A DNA stretch of 49,665 nucleotides, the filler included, from an uncultured virus (IMG/VR IMGVR_UViG_2049941000_000413) (lineage: Duplodnaviria; Heunggongvirae; Uroviricota; Caudoviricetes). It is 38 parts of one record of this genome, joined end to end, with 100 filler letters (N's around TTAATTAATTAA, not from the genome) between each part and the next. Parts side by side here need not be neighbours in the genome. Positions count along the whole stretch, not along the records: positions 41,442 to 41,836 come from IMGVR_UViG_2049941000_000413; 37 more parts are not named here. The stretch is one strand, 5' to 3'. Position numbers and translations under genes: made by a program. Every line of letters begins with the position of its first letter. The first letter of the stretch is position 1. Shown here piece by piece: positions 1 through 49,665 of this stretch. The notes under the pieces were generated by a model. The model did not search any database, had not been told where the DNA came from, and saw only the letters and a program-made list of their open reading frames with translations.

Positions 1-2
1 TG

Positions 3-308
3 GATGGGGACGAGAAGTACTTCCATTTCATCGACACGTTCTACAACTATACTGGACACCTTACGATTAATGTGGAAAAACTTGCGGATAGATTGATATA
101 TTGTCAGAACAATAAAGACGTATCCCTTCTGACATTCCTTTCGCTGTTCTTGGCGGACGGAAACTTCTTGTTGCTGTATGTGCAGAATTACAAGGATTTG
201 TCAAAATATAACGCAATGGTTGATATGTTCAAACCGATTGGGTACACAGATATGACAATACCCAAGAGTCATCCAGATTTCATAATAATGCACAATAATG
301 ATTCAGCA
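3..308 (+). CDS. Internal fragment of hypothetical protein, possibly a large virion protein
   Basis: Open frame across the whole contig (DGDEKYFHFIDTFYN...); no motif recognised. Confidence 0.45.
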
Positions 309-408
309 NNNNNNNNNNNNNNNNNNNNNNNNNNNNNNNNNNNNNNNNNNNNTTAATTAATTAANNNNNNNNNNNNNNNNNNNNNNNNNNNNNNNNNNNN
401 NNNNNNNN
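309..408. other. Artificial scaffold linker (N-run + TTAATTAATTAA + N-run); recurs dozens of times in the window
   Basis: Identical 12-mer with stops in all six frames, always embedded in 100-nt N blocks. Confidence 0.97.
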
Positions 409-955
409 ATGCCACAACCCCCAATGGGTGGTGCAATGCCAGCGGCTCCAATGCCTGGTGCTCCGATGCCCGGTGCCCCCGGTGCTATGCCACAAGGACC
501 AAGCGACACAAATAATGATGGCGTACTCGATGACCTTAATGGTGACGGTAAGACAGACGACCTTACTGGTGATGGGTTCCCAAATATAGACGATGACGCT
601 TCAGACAGCAACTCACCCAGTGGCAAGACTGGTCTTGGAGGTGATATGAATATGGGTGGCAATATGGGTTTGGACCAAGACAAGAGTGATGAACTGGGTA
701 ACAACGAAATCGCAAACGGGCAGGAGATTATGAACGACAAGGTGGACCTTGTTGGACAGAACCTTGGTCACGTTGACGACAGAATTGCACAGATGTTCGG
801 AACAATCAATCGTCTTATCAATATGGTTGATAGCAACAATAGGAAAATCGAAGATTTAAGCAAAGAAGTTGCGAAGAGAAACCCAACACCCACAGAGCGT
901 TTAAATATTCGTTCTCAGGACGGATATCCGTTCAATATTCCAGTATCTGATTTTT
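409..955 (+). CDS. Hypothetical protein fragment with Pro/Gly/Met low-complexity region and Asp-rich DxxxDG motifs
   Basis: PGAPM repeats, DTNNDG/DLNGDG/DLTGDG, coiled-coil-like stretch, RSQDGYPFN. Confidence 0.6.
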
Positions 956-966
956 NNNNNNNNNNA

Positions 967-1230
967 AGACTTGCCAGACTGGAACCAACCATTGTGCCCG
1001 AAGCAAAACCAGAAGAACCCCAAAAGAAACCTCAAAAGAATAAGATTACCAAAAAGAATAAGGCTATGAATCCACAAGAAAAAGCCGCAAGGATTGAAGA
1101 AATTCTTCAAAATCAAGAAGAGAACAAAGGTCGTGTAAAACGTGTTAAGAAAGATAAGGGTCTCATTGAGAGAACTGAGAGTTCTAAGGTTATTTTGACT
1201 GAAGACAATAAGCAACTTTTGAACGATTAA
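967..1230 (+). CDS. Hypothetical protein, C-terminal fragment
   Basis: Open frame ending ...KVILTEDNKQLLND*. Confidence 0.55.
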   Translation, partial: RLARLEPTIVPEAKPEEPQKKPQKNKITKKNKAMNPQEKAARIEEILQNQEENKGRVKRVKKDKGLIERTESSKVILTEDNKQLLND

Positions 1231-1336
1231 TATGNNNNNNNNNNNNNNNNNNNNNNNNNNNNNNNNNNNNNNNNNNNNTTAATTAATTAANNNNNNNNNN
1301 NNNNNNNNNNNNNNNNNNNNNNNNNNNNNNNNNNTC

Positions 1337-2066
1337 GCAGGCTGGGAAGGACCGTTTCTCTTTTTTGACAGAAAGGGTCTGCTCAAGAACTTCGGTAAAT
1401 GGGACTACAAGGCTGGTAAAGAAACCAGCAAAATGAGAACACAAGCCGTGATTGAGGACATCGCAAAGGCGATAAACGTCATTCTGGACCAGCAAGCGGA
1501 AGGGGTGATAAAGCAACCCATCTGCTTCATCTGGGACTCAATCGGCTCCATTCCATCATTTGCCTCGGTTGTTGGTGTAAAGAACAATATGTATGACGCT
1601 GGGGCAATTTCCACCGTATTCAATGACCTTATCAACGGAAGGATTCCACAATCGAGAAACGTCAGCGAACCATATACAAACACAATGTTCTGTGTGAACA
1701 AGATTTGGAATGATTCAATGAACTCTATGGGTGGAATACCAAGCATTGAGTATAAGGGAGGCAAGACGTTCTATTACGGTGCCAGACTTATACTCCATCT
1801 CGGTGGAGTGGCGAAGGCTGCGACCAAGAAACTTAACGCCACAGCGAAGGGCCAGACGTACCGCTACGGTATCATTACCAAGATAAAGGTGGTCAAAAAC
1901 CAGTTACCAACACCTTATAATATTACATATGAGGGGGAAATGGCTTGCGTCCACAACGGACTGCTTGAGCCAGACAAACTGGATGAGTACAAGAAGACCA
2001 ATATGAAAGATATCCTTAAACGTATTGAGGAACTCGCCGCTGGCAGCGAGGTTGACATTGGCGATA
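1337..2066 (+). CDS. RecA/UvsX-like recombinase, C-terminal part
   Basis: Walker B-like FIWDSIGS, KGGKTFYYGARL (cf. RecA GGNALKFYA), KIKVVKN. Confidence 0.85.
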
Positions 2067-2077
2067 NNNNNNNNNNC

Positions 2078-2179
2078 AACGATATGTATAAGGCGCTTTG
2101 CAGACGTTGCTGGAAGAAACAAATTAACATTCAAAAACAGATGATAAATGAAGACTCCAGTCAAAAAGAAAAACTATGA
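2078..2179 (+). CDS. tdk: Thymidine kinase, C-terminal end
   Basis: NDMYKALCRRCW matches the TK1-type terminal Zn-binding Y-x-x-x-CRxC motif; overlaps the RecA start. Confidence 0.6.
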   Translation, partial: NDMYKALCRRCWKKQINIQKQMINEDSSQKEKL

Positions 2180-2570
2180 AGCACCCTCATTAGAGGAAAC
2201 CGCAAAAAAATTGAATGCGATGTTTGGCTTTAATGTTGGGAATAACGGTAAACCGGTAAAAAGGAGCGACCTCGTTGGTTCGAGTGCCGACAAACCTTTA
2301 AGGTTCATCCCAATGAAGAAGGCATTTTCCGATGCCACAAAATTACCTGGTATTCCTATGGGATACGTCACTATGTGTGGCGGATGGAGTGATACTGGCA
2401 AAAGTACAATCAAAAATGAGTTGATTGCGTCATGCATCAACAACAACATCCTTCCGGTCATTTTCGAGACTGAGGGCAACTTTGATTGGCAATACGCTAT
2501 TGACTGTGGAGTAAAGGCCGTGCCAGTGTATGATGATATTGTCGACGAGGATACTGGGGAGGTAACCTGA
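2148..2570 (+). CDS. RecA/UvsX-like recombinase, N-terminal part
   Basis: GIPMGYVT, Walker A GWSDTGKST, FETEG; complements 1337-2066. Confidence 0.85.
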   Translation: MKTPVKKKNYEAPSLEETAKKLNAMFGFNVGNNGKPVKRSDLVGSSADKPLRFIPMKKAFSDATKLPGIPMGYVTMCGGWSDTGKSTIKNELIASCINNNILPVIFETEGNFDWQYAIDCGVKAVPVYDDIVDEDTGEVT

Positions 2571-2672
2571 NNNNNNNNNNNNNNNNNNNNNNNNNNNNNN
2601 NNNNNNNNNNNNNNTTAATTAATTAANNNNNNNNNNNNNNNNNNNNNNNNNNNNNNNNNNNNNNNNNNNNAG

Positions 2673-2792
2673 GACCTCGGCGAGAGACTTGACAGAATGT
2701 TGCCTTGGAACTTGGTTGAGAAACAGAAAACAATGACAGATAATACAATGGAGATATTAAAACTCAAGCCTCTTGGGTTGTATGTAATATAA
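2673..2792 (+). CDS. C-terminus of probable neck protein (continues 3847-4206)
   Basis: DLGERLDRMLPWNLVEK...KPLGLYVI*, resembling the gp13-like terminal P-x-x-h-h-h signature. Confidence 0.5.
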   Translation, partial: DLGERLDRMLPWNLVEKQKTMTDNTMEILKLKPLGLYVI

Positions 2793-2798
2793 AACGAT

Positions 2799-3420
2799 AT
2801 GGAAAGAATATTATTAGAAAGTGTAGTACGGAACATTACACATAAAGTGGTTAAAAACCTTTGCGAGGCCGCTTCATTAGAGACGAATTACGAACGACCA
2901 ATGATGAGCGGAGAACGATTTGATGAGATTTTGANNNNNNNNNNGAAAAGCAAAGGAACGCCCCTTCTGTGCTGTATGGAGATTATCCAGTCAGTGGGTT
3001 CTTTAGTATAGGCAACTCCAAACTTCCCAAAGACACAATGATAATTGACTTCAACAGTGCACACCACTGCCCGTCGATATCGTTTTGTCCAGTATCATCA
3101 CTCGNNNNNNNNNNAGGAGCCTTATAAAACAATGGAAAGCGGAAGGAGGACAACGTGACGCACAAGGCAATCCAATTGGGGGGTTAAGCAAATACCTTGA
3201 ACTCGCAAAGGCACTCATTTTAAAAAAGAATACGGCGTTTAATAATTACATAAAGAAGGTGAATGCGTATAATTCTGGGCAGAGCAAGCAAAAACCATCT
3301 GACAGAAACGAACCCACACCCGTTCGCTACGTTCGCTTTAATGAGGTTGGTGATTTTCCCAATGAACACGCATTGGAATGTGCAGTAAAGTTTGCGGAAG
3401 ACCTAAAGAATTTGGACGAA
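2799..3420 (+). CDS. GP88-family-like Cys-motif protein, N-terminal/central part (frame changes at N gaps)
   Basis: GNSKLPKDTMIIDFNSAHHCPSISFC (2945-3104) and VRFNEVGDF (3115-3420) match the GNxKL..CP..C and RxHxxGDF pattern. Confidence 0.6.
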
Positions 3421-3846
3421 NNNNNNNNNNNNNNNNNNNNNNNNNNNNNNNNNNNNNNNNNNNNNNNNNNNNNNNNNNNNNNNNNNNNNNNNNNNNNNNN
3501 NNNNNNNNNNNNNNNNNNNNNNNNNNNNNNNNNNNNNNNNNNNNNNNNNNNNNNNNNNNNNNNNNNNNNNNNNNNNNNNNNNNNNNNNNNNNNNNNNNNN
3601 NNNNNNNNNNNNNNNNNNNNNNNNNNNNNNNNNNNNNNNNNNNNNNNNNNNNNNNNNNNNNNNNNNNNNNNNNNNNNNNNNNNNNNNNNNNNNNNNNNNN
3701 NNNNNNNNNNNNNNNNNNNNNNNNNNNNNNNNNNNNNNNNNNNNNNNNNNNNNNNNNNNNNNNNNNNNNNNNNNNNNNNNNNNNNNNNNNNNNNNNNNNN
3801 NNNNNNNNNNNNNNNNNNNNNNNNNNNNNNNNNNNNNNNNNNNNTT

Positions 3847-4206
3847 CATCTTATGTCAACCCCTGGCTCCCCCAATATAGTCAACGGTCTTGCCGCTGAT
3901 GACACTTGGGGATGGAACCGTTATCACGGTTGCTATGTGTGGTACACCTATTATGATGTGTCTGGAGATGCTGACGAGATAACTCAGTGTATGATTGACA
4001 ACAAGGATGACATTCTCATCACGCCAGACCAGATTCCGTTGAACAAGATGCAGTATGAGTTGATGAACGAACCGACCCAGCAGACTGTTCGACAACTGTT
4101 TGTTGCGGAGGCGTTCATCACATTGGCGGTGATTAGGGGAAAATTCTCTGGAGAAGTGAAGATTCCAGACGCTGAACTCAAGATGGACTACGGTCAGTTA
4201 ATGGAT
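3847..4206 (+). CDS. Neck protein (T4 gp13-like), fragment
   Basis: VRQLFVAEAFITLAVIRGKFSGEVKIPDAELKMDYGQL resembles the gp13 C-terminal region. Confidence 0.6.
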
Positions 4207-4307
4207 NNNNNNNNNNNNNNNNNNNNNNNNNNNNNNNNNNNNNNNNNNNNTTAATTAATTAANNNNNNNNNNNNNNNNNNNNNNNNNNNNNNNNNNNNNN
4301 NNNNNNA

Positions 4308-4956
4308 GAAGATTTTCAGTTCAAACTTGTACACGAGTTTCTTTCTGACAATGAATTCTTCAGCGAATTACACGACCTCGTTACACCGAACGAGTTCACA
4401 AACCCATATCTCAAGGAGATTGTATGCATCATCAAGGATTGGTATAGTGAATATGGATTACTGATAGACTATTCCAACCTCAAGACAAAGATACGCTCCA
4501 AGTATACGGATTATATGCTTGACTCATACCTTGCAAGTGTAGAAAAGGTGGAGAAATGTACTACAATTGGGTCGGAGTTCAATAGGCAACTTGCCGAAAA
4601 GTTCTTCAAGCAACAAGCAATAATCAGAACTGCCAACGAGATTCTCAAGATTGCCGGCGATGGAGACATNNNNNNNNNNTCGGGGCCATTGATGAGACGC
4701 TTGAGGGTGGTTTGGGTAAAGAAGAGTTGGGCGTAATCATTGGGCCATCAAGTTTTGGAAAGACATCGCTTACCACTGCGATAGCCGCTTACGCAGCCAC
4801 ACACGGCAACAAAGATGAGAGAGGCTTCAAGGTGTTGCAAATTGTCTTCGAGGACAGAATCAAGCAAATCTGCCGAAAACACTTTGGATACATCACAGGT
4901 ATCGAGGCAAAAGACCAGTCCAAGCCAGAATACGTTGATGAGGTTAAAGAACAGTT
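4308..4956 (+). CDS. DnaB/T4 gp41-like replicative helicase, N-terminal part and Walker A (two contigs)
   Basis: IDETLEGGLGKEELGVIIGPSSFGKT; LQIVFED. Confidence 0.85.
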
Positions 4957-5057
4957 NNNNNNNNNNNNNNNNNNNNNNNNNNNNNNNNNNNNNNNNNNNN
5001 TTAATTAATTAANNNNNNNNNNNNNNNNNNNNNNNNNNNNNNNNNNNNNNNNNNNNC

Positions 5058-5570
5058 GGCGATTTATTTTTCGGCGGTGATTTTGCGGAAGGGAAGGCAT
5101 ACGTCGACTATTTTGATACAGACTACAAACACAGTGTCAAACTGGTTGATGATGGCAAAACCGTTGGCATTATGACTATGTGCAACGACGGGATTGATAG
5201 GTATTGCTGTGGCCTTTTTACGAAAGATGAACCAAAACTTTCGAAACTCTTGAAGAGGTATCGTGGCATAACAGCGATGACTCTCGGTTTGTATGAGAAG
5301 TATCGTGGGCATAAACTCAGTGATAAATTGGTCGAAGCGATGCTTGACAAGTGTCAGAACTTTGACTACATAGTAATTCCAATTGCAAACAAATTGAACA
5401 CCCACACATATTGGGCAAGGTATGGGGCGGAAGAGGTTTATTCTGATGGCACAAACTCATTTTATCTTTTGGTGCAGAATAAAGAACTTAAACATAAACT
5501 TGATAACGCTAAAGGTGTCAATAAAGTTGCAGAAAGCGTAATTAATAGATATTTATTATTAACAATATAA
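5058..5570 (+). CDS. Putative GNAT-family acetyltransferase (5' truncated)
   Basis: LGLYEKYRGHKLSDKLV resembles GNAT motif A; YWARYG resembles motif B. Confidence 0.5.
   Translation, partial: GDLFFGGDFAEGKAYVDYFDTDYKHSVKLVDDGKTVGIMTMCNDGIDRYCCGLFTKDEPKLSKLLKRYRGITAMTLGLYEKYRGHKLSDKLVEAMLDKCQNFDYIVIPIANKLNTHTYWARYGAEEVYSDGTNSFYLLVQNKELKHKLDNAKGVNKVAESVINRYLLLTI
5550..5556 (+). promoter_or_regulatory. TATTTAT putative late-promoter motif
   Basis: Lies about 40 nt before ATG 5595; same motif precedes other genes in the window. Confidence 0.5.
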
Positions 5571-5594
5571 CAACAACACAAACTTTAAAAAACT

Positions 5595-5726
5595 ATGTTC
5601 GGATATCTTAAATCACTTGCAAAAGTAAACTCTGGCAACAGCAGCAAGAGTTTCTCATTGCTCATTTCTGCGATAACTGGCGGCATCTTAGCACTTTGTA
5701 TGGCCTTTTGTATGGTGTGGGACGCT
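5595..5726 (+). CDS. Small membrane protein, holin-like (3' truncated)
   Basis: MFGYLKSLAKVNSGNSSKSFSLLISAITGGILALCMAFCMVWD: SSK motif followed by a TM helix. Confidence 0.45.
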
Positions 5727-5827
5727 NNNNNNNNNNNNNNNNNNNNNNNNNNNNNNNNNNNNNNNNNNNNTTAATTAATTAANNNNNNNNNNNNNNNNNN
5801 NNNNNNNNNNNNNNNNNNNNNNNNNNA

Positions 5828-6423
5828 AATAAGAGACTTGTGCTTGACAATGACGACATCCTTGAAGTCTATGACAAGTATTGGAAATATACGACAGTCT
5901 CAAATCACGCTGGTGACTATATGATTTTTGGGGTTCCAACTGGAAGCCAGATACTTCACGTGGATTTGGATATGTCGGACATTGGCGTTTTGTCGCAGTC
6001 TCCGAGAGACTTTATGCAACGAGGCTACGACAGAAGTGAATTTGAGAATCCATCACAGTTCAAATACAGTACAAACATTGACACTCTCCCCCAAATATTT
6101 TCTCAAAATCAAACTATTCACGTTTATCCATTCTGGGGCGATGAGACCGAAGACGTCATAGCAATAACAAGGGCTGACATTGAGATTGATTATACATTTG
6201 AAGCCACTTGCGTCTTTATGGGTGCGGTCCTCACAGACAGCGTAAAAAACGACATCGGTGACAAGTGCTCACCATCAAAGACTGCTGGGGAGAACAGGCA
6301 ACTTGTTGCAGCCACCGGAACAATCGAAATGATTCGAAAGACAATTGGTGGTCACGTTGAGCAATTCCAGATACAAGGTGATGACCTTATCGACGAGCAC
6401 GGAGTGTGGTGTTATCAGATTCC
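5828..6423 (+). CDS. Large putative virion structural protein, fragment (likely continues at 15323)
   Basis: Open frame ending GVWCYQI(P); 15323 begins MNLDYV; structural-module context. Confidence 0.55.
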
Positions 6424-6523
6424 NNNNNNNNNNNNNNNNNNNNNNNNNNNNNNNNNNNNNNNNNNNNTTAATTAATTAANNNNNNNNNNNNNNNNNNNNN
6501 NNNNNNNNNNNNNNNNNNNNNNN

Positions 6524-6835
6524 AAGTGTATGCGGAAGGGGTTCCAGGTGAAGTGGTTTCATTCTCGGTCGACAATAGCAATCCAATCAGATTCGGAACC
6601 TTCATTGAAGGAGAGAATGGTACTGATGATGTTTTCACAAGGAACAATAAGGATTTTGTTTTTACAGCAAGCACAATATCACTTGGGAACACTGGCGGTG
6701 TCACATGTACCTTTTCTCATATGGGAAGTGGTTCAAGTTCAGATGTAATGGCGTTCAGAATTGAAAACGATAACGCCAACGCAACTCACAATGTTATGAC
6801 TAGAGCCCCACGATTACTTAACCTCACTGACAACT
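6524..6835 (+). CDS. Putative structural protein fragment
   Basis: Open frame, beta-rich Ser/Thr/Gly composition. Confidence 0.4.
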
Positions 6836-6935
6836 NNNNNNNNNNNNNNNNNNNNNNNNNNNNNNNNNNNNNNNNNNNNTTAATTAATTAANNNNNNNNN
6901 NNNNNNNNNNNNNNNNNNNNNNNNNNNNNNNNNNN

Positions 6936-8281
6936 GCGAAGGTCAATGATAAAACTTTTCCCCTAACTGTAATTGGTGAGGGGACAGATAAATTTATAGG
7001 TGCCGATATAGGTGGGGTTTTATATAAGATTTCTGGTCAGACAACTACTTCTGATGGGAGGATTATGGACGGCGACCGAGAGGTTGATGAACATATGATG
7101 CCTTCAAGCAGATATGTTATCCCAGTTGAATCTGGGGCACAAGATGCAATACCGCTATACTCAACGGTACAAAGTGTTCCTTATGGGGGCAAACTTATAT
7201 TGTTTGTTGAGGACTCTGAAGCAATTGTTCCGAACGATGTAATACAGGCAAAACCTTGGGGTGGGGATGTTTATGACCTCAAGATACAAACAGACCCAGA
7301 AGGTAGGTTTGTAATATATGGCGGGGTAAGATACAATGTGGAAGACAATATTTGCGACACCGTCAATGTAGAGGGGACCGATTNNNNNNNNNNAATTGTG
7401 AGAATTGAGAAAAAGGAAGTGTTCAATTTTGTTGTAACCGACGTCTTTGGGGGTAATATGGTTGTGTGTGAACCCATCTTGACCAACTGTTACCATCTTG
7501 GAGTGAATGAGATAAAATCAATTAAGCAAAGTATTTGCACCACAGTCAACAGTAACTCCGAAAACTTCTTATTTGAATTAGTGGACGACATTTTTGGTGT
7601 TGGCCGTATTGATTATAAGACGCCTTTTGAAATACTTAAGGGCAACACAAAGGGTATCACAATCGCAAACAGTGACCAGATTATAAAGTTCAAGCAGTTT
7701 ATGGCATTGTTTAAGGTTGCGGATTACACTGTTATACCATTGGCGATAGGACAAGGGGTGGCACTGAATCTTTTTCAAGATAACAACTTGAATTATCTAT
7801 TTGAACCCAACCCAATAGTTGATATGGAGAGGGATGTATATTCCCCTAGAGCACTAAGCGGTGATACTGACGTGTATGAAATACAATTCAATCTCCACTT
7901 CAGAACGAGACAACTTCCAGAATGGACAGTAAACGAGGACAATGAGGGTGAAAATGGGTGGTTCGCAACAGATATGACACAATATCAAAGTGGTAGTGCC
8001 GATTTCTATAACAACCTACAGTCACACGGAGACCTTCTCGGTTTTGTGAATTTCTCGAACGGTGATGTGTATTATCAGAAGAAAAAAATTGCTAAGTCGT
8101 TTTTGAGAATTTCGGTATACAACGAGCCAAACCCAAATACTCAAGTACTACTGCACACTAGCACGATGTTTCTTGATGAGCATATGCTGTTCGGTAGATA
8201 CACCAAAGGTCTTGTGAATCAAGAATATCGAATGGTCAGCAACAATCCACCTGAACGGTTTACAACATCAATACCAACAGT
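6936..8281 (+). CDS. Putative structural protein fragments (two contigs)
   Basis: Long open frames on both sides of the 7384-7393 gap; the order and fusion across the gap are uncertain. Confidence 0.5.
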
Positions 8282-8381
8282 NNNNNNNNNNNNNNNNNNN
8301 NNNNNNNNNNNNNNNNNNNNNNNNNTTAATTAATTAANNNNNNNNNNNNNNNNNNNNNNNNNNNNNNNNNNNNNNNNNNNN

Positions 8382-8931
8382 TCGTGATAGACACAAACGG
8401 TATAAGAAACACACTGATGAAGAACAAGGCGTTAACAAACAATGCGTTGATTGGGTATCGAATTATCTATTTTAATGATAATGGTGATAGGGAACCATTC
8501 TATAGACTGATTACCAGCAACAATAGATGTGAACCTATCATCCAGACACCTACGTCATCTNNNNNNNNNNATAAGGCGTATACATATAGGTACAACGACA
8601 ACTCATCATTCATCTTTGTAACGCTAACACCTTCGGTTGCCCCGACTTTCAAGGCGTCCGCTATGCCATACATTGGCAAGCCAACCCAAAGGATTGCACT
8701 TGTGAACACAGAGTTTGAACCCATTATGCTCGATATCGAGNNNNNNNNNNGACGACGACACAATCTCAACAATGCTTGAGGGGTCGCAGTTGCGTTCGCT
8801 CGACAATGGTATTGTTACAACATTCAATGACAGCAACGAGATTTACCACCAAAGCGAGCACTTCTCATTGAAGGACGAATATACAGGCGAGCCGATATAC
8901 GAAGTAAAAGAGAAGAAAGATAAGTCAATCG
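8382..8931 (+). CDS. Putative structural protein, C-terminal part (N-terminus probably 9161-9383)
   Basis: Open frames across three small contigs. Confidence 0.5.
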
Positions 8932-8943
8932 NNNNNNNNNNGC

Positions 8944-9141
8944 AAACAATATACTGCTTTACCACTTATGAGAACGGAGCCTAATTTAGGTATGGCAATA
9001 CAGCAAAACATTGATGAAGATATTTATATAAATAGAGGTTTATCAGCGGCATTTGAACGCTACGTCAAACTTGGCGAGGTGTCCACGATGGAGGCACTCT
9101 CAAATTATGGCAACGGATGGTTTAAGATGCTGAGTGACTAA
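8944..9141 (+). CDS. C-terminus of putative structural protein (missed by ORF track)
   Basis: KQYTALPL...DIYINRGLSAAFERYVKLGEVSTMEALSNYGNGWFKMLSD*, followed by ATG 9161. Confidence 0.55.
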   Translation, partial: KQYTALPLMRTEPNLGMAIQQNIDEDIYINRGLSAAFERYVKLGEVSTMEALSNYGNGWFKMLSD

Positions 9142-9160
9142 TTAAAAAAATTATAAAAGG

Positions 9161-9383
9161 ATGATACAAGGCGTATACGGTACACAGATACCAGTCAACA
9201 TAGATTCGTCTCTAGTGGACATTTATTACAACTATCACGAGACAAGGAACAGCGATAGTGTTGAGACATCTACGTTTAGAAAAATACCATCTAGTCTGTT
9301 AAGACCGGTTGTGTATGAGAAAGCGTATGATGATGCAGACAGTGTAATAGAGGGAATGTATAATTTGAGGTTGCCGATGGAAT
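9161..9383 (+). CDS. Putative structural protein, N-terminal part
   Basis: ATG after A-rich leader; open to contig end. Confidence 0.55.
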
Positions 9384-9483
9384 NNNNNNNNNNNNNNNNN
9401 NNNNNNNNNNNNNNNNNNNNNNNNNNNTTAATTAATTAANNNNNNNNNNNNNNNNNNNNNNNNNNNNNNNNNNNNNNNNNNNN

Positions 9484-10073
9484 TGCATCAATATCGGTTT
9501 CGGAGGTGATTTCAAAATCGTACATTCCATAATCACTTTCTAAATCTACAAATTCATAGGACTTTTTTTCAACATCCCAGACAGCGAAGCCGTGATTAGT
9601 TATGGTTTCGCCGAAATTTTGTTGTATAAGTGAGCCTGGATATATGACATCAACGTCACCACATTCAAGGACTTGTCGTTTATGGATATCTCCAGCCATT
9701 ACCACATCACACCCGTTGAACCTCTGCCCACTTATGCCATCGGAAATAATCGTTCCGTTGTTCAGTGTTGCGCCAACAACGGTGCCGTGATAAAGACCGA
9801 CCATCCAGTTGTCTGGACGTTCCTTTGACGCTGTTATCAAATCTGGCTCACGATAGTTGTCGTGAATTGAATAGAGGCACCAGGTGATATTCTCGTCGTG
9901 AAGATATCCACTCTCGTATCCAAGTTCCTCATCAAGGAAATACGCATTCTCAAACTTTGCAGTTTCAAACAGAGCGGTCAATGTGTCTGTTCTGGACGTA
10001 TTGTTGACAATAAGGTCGTGGTATCCGCTATATACGAGGACCTTCCCTATGGGTTCCAGTTTTCTGATGAACG
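9484..10073 (-). CDS. SbcD/Mre11 (T4 gp47-like) recombination nuclease, fragment
   Basis: GLYHG, MAGDIHKRQ, YPGSLIQQNFGE, HGFAVWD. Confidence 0.85.
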
Positions 10074-10085
10074 NNNNNNNNNNTC

Positions 10086-10220
10086 TACCTCCACTTTGAT
10101 ATGTACAGTCAAGAAGGATTGAAGGAAGTGAAATATCTGGAGGACGTTGTAATACCGTATGTTACACAAATGATACCATCAACATCAATACTTAATGTCG
10201 AATACACAGAATGGTCTTAA
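10086..10220 (+). CDS. C-terminus of putative baseplate/structural protein
   Basis: ...LEDVVIPYVTQMIPSTSILNVEYTEWS*, overlapping the next ATG. Confidence 0.45.
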   Translation, partial: YLHFDMYSQEGLKEVKYLEDVVIPYVTQMIPSTSILNVEYTEWS

Positions 10221-10525
10221 AGGTTGACAAATATAATGAAGGGGGTGGGGTTTGGACAATCAACGCCCAAACCGACAAGCAGATGGTTTGCGAACTTCGC
10301 GGACCAGCACAAACATTGTCCAAACTGAAAGTCTTATACCTTTCCTCGCATACGGTAAAAATAATTCCAACAAAGAATTTTAATTACCAGATTAATGCAA
10401 TCATTAGAGACGGTGGACCAATAGCGGTCACTGTAAGAATTTCCAACACTGCGGAGACGCCAATTCATCCAAGACTTGAAGTAACCCCAATAAACATCAA
10501 CGACCATTCCACTCTGATAGATGTG
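10211..10525 (+). CDS. Hypothetical protein, N-terminal part
   Basis: ATG overlaps the upstream stop; open to the gap. Confidence 0.5.
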
Positions 10526-10536
10526 NNNNNNNNNNA

Positions 10537-10871
10537 GAGACAATGGCTTGAGGATAAAGGATACGAGATTCCGATGACAACTCCGAAGTTTGAAGGGGAA
10601 GAGCCAAAACCGAATTATAGGAAATTAAAATGGAGAGGAGACGACAAGGCAGAACTTGAAAAGTATCTGAAGGTTTTCCAGAGTGCTTCACCTTGCGGAA
10701 GTAAATGCCATGTATGCTATAATATGAATGGTGGTAGAAATATGAACAACCTCGACGAGGTTATTTATGATTATCACGTCTTGAGTGCAATACACGGAGG
10801 CGGAACCCCATTCTGGAACCAGGACTATTATAATTACAAGAGAAGAGAAGGGGCCAAACCCAGAAAAAAGG
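10537..10871 (+). CDS. Probable C-terminal part of the GP88-like protein
   Basis: CGSKCHVCY...VLSAIHG matches the C-terminal C-x-x-x-C-x-x-C...HG pattern of such proteins. Confidence 0.45.
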
Positions 10872-10971
10872 NNNNNNNNNNNNNNNNNNNNNNNNNNNNN
10901 NNNNNNNNNNNNNNNTTAATTAATTAANNNNNNNNNNNNNNNNNNNNNNNNNNNNNNNNNNNNNNNNNNNN

Positions 10972-11486
10972 ACATAGAGAGACTTATACGCCAGTTGACC
11001 AACAGTGGTTTCAGACCCGACTTAGTCATCATTGACTATTTTGAGTGCCTAAAGATGGTATCAGACTCCACAACCAACAGCGAGTGGGAGCGAGAAGGCA
11101 AGACAATGCGTAAGTTTGAGGCAATGGCTGGAGAACTTAACGTAGGCATCTGGGTTCCGCTTCAAGGAACAAAAGACTCTGTTANNNNNNNNNNTATCGT
11201 GATGTCTATTGCAAGGACCGTTGATGATATCAGCGACAACAAGGCTACTATTGCAATTCTTAAGAACAGGGCTGGTAAGGCTGGGAAGATATTCAACAAT
11301 GTTGAGTTCAACAATGGAACGTGTCGTATCAGTACGGACAATGTTGTTGAGTTTGAGTCACTTACAAAGTATAACGAGAACAGTGACAAGCAGAAACTTG
11401 CTGATAACAAACTGGTTCTCAAGCGTTATGAAGAGGCACAGAGAATGCATAATAAAATGTCGTCAGCAGTCGATGAAGAATTTTAA
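10972..11486 (+). CDS. DnaB-like helicase, C-terminal part
   Basis: Walker B LVIIDY, arginine-finger LKNRAG. Confidence 0.85.
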
Positions 11487-11495
11487 TTGAGGAAG

Positions 11496-11535
11496 AATTT
11501 GACCGTCAAACCTTTAAGATTTTGGCGGTCAAATT
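11496..11535 (+). terminator. Hairpin after the helicase stop
   Basis: AATTTGACCGTCAAA / TTTGGCGGTCAAATT 15-bp stem (one G-U), 10-nt loop. Confidence 0.6.
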
Positions 11536-11542
11536 TGACCCA

Positions 11543-12218
11543 GTTTATTATCNNNNNNNNNNTACAAATTATTCAAGGATTTCAAATACATCATTCCAGC
11601 AGGCTCGGTAATGTCTGGTCTTGGGAACCCATCGCCAGTCAGTCTTTCCAATTGCTGGGTGATAGATGGACCAAATGACAGTCTGGAGGACATCTTCAGA
11701 GTTTGCAACGAGCAAAGTCAGTTGATGAAGCGTAGGGGCGGTGTTGGCTTTGATATCTCGAAGTTGAGACCCGCTGGTTCTGGCGTAAAGAATTCGGCAA
11801 AGAATTCAAGCGGAGCCGCATCANNNNNNNNNNNNNNNNNNNNNNNNNNNNNNNNNNNNNNNNNNNNNNNNNNNGGATTTGTTCGGTCACGTTACAAACA
11901 CCATAGCACAGAATGGTCGACGTGGGGCGTTAATGCTTAGTATCAATATTTGTCACCCCGACGCCCTTGCCTTTATCGAGAAGAAGCAAGACTTGACCAA
12001 AGTAACTGGTGCGAATGTATCGGTGCAGATACCAGACGACTTTATGGAGGCGGTAAAGGATGATGCACAATACACTTTACGCTGGCCAGTTGATGCATAT
12101 ATCAATTGGGAGTTGACCAATAAAGCGAATGAGGGTGTTGACTATGAGTATGACAAGTTATACCCTATGGTATATTCTAAGAACCCATTTGATTCTCACG
12201 CAAGAACTGGATATATGA
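11543..12218 (+). CDS. nrdJ: Class II (B12-dependent) ribonucleotide reductase, fragments
   Basis: SLSNCWV, MKRRGGVG, AQNGRRGALM, HPD, VTGANVSV. Confidence 0.85.
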
Positions 12219-12322
12219 NNNNNNNNNNNNNNNNNNNNNNNNNNNNNNNNNNNNNNNNNNNNTTAATTAATTAANNNNNNNNNNNNNNNNNNNNNNNNNN
12301 NNNNNNNNNNNNNNNNNNCCGA

Positions 12323-12329
12323 TATTTAT
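12323..12329 (+). promoter_or_regulatory. TATTTAT putative late-promoter motif
   Basis: 17 nt upstream of the gp25-like ATG. Confidence 0.55.
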
Positions 12330-12346
12330 TTTTAAACAAAGAAGAT

Positions 12347-12736
12347 ATGGCTCAAAGACAATATTTTGGTGTAAAATTTCCCTTTTCGGTCGATAGCATA
12401 ATGAATCACTTCGTTGACCTCAACGGAACGAGGGCTGACGGTGTAAGGAGTCAGTTGATGCACATTGTGTTCACTCCGAAGGGACAGCGTCTCCGTGACC
12501 CAGAGTTTGGCACCGACCTCATAAAATACATTTTCACACCAAACGACAAACAGACTTGGGACAGCATAAAGACAGAGATTAAGAGTGCCGTAAGGCGATA
12601 CATAAATAACGTTACAATCAACAATATAAGCGTCGCACAGAGTGATGACGAGCGTGCACAGATATTTGTTCGCCTCGATTATTCTGTCAGCGAAGGCAAT
12701 CTTGTTAGAAGTGACAGCATAGTGGTTGAATTATAA
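12347..12736 (+). CDS. Baseplate wedge subunit, gp25/GPW family
   Basis: FTPKGQRLRDPEFGTDL, 129 aa. Confidence 0.9.
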   Translation: MAQRQYFGVKFPFSVDSIMNHFVDLNGTRADGVRSQLMHIVFTPKGQRLRDPEFGTDLIKYIFTPNDKQTWDSIKTEIKSAVRRYINNVTINNISVAQSDDERAQIFVRLDYSVSEGNLVRSDSIVVEL

Positions 12737-12737
12737 T

Positions 12738-13799
12738 ATGGCCCAGAAGAAAATAAACTATCTTGCTAGAACATTTGACGATTACAAGAGTGAGTTGCTT
12801 AAGTTCAGCAACGAGTATTATCCAGAAATGACAGAGGACTTCAACGATGCCAGTGTCGGTGCGTGGTTCATAGACCTGGTAAGTGCCGTTGGAGACGACT
12901 TGTCGTATTACATTGACAAGATATACCAAGAAACCAACATCAACAGTCTCACAACCAGAAGTGCGGCATTGAACCTTGCGAGGAGCAACGGTTTAAAGGT
13001 GCCAGGACCAAAAGGGGGATTGTGCGAAGTTGAGTTGAGTTGTATATTGCCAGTCAACCCAACCAACATAGCAACTCCAGACTGGACGTATTCTCCACTG
13101 GTAAGGAGAACAAGTATCGTATCTGCTGGTGCGTACAAGTTTGAGTTGACCGAGGATGTGAACTTTGGCGAGCAGTTCAACAAAGACGGATATTCCAACA
13201 GAAAATTCATCCCGATGAGGGACGAGAATGCTGGTATCACAGCATACACAGTATACAAAAATACCGTTGTTAGTGCTGGGTCAACAAAGATATACAAGAA
13301 AATTATAACAGAATCAGAATTGGAGCCATTTATGGAGGTTGTCCTTCCAGACCTTAACATCGTTGGGGTAGACTCCATTTTGTTCAAGGAAACTGCGGAT
13401 TTCTCCATCGACCCACAAGTGTCAGAGTTCTTCTATGATGACGAGGAGTTCAGAATGAAGGGTGAGGCAATCAACACTTTCAGATTCTTTGAGGTAAACA
13501 GTCTTGCCGACCAGTATAGGTTTGGCACCATCTCATCGAGGGCTGTAAATGAGGATGATGTTGTGACGGACAAGTATAATCCAGAAGTTTATGAGGATGT
13601 GACCGAGACTATCGTATCAGAGGACATCGAAGATTCTGGAACAACATTGCAAAGTCAGAAGACCACAAGATATTACAGGGGCAAGTGGAAACCAATTACT
13701 CAAAAATTCATTACAGAGTACACTGATAATGGGTATTTGAAGATTATCTTTGGGTCTGGAGTTGCTTACGACAAACTTCCAAGCGGCCAAACCACTTAC
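12738..13799 (+). CDS. Baseplate wedge subunit, T4 gp6-like (3' truncated)
   Basis: INYLARTFDDYKSEL, DLVSAVGDDLSYYID..YQE, IIFGSG; directly after gp25. Confidence 0.85.
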
Positions 13800-13880
13800 N
13801 NNNNNNNNNGATAATCAAGTTGAATTCAAAGGAAAGAAAGACGAAGAAGAATAAAATAATAAAACAAAAGTTAGATAAAG

Positions 13881-14039
13881 ATGAAACGTTATAAAGCATT
13901 AAATGAAAGCGAATTCCATAGGATGATGACAGAGGCAACAATGGAGATTGTAAAACGAGTTTTACAAGAGGTTGCTGGTCCAGACGCATTACCAGCGGGT
14001 GACTATGATTATCCAGAAGACGAGGATTTCTATCCAGAA
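13881..14039 (+). CDS. Protein with LxES-type N-terminal leader (3' truncated)
   Basis: MKRYKALNESEFHRMMTEATMEIVKRVLQE. Confidence 0.6.
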
Positions 14040-14140
14040 NNNNNNNNNNNNNNNNNNNNNNNNNNNNNNNNNNNNNNNNNNNNTTAATTAATTAANNNNN
14101 NNNNNNNNNNNNNNNNNNNNNNNNNNNNNNNNNNNNNNNA

Positions 14141-16190
14141 ATTGAGGGTAATGTTCCCTTGTGGGTTACCAGTAGACAAACATATGAAATATAATGGTGA
14201 TATGAAGGAGGGGAGATATCACAACGACTCCAAGTATACAACTCAATTATTTATTTATCACGGCGTTATTAAAGAAGTTGAGAATGATGATGGTGTAAAG
14301 TTTTATTATTACACACACGGAAACGTCAGAAACTCGCAGTTAAACCAATCAGTCAAGGCAAAGAGTCAATTTGTTAGACTATATGCCACAGATATCGTCC
14401 TTCTTGGAAGTCTCAACGGTTGCGACTTGGATGGAATCCCCCAAATGTTTCGTGCATTACCGCCAAGCACCGCAAACATTCCGCCAATAGCGACAATATT
14501 TGATGAGTATGAGCCAGAAGCACCAGAAACACCAAGTACGTNNNNNNNNNNGTGGTATTGTTCTTCTTGACGAAAGCGGAATAAGTGTTGATACTCTTCA
14601 ATTTGGTCAACACGTGAACGAGAATGGTATGAAGTATGACGACTATCGTTATGGTAAACTCCAGCATTTTGTCGATGGGACGGAAACCGACTTCTATTTG
14701 ACCAATGGGATGTATACCTTAATTTTAACAGATGCCGCTGACAATGAGTTAGTAGAAACTATTGTGCTTGAAGAAACTCCAATTGGTGCTGTTTTAGAGT
14801 CTCAAAACCTTGGATACGAGTATACGGGACAAAGTAGTGGTATGTGTGCATCANNNNNNNNNNGAAACTGGTATGGATTGGACGAGCAAGTCTGACCCGA
14901 AACACGACCCAAGTGGGATTGCCTACGTAAAAGGGACCATATTTGACCTTGCTTGCAGTCACGCAAACACCTTGCCCAAGACTTGTGTTAATGTGGAAAG
15001 GATGTGTGAGTTGAATGTGTCTAGAGACGAAAGGTATCCGTTTACAGACCGAGACGGCAACATTGATTGGAGTGCCGCTGATGGAATGCTGACCAGATAT
15101 GAGATTGACAAAAACGACCCGAGAGTGATGTTTGCGACACTCAATCATAACGGTTTCAATCCAGTGGATAGAGAAGGGACACTAAACGCAACGACAAAAG
15201 AACTCGATACGAGAACTGGATATTACCATCCGAGATTTAAATTCTTGAATCCTCAGAATTTCGACGGAAGACTCCGTAATGTTGCCCCAAACTACACAAG
15301 GTCGGCTACTAANNNNNNNNNNATGAACCTTGATTATGTAATGACGGACGAATATGGTAGTCTTGTGCCAACAGACAATCCGAACATCGGTATCGCCACA
15401 AGAGCCAGTGTGCGTTTTAGATTTACCGTTGACGCTGTTGAAGATGATGGCATATCAAGGCATAGAGCGAGATATCTTGTACCAAACAATCCGGAGATAA
15501 TGCCAGACGTGGAATATCCAATGGTTGATGACCCCTCTAAACTTGACGATTATTATAAGTTTGGGCAAAATACGCCAGATAATTGCTTCAGAGATTTGTA
15601 TTGGAATAAGGTGTATACTGTAAAGAATTACATCCCAAGAATTCAAAACAATAGGAAGGTAAACACCGGCAACTACAGTGCATTAAGACTTACAAACTAT
15701 AGTGATGACAGAAACCCAATCCCTTTCAATAAATTAAGGGTTAATATCTCGTTCAGATATAGGGTAATCTGCGCCATTATGGAAATTGTGATTAAGGCGG
15801 TGGGTTTTTTAAATAAGATTCTATCTTGGTTGGACGACCTGGCTGGAATTAGGGTTGAAAAGTGTGTAAAACTTACCGATGGATTTTTTGAATCTTTTGA
15901 TGATGGAAGAAACGTTACATATATACCAGGTTGTTCCTGCAATGAGAGTATCGGCAAAAGAACCGAATGTGTTGAAAAAGGTTGTATAAAGAATTGTTCA
16001 ACCGATGACTTGTTAGACTCTATCCAACAAAGACTCGCTGAGGAATACGAGTTAGCCAATCTTGACTTTTACAACGATTGGTTGAATGGTTCATTGTATA
16101 TGCCGTTGTGGTTCTGGAAAAGAAAAAAACATTATACATATCTGTTTGGGTTGTTTGGTCACCATTCTGTTGATAGATTCTGTTCTTGTA
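14141..16190 (+). CDS. Fragments of large putative virion protein(s) (four contigs, order permuted)
   Basis: Long open frames at 14141-14521, 14533-14853, 14864-15312 and 15323-16190; Cys-rich segments. Confidence 0.5.
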
Positions 16191-16290
16191 NNNNNNNNNN
16201 NNNNNNNNNNNNNNNNNNNNNNNNNNNNNNNNNNTTAATTAATTAANNNNNNNNNNNNNNNNNNNNNNNNNNNNNNNNNNNNNNNNNNNN

Positions 16291-16716
16291 TAGATGTCCC
16301 CAATGACGCTGGAGAATACATTTATTACCCCATTGGCAGTGAGAGTGCATTAACGCTTACATTTAATGCGAAACGCAATAGACTTATAGACCCAAATAAC
16401 CCATTGATATCGTTTCCAATAGTCGACAATCGTGCTTGCGTCGACCCAACAACAACGAAGTTATCATTCAAGCGAGTTGAGGCTGGCTTTGAGTGCAAGT
16501 ATTACGTGAGGATATTCTCGAGACTGCCGAACTTCAAATTCGCAACAATGAATGTGACCGAAAGAAACCTCTATGACCCCCTACATTTATGGACAGAGGG
16601 GAATCTTATAGAAGAAAACGAGATGGTGCCTTTTCAAGACAATTTGTCAAAACTTGCATTTGCGTCGAATTCATATTCTGATGCCAATGCTGAATTGGTG
16701 TTTTTGGATGATGTTG
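16291..16716 (+). CDS. Putative structural protein fragment
   Basis: Open frame (YYVRIFSRLPNFKF). Confidence 0.45.
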
Positions 16717-16817
16717 NNNNNNNNNNNNNNNNNNNNNNNNNNNNNNNNNNNNNNNNNNNNTTAATTAATTAANNNNNNNNNNNNNNNNNNNNNNNNNNNN
16801 NNNNNNNNNNNNNNNNA

Positions 16818-17161
16818 CTGTGGTTTATATGAAAGTTGAGTTCAATCACGCTGGGGTGGGTAGAACGATTCCATTCTATTTGCCAATGAAACCCAAAGAA
16901 GAACAGCAACCCGAATGGACGCAAGAGCAGCGGATGGCGAGTGCATACTGTTTGTCTAACGAAGACGATAGGGAAGAAATGTTAAAAGGCATTCCAATGC
17001 AAGATTATAACTTATACAGTTACATTCCGGTTCATTTGAGGTTTAATGAGAAGACCAATCAGTTTATGTATTACTTTGCCGGGCCATATGCGGAGGCAAT
17101 AGAGCACGAGCATAAGTTGACATTTAATTTGTTTGAAATAAAATTCAGAGACGAGTCATGA
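16818..17161 (+). CDS. Putative structural protein, C-terminal part
   Basis: YMKVEFNHAGVGRTIPF...FNLFEIKF; ATGA overlap with the next gene. Confidence 0.5.
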
Positions 17162-18101
17162 GGCATATTAACTTACAGATTTCGCTTGAACCGTTTAAGT
17201 CAAGGTTGCCTGGAGTTATTCCAGCGATTGGCGATGATGGCAAGTTTATCAAATTCGATAAGGACAATATTAAGTATGAGTATCATTCTGGAAATTATGG
17301 AATGATTCCCAGCGATGTTGTTATTCCAAGTGGTTACAGCGAAACCATTACTGATTTTACGGATTACNNNNNNNNNNAAATGGTATCATTTTTTCTCTGA
17401 ATATTATAATCTATTAAACTCAAACCATTGTAATAGAGTTTATTCATCAGCAACAGAGTACTTTGAGCACGAGGGCCAATTCGATGCTCGACATGACGCC
17501 TCGTATTACGCTGAACTTGACAGACTGTTTGAGGCTAGAGGTGGGCACGAGTTCTATGGGTGGTTGACAACAAACTGCTTCCCCAGATTTGACATTAAAA
17601 AGGAACTACAAAGTGTGTGGGGGTGTGACCATTTATCATATCCTTCTGTCATCGAGTGGCTCGGGTGGTTTGATGAAAGGTCAAAATTCAGCGGTTGCAC
17701 TGATGAGGCGTGTTGTAGTGATACGGACGATTGTTGCGAATGCATCGAGTATGTCAAACGAGGTGGCAAAGTATTCCACGACGAGATGTATGACTGGCTA
17801 ATTATGGTTACGAGACTGATGGAGGAGAACGCTAACAGTGGAATTTTTCCAGAATCAGCGTGTTTTACGGTACCATTAATGCTCAAGTCAAATATTGACG
17901 ATTTGGGGCAAATGTCCATATTTTCGTCAGAATGGGAGAGGGGTGCAGATTACGGCAATTACTTTGGAGACTCCGCTGGAACTGTTGTTCATCAACCGCA
18001 AATCATAAATGATAGTGGAGAGAAGTATGTTGATAATAGGGGTTTCATTATAAAAGGCGATGGCTCTGGTTACTGGCACAATTCTGGCTATAGCGAGAAT
18101 T
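17158..18101 (+). CDS. Putative structural protein, N-terminal part (frame change at gap)
   Basis: ATGA-coupled start; Cys cluster CC..DCCEC. Confidence 0.5.
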
Positions 18102-18201
18102 NNNNNNNNNNNNNNNNNNNNNNNNNNNNNNNNNNNNNNNNNNNNTTAATTAATTAANNNNNNNNNNNNNNNNNNNNNNNNNNNNNNNNNNNNNNNNNNN
18201 N

Positions 18202-18452
18202 ACGTCAACACAATTACATATGATGACCAGAGCAATCTTCCAGATTACTTCTTGACTGATGTACTTGACCTTGATGGATGGGATGTGAAACTCATTTATC
18301 CATATGATTTATCGGAGTATATACTGGATGAGGGTGTAAAAACACCAGTTACCGGGTCACCAAGTGACGAATCGGCAAATACTTACGACGGCAAGGCACT
18401 GTATAGGTTATTCAGTCAAGACACAACAAGTGTATTTAAACCATATACATAT
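18202..18452 (+). CDS. Hypothetical protein fragment
   Basis: Open frame across contig. Confidence 0.35.
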
Positions 18453-18552
18453 NNNNNNNNNNNNNNNNNNNNNNNNNNNNNNNNNNNNNNNNNNNNTTAA
18501 TTAATTAANNNNNNNNNNNNNNNNNNNNNNNNNNNNNNNNNNNNNNNNNNNN

Positions 18553-18684
18553 ATCCGTATTTCTGGTATATCTCTGAGGGGTCGAGACCTTCCATCGCTG
18601 GGACGAGTCTTACCCTGTCACTAAGTGCGTCGTGGCTTAATGCTTTGTAGACTGAGATGGCGGCACTTTCGGCGTCGCCGTCAA
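18553..18684 (-). CDS. DNA primase TOPRIM C-terminal fragment (missed by ORF track)
   Basis: Reverse strand reads DGDAESAAISVYKAL...LDPSEIYQKYG (DxD and DP motifs). Confidence 0.7.
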
Positions 18685-18694
18685 NNNNNNNNNN

Positions 18695-19006
18695 TGAAGT
18701 ATTTTACACTGACAGAACTTACGAAGAGTGCGACAGCAATGAGGAAAAAAATTGACAACACTCCAACCGAAGCCGTAAAGAAGAATCTTACCGCACTGGT
18801 AGATAAGGTCCTTGACCCGTTAAGGGAAGCCTGGGGTCAACCTATTGTGGTGTCTTCTGGATACAGAAGCCCAAAGTTGAACCGTGCCGTTGGCGGTGTG
18901 GCGTCATCACAGCACCTACTTGGTCAAGCAGCCGACATCCACACTGTTAGCGACAAACCATCAGAAAACAAAAAATTGTATGATTTAATCAAGAAACTTA
19001 AACTTC
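18695..19006 (+). CDS. Endolysin, Peptidase M15 (M15_3-type)
   Basis: KYFTLTELT, SSGYRSPKLNRAVGG..SQHLLGQAADI. Confidence 0.88.
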
Positions 19007-19016
19007 NNNNNNNNNN

Positions 19017-19549
19017 CTAGGTGGTCGAATGGACCCTCAACGAGTGTTATGTCGGCATCCCACTGTATCTTCTCCTCGTTGAACACAATCTTCTTCCTCT
19101 CCGTCTGTGGGTTGTAGTATTTCTGCTCCTTTTTCCTACGACCATAATATCGCCCAGTCCAATAGTTGAGGTGCCCAAACTTGTCATATGAGGGGATAAT
19201 GATTCGGTCTTGGAGTTTCTTTATCTCGTTGTTATCTATATACCCAAGATTGAATTCATCTATTATATCCCACCCGATACCTCTGGAGAAGAGATAACTG
19301 AGTGCCGCTTTGGGGTTACTCCTACCTTGACGGAATGGGTGGTATCCACCCGGAATCTCGAGTTCTTGGTTTTCGGCAACTTGAGTGCTGATGTTAAAGT
19401 CTTCTGCACTGAAGTTCAACTTATACAACTCACTTTCACGAAGATTTTGTATTGCCCTTCTGTAGTCAGCCAATATTCTTGAATTGCCATACATCTTTAT
19501 TAGTTTGACGATGGAACCCTTCATATCATCGTGGACTTGCGAACAAGAC
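19017..19549 (-). CDS. DNA primase (DnaG/T4 gp61-like), central part
   Basis: YLFSRGI, RIIIPSYD, YWTGR, KYYNP, LVEGPFD. Confidence 0.88.
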
Positions 19550-19629
19550 NNNNNNNNNNNNNNNNNNNNNNNNNNNNNNNNNNNNNNNNNNNNTTAATTA
19601 ATTAANNNNNNNNNNNNNNNNNNNNNNNN

Positions 19630-19791
19630 NNNNNNNNNNNNNNNNNNNNACGGTATGGGACATCCCCAATGGATAACTTCAGAAGGGAGCAAGTCAAACC
19701 TAAATCGCCAAAAGTCAAAGACGGTCCAGCGACAGAAAGCACAACACCCCAACAGCATACGGGGCCAAAAATACGAATTATCAAGAAATAG
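19630..19791 (+). CDS. C-terminus of hypothetical protein
   Basis: RYGTSPMDNF...PKIRIIKK* immediately upstream of the SbcC start. Confidence 0.45.
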   Translation, partial: XXXXXXXRYGTSPMDNFRREQVKPKSPKVKDGPATESTTPQQHTGPKIRIIKK

Positions 19792-19816
19792 TTTTTTATC
19801 TCAAAGTTTAACGAGA

Positions 19817-20751
19817 ATGACAGAAGTTACAGATAAGTCAATACTCCAGTTTCACTGGAAAGTAAGTCCTTATGACTATTCAAAGGAGAAGGCAGAAAGC
19901 CTCAGGGAGAAAATCAGCAAGAAGTATGAGGTTCCCAAGAGGCACGTCAAGGTCATACCAGATTTTATTACGGTTAACGCCGACGGTTCAAACATTCCCA
20001 CAATGGGGGATGTTGTCGCCAATATACAAGACCCAGCGTTTCAACTTGAACTGTTCAAGGAGTATATCTCTGCGAATGAAATAAAGGACTACGATTTTGA
20101 CATCATCAAGCAAATTGACGCTGAAATCAACGGATACATCGATTATGATGTGTTCGATAAATTCAGAAGGTATTCAATCAAATGGATAAAGTGGGACAAC
20201 TTCCTCTCATATGGTCCAGATAATTACTTCGATTTTACCACACTTGAGGGTCTAGTGCTTCTTAATGGCGAACCAGCCAACCAGAGTGGCAAGACTACGT
20301 TTGCTGTAGACCTTATACATTTCTTGCTTTTCGGTAAGACAAACAGATATGCCACACTCGCTAAGTTCTTCAATAAACACCTTCCAGAAGCAACCGAATA
20401 TGTTGTAGAAGGCTGTATCACAATAGAGGGACAAGACTATATCATCAAGAGGGTTGTGTCAAGACCAGCACTCAAGAAGCGAAACGCAAAGAGTAAGGTG
20501 ACACAGAAGGTTGAGTACTATCGACTCGTCGGCGATAATATGGAGGAACTCAGCGAATATGTTGAGTCGCAAGAAGGGGAAAGCACCGCCCAGACCAATA
20601 AGGCAATCAAGGATGCCATTGGCAAGGAGAGTGACTTTGACCTTATTATATCGATAACCGGAAAGAACCTTGACGACCTTATTGAGAAGAAGGAAACCGA
20701 GAGAGGAAGACTGCTTGCGAGGTGGATTGGACTGCTTCCATTAGAGGAGAA
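19817..20751 (+). CDS. SbcC/Rad50 (T4 gp46-like) ATPase, N-terminal part
   Basis: WDNFLSYG, Walker A NGEPANQSGKTT, FLLFGKT. Confidence 0.88.
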
Positions 20752-20875
20752 GGTCGAGACCTTCCATCGCTGGGNNNNNNNNNNNNNNNNNNNNNNNNNN
20801 NNNNNNNNNNNNNNNNNNTTAATTAATTAANNNNNNNNNNNNNNNNNNNNNNNNNNNNNNNNNNNNNNNNNNNNA

Positions 20876-21337
20876 TTGTTTACATCTCACGGAATAAGCA
20901 AGGAAAAACTTTTAAACAGTATGGAAAAGTTTGATTTGCTGTCAAAGAAAGACTCGATAGACGAGAGGACTCCAGAAGGCCAAAACAAGAAGCAGGCGTT
21001 CTTCACAAGGTCATACAAACCCACAGAAGACGTAGTTTTTCAGCAAAGGGCGGAAAGATTATACAGGGCACTATTCCCCGAGGGCAGATTACTAGAAGGC
21101 AGACTGTTTGAGGCTGGAGCAACATCGTGTGGGTCAGTTGGGGCTGTAAGTGGTCCGCTGAATAGCGGCGAAGGGAATGGATTTGAGTATGACGTTCCGT
21201 TTGGTATGCAAAGGAGAAGCATCTACAGTCCGAGGAAAAAGAAGAAACGCAAACGCAAGGATGTAGATATGAGACCAGCACTAAGGAGAGGAGACGGAAG
21301 AGGCGGCTCAATCTCAATTCCAAAAAGAAGGAGATAG
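20876..21337 (+). CDS. Hypothetical protein C-terminal part with basic tail
   Basis: Open frame; LLEGRLFE, then Arg/Lys-rich end, TAG stop followed by ATG 21340. Confidence 0.55.
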   Translation: MFTSHGISKEKLLNSMEKFDLLSKKDSIDERTPEGQNKKQAFFTRSYKPTEDVVFQQRAERLYRALFPEGRLLEGRLFEAGATSCGSVGAVSGPLNSGEGNGFEYDVPFGMQRRSIYSPRKKKKRKRKDVDMRPALRRGDGRGGSISIPKRRR

Positions 21338-21446
21338 CGATGGGAGAAGATTACATCATAGACCAGAAAGAAGCCATTGAAAGAGTTCGAGAAATCGACA
21401 AAATGGTAATAGAGGAACTCAAAAAGGACAAGAAGGNNNNNNNNNN

Positions 21447-21984
21447 AAGACCAGAAAATCAACGACAAGGCTTACGCAGATATGAATCAAGAAATCAAAA
21501 ATTACTATAAAGGGATTTCTGACATCAGACAACGCGCATCCGAGGGTTATGATTATTCTGACGGCAAGGGTATGTCAGACATTAGGTTTGATGGTCCAGT
21601 TGGCGACGATTACGTCAAGAGAATTGAGGCTCAACTGAGGGGTTACACCTCGGCTGATGCAGAAAAAGCACACAAGAACGACCCATTCGGCAATGCAGAC
21701 TTTGGGGACAAGAAGTACACAGAGCGATTCAAGAAGAACGCTAAGTGGCATAAGGATAGAAGGGGCGATGCGACAAAGATTGGCTTGACCGGCAGAGAAC
21801 TCGACCCCAAAGAAGTCGACAGACTTCGCACCACTGCGTTCAACGAGAACAAGAAGATTCGTAGACTCACCTTCAAGAACACACAGTTCATTTCTGAGAG
21901 TCATATGATGTCAAGGATTCCAGACGATATGAAGGTGGAAGGCAAGCGTTTCATTATGCGAGACGCTATGCAGAACGAGTATCT
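21447..21984 (+). CDS. Hypothetical protein fragment
   Basis: Open frame across contig. Confidence 0.5.
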
Positions 21985-22059
21985 NNNNNNNNNNATGTTA
22001 AATAGAGCACGCTCGCTCTCAGATTAAATAACCGAAAAACTAACTGTTAATGAACCGAA

Positions 22060-22756
22060 ATGACCGACAAAAAGAAACAGGTTAAGAAGAAAGAACTCGA
22101 CAAAACCGCAACTGAAGAAAAAAGACGATTTGAATCTTTGAGTGCAAAGCGGTCTAAACGCCGTAAAATGGTCGATGACGACTCAGATGAGAGGGTGGTG
22201 ATAAGCGGCCCTCTCGGCTGGGTTGAAAAGATTATATTGTTATCAGAACGCTTTGGTGTAAAGAAATTGTTGCAAGCACTGTTCTTTATAGTTTTATTCA
22301 TAGGTGTAGATTTTGTATACAACGCACTACAAAGTGATAATGTGGTACAGTCTGTTGTAGAATCTATCAACAAGAAAGAAAAGACAGAACACGATATGGG
22401 CAACAATGTGCGAGGATATGTCAGTCCCAAAATTAACGAAACACTGATAAAACTGGTCTACGAGTTACACGCAGACCGAGCATTCGTCATAGAGATGCAC
22501 AACGGCAAGGAGAACGCCTCCTCGCTGCCTTTCGTATACTTTGATATGACATATGAAGAGATTAGAGAAGACGGAAATGTTAAGTACGTTCAGCCGCATT
22601 TTGAGAATATCAATATGAACAACTACACAATGCCGTGGTATTTGTCTGAACATATGTATTTCATCGGCGGCATTGATGAAATGAAGAAGATAGACAAACG
22701 TCTTGCCGTGCGGTTTGAGGATGAAGGTGGAGGATATTGTGGTCTTATTCTTGTGA
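22060..22756 (+). CDS. Single-TM protein with soluble GAF-like domain (possible T4 T-like holin)
   Basis: Charged N-terminus, TM LLQALFFIVLFIGV, then LHADRAFVIEMHNG. Confidence 0.45.
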
Positions 22757-22856
22757 NNNNNNNNNNNNNNNNNNNNNNNNNNNNNNNNNNNNNNNNNNNN
22801 TTAATTAATTAANNNNNNNNNNNNNNNNNNNNNNNNNNNNNNNNNNNNNNNNNNNN

Positions 22857-23219
22857 ATGACAGAATCTACGAGTTCACCTACGAGATACTGATGACAAAA
22901 CGCAAGGAACCAGGAGACCCAGATGTTGGTAGATTGAGGGACGAGTATGGAAAGTTTATTGACCACAAGATAAACATAGACGACTGGATTGTGTTTGACA
23001 AGGCGGTCTATGAAACAGAAGAATCTTTTTGGGTATATGGATATCATCCCCTACATCAGCGAAAGAATTTCCAATTCATTTTTGACGAGTTCGTTGCAAA
23101 AGATGTCGACGACCCATATAATTTCAAGAATATCTACATTTTCAAAAACAAAGTGCTGTTTGATGGAAACGGAAAGTTGGATATGGTAATATGCAAGAAC
23201 GTGTCAGACGCAATCAGAA
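22857..23219 (+). CDS. Hypothetical protein fragment
   Basis: Open frame. Confidence 0.45.
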
Positions 23220-23305
23220 NNNNNNNNNNCTTGGGAACCTATAATTCCAGTTGAGAAGTTTGATTTTGACAACCCAACCAATTCACTTCAATACGATATA
23301 TCAGA

Positions 23306-23982
23306 ATGATAAAAGTTTTCACAGCGTTTTCTGGGTACGACAGTCAGTGTATGGCACTGGACCGTGCTGGTGTTGACTACGACCTCGTCGGCTGGTCGGA
23401 GATAGACCGGTATGCAATCCAGGCTCACAATGCCGTATACCCCCAGTACGAGAATCGGAACTATGGCGACATCTCAAAAATTAATTGGGACGATGTGCCA
23501 GATTTCGATTTGTTCACCTACTCGTTCCCTTGCACATCAATCAGCAAGGCTGGACTGGAGGAAGGTATGGATGAAGGGTCTGGGACAAAATCGTCACTGT
23601 TGTGGGAATGTCGTAAGGCGATAGAACGCAAGCGACCCAGATTTCTCCTTATGGAGAATGTGAAGAATCTTGTTGGGAAGAAATTTATGCCATTTTTTCA
23701 AGAGTGGGTAAGCATTCTTGACAATCTGGGATATTCCAGCAACTGGGCGATAATGGACGCCAAAGACTTTGGCGTTCCTCAGAGCAGACAGAGAATCATA
23801 ATGGTTTCGACGCTGGATGACAAGTTTTTCCAATTCCCAGAAGGAACACCAACAAAATTGAGGATACGAGACATACTGGAGGCACAACCAGATGAGAAAT
23901 TCTACTTCAGCGAGGAAAAGATGAGGGGAATTATCGAGCACTGCACCTTTAAGAAACCTAAAGGAGAAATCTTTGGTAACCC
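23306..23982 (+). CDS. DNA cytosine-5 methyltransferase (3' truncated)
   Basis: FSGYDS, YGDI, SFPC, ENVKNL, PQSRQR. Confidence 0.92.
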
Positions 23983-24082
23983 NNNNNNNNNNNNNNNNNN
24001 NNNNNNNNNNNNNNNNNNNNNNNNNNTTAATTAATTAANNNNNNNNNNNNNNNNNNNNNNNNNNNNNNNNNNNNNNNNNNNN

Positions 24083-25401
24083 TGAACGAGCCCCTTGTAA
24101 TGTCTGCAAGATGTCTTGCAAGCACACTTGGTTTCCGCCATTGTCATAGAAGTAAATTTTACCATCTTCACGAACCTCAAGGGCATTCTTTCTATCATTG
24201 TTTTTACCAATACCAACACTGAACATTGTGGAACCAGTACCAGTAGCAGATACATTATATTTACCACAAGCGAACTCAGCGGCGTTATTTGTCACAGTAC
24301 CAGAACCTATTGCGTGAGAGGCGTTACCGATAGCCGATGTAGCATTCCCACCAGCGTGACTATTTTTACCGTTTGCGTGCGTTGACTCTCCTTCGGCGTG
24401 AGAATTCACACCATTCGCTTGTGTCCGGTGCCCTTCGGCGTGGGAACTTACACCGCTTGCACAACTACCAGAACCCTCTGCGTGAGAGTAATCACCAAGA
24501 CCACTTGTACTATTTCCCTCACTGTGAGACGCTTGTCCTTCAGAATAGGTTGAAAAACCTTCTGAGTGAGAACCTATCCCATTAGCAATAGTTCCAGTTT
24601 CATTTGGGTCGAAATACTGACCATACACTGGATTGGAATCCGTGTGCCCAGATACTACCGCTCGTAAATTCTCATTATTTAATTCAACTTTAATATACCC
24701 AACAGCGTCAGGAAGAGTAGGACTAAAAATAGCCTCCGAAATACCATAGAGTCCATCATTTACCAATAAGAAATTCCCAGTATAAGCGGTAAAATCACGT
24801 GCTGGATGCTCAACTATTGCATCATAGTTTTCATTATCGCTTTCATAGAGACCTAGTCGTGTTGGAAGTATTGCACCTTCAGCGTGCGAAGCCATCGCCG
24901 AAGCATTACTTAAGAACCCCTCCGAGTGAGAGGCTACACCGACTGCGGATGTGCTTTCACCAATAGCGTTAGCGTACATACCATTGGTGTAGTTATAGTG
25001 ACCGCAGGCGAATGATGCATATCCCATCGCACTGTTTGACCTACCCAGTGCCACAGATGAAGCCGCTACCGCTGAGTTGGCGTCACCAGGCTCACCAACA
25101 ATATTACCAGACCCCATTGCAACTGACATTGCACAGTAAGCGGAGTTGGCATAACCATGTGCAAACGAATCCCTTCCAGCCGCTAACGACTGTCTACCGC
25201 CCACGTGGGAGTTCTCACCGCTAGCGGTGTTGTTATAGCCTTCGGCGTGAGACCTTGTACCAGATGCGGTAGTTGCACTTCCCTCGGTGTGCGATAGTTC
25301 TCCGAGTGCATTTGTCGAATAACCTTCTGCGTGCGAATAATTGCCATATGCCTTATTACTACATCCTTCAGCATGTGCACCAAGACCAGAAACTCTGTTA
25401 T
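24083..25401 (-). CDS. Tail fibre/adhesin with YadA-head-like 14-aa repeats
   Basis: Many SHAEGxxTxAxGxx repeats; terminal FSVGIG...RKNALEV..DGKIY; frame is open upstream to the contig edge. Confidence 0.8.
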
Positions 25402-25723
25402 NNNNNNNNNNCCAACTTACACAGATAGATAAGCAAGAACTGGTCGGTCAATTCCATAAGAAGTTGGTGGAGGAGGTGATTGCATTCTGTGATGAGATTG
25501 AAATCTGCCCAAGAGCAATGTCGCTGAATATTGATATGCTTGACATCGCGATAAATTACGGGTGTTGGACGGCGGCCACGGATTCGGCACTTGTGTTCAG
25601 CGAAGACGATAAGTTCAAAAATNNNNNNNNNNNNNNNNNNNNNNNNNNNNNNNNNNNNNNNNNNNNTTAATTAATTAANNNNNNNNNNNNNNNNNNNNNN
25701 NNNNNNNNNNNNNNNNNNNNNNT

Positions 25724-26155
25724 GTGGCCGAAATGGCCCAGAGTGAATTTAGCAAGACTGGACTTGATGTAGTTGGAGCAACTCTTCGAGTTATGTCAGT
25801 AGTGAAGGCAAAGGAGATTGTAAAGGTTTCCAGAGCAAGTGCGGCAACAGAGTTTTTAACCAAGGACGAGGACATCGTTCAGATGTTCATTTACGAGGCG
25901 GCTCTCGAGAGGTTTGACGAAGAGGACCAGAGGAAGTTCTTCGAGATGGCACTGAGTGTGTTGTCTTTTGACTCCGAGAAATGCAAACTGCTTGTTGATT
26001 CAACGCCCAATGCGGCAGTCATCAATATGTGCCGGAAATATGGCAACGATTTCATCGAGAAGGTTGAATTGCAGAACATAGTAATCCAGAAAATCGAGGA
26101 GGAAGAGAAAGAGGCGAAAGCCGCCGCTAAAGAGGCGAAAGCCAATAAGAAGTAA
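25724..26155 (+). CDS. Hypothetical protein, C-terminal part
   Basis: Open helical frame with stop. Confidence 0.55.
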   Translation: MAEMAQSEFSKTGLDVVGATLRVMSVVKAKEIVKVSRASAATEFLTKDEDIVQMFIYEAALERFDEEDQRKFFEMALSVLSFDSEKCKLLVDSTPNAAVINMCRKYGNDFIEKVELQNIVIQKIEEEEKEAKAAAKEAKANKK

Positions 26156-26170
26156 AACCGTTCCATCCTT

Positions 26171-26890
26171 GTGTTAAAAGAATGGCTTGAAAGTAGAGAA
26201 AACAGAATAATAACAAACAGTGACCTCGACGGAGTATTCTCTGCGATGTTACTACAGAAGTTCTTCGGAACGAAGGTTGTCGGAATAACCAACAGTGCCG
26301 ACGTCATCATAGCAGAGACGTGGGGAGATTTTGTAAACGCGGCGTATGTGGATATGTTTATGGCAGACCCAAAGGTGTCGTGCATAGACCAGCACATAAT
26401 AGCGTACGACCGTTATGAATGCGAAGCGTTGAAACAAAATCCGAACAAGTTGAATCCCAACCTTTCAAGGTTCCGCTCCTTTAAGGAAGATTATCAGAGG
26501 AAATTTCCTTTAAGCACCTTCCATTATCTTCTGATATTGTTGAAAAAAGACGGTTTAGACTATGTCAATAACTCTGACTGGTTCAAAAAACTGTCGTTAA
26601 GGATAGACGATGTTCNNNNNNNNNNACACCGTCAAGTACAGAGACAATATCGAGGACTGGATGAGGTTTACTGGGGATGCACCCTCCTTTCTGTCGAATT
26701 CGCTGGAATGGGCGTTCAGTAATGCTGATACCGTTCCAGCGATAAAGGCAGAGGTTGAATCTTTCTTGAAGACCTCGTTCAACTGTGAAACGAGGGATGG
26801 GGGGTTTAAGAACATTCTGGTTGATGGAAAGATGAATCCAGATTTAAGGAGGCTCTTTCGGTATGTGGCAGAACTGTTCAATGTCGACGT
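26171..26890 (+). CDS. DHH-family-like phosphoesterase (two contigs)
   Basis: NSDLDGVFSA, YVD, CIDQH, KFPLST. Confidence 0.6.
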
Positions 26891-26900
26891 NNNNNNNNNN

Positions 26901-27658
26901 TACAAGCAAGTCCGCTTCATAGGGGATATTCACGGTGAATTTGCCCCTATGGTATGGGACATCATCGAGAGGAAGAAACTCTCGGACACCCTTGTCGTCG
27001 TATGCGGCGACATAGGTATGGGTTTCTCGAAACCACAGTATTATACACAAGAGTTTGCATACCACGAGAAGAAACTCTCAAAAAACAATGTTATGGTTGC
27101 AATGCTTCGAGGAAACCACGACAACCCACTTTATTTCAATAACCCAGAATTGGTTGAGGGTTATACGGAGCCAGGTCACATTAAACTGGTTCCAGATTAT
27201 TGTATACTGAAGACTGTGTGTGGCAACATTCTTTGCATTGGCGGTGCTCGGTCGCTTGACAAGACAATGCGAGTCCCAGACATCAGTTGGTGGGAGGGTG
27301 AAATGGTCACTCCGCCGTCCCCAGAGTTCTATGATGAACTCGATGATTCTGGCGTCAAGGTAGACGTTGTATGCACCCATACAGCCCCTTCCGTGGCAAA
27401 ACCAATCGACGAGGTATTAGACCCAACAAGTCAACTGATATTGTGGTCGAGTCACGACAAAGAGGTGATTGACGACAACAAGAGAGAAAGAGGACTGTTG
27501 ACGGATATCTTCAACGCACTAAAAGAGCGAGGTCATATTGTCCACCATTGGATATATGGGCATTATCATACGTCGCTTTATAGAGAGTTTGCTGGCACGG
27601 TATTCATCGGTCTTGATATGTTGAGGCGAAACGGAAGATTCTGTGACTGGTATGAAAT
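26901..27658 (+). CDS. Calcineurin-like metallophosphoesterase
   Basis: GDIHG, CGDIG, RGNHD, THTAP, GHYH. Confidence 0.88.
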
Positions 27659-27937
27659 NNNNNNNNNNNNNNNNNNNNNNNNNNNNNNNNNNNNNNNNNN
27701 NNTTAATTAATTAANNNNNNNNNNNNNNNNNNNNNNNNNNNNNNNNNNNNNNNNNNNNAAATGGTACAAACCCAAGTGGATGCTCAAGTATTTTCCGCTT
27801 ACCGTCACATCCCACAGCGTATTGTGGAAGGATAAATGGGACTCCCCAAGATTTGAGAGACCGGGCATATTCTCCTTGATATGGGGAACCGACATAATGA
27901 AGGCGGTGCAGTTCTGCTTTATAGTGGNNNNNNNNNN

Positions 27938-28284
27938 ATGCGTACATTAATAGTCCTTATACTTCTAAGCAGTATAACTTTAGTTGCACTATTTCTAAAC
28001 CACAGAACAAGGTTGATGCGGAGACTGAAACAACACAGAAAGACTGAAGAAATGAAGGTAAACGAAATCATTAGAGACATCTATAAGGATGCCTACAAGG
28101 AGGCAGACCCTCCAGCAGACTATGACGAGTTGAAGACAGACCCTCCAATGAAAGTGTTCGGCGACGGAAGCAGACACAAGGAGATTGACTACAATGAGCA
28201 CGAAATCGGGGAAACCAGGTTTAGTGAGATTGTGGAGTTGCACATTAAGAAAAACAAACTAAAGGGCGAGATTGCGGACAAGGT
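27938..28284 (+). CDS. Hypothetical protein with N-terminal TM segment
   Basis: MRTLIVLILLSSITLVALFL. Confidence 0.5.
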
Positions 28285-28384
28285 NNNNNNNNNNNNNNNN
28301 NNNNNNNNNNNNNNNNNNNNNNNNNNNNTTAATTAATTAANNNNNNNNNNNNNNNNNNNNNNNNNNNNNNNNNNNNNNNNNNNN

Positions 28385-29078
28385 GGTCCACCGCTTTTCG
28401 CATCCGTTTGATGAAGACGCACAAGCAACAAGGTATGCCATCAATCACGGCAAGACAAAGGAGTATTGGCTCGACGAATGGAAGTACAAGAGTCTCAAGG
28501 CAACCACAACCGGCACACTCGTGCACGAGTTTGGAGAATCGTTGGGGTGGCTCCGTGCTGGGCACCCAGAGTTTATAACCACAAGTTGTAAACCGAAGTA
28601 CATTGCGGACAAGGGTTGGCTCGTGCCGACTCGTCCCAAAGAAGAGGCAATCATTAAGTTCTTCGATGAACTGCCTCCAGACCTACATTTTGTGCTGAAT
28701 GAGACCAAGGTCTATTCAAACAAGAATCCCAAGTTTCAGACCAAGCAACAGTATTGCGGCACTTTTGATTTGCTGTTTTACTACAAGCATCCGTATGATG
28801 ACACAAAAAGCGGTCTTGTGATTTATGACTACAAGACAAATGCGTCATTGGTCAAAGAATACTCAAGGGCACACAACAAGATGATGCTGGAACCTTTCGA
28901 ACATCTTTATGATGAACCATTGGGCACATACACCTTGCAGTTGTCAGCATACCAGATTCCGCTCGAGGACATTGGTCTCAAAGTGATTGGGCGCAGACTT
29001 GTCTGGCTGGAAGATGATGGCACATATGAGATTAGAAAATTGAATGATGAAAGCAGTAAATTAAGAATGGTATTATGA
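28385..29078 (+). CDS. PD-(D/E)xK superfamily exonuclease
   Basis: GTLVHE, GTFDLL, IYDYKTN, YTLQLSAY. Confidence 0.85.
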
Positions 29079-29458
29079 TTACAGTTGCATTAGACTTTGA
29101 TGGGACCGTTGTTGAGCATAGATATCCAGAAATCGGCGAAGAAGCCGATGGGGCCGTTGACGTTATGAAGAAATGGGTCGACAAATACAATGTGGGGTTC
29201 ATTCTTGATACAATGAGGGATGGCAAAGAACTTGAAGACGCTATCCAATGGTTTAACGACAGAGGAATTATTCTGTATGGGATTGGGAAGAATCCAACCC
29301 AGAATAGATGGACAACATCGACGAAGTGTCACGCACACTTTTCAATTGACGACCGCAACATCGGTTGTCCAATGAAGGGGGAAGTTGTTGACTGGAAGGC
29401 GATTGACGAAATGATGTCACCTTATTTCGATAAAATTACAACAAATATGACAAAATGA
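29075..29458 (+). CDS. HAD-superfamily hydrolase (BT0820-like)
   Basis: LDFDGTVVEHRYPEIG, terminal IDDRN. Confidence 0.8.
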   Translation: MITVALDFDGTVVEHRYPEIGEEADGAVDVMKKWVDKYNVGFILDTMRDGKELEDAIQWFNDRGIILYGIGKNPTQNRWTTSTKCHAHFSIDDRNIGCPMKGEVVDWKAIDEMMSPYFDKITTNMTK

Positions 29459-29634
29459 CATCTTTATTAACCAAAATATTCACTGGCACGATTCGTGCAC
29501 CTTTCACTGGAAACTTGCTGAGTTGCCCATTCAAGGAATGGTGGCTTGCCCGGAAATATTTCAAGAGACCACGCATCAAGTTCTATTGTGGCAGAATTGG
29601 ACGAAGGTTCGTTGGATTTCGTGCGGAAGACAGC
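29455..29634 (+). CDS. Hypothetical protein N-terminus (may continue at 27759-27927)
   Basis: ATGA-coupled start; not DnaK-like. Confidence 0.45.
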
Positions 29635-29645
29635 NNNNNNNNNNG

Positions 29646-30252
29646 TTTTGAGGCTCTTGAGGCAGCCCACTTGAAACCAGAAGAAATCGATGAGGTTATT
29701 CTTGTGGGTGGTTCAACAAGAATTCCAGCAATCCAGAATCTGGTAAAGAGCGTTTTCGGCAAGGAACCATCAAAGTCGGTCAACCCAGATGAAGCAGTAT
29801 CGCTCGGTGCCGCAATCCAAGGTGCAATCTTGACAAGAGAGGAAGGTGCTGACGACATTGTTCTGCTTGATGTTACCCCAATTTCTATGGGTATTGAGAC
29901 TGCTGGAGGTGTGTTCGCCAAACTTATTGAGGGTAATACCACAATCCCTTGTAAAAAATCGCAGATTTTCACAACAGCAGAGGACAATCAGACAGGTGTT
30001 GAGATTCGTGTTTTGCAAGGTGAGAGACCTATGGCGAATGACAACAAATCAGTGGGCTTGTTCCGCCTTGACGGAATTATGCCAGCACCAAGAGGTGTTC
30101 CTCAAATCGAAGTAACTTTCAACATTGACGCTGACGGCATCCTAAAGGTTACCGCAATTGACAAAGCGACACAGAAAGAGCAGTCAATCACAATCGAGGG
30201 CGGCACCAGTCTGTCAAGCGAGGAGGTCGAGAGAATCAAGGCTGAAGCCAAG
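29646..30252 (+). CDS. dnaK: DnaK (Hsp70), ATPase end and substrate-binding domain
   Basis: [16 protein letters not shown], linker [18 protein letters not shown]. Confidence 0.95.
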
Positions 30253-30263
30253 ANNNNNNNNNN

Positions 30264-30900
30264 GTGGGACGAGTAGCGTACAAGGTTGTGAACGACAACG
30301 GCTACCCCAAAGTAGACATTGAGGGACGCCAGTACACTCCACAAGAGATATCCTCAATGGTCCTCCAGAAGATGAAGCAGACAGCAGAGGCATATCTTGG
30401 CACAGAGGTGAAGGATGCGGTCATCACAGTTCCAGCATACTTCTCGAACAATCAGAAGCAAGCGACAAAGGAGGCTGGTGAAATTGCTGGTCTCAACGTG
30501 CTCAGAATCGTAAACGAACCAACAGCAGCAGCGTTGGCATATGGACTGGATAAGCAAGACAAAGACTTGAAGATTAGCGTGTTTGACCTTGGTGGTGGAA
30601 CCTTTGATATATCAGTACTGGACTTTGGCGATGGTGTGTTTGAAGTTTTGTCAACAAACGGTGACACCCACCTTGGTGGCGACGATTTCGACCAGGTAAT
30701 CGTAAAATGGATAGTGGACACCTTTAAGGAGGAAGAGAACTTTGACCTTACAAAAGACAAAATGGCGTTGCAACGTCTAAAAGAAGCGGCTGAAAAGGCT
30801 AAGATTGAATTGTCAAGTTCATTATCAACAGAGATTAATCTGCCTTACATCACAGCGATAGACGGAGTACCAAAGCATTTTGTAAAGTCACTCACAAGGG
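30264..30900 (+). CDS. dnaK: DnaK (Hsp70), ATPase domain part
   Basis: [32 protein letters not shown]. Confidence 0.95.
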
Positions 30901-31002
30901 NNNNNNNNNNNNNNNNNNNNNNNNNNNNNNNNNNNNNNNNNNNNTTAATTAATTAANNNNNNNNNNNNNNNNNNNNNNNNNNNNNNNNNNNNNNNNNNNN
31001 AG

Positions 31003-31373
31003 TCCAATCAAAGGTTTGTTGTGTCAGTGGCAAAGACATATGCCAGAAACAGCAATCTTATGGACCTCATAAACGAGGGTAACATTGGTATGCTTGAGGC
31101 GGTACGCAAGTTTGACCCTTCTTATGATGTAAAGTTTATATCGTTTGCTGTATGGTACATTAAACGAGCGATATCCTCATACATCATTTCGAGAGACAGA
31201 GCCATTCGCCCATCAAATGTGAGCAAGGTGTATCATCTGAAGTCGCTGGAGACGAGCAAGTTCATCCAGCAAGAAGAGCGCAACCCTACTGAAGAAGAAC
31301 TTTTCGATTTGGTGAATGCCAAACTTGACTCAAAGGTCAAAAGCAAGAGAGATATCCGAAATGTAATTGTGAC
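31003..31373 (+). CDS. Sigma70-family factor, regions 2-3
   Basis: NQRFVVSVAKTY, DLINEGNIGM, KFDP, KFISFAVWYI, RNPTEEEL. Confidence 0.9.
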
Positions 31374-31383
31374 NNNNNNNNNN

Positions 31384-31479
31384 TCGTACTAGTCTCACTC
31401 CCTCACCGAGTATTCTTCTCACGTTGTTCATAACCAGTCTACGTAAATCCGACTCGGTTAATCTAACTCTCTTTTTCAT
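31384..31479 (-). CDS. Protein with LTESDL leader (3' truncated, missed by ORF track)
   Basis: MKKRVRLTESDLRRLVMNNVRRILGEGVRLVR. Confidence 0.65.
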
Positions 31480-31493
31480 ATCTTTATGCTTTA

Positions 31494-31653
31494 TTATCTT
31501 CCTATATTTTGAATGCCTTGTTGGGCTTGCTGCATATTTCCCAACATATTATATAACGTTCCTCGCACTTGTTGGTTGTATTGTTGGTTGTAATTAGGTC
31601 CCTCGGGTTGCTGATACTGCTGTTGCTGTGGCTGTGGCTGGTGTTGCTGTGGG
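31494..31653 (-). CDS. Gln-rich C-terminal fragment
   Basis: PQQHQPQPQQQQYQQ...GR*. Confidence 0.5.
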
Positions 31654-31663
31654 NNNNNNNNNN

Positions 31664-32086
31664 CTAACGTCTTCTTGACGGAAGTGGTATTTATGCTTTC
31701 CGTCCGGTGTGGTCTCACCCTCAACCTTTTTACGCAGTTTTGATTGCCTTGTGATTGGCTTTGTGTGTGGCCACATATCAGCGGCGATTTGTGCAAGGTC
31801 GATACCGGGAGAACGCAGAGTAGCACGCAATGAGTTCTCAAGCGACTTACTAACGTTCGGGTTTCTGCCGCTGGTGTTTGTTGGGTCTTCTGCGTGGCGT
31901 TCTTCTCTTCGCCTCTCAAGTTCCTTAATCCTATCCTCTCTAGATTGCTTAAAGTTTCTGGGTTTAAGTTTCTTGTATCCCTTTTTAGACTTCTTTTTCT
32001 TATCAGCCTCCATCAGATTGACGGCACGACCGATTTCATATCTTGCTATGTTATTTACTGCTTCTAAAAGATATCTCATATCTGTA
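31664..32086 (-). CDS. Basic hypothetical protein fragment, possibly DNA-binding
   Basis: TDMRYLLEAV...LMEA then Lys/Arg-rich region and IDLAQIAADMWP. Confidence 0.5.
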
Positions 32087-32096
32087 NNNNNNNNNN

Positions 32097-32416
32097 ATAC
32101 TTGGAGTTTCTAAGAATGCGACAGACGAAGAGATAAAGAAAGCCTATCGCAAACTTGCGGTTCAATATCATCCCGACAGACAGCAAGACAAGAGCGAAGA
32201 GGAACGAACTGCCGCCGAAGAGAAGTTCAAGGAAATCGCCGAGGCGTATGAGGTTCTGTCCGATAAGGAGAAGAGGGCCGAATACGACAATCCTATGCGA
32301 GAGTTTAAGTTCTCTGGCAATATAGACCTGGATGAAATCATCAGAAGGTTCAGACAGAACTTTGGTGGTTTTGAATTTGGCGACTTCTTTGGTCAGAACA
32401 ACGCACAACCCTCCCC
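32097..32416 (+). CDS. dnaJ: DnaJ, J domain
   Basis: [35 protein letters not shown]-rich region. Confidence 0.93.
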
Positions 32417-32428
32417 NNNNNNNNNNAT

Positions 32429-32668
32429 CTGTACGATGACGAATCAGAACAGAAACATAAGGATTGGTTGACACACGAACTCCTCAAGGTTTGTACGAAG
32501 CAAGAGAAGGATGTCATATGCTACAAATTTGGAATCGATTGCGAAAGACCCTATTCCACATCAGAGGTTGCAGAGAAACTCGGAAGGTCTGCGGTCACAA
32601 TCAAACACATTGAGCGGAAGGCAATGCGGAAACTCAAGAGTGCGGCACAGAGTGTGAAAATGTATTAA
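32429..32668 (+). CDS. Sigma70 region 4 (C-terminus of the 31003 gene)
   Basis: QEKDVICYKFGI...SEVAEKLG...IERKAMRKLK. Confidence 0.8.
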   Translation: MYDDESEQKHKDWLTHELLKVCTKQEKDVICYKFGIDCERPYSTSEVAEKLGRSAVTIKHIERKAMRKLKSAAQSVKMY

Positions 32669-32677
32669 AAAAATAAG

Positions 32678-32717
32678 AAATGGACAAGTCTTAATGATTT
32701 GTCCATTTTCTTTTTTT
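32678..32717 (+). terminator. Intrinsic terminator after the sigma gene
   Basis: AAATGGACAAGTC / GATTTGTCCATTT stem followed by a T-tract. Confidence 0.8.
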
Positions 32718-32729
32718 GTNNNNNNNNNN

Positions 32730-33394
32730 AAGAGTTTAAATATACCAGACATATTCGATGCAGAGAATGTGACGGAACTACAATCGGAAAGAATTCTCAT
32801 ATAGACACTTGTCCGTATTGTGGCGGTAGCGGGAGAGTTGTAAGTTCTATGGGGGTATGGCAGACCGTGTCTCCTTGCCCGCATTGCAATGGGACTGGAC
32901 AGATAGTACAGAATCCTTGCCGTCGTTGTAGCGGCACCGGATTTGAGACGGAAACCAAAACGATAAGCATAAACATCCCCAAAGGCGTTGCCGACGGAAT
33001 GGCACTGACCATCGTTGGGGGTGGAAATGAGGCACAAGACTCACGAGCAATGAACGGCGATTTACAAATTGTAGTTGAGGTCAAGGAAGACGAGAAGTTT
33101 ACAAGGTATGGAGACAACCTCGTATACCAGTTAAATGTTCCAGTCCTAACTGCCATACTTGGCGGCAAGGTGCCATTTGTATCTCTGGACGGAAAGAATC
33201 TGAAAGCCAAGATACCGCAAGGGGCTGAGAGTGGTGAACGCATCATATTCACTGGTCACGGTCTCCCCAATATAAACAGTGGGGAATATGGCGACCTTTA
33301 TGCTATCTTAAACCTTGTGGTTCCCAAAAAGTTAAATAAAAAAGAGAAGGAGTTACTCAAAGAACTAAAGAAACAAGAGCACTTCAAACAATGA
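32730..33394 (+). CDS. dnaJ: DnaJ, zinc-finger and C-terminal domains
   Basis: Four CxxCxG(xG) repeats, IPKGV, GDL, TGHGLP. Confidence 0.93.
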
Positions 33395-33940
33395 TTAATT
33401 ACATTAAAGATGTAAATATAGAGGAACACGTCAATGAGTACGAATATATACTCGTTGGCACAAACACCTACTGCACGATGTCACAAGGGTTCCAGCGAAT
33501 CATTATGCTGGACTATCCAGAAGTGTGGAAGCAGAATCTTGCAACCAAATATGCCGACCCAGAGAAGTTGGGCACCATATTGGTATGTGAGAAGGGTGAA
33601 AACGAACCCACCTTTGTGCTTTTGTTTATTTGCGACAGTTACAATTTCCATCCAAAGACACGGAGCGACTATTTGTCGTACGAGGCACTCGAGAAATGTA
33701 TGAAAGAGGTCAACATAAGACTTAAAGGCAAGAGAATTGCCACGACGTTTCTTGGTGCCTCCAGATTCGACGGCAACGGCGACCGTGAGCGAATCAAAAA
33801 AATCCTTGAGGACAACTCAGACAATCTGGATTTGACCATCTACGACTATTTCCAGAAGTCCAAGAATGAAATTGCAATGGAGGAGATGAAATATGAGATT
33901 TCACTTCTTGGCGTGGACGAGGAAAAACGCCGACAAGTAG
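33391..33940 (+). CDS. Macro-domain-like protein
   Basis: TNTYCTMSQGF...YP...KLGT, IATTFLGA..GNGD resemble the phage macro/Poa1p-like pattern. Confidence 0.5.
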
Positions 33941-33950
33941 NNNNNNNNNN

Positions 33951-34263
33951 AGGGGATGACAGGATAGTTTTCGACAGAAGGATGATGTTCAACCTCGGCT
34001 CTCATTTACTGGAGGATATGGCGATGATTCTTGGTCTTGAGGACCAAGCGATACCCGGTACAGAAAATGACCCAGATGGACGCGCTTACAAGGATGAGGC
34101 GGAGGATTATATGCTCAATCTCCACGACTATCTAAGAGACAATCTGTATGACATTGAAACTCTCATTCACCAGTATGTGACGAGAGGCGGACTAAAACCA
34201 GGTACATACAAGTGCAAGGATAACGAACTTATTTGGGAGCGAGATGGCGAAGAAAAAGAATAA
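33951..34263 (+). CDS. Hypothetical protein, C-terminal part
   Basis: Open frame overlapping the IF3 start. Confidence 0.5.
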
Positions 34264-34477
34264 GGGTATCCAGATAAGGAAATACCGCGTCAATGGGGAA
34301 ATACGCTACTTCGGTAATGTCCGTATTGTTGGAGAGGGAATTGAAACGAGGATTGTCGATTTCAGAGAGGCGAGAAGAATCGCCAACGAGATGGAACTCG
34401 ACCTTATCGAGTTGAACCCAAACGCCGAACCGCCGGTTATGAAAATCGCTTCTTATGAGAAGATGATTTATGAAATG
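34244..34477 (+). CDS. infC: Translation initiation factor IF-3, N-terminal domain
   Basis: RVNGEIR, VRIVGE, ELDLIELNPNAEPPVMKI. Confidence 0.88.
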
Positions 34478-34592
34478 NNNNNNNNNNNNNNNNNNNNNNN
34501 NNNNNNNNNNNNNNNNNNNNNTTAATTAATTAANNNNNNNNNNNNNNNNNNNNNNNNNNNNNNNNNNNNNNNNNNNNCACATTTTATATATA

Positions 34593-34599
34593 ATAAATA
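34593..34599 (-). promoter_or_regulatory. TATTTAT motif, divergent from the early promoter
   Basis: Minus strand reads GTATTTATTATATAT; downstream gene lost at the contig edge. Confidence 0.4.
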
Positions 34600-34625
34600 C
34601 TTCTTTGTTAAAAAAGTTTAAAAGG

Positions 34626-34657
34626 TTTGGTGGATTAAAAAATTGTATATACTTTTG
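34626..34657 (+). promoter_or_regulatory. Bacteroidetes-type housekeeping promoter
   Basis: TTTG (34626) - 20 nt - TACTTTTG (34650), upstream of ATG 34679. Confidence 0.75.
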
Positions 34658-34678
34658 CACCGAGAAACAATTAAAGGT

Positions 34679-35634
34679 ATGAAAAATCAATTCTTAGAAT
34701 CGGCAAATAACAGTAGTAACACAACCCTTACAGAGAACGGCGCAATAGCGTTCTCTACAGTTGGTAGTGCCTTAGCAGACCAGTTTGGAAAGGCTGGCTC
34801 GTATCGTGGTCGTGACATCAAANNNNNNNNNNTTTTCAAGGACCAACAAGAATTGTGGGACGAGGACCCAGACAAGGCTCTGAGGTTCATCTTCTATCTC
34901 CGAAACATTACCAGAAAAGTGAAGGAACTGGATGGCAATGTTACAGAGATTACAATGGGTCAAGGGAATCGAGACGAGTCTTTCAAGAGGCTCCTCTGGC
35001 TCGCCAAATACCAGCCAGACACATTCTATAACAATCTCATTATGATTCCACTCGTTGGAACGTGGAAGGACTTGTGGACATTGTTATATTATGACAAGGC
35101 TCTGGGCGTAGATGCCATCAACTATGTGGGACGAGGGAACATCTACCACACATTAATGTTTGGTATGAAGTATGATTCCAGTGTTGACCTCATAAAGAAG
35201 TATATGCCTCGCATACGTGCTGAGAAGAAGTGTACCACAGACTTCTCAGAACTGATGAATCGTTATGCAAAAGAATTTGCTCGTTATATGAAGGTATCAT
35301 ATGGCGAATATAACAAGTTCAAATCAAGTGGTAATGCACATACATTCCAGCAGTTGATATCTAAACAACAATATGATAAACTGAATTGGAATACGATTCC
35401 AGGTAAGGCAATGCTCTTGATGGCGGCATCAAAGTTTCTGGGCAACCACAATCTTTTGGAGCCGTTCTCTAGTTGGGTTGAAAGCACATTGACGGCAAAG
35501 TTTACTGGCTTTGCCTATGACCTCGTTGGCGTTGCACACAACGCTTTTGCTAATGGTCAAGACGCTCTCAAGATTCTCATCAACAAGCAGTTTGATAGAC
35601 TTGTTGACACTGCTAAAGAGAAGGGCGAACAGAC
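34679..35634 (+). CDS. DUF2828-type (TROVE/Ro-like, vWA-associated) protein, 3' truncated
   Basis: LTENGAIAFST, ALRFIFYLRNI, GQGNRDE, GTWKDL, KYMPR. Confidence 0.65.
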
Positions 35635-35765
35635 CCGTGAGCGAATCAAANNNNNNNNNNNNNNNNNNNNNNNNNNNNNNNNNNNNNNNNNNNNTTAATT
35701 AATTAANNNNNNNNNNNNNNNNNNNNNNNNNNNNNNNNNNNNNNNNNNNNGAGACAACGAGAGTT

Positions 35766-35839
35766 GCTGCTATGGAGTAACCGGTTAACTCGTCTGCCTT
35801 TCACGCAGGAGATTACGGGTTCGAATCCCGTTAGCAGTA
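35766..35839 (+). tRNA. tRNA-Glu (TTC), CCA not encoded
   Basis: Acceptor GCTGCTA/TAGCAGT, D arm GAGT/ACTC, anticodon arm TCTGC-CTTTCAC-GCAGG, T arm ACGGG-TTCGAAT-CCCGT. Confidence 0.93.
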
Positions 35840-35915
35840 CACTGGTGAGTACAGGCCACTGAGTAGTGTCCGGGGTAAGCATATTGATGAACCGGTGTAG
35901 TGAANNNNNNNNNNC

Positions 35916-36174
35916 GCAATCGACAACTTTGACAAGATACTTGAGTTTGCTGACCAGCACAAGGATAAGGTTGAGATGCTACTCGGCAATCACGATATGC
36001 CTTACTATAGCAAGAAGTACAAGTCATTCTCAATGTGGCATTGTCGTCACTCTCGCAAACATTGCGATGAGGTCAGAGAAAGGTTTGAGGAACGCAAGGA
36101 TATGTTCAAGATTGCCACAGCCCACGATGATGTTCTGTTCACTCACGCTGGGTGCACACCTGGGTGGTTGAAGA
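35916..36174 (+). CDS. Metallophosphoesterase fragment
   Basis: LLGNHD, LFTHAG. Confidence 0.75.
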
Positions 36175-36274
36175 NNNNNNNNNNNNNNNNNNNNNNNNNN
36201 NNNNNNNNNNNNNNNNNNTTAATTAATTAANNNNNNNNNNNNNNNNNNNNNNNNNNNNNNNNNNNNNNNNNNNN

Positions 36275-36876
36275 CAAATGGAGGTATATTGTTGATTGTG
36301 ATTGCCATCGTTATTGGTATATTCACCATATGGCAAGTCATCGATACAGTAAGCAACCATATGTGGCAGCAACAGGGGATACAAAATTTCCCATTCATCC
36401 ACAAAGGCAAAGTGTTCTGGTACAGTCGCTCGGTTTCTATTGTTTTGTTTACATTCTGCCGAGACGGTGACGGCGACTGGTGCGTTCTTGCCAACAAGCG
36501 GGGACGAATGTCATACGGGGCAGAAGGGCTGTGGAATGCTCCTTGCGGATACCTCGATTTCGACGAGAGTGGAGAGGAGTGCGCACAGAGAGAAACCTTT
36601 GAGGAGACTGGCATTATGGTGCGAGACAAGGACGTGAAATTCGTCGGACTGGATACACATCCAGATGCTAACGGACAGAACATCACGCTTCGCTATTATG
36701 CGACGCTTGGTGGGACTACTGACGAGTACACACCTACATCAGAATATGCAGAACCCAATGAGGTTTTGGAAATTAAATGGATAAAAATTTCAGATATAGA
36801 AAATTATCAATGGGCATTTAAACATAACACGCTCATTGAGAGCATTTCAGAAGAATTAAAGTTGAAAAAGCAATAA
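36275..36876 (+). CDS. Nudix hydrolase with N-terminal TM helix
   Basis: Nudix box GYLDFDESGEECAQRETFEETG; ILLIVIAIVIGIFTIW. Confidence 0.85.
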
Positions 36877-36967
36877 TTTTTTATGAAAATGTTTTGGCAT
36901 ATCAAATATGAGAAGGNNNNNNNNNNNNNNNNNNNNNNNNNNNNNNNNNNNNNNNNNNNNNNNNNNN

Positions 36968-37425
36968 AGAATGATATGGCAAACTTCCAGAGGATAACCG
37001 ATGGAAACGTTGTAATTATGGGGAGGCGAACATTTGAGTCGCTTCCAGACGGACTCCCATTGAAGGGGAGAACAAACATCATACTCACCCAGATAGAAGA
37101 TTATTCAGTAACAGTACCGAAGGACTACGACTGTGACTTGTATATTACACACTCGCTCGAGGAGACCATTGAGTTGTGTGATGCAATGTTTCACGGCAAG
37201 GACTTGTTCCTTATTGGCGGTGGAACCACAATTCTTGTAGCCTGGAACAAAGGACTTATCAGCGAACTGTACCTCACCCTCGTTGACGATGACGCTGATG
37301 GCGATACTGTATTCCCAATGCATATACTGGATAACCCAAAACTAAAATTGACTTTTGAAACCCTTCCTCAGAGAGAGGGTGGCAAGGGAAAACCAAAATT
37401 CATATACAAAATCTATAAAAAGTAA
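36968..37425 (+). CDS. folA: Dihydrofolate reductase (5' truncated)
   Basis: DMANFQRIT, VIMGRRTFESLP, PLKGRTNI, IGGG, DGDTVFP. Confidence 0.9.
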
Positions 37426-37430
37426 CGGAA

Positions 37431-37542
37431 ATGAAACGCTTAATTATTTTGGCGTTGCTAATCTTGTCGGTTGCAACGCACGTGTCTGCACAGTTGTTTA
37501 TGTACAACGGCGACAGCCAGGTGATTTACATTGGTGGTGGAA
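37431..37542 (+). CDS. Secreted protein N-terminus
   Basis: MKRLIILALLILSVATHVSA/Q signal-peptide-like. Confidence 0.55.
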
Positions 37543-37642
37543 NNNNNNNNNNNNNNNNNNNNNNNNNNNNNNNNNNNNNNNNNNNNTTAATTAATTAANN
37601 NNNNNNNNNNNNNNNNNNNNNNNNNNNNNNNNNNNNNNNNNN

Positions 37643-38419
37643 CAATGGTAACCATATCATATTGTATGACAAAGGGAACATCTTGACGATAATGGTAAAT
37701 GATGTGCCCGCAATGTCTGTGATAGGTTCTCGAATAGAGAGTTTTGACAGATTGTATTTTGGTTGCCAGAGGATATTCAGATTGGATTTCAATAAGAAGA
37801 GGGAGGACCCAGAAAGCATTGTCTGTGTCAGTCTCAATGACCGTTCATTGCCCGTTATGAACAGCATCAATGAAGTTTCGGCAACAACATTAAAGTCACT
37901 ACTCAATGAATGTGGCGGAGATGCTTTCGCATTGTGCAAAAGTGATACAGCGTTGGAGAAGTATTTGCTGTGTATAAGTAAGAATGATTTTGATGAAGCC
38001 AGAGAAGTTATGTGTTCTAAAGAATTTGCCAAAGAATACGCACTGGCTCCAAAATACGTAAGCGAGAAGGTGTTTCAAATGTGGGATTCCACACGTTTTG
38101 TCTTTACAAGTGCAACATTATTGCTTACAAGAATTCCATTTGAACATCTGCTTCGTGCTGGAATTCCTCCATCAAAATTCTTAAACGAGTACGATGCGTG
38201 GAGATTTCTTAAACAGTTCCAAAAGATGTTTGAGGTCGGAAGAGGCATTTGTAGTAACAACAAGGAGATGCTGGAGTTTGAAATATCCGTACTAGAGAAA
38301 ATAATGGGCGTGACAGAAAGCAGCGGAACCCTTCAAGAGCGAGTTTACAAAGCAATAGATTCCGTTGCGGAGACGATGAGCAAGTCATACACAGACCGAA
38401 GCGCATGTGGATACTGTGC
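37643..38419 (+). CDS. Hypothetical protein fragment
   Basis: Long open frame. Confidence 0.5.
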
Positions 38420-38489
38420 NNNNNNNNNNGTTTCGTCTCGATGATACTGGCAACAATCTTCTGGTCAATTTATATAACATTCTGCTAAT

Positions 38490-38875
38490 ATGATGAGCGT
38501 ACAAGAAATCTTAGCACGACGTGACGTTAAGTCTGCACTTGCGAACTGGGGGTTCAAAAACGAGAACCTATTGAAACAAACGGCAAAGATGTTCACCAGA
38601 TATCCGAGTTATCTGCCTTGGCTGATGAAGTGTGACTTTTTCACCGAAGAGTCGTTTTCCGAATTTGCAACAGAACTTGCAGATATGGTAAACAATCACC
38701 ACCAGTGGCTCAAGGATATACCTGGCGGTGTGATGTCGTATACCACTGGGGAAGATATGGAGATGCTTAAGGCATACTTCAAAGTGTTCAAGCACTATGA
38801 AGAACTTAAGAAACTTTCATTACTGCTTGTGAAGAAGCAGTCCAATCTCTTGTTGGACCAGCCATTTATGAGGAA
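38490..38875 (+). CDS. Hypothetical protein, N-terminal part
   Basis: ATG plus open frame. Confidence 0.5.
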
Positions 38876-38975
38876 NNNNNNNNNNNNNNNNNNNNNNNNN
38901 NNNNNNNNNNNNNNNNNNNTTAATTAATTAANNNNNNNNNNNNNNNNNNNNNNNNNNNNNNNNNNNNNNNNNNNN

Positions 38976-39469
38976 AGTGTAAACCGTCAAGTTATATGAA
39001 AGCGGAAGCAGAGGGCAGGGGGTCAAGTTCCACTCAAAACGGAGGTTATGGTGCTGGTATTGGTTCGTGGACTGGCGTGAAGACCAAGACTCGCGTCTTG
39101 AATTCAGTGGGTTATGACGCAAACACAAAGATTGAGTCATTACCACTGAATGTGCAGTGCGAGATGGTTGTAAGAGAAATCAACGGTCATATGAAGAAAT
39201 ATTATGACGCATTGAAGCGCACAACCAACATTGAGGACGCTTCGGCAACTGCCATATTCATCACGGGTGGTATCGGTTATGCCCAAAGAGAAGACCCCAA
39301 TGCGTGGAACACACACCCAACTTGGGATTCGGCAGTAAGGACAATGGAAAGATTGGGCACTGCAAACGACAATCGATTTGGATATTCAAAGCACCATCAC
39401 GGGGGTGCGGAAAGACGACTCGCCAAAGCAAAGCAAGTATTGCAAGCGATGGGAGGAAGTGTGGCTTAA
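38976..39469 (+). CDS. Phage tail lysozyme-like C-terminal domain
   Basis: GYGAGIGSWTG, VQCEMVVREI, RRLAKAKQV resemble the Phage_lysozyme2 pattern. Confidence 0.5.
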
Positions 39470-39483
39470 TTTTATTAAATGTT

Positions 39484-40110
39484 ATGTTACAAAATTTCAA
39501 GTTTATAGATTTGTTTTGCGGAATCGGCGGATTCCATCAGGCAATGACATCTCTCGGTGGTGAATGCGNNNNNNNNNNGCCAGTGATGTCGACAAGGAGT
39601 GTCAGAAGACGTATTACGAGAATTATGGTATCAAGCCAGTAGGGGATATTACAAAGGTAAATGCGGAAGACATAGAACCCTTTAACGTGCTGTGTGCCGG
39701 ATTCCCTTGCCAAGCGTTCTCGAATGGGGGAAAGAAACTTGGCTTCAATGACCCCACAAGGGGAACACTGTTCTTTGATGTAATAAGGATAGCGAAGTAC
39801 CACAAACCAGAGTATATGCTTCTGGAGAATGTGAAAAATCTTGCGACGCACGACCACGGAAAGACTTGGGAAGTGATATACAACTCGATACAAGACGCTG
39901 GGTACAATGTACACAAAGACCCAGTCATTTTCAGTCCGCATTACATAGGTATCCCCCAGAACAGGGGAAGGGTTTTTATAATGTGCATTAGAAAAGACCT
40001 TGGAGACATTCCAGAGTTTGTGTTTGAGAAAAAAGACTTGCCCCAATGTTCAATCAACACCGTCCTCCAAGACGAGTCAGAGATAGAGAACCCAGAGAAA
40101 TACCAACTGN
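39484..40110 (+). CDS. Second DNA cytosine-5 methyltransferase (3' truncated)
   Basis: DLFCGIGG, GDI, AGFPCQAFS, ENVKNL, PQNRGR. Confidence 0.93.
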
Positions 40111-40325
40111 NNNNNNNNNNNNNNNNNNNNNNNNNNNNNNNNNNNNNNNNNNNTTAATTAATTAANNNNNNNNNNNNNNNNNNNNNNNNNNNNNNNNNNN
40201 NNNNNNNNNAAATCAATATGATTGTAAAATCAGTCTCAATAATGGCTGGTGACACCCCAGATGACGTTATGAGGAAAATAAAAGAGATAGAAGAATTTAT
40301 TAACAACAATAAAAAATAAAAAGTT

Positions 40326-40607
40326 ATGAGCAAGAATTTTTTAGATGCCGCATATCGAAAAGATGCGTATGAGTTATTGCTAGAAGCAAAAGTCGAGAAG
40401 AAGGAGGCACAAAACCTCATCGCAGTCAAGTATCAGAATGCGTTGTGCGAGTATGCAGTCTCAATATTGTCGCAAGCGACTGACGGAGTACGCAAACGTG
40501 ATTTCGATGGTGCCATATCAGCATTGAAGACAGTAGACGCAATAGGGTTCAAGACCCTCGAGGAACTTCTGACTAAAGCGGGCAGCCTAACCAAGAGCGA
40601 AGAATAA
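40326..40607 (+). CDS. Hypothetical protein
   Basis: Complete ORF, coupled to next. Confidence 0.6.
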   Translation: MSKNFLDAAYRKDAYELLLEAKVEKKEAQNLIAVKYQNALCEYAVSILSQATDGVRKRDFDGAISALKTVDAIGFKTLEELLTKAGSLTKSEE

Positions 40608-40846
40608 TGCATACCGTGTATAACATCTCGGTCATTATTTGCTTAATGGTCGCCGCTTGTGAACTGTTGAGAGATGTGATTAGCGATAAAGACTCAACCT
40701 TGATGGAGTTTGCGACCATCAATTTATTGAGATTTGTTATCGTAATCATTCCCATTTTGAACATTGCCTTTCTTGTGTACATCATTGTGAAAAGGTGGGT
40801 GTCGATAAAGCAAATAAATTGGAAAAGGGTTTTTAAAAATTTATAA
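40607..40846 (+). CDS. Small two-TM membrane protein
   Basis: Two hydrophobic segments, basic C-terminus. Confidence 0.55.
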   Translation: MHTVYNISVIICLMVAACELLRDVISDKDSTLMEFATINLLRFVIVIIPILNIAFLVYIIVKRWVSIKQINWKRVFKNL

Positions 40847-40860
40847 AACTTGTTAAAATA

Positions 40861-40892
40861 TTTGCGTGGTTCAAAAATGTAGTTTACCTTTG
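40861..40892 (+). promoter_or_regulatory. Bacteroidetes-type housekeeping promoter
   Basis: TTTG - 20 nt - TACCTTTG. Confidence 0.75.
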
Positions 40893-40975
40893 CAGAAAAT
40901 TTAAATGATTTCTGATATGGTAAACTNNNNNNNNNNNNNNNNNNNNNNNNNNNNNNNNNNNNNNNNNNNNNNNNT

Positions 40976-41335
40976 TGTTCGGTCAGGTCTTCCGACACCA
41001 GCGAAATGTTCAGCACAAGTCCAGTAGTTGTTCATTGGAACGATAACGGTTTTTTTGTGTGCTCCAGCAGAAGCGTGAGCGACTTTTCCGTCACCTACAT
41101 AGACACCAACGTGGGTAACGTGCCCAGGTGGTCTATTGTTGCTTGTGTTCTTCAGAAAGNNNNNNNNNNNNNNNNNNNNNNNNNNNNNNNNNNNNNNNNN
41201 NNNNNNNNNNNNNNNNNNNNNNNNNNNNGACTTAGTGGAATATCTTGACATACTTTTTGTTGAGCACCACCAGTTCTAGGCAAGTCAATGCCGAAAGCCT
41301 CTTTGTAGACCTTCTTGGTGAAGGCTGAACTGCGG
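40976..41335 (-). CDS. NlpC/P60 family peptidase fragments
   Basis: SAFTKKVYKEAFGIDLPRT, HVGVYVGDGKVAHAS; catalytic Cys not visible at the contig edge. Confidence 0.8.
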
Positions 41336-41441
41336 AATCGGNNNNNNNNNNNNNNNNNNNNNNNNNNNNNNNNNNNNNNNNNNNNTTAATTAATTAANNN
41401 NNNNNNNNNNNNNNNNNNNNNNNNNNNNNNNNNNNNNNNNN

Positions 41442-41534
41442 CATTTCACGAAGAAGGCTGCGACTCTCGAGAATCCGAATAGCCGCCTCCGCAATCATAG
41501 CATTGACATCATTTTCTGTCAGTCTGTATATCAT
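41442..41534 (-). CDS. Protein with LTEND leader (3' truncated, missed by ORF track)
   Basis: MIYRLTENDVNAMIAEAAIRILESRSLLREM; TATTTAT at 41562-41568 upstream. Confidence 0.65.
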
Positions 41535-41583
41535 CTTTTGTTCAAATATGCTATTTTTATAATAAATACATCATTAACATATA

Positions 41584-41628
41584 AAATGGTCTGACGGAAG
41601 TTAAAAAAACAAACTCGCCAGACCATTT
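41584..41628 (-). terminator. Hairpin terminator downstream of the ncRNA candidate
   Basis: Minus strand AAATGGTCTGGCG ... CGTCAGACCATTT followed by TATAT. Confidence 0.7.
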
Positions 41629-41634
41629 ATGAGT

Positions 41635-41734
41635 AAAAGGAGAGCAACCGATGGTTCAGCACGAGCCCCTATTTTATAAAAGTATGAAAAAGTCATCAGC
41701 CTAAGCCTGCTTCAGCGGCATCGCATCACCCTCC
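41635..41734 (-). ncRNA. Candidate ~100-nt structured RNA of unknown family
   Basis: 5'/3' 15-bp stem with 4 G-U pairs and one bulge, 3' UUUU, TATTTAT 5 nt upstream, terminator downstream, intergenic. Confidence 0.6.
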
Positions 41735-41738
41735 GATA

Positions 41739-41745
41739 ATAAATA
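41739..41745 (-). promoter_or_regulatory. TATTTAT motif immediately upstream of the ncRNA candidate
   Basis: ATATTTATTAT then C-GGAGGG start of the stem. Confidence 0.55.
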
Positions 41746-41936
41746 TATACCCAAATTCGTTTATGGACCTATTGGTTCAATTATTCCTCCCTCTATTGGC
41801 GTTTTGTAGTCTTCAAGGTCCTCTTTTTTGTTGAGCNNNNNNNNNNNNNNNNNNNNNNNNNNNNNNNNNNNNNNNNNNNNTTAATTAATTAANNNNNNNN
41901 NNNNNNNNNNNNNNNNNNNNNNNNNNNNNNNNNNNN

Positions 41937-42773
41937 TACCGTGACGATTGTACTCAAATCGTCGAATGTAACCACAATGTTTCGCTTCAACGCCTTGGCG
42001 TTTGGTTCTTGGGACTTAAAAACAAAGTGGTTGCCTTTGTGCGGATAACCAGAAAATATTGCAAGAGATGTAACATCCCTTACTAAACCCTTTCTACTTC
42101 TCTCTTCAACAACCTTACCAAGTTCATTCGTCTTGCATTCAGACTGGTCGTAATGAAGGACTACTTTCACTGACATACTTCCACCACTCGCAGGCAACAA
42201 CACATCGTCTGGCGACACCTCAAGGAACTGGTTGACGGTTGACACTGGTTGCCAGTCAGATATGCCCATATTAGACTGGGTCAGATTAACCGAACAGTTG
42301 AACTTCTCGCCAAGATACGAGAACGTGGCAGTTAGTTTTCCCTTTACTGGGGAATCCTCATTGTTTGGGGAAACAATCAATTTCCCTTGCTTTACAATCC
42401 ACCCAGCAACTGTACTTCTGTATAGTGGGGAAACCTTCCTTTTCTTCAATGGCGATACATCCTCCGAACCGTCAATTCCACGCTCGTGCAGTTTGTACTG
42501 GACTTCGGCGTGAAGGGGAATAGTACCTCCAGTTGAGGGAACAGATTCAATGGATGAGACAGACAATGACTCCACAACCGGATATACCAGCGACACAGAG
42601 CCGTTGGAAACTCGCAACCCAGCAATGATGAAGGGCAATGACTTGCTGTCGTTAAACAAGGGGAAATATTTTCCACAACGCACATCACCGACGGAGACCA
42701 CAGTCTCATCGGAAACAACACGCTTTGGGGAGATTACTCCCGAACATAGAGATGTGAGGTCTTTGAATGTCAT
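41937..42773 (-). CDS. Putative virion protein with Ig/BACON-like beta repeats (3' truncated)
   Basis: SVPSTGGT, LPASGGSMSVKV, VNLTQ; TATTTAT at 42796-42802 upstream. Confidence 0.5.
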
Positions 42774-42804
42774 AACCAATTATAAACTATCATATATAAA
42801 TATG

Positions 42805-42838
42805 AAATGGGACGAATCATAGAAGACTCGTCCCATTT
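42805..42838 (-). terminator. Hairpin terminator
   Basis: AAATGGGACGA / TCGTCCCATTT inverted repeat following an upstream stop. Confidence 0.7.
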
Positions 42839-43061
42839 TTATTCTCCTTTTTTTATAAATTTATCTCACCGTGTAAAACTGCGAACTGTAGGTACACCTT
42901 CTTCCTTATGNNNNNNNNNNACACCTTATCTATATTGCCCCTTTCCGTGACAGTACTGCGTATGTCAGCATCTTTGGCTCTTAGAACCTCTTTGGTTAGT
43001 CCTTGAGTCTCAAGCCATTTAAAAATATCTGCTCTTTTGACGAGTGCATACNNNNNNNNNN

Positions 43062-43601
43062 ATTACACTCTTGCCACCAGAATGTGAGCACCACTGTGTT
43101 GTCCCCAAGAAGGAACGCACGTCCATCAATACCATAATACCTAAGTTCCTCATCCTTATCAAAATACCTTGCGAGTATGGGAATTATGAATTTTTTAAAT
43201 TGTTGTATGGTATCAAACGATGGTTTTAATTTCTCACGAATATAACCCCCAAACAAGTCTTTCCAAACATCTTGTGACACCTCATACGAGTGCGATAGAT
43301 AGTAGTCTAGATTTTCTTTAGTGTCCACTTCATCAAAAAAGAAGTGCACATTGTCTGGGTGATTGTTGGGGAAATAATCTGACATCAATCCTTGGGCGGC
43401 AAAATTACGGATACGCCAGTGGGTGACATCGGGGTCATCATCCGCAATCAAACCATAGTCGTCAGTGTAAATGAAAGTGATGTGTTTATATCTGTCTAGA
43501 AAATGGACCCTTTTACCATTCAGCACAAACCCTTCCCCATCATTAATGCTATTTTGCTCTTTCAACATATCACTCAATTGCAACCATCCATTCATCGTCA
43601 T
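43062..43601 (-). CDS. Hypothetical protein
   Basis: Open frame to the gap. Confidence 0.5.
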
Positions 43602-44400
43602 TTATTTGCTTCTGTGCGCCGTGTGTCAAACCGACAACGTGGTCGAGCGGTTCTTCGTCCGTGTCCACCACGTTGCTAAGTGCCGCCATTCTCTCGACAA
43701 GTGTTCCCCTAAAGAACATCTCGTCAGTTTTCTTCTTGAGCAGTCCATACGCCGCCAGTTTGTCGTACATCATCTTCGCCGCCTTGTCGCTTTCGCCAAA
43801 CGCCAGCATATCCCTCAACTGTGACAGCGATGAGCAAGGAGTAACATCGAATCCGCCAAAGTACAGTCCACCACCAGTGCCGTGGAGGTAAGACCTCTCA
43901 ATCTCAAGGTCTGGTCTGAATGACCGCACTGGGTCATCCTCGTCGATGTGCAAGGTGTACTTGGGACCGTGATTAACGTCGAGCAACAACGCCGTGAGCA
44001 TATTCTCAATCTTGTCGTAAACCCTCGACATATCATCTGGGGGAGTACTTGGAGCATCGTCCACGGTGTCAACTTCTGGCGTATCATCTACAACTGGGGG
44101 AGACACTTCTTTCCCAGAAGGTGGAGTATCATTAACCTCTGGTTCTGGTTGAGGTTCTTCTGTCTCGCCGTTCATAATCCTCTTCGCCTTCTCCAACTCA
44201 ACCTCGGCTTCACGTTCCGTCGACGCAAGACCGCATTCAATAATCGTCGAGACTTTCATTTCAACAAATATATCACACATAGAATCAGCATTACCAGCGA
44301 AATATGCTTTTTTTCTTGAAGATACCTTCGAAGCGGCTTTTTCTGAATGGGAAATGCAAATTACATATGAAGACTCATACCAAAACATCATAAGAGAGCG
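43570..44400 (-). CDS. Hypothetical protein with acidic Pro-rich linker
   Basis: Long open frame. Confidence 0.55.
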   Translation of the reverse strand, partial: RSLMMFWYESSYVICISHSEKAASKVSSRKKAYFAGNADSMCDIFVEMKVSTIIECGLASTEREAEVELEKAKRIMNGETEEPQPEPEVNDTPPSGKEVSPPVVDDTPEVDTVDDAPSTPPDDMSRVYDKIENMLTALLLDVNHGPKYTLHIDEDDPVRSFRPDLEIERSYLHGTGGGLYFGGFDVTPCSSLSQLRDMLAFGESDKAAKMMYDKLAAYGLLKKKTDEMFFRGTLVERMAALSNVVDTDEEPLDHVVGLTHGAQKQINDDEWMVAIE

Positions 44401-44500
44401 NNNNNNNNNNNNNNNNNNNNNNNNNNNNNNNNNNNNNNNNNNNNTTAATTAATTAANNNNNNNNNNNNNNNNNNNNNNNNNNNNNNNNNNNNNNNNNNNN

Positions 44501-44903
44501 TCTTGTTTGCCGCTGGACTGCCACAACTGATGTCGGCGGCTTGTCCTTTCATATGCTGACTGTTCTTCACGCCACCCACAGCGGCATTCAACGCTGGGCA
44601 TCTGTACCCAGAATTGATGTTGTACGGAACTGGGTATTTCGACGCAATTGGGTTGAGCACATTGTCAAGCAACGCTTGCAAGTTCTTCTGCACCTCTGGC
44701 AAAACAAAGTGGTNNNNNNNNNNNNNNNNNTTATCAAGTCATTTACTGTGTGTTTTCCAGTTCCTTCCTTATTGGGAGTCTCAGCAGTGTTCATAAAGTT
44801 CTGTTTGACCATCGGATTGCTTTCGCTCTGGTTCCACGCTTGATTTGTGGGGTTTCCGTACAGTCTCTGGTACAGCGAGTCAAACAGTCTACCGACAGCC
44901 GCA
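44501..44903 (-). CDS. Second Peptidase M15 domain, apparently C-terminal in a longer protein
   Basis: INSGYRCPALNAAVGGVKNSQHMKGQAADI; open N-terminal extension. Confidence 0.8.
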
Positions 44904-45043
44904 NNNNNNNNNNNNNNNNNNNNNNNNNNNNNNNNNNNNNNNNNNNNTTAATTAATTAANNNNNNNNNNNNNNNNNNNNNNNNNNNNNNNNNNNNNNNNN
45001 NNNTGGATTTGTTTTAACGTTCATATAAAAGAGGGGTAAAAGC

Positions 45044-45071
45044 AAAAACCACCGACATTTTCTGTCGGTGG
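45044..45071 (-). terminator. Intrinsic terminator
   Basis: CCACCGACA / TGTCGGTGG stem followed by TTTTT on the minus strand. Confidence 0.75.
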
Positions 45072-45174
45072 CTTCACTTAAACTAGCGACTGTGAGGTCT
45101 CCCTCACACATAATATGGGATTAGTTTATTTTTTTTATATAGTCCGAACTCGTAATTGTAATCGNNNNNNNNNN

Positions 45175-45988
45175 CAAATACCTCATCTGGGTTAAGAAGC
45201 ATCCTATTTTCTTCACCGTTGAATAGAACGTCAAGAAGTTCTGACGCTTGTATCTTGTTTAACTTGCTTATTGCGACTTCCTCTGGAACTCCCATTTTCT
45301 TAGATACCCACAACGCTTGTTTGGGGGAACAAGGTTCCAGTCTCGGTGCTGGAGTGGTTCCGTTTAAGATTGAGTTTATCAACCCCATAACTTGTGCATA
45401 CATCCATTCAGTGGGATTGTTTGAGTATACAGTGAACGCACTTGGGAGGCTTTCACAACTGTAAAGACCATACAATTTACGCATCTGTTCTATTCCTTCG
45501 TGATAATTGTCAATTGTTCTCTGTTTTGATGTGTTTGTCCTTTTTTGGCAGTATGCAGTATATTTTCCAGATGTGGCGTAATATCCCTGGTCGATATTGA
45601 ATGACCTTCGGTAAACACTGTAATGGGGAGTCTCGTGGTATATCTTTCCGTCTTTTACTGAACAACAATCAGTTCTGATTTTACCCTTTTCTTTGATACC
45701 TTGTTCTTTAAGGTTCAGAATTTCTTCATATAGTGGCTCAAGTTCTTCACGCCTCGCTTTAGTGTTGTTCTCAATCCAACCCCACGCCCAATTCAAGTCC
45801 TCTGGCGTATGTTTATCCTTATCCCTTGTAACATAATAAAAGTAAGGGTTACACCAGTATTCGATAACCTCAATCATCTTGTGGAATTCAGCCTTCGCAG
45901 TCCTCTCGGAACTGAAATACTCTTCCACGTCATTGCCTTGTAGCATTGATATGTATTGTCCTAACCTATCCGCAAATGTTTTCGCCAT
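45175..45988 (-). CDS. Hypothetical protein
   Basis: Long ORF with ATG. Confidence 0.6.
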
Positions 45989-46464
45989 AATTTATTATCT
46001 AATTACTAATTTTGTCTTTAAATTTAAATATTCCACTATAACCCTTTTCACCATCCGCTTAATGCGAAGACNNNNNNNNNNNNNNNNNNNNNNNNNNNNN
46101 NNNNNNNNNNNNNNNTTAATTAATTAANNNNNNNNNNNNNNNNNNNNNNNNNNNNNNNNNNNNNNNNNNNNCAATCCCAGTCCGATAGTCGCCCTTTCGT
46201 TAAACAATGTGGTCTTGAAGTGCTCGGAATCAAAACCGTGCGTGATGATGTGTACACCGTGCACTGTTGGGATTATGNNNNNNNNNNCGACAAACTTAAT
46301 CCATTCTTCCCTTGTCGTGGGACGGTCAGCCTTCTTCTTCTCCTCGTACGCTCTACGGAAATAGGGGAGGACATCGTAAGTGGTCAACACCCTCCGATTC
46401 ATATCCCATACCAATACATTAAATTTCTTTTCTTCCATAGTCTAATCTTTCTTTNNNNNNNNNN

Positions 46465-46952
46465 ATCACATTGTCATATTCGACAGGGGGATTGATTCCG
46501 TTGTCAATCGGCCACCTCGACCTGCATCGGTTGATTCGCTTGCAGATTTCTTTCAGCACATCTGGTCCTACACCGTCAACATCCACAATCCATTTCTTCT
46601 TGACGCCCACCTTGGGTGTGACGCCACAGCAATGGTCATACACACGGTGACCTTGTTCACATCTATCCTCCTTAATCAAATCAATGTACTTCTTGGCGGC
46701 CTCCATCGCCACATCCTTTGCGGAACGGACATTAAGGTGGATATACGCTCTGGCGTTATTGTTCTCGCACAACTCGATGATTTTATCCTTCCGTTTCATC
46801 AAGTCCTCCACAGAACGGATGTAATACGTCTTGACCCTACGATATCCGTTGGAGCCAGAATCATATACATCACACCCATCCTTCTTGCGTTGGATTATCT
46901 GCAAGAAATAGAAATCATCCTTGTCGTCGAACTCAAGCAACTTGCTTACTTG
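46465..46952 (-). CDS. Putative AEP/primase-polymerase-like protein (C-terminal part likely 46172-46277)
   Basis: WIVDVD and, on the neighbouring contig, IPTVHGVHII. Confidence 0.45.
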
Positions 46953-46998
46953 NNNNNNNNNNAAATTGTCAATTATCATATCTCAATACTTTAGAAAA

Positions 46999-47532
46999 TT
47001 AACTCCTCCACCAATACGGTCCAAACTCTTTCTTTCCCCTCCAGAATATCTTGTACAACCATTCCCAGCGTCTCTTGTAACCGCACTGCTCGTGGAGGTA
47101 TTCACGCACCTCTGGAATGGGGCACAGCCACAACAACTTCTTGTCAATGGATATGGGGGTATTCAGCACCGGACGAGAGTGTTCCTCCGCCAGTTCAAAG
47201 TCGTCCATATGGGCGATGTCAAGGATGGAGGTCACCTCACTGAGTGCTTGCTCATACGGACAGTCATAGTCGGAAACCTCCTTGTAGTGCTCAATCAACT
47301 TCTTCGCTCCCTTATGGGGAGTTGTGTCCTTGCCACCAATCTTCTCCAAGTCTCGCTCGTTGATAACACGAGTGGTCTTCACATACTCCTGGTCAGCCTT
47401 GTCCCAATCCATATAGGTCATACGCCAATCATAGAAGTAGTTAAGCAATACTGGGCAATAGCATATCGACCACTTCACAAGGCGGTCAAACGCATACCAG
47501 GACTTCAAATACATCTTGTCAACTCCAGCCAT
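46999..47532 (-). CDS. Hypothetical protein
   Basis: Complete 177-aa ORF. Confidence 0.6.
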   Translation of the reverse strand: MAGVDKMYLKSWYAFDRLVKWSICYCPVLLNYFYDWRMTYMDWDKADQEYVKTTRVINERDLEKIGGKDTTPHKGAKKLIEHYKEVSDYDCPYEQALSEVTSILDIAHMDDFELAEEHSRPVLNTPISIDKKLLWLCPIPEVREYLHEQCGYKRRWEWLYKIFWRGKKEFGPYWWRS

Positions 47533-47533
47533 A

Positions 47534-48163
47534 TCACCAACACTTTTTACAACTACCAGAATGCGTCATACCAGCAACACGTCCATCCTCGTACAGAAGA
47601 TATTCGTGACCATCATACTCAATCACACGGATGTGACTGGCAGCACGTTCGTTGATGATTCTCTTGTCCTCATCAATCTCTGCCTTGGTCCTAGTGTGAG
47701 AACAAGACCCGACACCGAGACCGATAGCCAGAACCACCAACAGAAACATTGGCCACCAATTTAATACTTTCTTTAAACTGTCTNNNNNNNNNNCACGGTC
47801 CTTGTCATCATAGAAACGCCTTACAATCGTGGTGCCGTCACTGAAGAACAACTTGACAAACGCCTTCCTCGAGACAACCCATTTGCCGTCAGCATCACAC
47901 TCGCAATAATATTCTTCCTGCATCTTATTGAACTCGTCTCTCGAGGTATAGTAATTCTGGAACCAATGATGACGGTAGGGTCTATCATACGCCCTCTGGT
48001 AGATTATCCACTCATACTTGTCCTTGTTGACGCCAAAGATGCGTAAGAACCAAGGGGTGCGCTTCGTACAAGCATATTCCGTTTTCCACCATCCAGATGG
48101 CGTGAGACGGTCGCCAATCACACACCTTACAATCTGTTTCGGATTAATTAACTCAACGTTCAT
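47534..48163 (-). CDS. Hypothetical proteins (two contigs; downstream part is lipoprotein/TM-like)
   Basis: FLLVVLAIGLGVGSC in the second contig; the fusion across the gap is uncertain. Confidence 0.45.
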   Translation of the reverse strand: MNVELINPKQIVRCVIGDRLTPSGWWKTEYACTKRTPWFLRIFGVNKDKYEWIIYQRAYDRPYRHHWFQNYYTSRDEFNKMQEEYYCECDADGKWVVSRKAFVKLFFSDGTTIVRRFYDDKDRXXXXDSLKKVLNWWPMFLLVVLAIGLGVGSCSHTRTKAEIDEDKRIINERAASHIRVIEYDGHEYLLYEDGRVAGMTHSGSCKKCW

Positions 48164-48189
48164 AACTTTATAGTTTTAAATTAACGATG

Positions 48190-48221
48190 CAAAGATAAAA
48201 TGACTATTTTGAATACGCAAA
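48190..48221 (-). promoter_or_regulatory. Bacteroidetes-type housekeeping promoter
   Basis: Minus strand TTTG - 20 nt - TATCTTTG upstream of ATG 48163. Confidence 0.75.
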
Positions 48222-48326
48222 TATTTNNNNNNNNNNNNNNNNNNNNNNNNNNNNNNNNNNNNNNNNNNNNTTAATTAATTAANNNNNNNNNNNNNNNNNN
48301 NNNNNNNNNNNNNNNNNNNNNNNNNN

Positions 48327-49665
48327 TCGCAAATTTCCATTTTCGCCTTATCTGCGAATTCGGAATGCTTCCACCCACCTTCGACGCCAAAACTTCTACT
48401 AAGTTTGTTCAATGCGTTTTGCCCGAATTTGGCTTCTACGTTATCACTGTTGATTGCCATACGGTCCATTGCTGGGTCGGTTGAGATGAACTGTAGTTCT
48501 GAAAGACTAATGTCTCCAGAAACCTTATACTTCACCTTACCAATTGTCTCGGTGTAGCGAAAAGAAGTGTCTGACTGACCTCTTGATGAGTTAACATCAA
48601 ATTTTGAGATTGCTTTTTCCGAGTCCTTTTCGTCTTCGTATTGTTCGCAATCTGTAACTCTTAGCGATGTCTTTTTCCCAAATCCACCAGTGTCTTTTAA
48701 GGTGACCAGCCATCCTCGCTCTATCATATTCGCAGTAAGAAGGATTGATGTTTGGTGCTCTGGGGGCAAGTTTATGAGCATTGGGTTTGGAATTTCGATT
48801 TCTTCCTCTCTGGTAAAGATGTATTTACGGTATTTTTCAGCACTGATTTTAATCTTGTGCTCATAAATTTTCTTCTTTTCTTCACCGTCTGTTATTTCGN
48901 NNNNNNNNNCCGCATCGTATTTCTCTCTGAATTTAATTACCCTCTCATCTCCCTTGTGTTTCATATACTCTTCCATAAACTTCGGGAAGGTGTAATCACG
49001 AATCACATCATCGGTTCCGACCACATCGCCAAAAAGTTTAAGCATCTTGTCAAACAACCACATTTCGTTTGCNNNNNNNNNNNNNNNNNNNNNNNNNNNN
49101 NNNNNNNNNNNNNNNNNNNNNNNNNNNNNNNNNNNNNNNNNNNNNNNNNNNNNNNNNNNNNNNNNNNNNNNNNNNNNNNNNNNNNNNNNNNNNNNNNNNN
49201 NNNNNNNNNNNNNNNNNNNNNNNNNNNNNNNNNNNNNNNNNNNNNNNNNNNNNNNNNNNNNNNNNNNNNNNNNNNNNNNNNNNNNNNNNNNNNNNNNNNN
49301 NNNNNNNNNNNNNNNNNNNNNNNNNNNNNNNNNNNNNNNNNNNNNNNNNNNNNNNNNNNNNNNNNNNNNNNNNNNNNNNNNNNNNNNNNNNNNNNNNNNN
49401 NNNNNNNNNNNNNNNNNNNNNNNNNNNNNNNNNNNNNNNNNNNNNNNNNNNNNNNNNNNNNNNNNNNNNNNNNNNNNNNNNNNNNNNNAGTCAGTGACGT
49501 CTTTGATGAACTTTATTCTCAATGATTCACGTTTTGCGTATCCAGTGCTTGTGTGAATTTGCCATATGAAGATTTTTTTCAATATGTCCTTTGCCAACTG
49601 CACAGTAAGGTCATTGTTAAACAAGACTCCAGACTCTGTTATTGGCCAATCGCAAATTTCCATTT
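48327..49665 (-). CDS. Fragments of a large hypothetical protein (contig order permuted)
   Basis: 48899->48327 ends KMEIC and 49665->49490 starts KMEICDW (exact 16-nt overlap). Confidence 0.55.

Follow-up and report, generated by a model that had tools for sequence, protein, structure and literature searches.

The window analysed here is a 49,665-nt stretch of DNA from an uncultured virus (IMGVR_UViG_2049941000_000413), in which about 45 kb of visible, fragmented genome is strung together by N44-TTAATTAATTAA-N44 linkers. The fragments are not in genome order. The candidate RNA falls within a single 395-nt piece, positions 41442-41836 and, because the window is a chain of fragments, reliable context is limited to this piece. 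Reading along its minus strand, the 3′ end of a protein gene is followed by a promoter-like 10-mer (TATTTATTAT), a 100-nt body, a hairpin resembling an intrinsic terminator, a second copy of TATTTATTAT and the 5′ end of the next protein gene (Table 1). The stop codon that an earlier note on this DNA had assigned to the upstream gene was confirmed as TAA at 41763-41761, and the body begins 26 nt past it.

Table 1 Features of the candidate locus and of the Ro60-fold gene in the same window.
Feature	Position	Strand	Description
3′ end, preceding protein gene	41761..41836	-	24 codons plus TAA
Promoter-like 10-mer TATTTATTAT	41736..41745	-	Stops 1 nt short of the candidate RNA's first G
100-nt candidate RNA body	41635..41734	-	G41734 to U41635
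P1	41734-41719 with 41653-41639	-	Read from sequence and pairing
Four G[CG]UGA[AU][GC] copies	41730-41724, 41716-41710, 41700-41694, 41660-41654	-	Earlier read as C, D′, C′ and D boxes
Internal loop	41718-41708	-	Read from sequence and pairing
Possible P2	41707-41698 with 41667-41658	-	Read from sequence and pairing
U-rich loop	41697-41668	-	30 nt; read from sequence and pairing
UUUU	41638-41635	-	End of the 100-nt body
Overlapping 31-aa ORF	41696-41601	-	First 21 codons inside the invariant block
Intrinsic-terminator-like hairpin	41579..41626	-	11-bp stem, 19-nt loop, tail UUUAUAU
Second TATTTATTAT	41559..41568	-	24 nt ahead of the ATG of the next gene (41534)
5′ end, next protein gene	41442..41534	-	31 codons, up to the end of the piece
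Ro60-fold gene (DUF2828 + vWA)	34679..35650	+	Cut by a linker; different fragment of the window

Promoter-like boxes, terminator and fold

The sequence TATTTAT, previously reported at 41745-41739, is present and forms part of the 10-mer TATTTATTAT. Four exact copies of TATTTATTAT occur in the window (5550 on the plus strand; 34599, 41568 and 41745 on the minus strand), all read as lying outside ORFs, and two of them stand 24-45 nt ahead of an ATG. With at most one mismatch allowed, 9 matches were observed against 4.7 expected, and the density of the 7-mer core is some 8-fold higher in non-coding sequence. A fragment of a phage sigma factor is also encoded in the window.

Beyond the body, a separate terminator hairpin and a fresh promoter-like box had been described; both are found, the hairpin at 41626-41586 with its stem formed by 41626-41616 and 41596-41586, and the box as TATTTAT within the second TATTTATTAT. 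When the hairpin is included, the fold of the resulting 160 nt has a z-score of -2.52. A single contig from an RNA library (X19) spans 41442-41514 alone; it stops short of the candidate and is therefore silent on its transcription.

The end stem of the body, P1, was likewise borne out: 15 bp formed by nt 1-10 and 12-16 with nt 82-96, one bulged G (G11) and four G-U pairs (5-92, 7-90, 8-89 and 10-87). These G-U pairs work on the minus strand only, as had been claimed, and the fold reaches -27.0 kcal/mol on this strand against -18.6 kcal/mol on the plus strand. Unusual stability was not found for the 108-nt fold (z-score -0.23, with 78 of 200 shuffles equally good). In the ensemble, the outer 7 bp of P1 pair with probabilities of at least 0.98 and the inner 8 bp with probabilities of 0.35-0.74, while nt 44-58 of the U-rich loop are 66% unpaired.

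Constraint among strain variants

The sole relatives found were strain variants in rumen metagenome contigs. The comparison uses three short contigs (X6, X17r3 and X17r1), 90-95% identical to the window; X6 and X17r3 form one lineage, and two of the three have a depth under 5 (X17r1, depth 4). For X6, 21 differing letters were counted, of which 15 substitutions and 1 insertion were placed, the rest being assumed to lie near the ends of the piece. Within the body, X6 and X17r3 show no change at any of the 100 positions and X17r1 shows three at the 60 positions covered. The body thus has 3 variable sites per 100, against 19 in the adjacent 100 nt of spacer and terminator (Fisher p 4.3e-4); in the coding parts on either side, 4 of 93 and 2 of 64 sites vary. 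X6 and X17r3 are identical to the window over an unbroken run from 41630 to 41748, and in simulations a run like this arose by chance with a probability of 0.005-0.04 (X6) and 0.001-0.004 (X17r3).

The promoter-like boxes share in this constancy. The TATTTATTAT directly before the body is unaltered in all strain variants, and the second copy sits in an invariant run (41549-41575) inside the 100-nt stretch that holds the 19 variable sites. The protein of the next gene is kept, with 0 or 1 amino-acid change in each variant contig. At the 3′ end of the preceding gene, X6 carries two changes, one synonymous and one Glu to Gln, and X17r3 carries an indel.

Although it has undergone many changes, the terminator hairpin is kept in each of the three variant contigs, with fold energies of -22.2 to -25.5 kcal/mol. 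The changes are mostly shifts between G-U and G-C on one side of the stem, as at 41594 (G-U to G-C) and 41596 (G-C to G-U). This pattern suggests that the intrinsic terminator has been kept by selection, as expected of an independent small RNA gene, and it is more likely that the transcript would end at the terminator, at about 41580, than at the UUUU ending at 41635. The three X17r1 changes within the body (nt 72, 73 and 77) each strengthen the helix 28-37/68-77, and together turn P1 into the minimum-energy fold. As the P2 helix was read off the variant's own fold, the fit of these changes to it is post hoc.

Could a block of this kind be conserved by chance, or could the spacer beside it have been replaced by recombination with a more distant allele? 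The comparison comprises three low-depth contigs that represent two lineages, the genomes of phages are mosaic, and the X17r3 indel lies at the end of the upstream gene, all of which would suit a functionless block. The divergence of the spacer, however, is 11-13%, about the neutral rate obtained from the flanking codons (3 synonymous changes over about 38 sites, a rough estimate), and at a neutral rate of that size 100 nt without change would be very unlikely. In addition, 11 further runs from 9 studies show the same word share of 0.31 which, taken as a share of sampled words, would fit a long identical block. We therefore regard a functionless block as improbable. Since the body stays unchanged in the X6/X17r3 lineage and little changed in X17r1 while the adjoining DNA varies, the element is probably a small non-coding RNA gene.

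A 31-aa ORF overlaps the body and provides a coding alternative, since it exists as an open frame whose first 21 codons fall inside the invariant block. The earlier note had named codon-level conservation of this ORF as one finding that would overturn its RNA reading; the ORF is not kept in the variants. Its stop codon is lost in the X6/X17r3 lineage through an insertion of A or AA, and the two resulting tails differ. All four X6 substitutions within the ORF alter an amino acid; X17r1 has an Arg to Tyr replacement and four others alongside one synonymous change. The conserved block also reaches 38 nt upstream of the ATG. Judged on the loss of the stop and the mostly non-synonymous changes, the stretch appears to be non-coding, and a small protein product is highly improbable.

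A cis-acting RNA element, instead of a separate gene, is a further alternative. The layout, a conserved body with a variable terminator behind it and a co-directional gene after that, is the one seen in a riboswitch or attenuator, and the body starts so close to the upstream stop that it might instead serve as a stability or processing element in the 3′ UTR of the upstream gene, rather than as a leader or attenuator of the next one. Against a cis role stand the unaltered promoter-like 10-mers, one directly before the body and one between the terminator and the next gene. The one competing helix that could join the body to the terminator's 5′ arm amounts to 5 bp (ACCAU with AUGGU, read from the sequence), and no Rfam cis-regulatory family matches. 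Taken together, we consider a cis-acting element unlikely.

Searches for homologues

That the candidate is undescribed, as the earlier note proposed, agrees with a scan against Rfam, in which no family matches it. No homologue was found by blastn in distant mode among the 50,697 phage records of INPHARED, and model R1 found nothing in five huge INPHARED phages. In IMG/VR, a 26-mer, a gapped stem pattern and two 17-mers returned no true homologue; the 22 loci seeded by the 17-mers all scored E > 1 with model R1 and were discarded. A 24-mer had no match in GTDB genomes. A gapped pattern gave four matches there, in soil MAGs, and a 20-mer gave three GC-rich matches in JGI metagenomes; all seven were rejected as chance matches.

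The neighbouring proteins, used as bait in IMG/VR, yielded no true relatives. The upstream 281-aa protein has one partial match among 5.8 billion proteins and none in phage records. A relative with 23% identity is encoded in one record (G018), and downstream of its gene there is just a terminator and a TATCTTTG promoter. The phage lineage that carries the candidate was seen in rumen metagenomes only.

Repeated motifs in the body

The body holds four copies of the 7-mer G[CG]UGA[AU][GC], which coincide with the boxes described in the earlier note. Their order, C-D′-C′-D, was confirmed as GUGAUGC (nt 6-12), CUGA (nt 20-23), CUGAUGA (nt 36-42) and CUGA (nt 76-79), as were the spacers of 7 nt (C-D′) and 33 nt (C′-D). 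For motifs that were defined after being seen, none of 20,000 mononucleotide shuffles reached four copies of the 7-mer, and about 1 in 20,000 reached three copies of GCUGA. The last 7-mer copy becomes GCCGAAC in X17r1 (plus-strand 41658 A>G; D box CUGA to CCGA; depth 4).

The lead reading of the earlier note was a box C/D-type or TIGR-type guide RNA acting with a Nop or L7Ae-like protein. The motif order is real and the repetition non-random, and two possible stacks can be read from the sequence: G8-A79, A9-G78, U10-U77 and G11-C76 on one side, and G38-A23, A39-G22, U40-U21 and G41-C20 on the other. Canonical k-turns have tandem G-A pairs followed by a U-U and a G-C stack. Several features nonetheless count against this assignment. 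ACCAU after D (nt 80-84) cannot pair with GGAG before C (nt 1-4), its complement lying 13 nt further on; with the D box 17 nt away from where the stem ends, C and D are left without a flanking terminal stem. In addition, the strand that carries the C box is engaged in P1. The C box consensus is RUGAUGA, which GUGAUGC matches at 6 of 7 positions, its final A being replaced by C. Box C/D guide spacers are about 10-21 nt long, upstream of D and D′, and those of the candidate fall outside this range. Finally, the D box is CCGA in one strain, so the boxes are not conserved.

No C/D covariance model of Rfam overlaps 41635-41734 at E ≤ 10. The three snoRNA matches listed sit off the body, at 41515-41585 and 41786-41822, with E-values of 0.7-3.9. 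Nop, L7Ae and fibrillarin domains were not found in the 75 ORFs of the window scanned against Pfam, drawn from the roughly 45 kb of fragmented genome visible, in keeping with the previous remark that no Nop-domain gene was in view.

The TIGR variant of the guide-RNA assignment calls for an array, whereas the element occurs once: neither blastn-short nor a covariance model found a paralogue in the window. The tigRNAs are units of 36 nt or roughly 54 nt in tandem arrays, each with two 8-12-nt spacers and with boxes of CCA type plus UG, and the arrays adjoin a Tas gene with a Nop domain (PMC12045711; bioRxiv 10.64898/2026.09.09.750476). With no flanking terminal stem, an imperfect C box and a mutable D box, the claim of a box C/D or TIGR guide RNA fails, and we hold it to be extremely improbable. 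A hammerhead reading of CUGAUGA was also discarded: the flanks, read from the sequence, are unpaired and Rfam gave no match.

The same four copies, as direct G[CG]TGA[AT][GC] repeats within 77 bp, might be bound as DNA by a regulator or by a replication or packaging protein. Conservation of the sequence without strong thermodynamic structure would be compatible with this. One copy is altered in a natural variant, however, and the block is framed on one strand by a promoter-like box and a terminator. The end pairing needs its G-U pairs, which favours RNA over DNA, and related phages often have the 7-mer in their coding repeats, so that it is not a specific signal; a triple-motif pattern run over 46 records matched only acidic coding repeats. 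A role for the block as DNA thus seems very unlikely.

A Ro60-fold protein in the same window

A protein with a DUF2828 and a vWA domain is encoded on another fragment of the window (Table 1); the earlier note had not seen it. A full-length relative, 86% identical, was modelled at a pLDDT of 92.4, and the best-ranked PDB matches of the model, all at E ≤ 0.001, are Ro60/TROVE proteins, including 1yvr (E 8e-9, TM 0.55) and 9kop from phage phiLo. A profile search against the PDB found Ro60 at E 0.0014. Hundreds of phage contigs in IMG/VR encode the protein; many have lengths of 200-412 kb, and Bacteroidota-type promoters occur in several. A full-text literature search for 'DUF2828' found no functional literature on this Ro60-like family.

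The presence of this protein in the same window leaves a Y-like role possible for the candidate. Y RNAs are 80-130 nt long, their 5′ and 3′ ends forming a long stem, and have a large internal loop (PMC4201824), and phage Ro60 proteins with Y-like RNAs have been published (PMC12135203). At 100 nt, with a 15-bp bulged end stem and large internal loops, the candidate fits the general description. In addition, GCUGAAG (nt 19-25), the closest approach to the Ro60 motif, differs from GNCGAAG at a single position, and in X17r1 GCCGAA arises at nt 75-80. The resemblance noted earlier stands as far as architecture is concerned and breaks down at the Ro60-binding motif: GNCGAAN0-1G (bacteria), CGAA (phage phiLo) and GGUCCGA (vertebrates) were each tested, and all three are absent from the sequence of the predicted 160-nt transcript. 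There is no tRNA-like domain of the YrlA type and no match to an Rfam Y RNA; ARAGORN and Rfam report only a tRNA-Glu, at 35766-35840.

Known Y RNAs adjoin the Ro60 gene; the candidate and the Ro60-fold gene are on separate fragments whose order is not genomic. Run over the 3 kb around each of 80 related Ro60-like genes and over 30 whole IMG/VR records, model R1 gave no match, and at 16 of the 80 loci the flanks are plain terminators and promoters.

A Y-like partner of this very divergent Ro60-type ring protein would dock through the bulged stem or the GCUGA repeats instead of GNCGAA. Its loops might tether a host nuclease or gate the entry of other RNAs, so that during infection a host RNA-decay enzyme would be tethered or gated. 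To the Y-like role as such we give little credence, and this particular mode of docking and tethering is equally improbable.

Proposed function of the candidate

The idea of a phage ncRNA was upheld in one part and set aside in another: support was found for a non-coding element under constraint that has its own promoter-like box and terminator, and none for kinship to box C/D RNAs. We tentatively favour, with slightly less than even confidence and from sequence comparison, a stand-alone gene for a small non-coding RNA in a large phage of the cattle rumen, assigned to no known family and acting in trans. In this proposal, transcription would start just past TATTTATTAT, near G41734, and would end at the U-tailed hairpin near 41580, giving a transcript some 155 nt in length. 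Its body would be made up of the first 100 nt, closed by P1 and enclosing the internal loop, the possible P2 and the 30-nt U-rich loop.

As to how such an RNA might act, the leading idea is that the mostly unpaired U-rich loop, with its anti-start triplet CAU, pairs with A-rich start regions of phage or host mRNAs; taken by itself, we regard this as possible, if rather doubtful. Neither a paralogue nor a strong antisense target was found in the window. Part of the loop (nt 44-58) can pair over 15 bp, one of them G-U, with positions 34672-34686, a segment that spans the Ro60-like gene's start codon; this pairing ranks second in the window. Because 25% of shuffled loops bind some start region equally well, this pairing was rejected as evidence and is kept as a lead.

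To our knowledge, few small RNAs are known from the very large phages of gut and rumen Bacteroidota. The candidate offers a concrete small RNA with defined predicted ends from a large rumen phage. If it binds the Ro60-fold protein, it would be the first RNA partner for a Ro60-like family common in such phages; if it is only a lineage-specific regulatory RNA, it would be ordinary.

Comparison with known systems

Small RNA genes that run from a promoter to a terminator are a generic kind in bacteria and phages and form no single family. The candidate resembles them in being intergenic, with its own promoter-like box, a structured body and a 3′ terminator hairpin, and in being non-coding, its body conserved and its terminator variable. 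It differs from the small RNAs described so far in matching no Rfam family and in being found in one rumen phage lineage.

With attenuating riboswitches and leaders it shares a conserved structured domain that precedes a variable terminator and a co-directional gene. Unlike them, it has a promoter-like box between terminator and gene, no convincing anti-terminator and no match in Rfam.

The order of UGAUG-type and CUGA motifs and the possible tandem G-A pairing recall archaeal and eukaryotic box C/D guide RNAs, from which the candidate departs in lacking a terminal stem around its boxes, in its imperfect C box and in a D box that is not conserved. TIGR-Tas tigRNAs are phage-borne, as the candidate is, and both have been termed 'box C/D-like'; the candidate is nevertheless one 100-nt unit with motifs of the RUGAUGA and CUGA types.

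Like Y RNAs, it is about 100 nt long and has a bulged end stem, large internal loops and a pyrimidine-rich loop, with a Ro60-fold protein encoded in the same window. The YrlA-like RNAs of bacteria and phages are set apart from it by their Ro60 motif, their tRNA-like domain and their Rfam match.

A constrained candidate small-RNA gene

On the minus strand of the window, a promoter-like box, a 100-nt body (numbered from G41734 = nt 1) and a terminator-like hairpin follow one another, as listed in the table. The earlier note had described the upstream stop, the box, the body with its motifs, the hairpin and a new box, all of which lie where it had placed them. Its proposal of a separate transcription unit stands as regards the promoter-like box and the retained terminator, whereas transcription itself is a prediction from sequence. 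We tentatively read the locus, at a little under even chances, as a separate small-RNA gene of ~155 nt that would extend from the promoter-like box as far as the terminator and enclose a constrained 100-nt body. The element is real and constrained, is probably transcribed, as predicted, and matches no known RNA family; its known range is one rumen phage lineage.

Coordinates of the candidate locus and of further gene fragments
Feature	Position	Strand	Remark
Preceding ORF end	TAA 41763-41761	minus	read from sequence
Promoter-like 10-mer TATTTATTAT	41745-41736	minus	18 nt past upstream ORF end
Candidate 100-nt body	G41734 to U41635	minus	starts 1 nt after TATTTATTAT
Terminator-like hairpin (11 bp, 19-nt loop, U-rich tail)	41626-41586	minus	8 nt beyond UUUU
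Second TATTTATTAT	41568-41559	minus	between hairpin and downstream gene
Next gene ATG	41534	minus	3' of second TATTTATTAT
IF3 N-terminal domain fragment	34244-34522		in the window
DnaK fragments	29455-30953		in the window
DnaJ fragment	32043-33391		in the window
C5 cytosine methylase, two pieces	23306-24031 and 39564-40154		in the window

Short fragments, separated by N44-TTAATTAATTAA-N44 linkers and N10 gaps, make up the window. The fragments are out of genome order, the C-terminal half of Hsp70 (29455-30273) standing ahead of its N-terminal half (30264-30953), so that gene neighbourhood within the window is not to be trusted. Likewise, a ribonucleotide reductase gene ends at profile position 157/523, with a baseplate gene coming next. 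The dependable context of the candidate is the 395-nt piece at 41442-41836 only; an 8,260-nt contig from one public run is colinear with it from 41442 to 41824, which identifies it as a true genomic segment.

Strain variation

By a word index, the piece occurs in metagenomes of the bovine gut and rumen, with the same 0.31 share of sampled words in 11 runs from 9 studies. Contigs of four runs were compared with the window, and three of them, the strain variants X6, X17r3 and X17r1, are 90-95% identical, at low depths (11, 4 and 4). Changes in the body number 0/100, 0/100 and 3/60 covered positions, respectively, against 12/100, 11/100 and 13/100 in the adjacent spacer and terminator; for X6, 21 differing letters were counted, of which only 15 substitutions and 1 insertion were placed. 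Pooled over the three contigs, variable sites amount to 3/100 in the body versus 19/100 in the spacer (Fisher p 4.3e-4), and to 4/93 and 2/64 in the two coding flanks. Constraint on the body is thus similar to that on protein-coding sequence, whereas the adjoining spacer drifts. The identical run, 41630-41748, spans the promoter-like box through UUUU, and a run of this kind has a simulated chance of 0.005-0.04 in X6 and of 0.001-0.004 in X17r3, two values that are not independent because these contigs represent one lineage.

Codon-level conservation does not account for this pattern. In the X6/X17r3 lineage, an insertion of A or AA abolishes the stop of a 31-aa ORF at 41696-41601 and leaves different tails, and all four X6 substitutions within the ORF alter the amino acid; X17r1 carries a two-base Arg to Tyr replacement, four further replacements and a single synonymous change. 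We therefore reject the ORF as a protein; its conservation at codon level was among the outcomes that the earlier note had named as refuting its proposal.

The terminator hairpin is retained in all three variants (-22.2 to -25.5 kcal/mol), with stem shifts at 41594 (G-U to G-C) and 41596 (G-C to G-U), and the second TATTTATTAT lies within an unchanged island (41549-41575) amid variable spacer. A 151-nt contig of another run (X4, record 8) matches the window only at the terminator-loop stretch 41577-41612, beyond which its sequence differs, with a TATTTATTTTT-like box at the end. A comparable terminator-promoter junction seems to be present elsewhere.

Exact copies of TATTTATTAT number four in the window, the two of this locus and those at 5550-5559 (+) and 34590-34599 (-), each read from context as outside ORFs: two stand 24-45 nt ahead of an ATG, one ahead of the candidate RNA and one at a fragment end. 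This recurrence, the ~8-fold higher density of the 7-mer core outside ORFs than inside, and a sigma-70 region-2 fragment at 31021-31389 fit a phage-specific promoter class, to which TATTTATTAT may belong.

Folding of the body

In the end stem P1, nt 1-10 and 12-16 pair with nt 82-96 (15 bp, G11 bulged, four G-U pairs). The fold energy of the 108-nt stretch does not exceed chance (z -0.23), and the value of -2.52 obtained with the terminator included is due to the hairpin. Folding is more favourable on the minus than on the plus strand (-27.0 versus -18.6 kcal/mol), in agreement with the G-U pairs of P1. In the minimum-energy fold, P1 is of high probability in its outer 7 bp only, the inner 8 bp having P 0.35-0.74, and the U-rich loop (nt 38-67) is 64% unpaired in the ensemble. 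With the three body changes of X17r1 (nt 72 C>U, 73 G>A and 77 U>C), the 15-bp P1 becomes the minimum-energy fold, and each change strengthens a second helix, 28-37/68-77 (U-G to U-A, A-C to A-U and G-U to G-C); one of the three disrupts a pair in the window's own minimum-energy fold. This agreement, noted post hoc, is suggestive of changes that favour P1 and the second helix.

The candidate also contains G[CG]UGA[AU][GC] four times and GCUGA three times, far above 20,000 mononucleotide shuffles, the former motif having been defined after inspection of the candidate. Acidic coding repeats of related phages are also rich in this 7-mer; its four copies here are spread over three different frames.

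Family searches and phage gene content

The sole Rfam find over the window is a normal tRNA-Glu (UUC; 67.6 bits, 35766-35840 (+)) on the fragment following the Ro60-like gene described below. With the threshold relaxed to E <= 10, no family overlaps the candidate. No relative was found in INPHARED, IMG/VR, JGI metagenomes or GTDB genomes, and a covariance model built from the candidate (R1) found nothing in five huge phage genomes. The proteins of the window (UvsX-like recombinase, baseplate gp25, tail lysozyme, Hsp70, DnaJ, IF3 domain, sigma-factor fragment, ribonucleotide reductase and two C5 methylases) indicate a large phage; IF3, DnaK, DnaJ and C5 methylase content is typical of very large phages, and the closest counterparts of the Hsp70 piece are in 630-735-kb uncultured phages and in Lak phages.

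A Ro60-fold protein and a putative target

The earlier note had missed a Ro60-fold protein encoded at 34679-35650 (+). Pfam assigns DUF2828 to it, and a full-length, 86%-identical relative additionally has a vWA domain whose D-x-S-x-S site is invariant. Ro60 in the PDB is matched at E 0.0014 by a profile built from 60 relatives. For the AlphaFold model of the 86%-identical relative (pLDDT 92.4), the matches ranked highest are Ro60/TROVE structures, all at E <= 0.001 and including a Thermus phage protein; the match to 1yvr has E 8e-9 and TM 0.55. The modelled fold of this DUF2828 and vWA protein matches Ro60/TROVE over its full length. In IMG/VR, tblastn confirmed 390 related stretches, many on 200-412-kb contigs; a full-text literature search on 'DUF2828' returned unrelated papers only.

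TAnnTTTG boxes of Bacteroidota type occur in the window at 34649-34656 (+) and 48197 (-). Such boxes precede the Ro60-like gene and many IMG/VR relatives (L015, L018, L021, L043, L061 and others), which points to Bacteroidota hosts. On a further IMG/VR phage contig, L035, a group I intron match (6313-6534 (+), 73.5 bits) lies ~1.7 kb downstream of a Ro60-like gene.

For the candidate small-RNA gene, we favour a mechanism in which the U-rich loop, with its anti-start triplet CAU, would pair with A-rich start regions. Loop nt 44-58 (41691-41677, minus) are predicted to form 15 bp, one of them G-U, with 34672-34686 (+), spanning the start codon of the window's Ro60-like gene. This is the best start-region site and the second-best overall in the window, and as strong a pairing to some start region arises with 25% of shuffled loops; we treat the pairing as a lead, not as evidence.

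Comparison with known RNA systems

The motifs GUGAUGC (nt 6-12), CUGA (nt 20-23), CUGAUGA (nt 36-42) and CUGA (nt 76-79) do follow the order C-D'-C'-D, as had been proposed, and by the k-turn rules a stack of G-A, A-G, U-U and G-C could form in each motif pair. The defining box C/D layout nevertheless fails: a stem directly flanking C and D is impossible, the C-box strand is already paired within P1, the final C-box letter is C, the D' spacer is only 7 nt, and the D box becomes CCGA in one strain. We reject this reading. A scan of 75 ORFs of the window, outside which most of the genome lies, turned up no Nop, L7Ae or fibrillarin domain. According to PMC12045711 and a 2026 bioRxiv preprint, tigRNAs form tandem arrays of 36-nt or ~54-nt units, carry CCA-type and UG boxes and adjoin a Nop-domain gene; none of these features is seen at the candidate.

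A Y-like role, for which the window offers a Ro60-fold protein as a putative partner, is kept as a reading of low probability. Searches with R1 gave no match next to 80 related genes or across 30 whole records (105-413 kb), and the flanks of 16 of those loci show only terminators and, in many, Bacteroidota-type TAnnTTTG promoters. In one IMG/VR relative, L055, a weak, long tRNA-like match (4637-4722 (+), 38.7 bits, 86 nt) starts 14 nt past the stop codon of its Ro60-like gene and could be a Y-like tRNA mimic. The candidate itself is without the GNCGAAN0-1G, CGAA and GGUCCGA binding motifs and without a tRNA-like domain; the likeness to Y RNAs raised in the earlier note holds for its general shape, which fits their description in PMC4201824.
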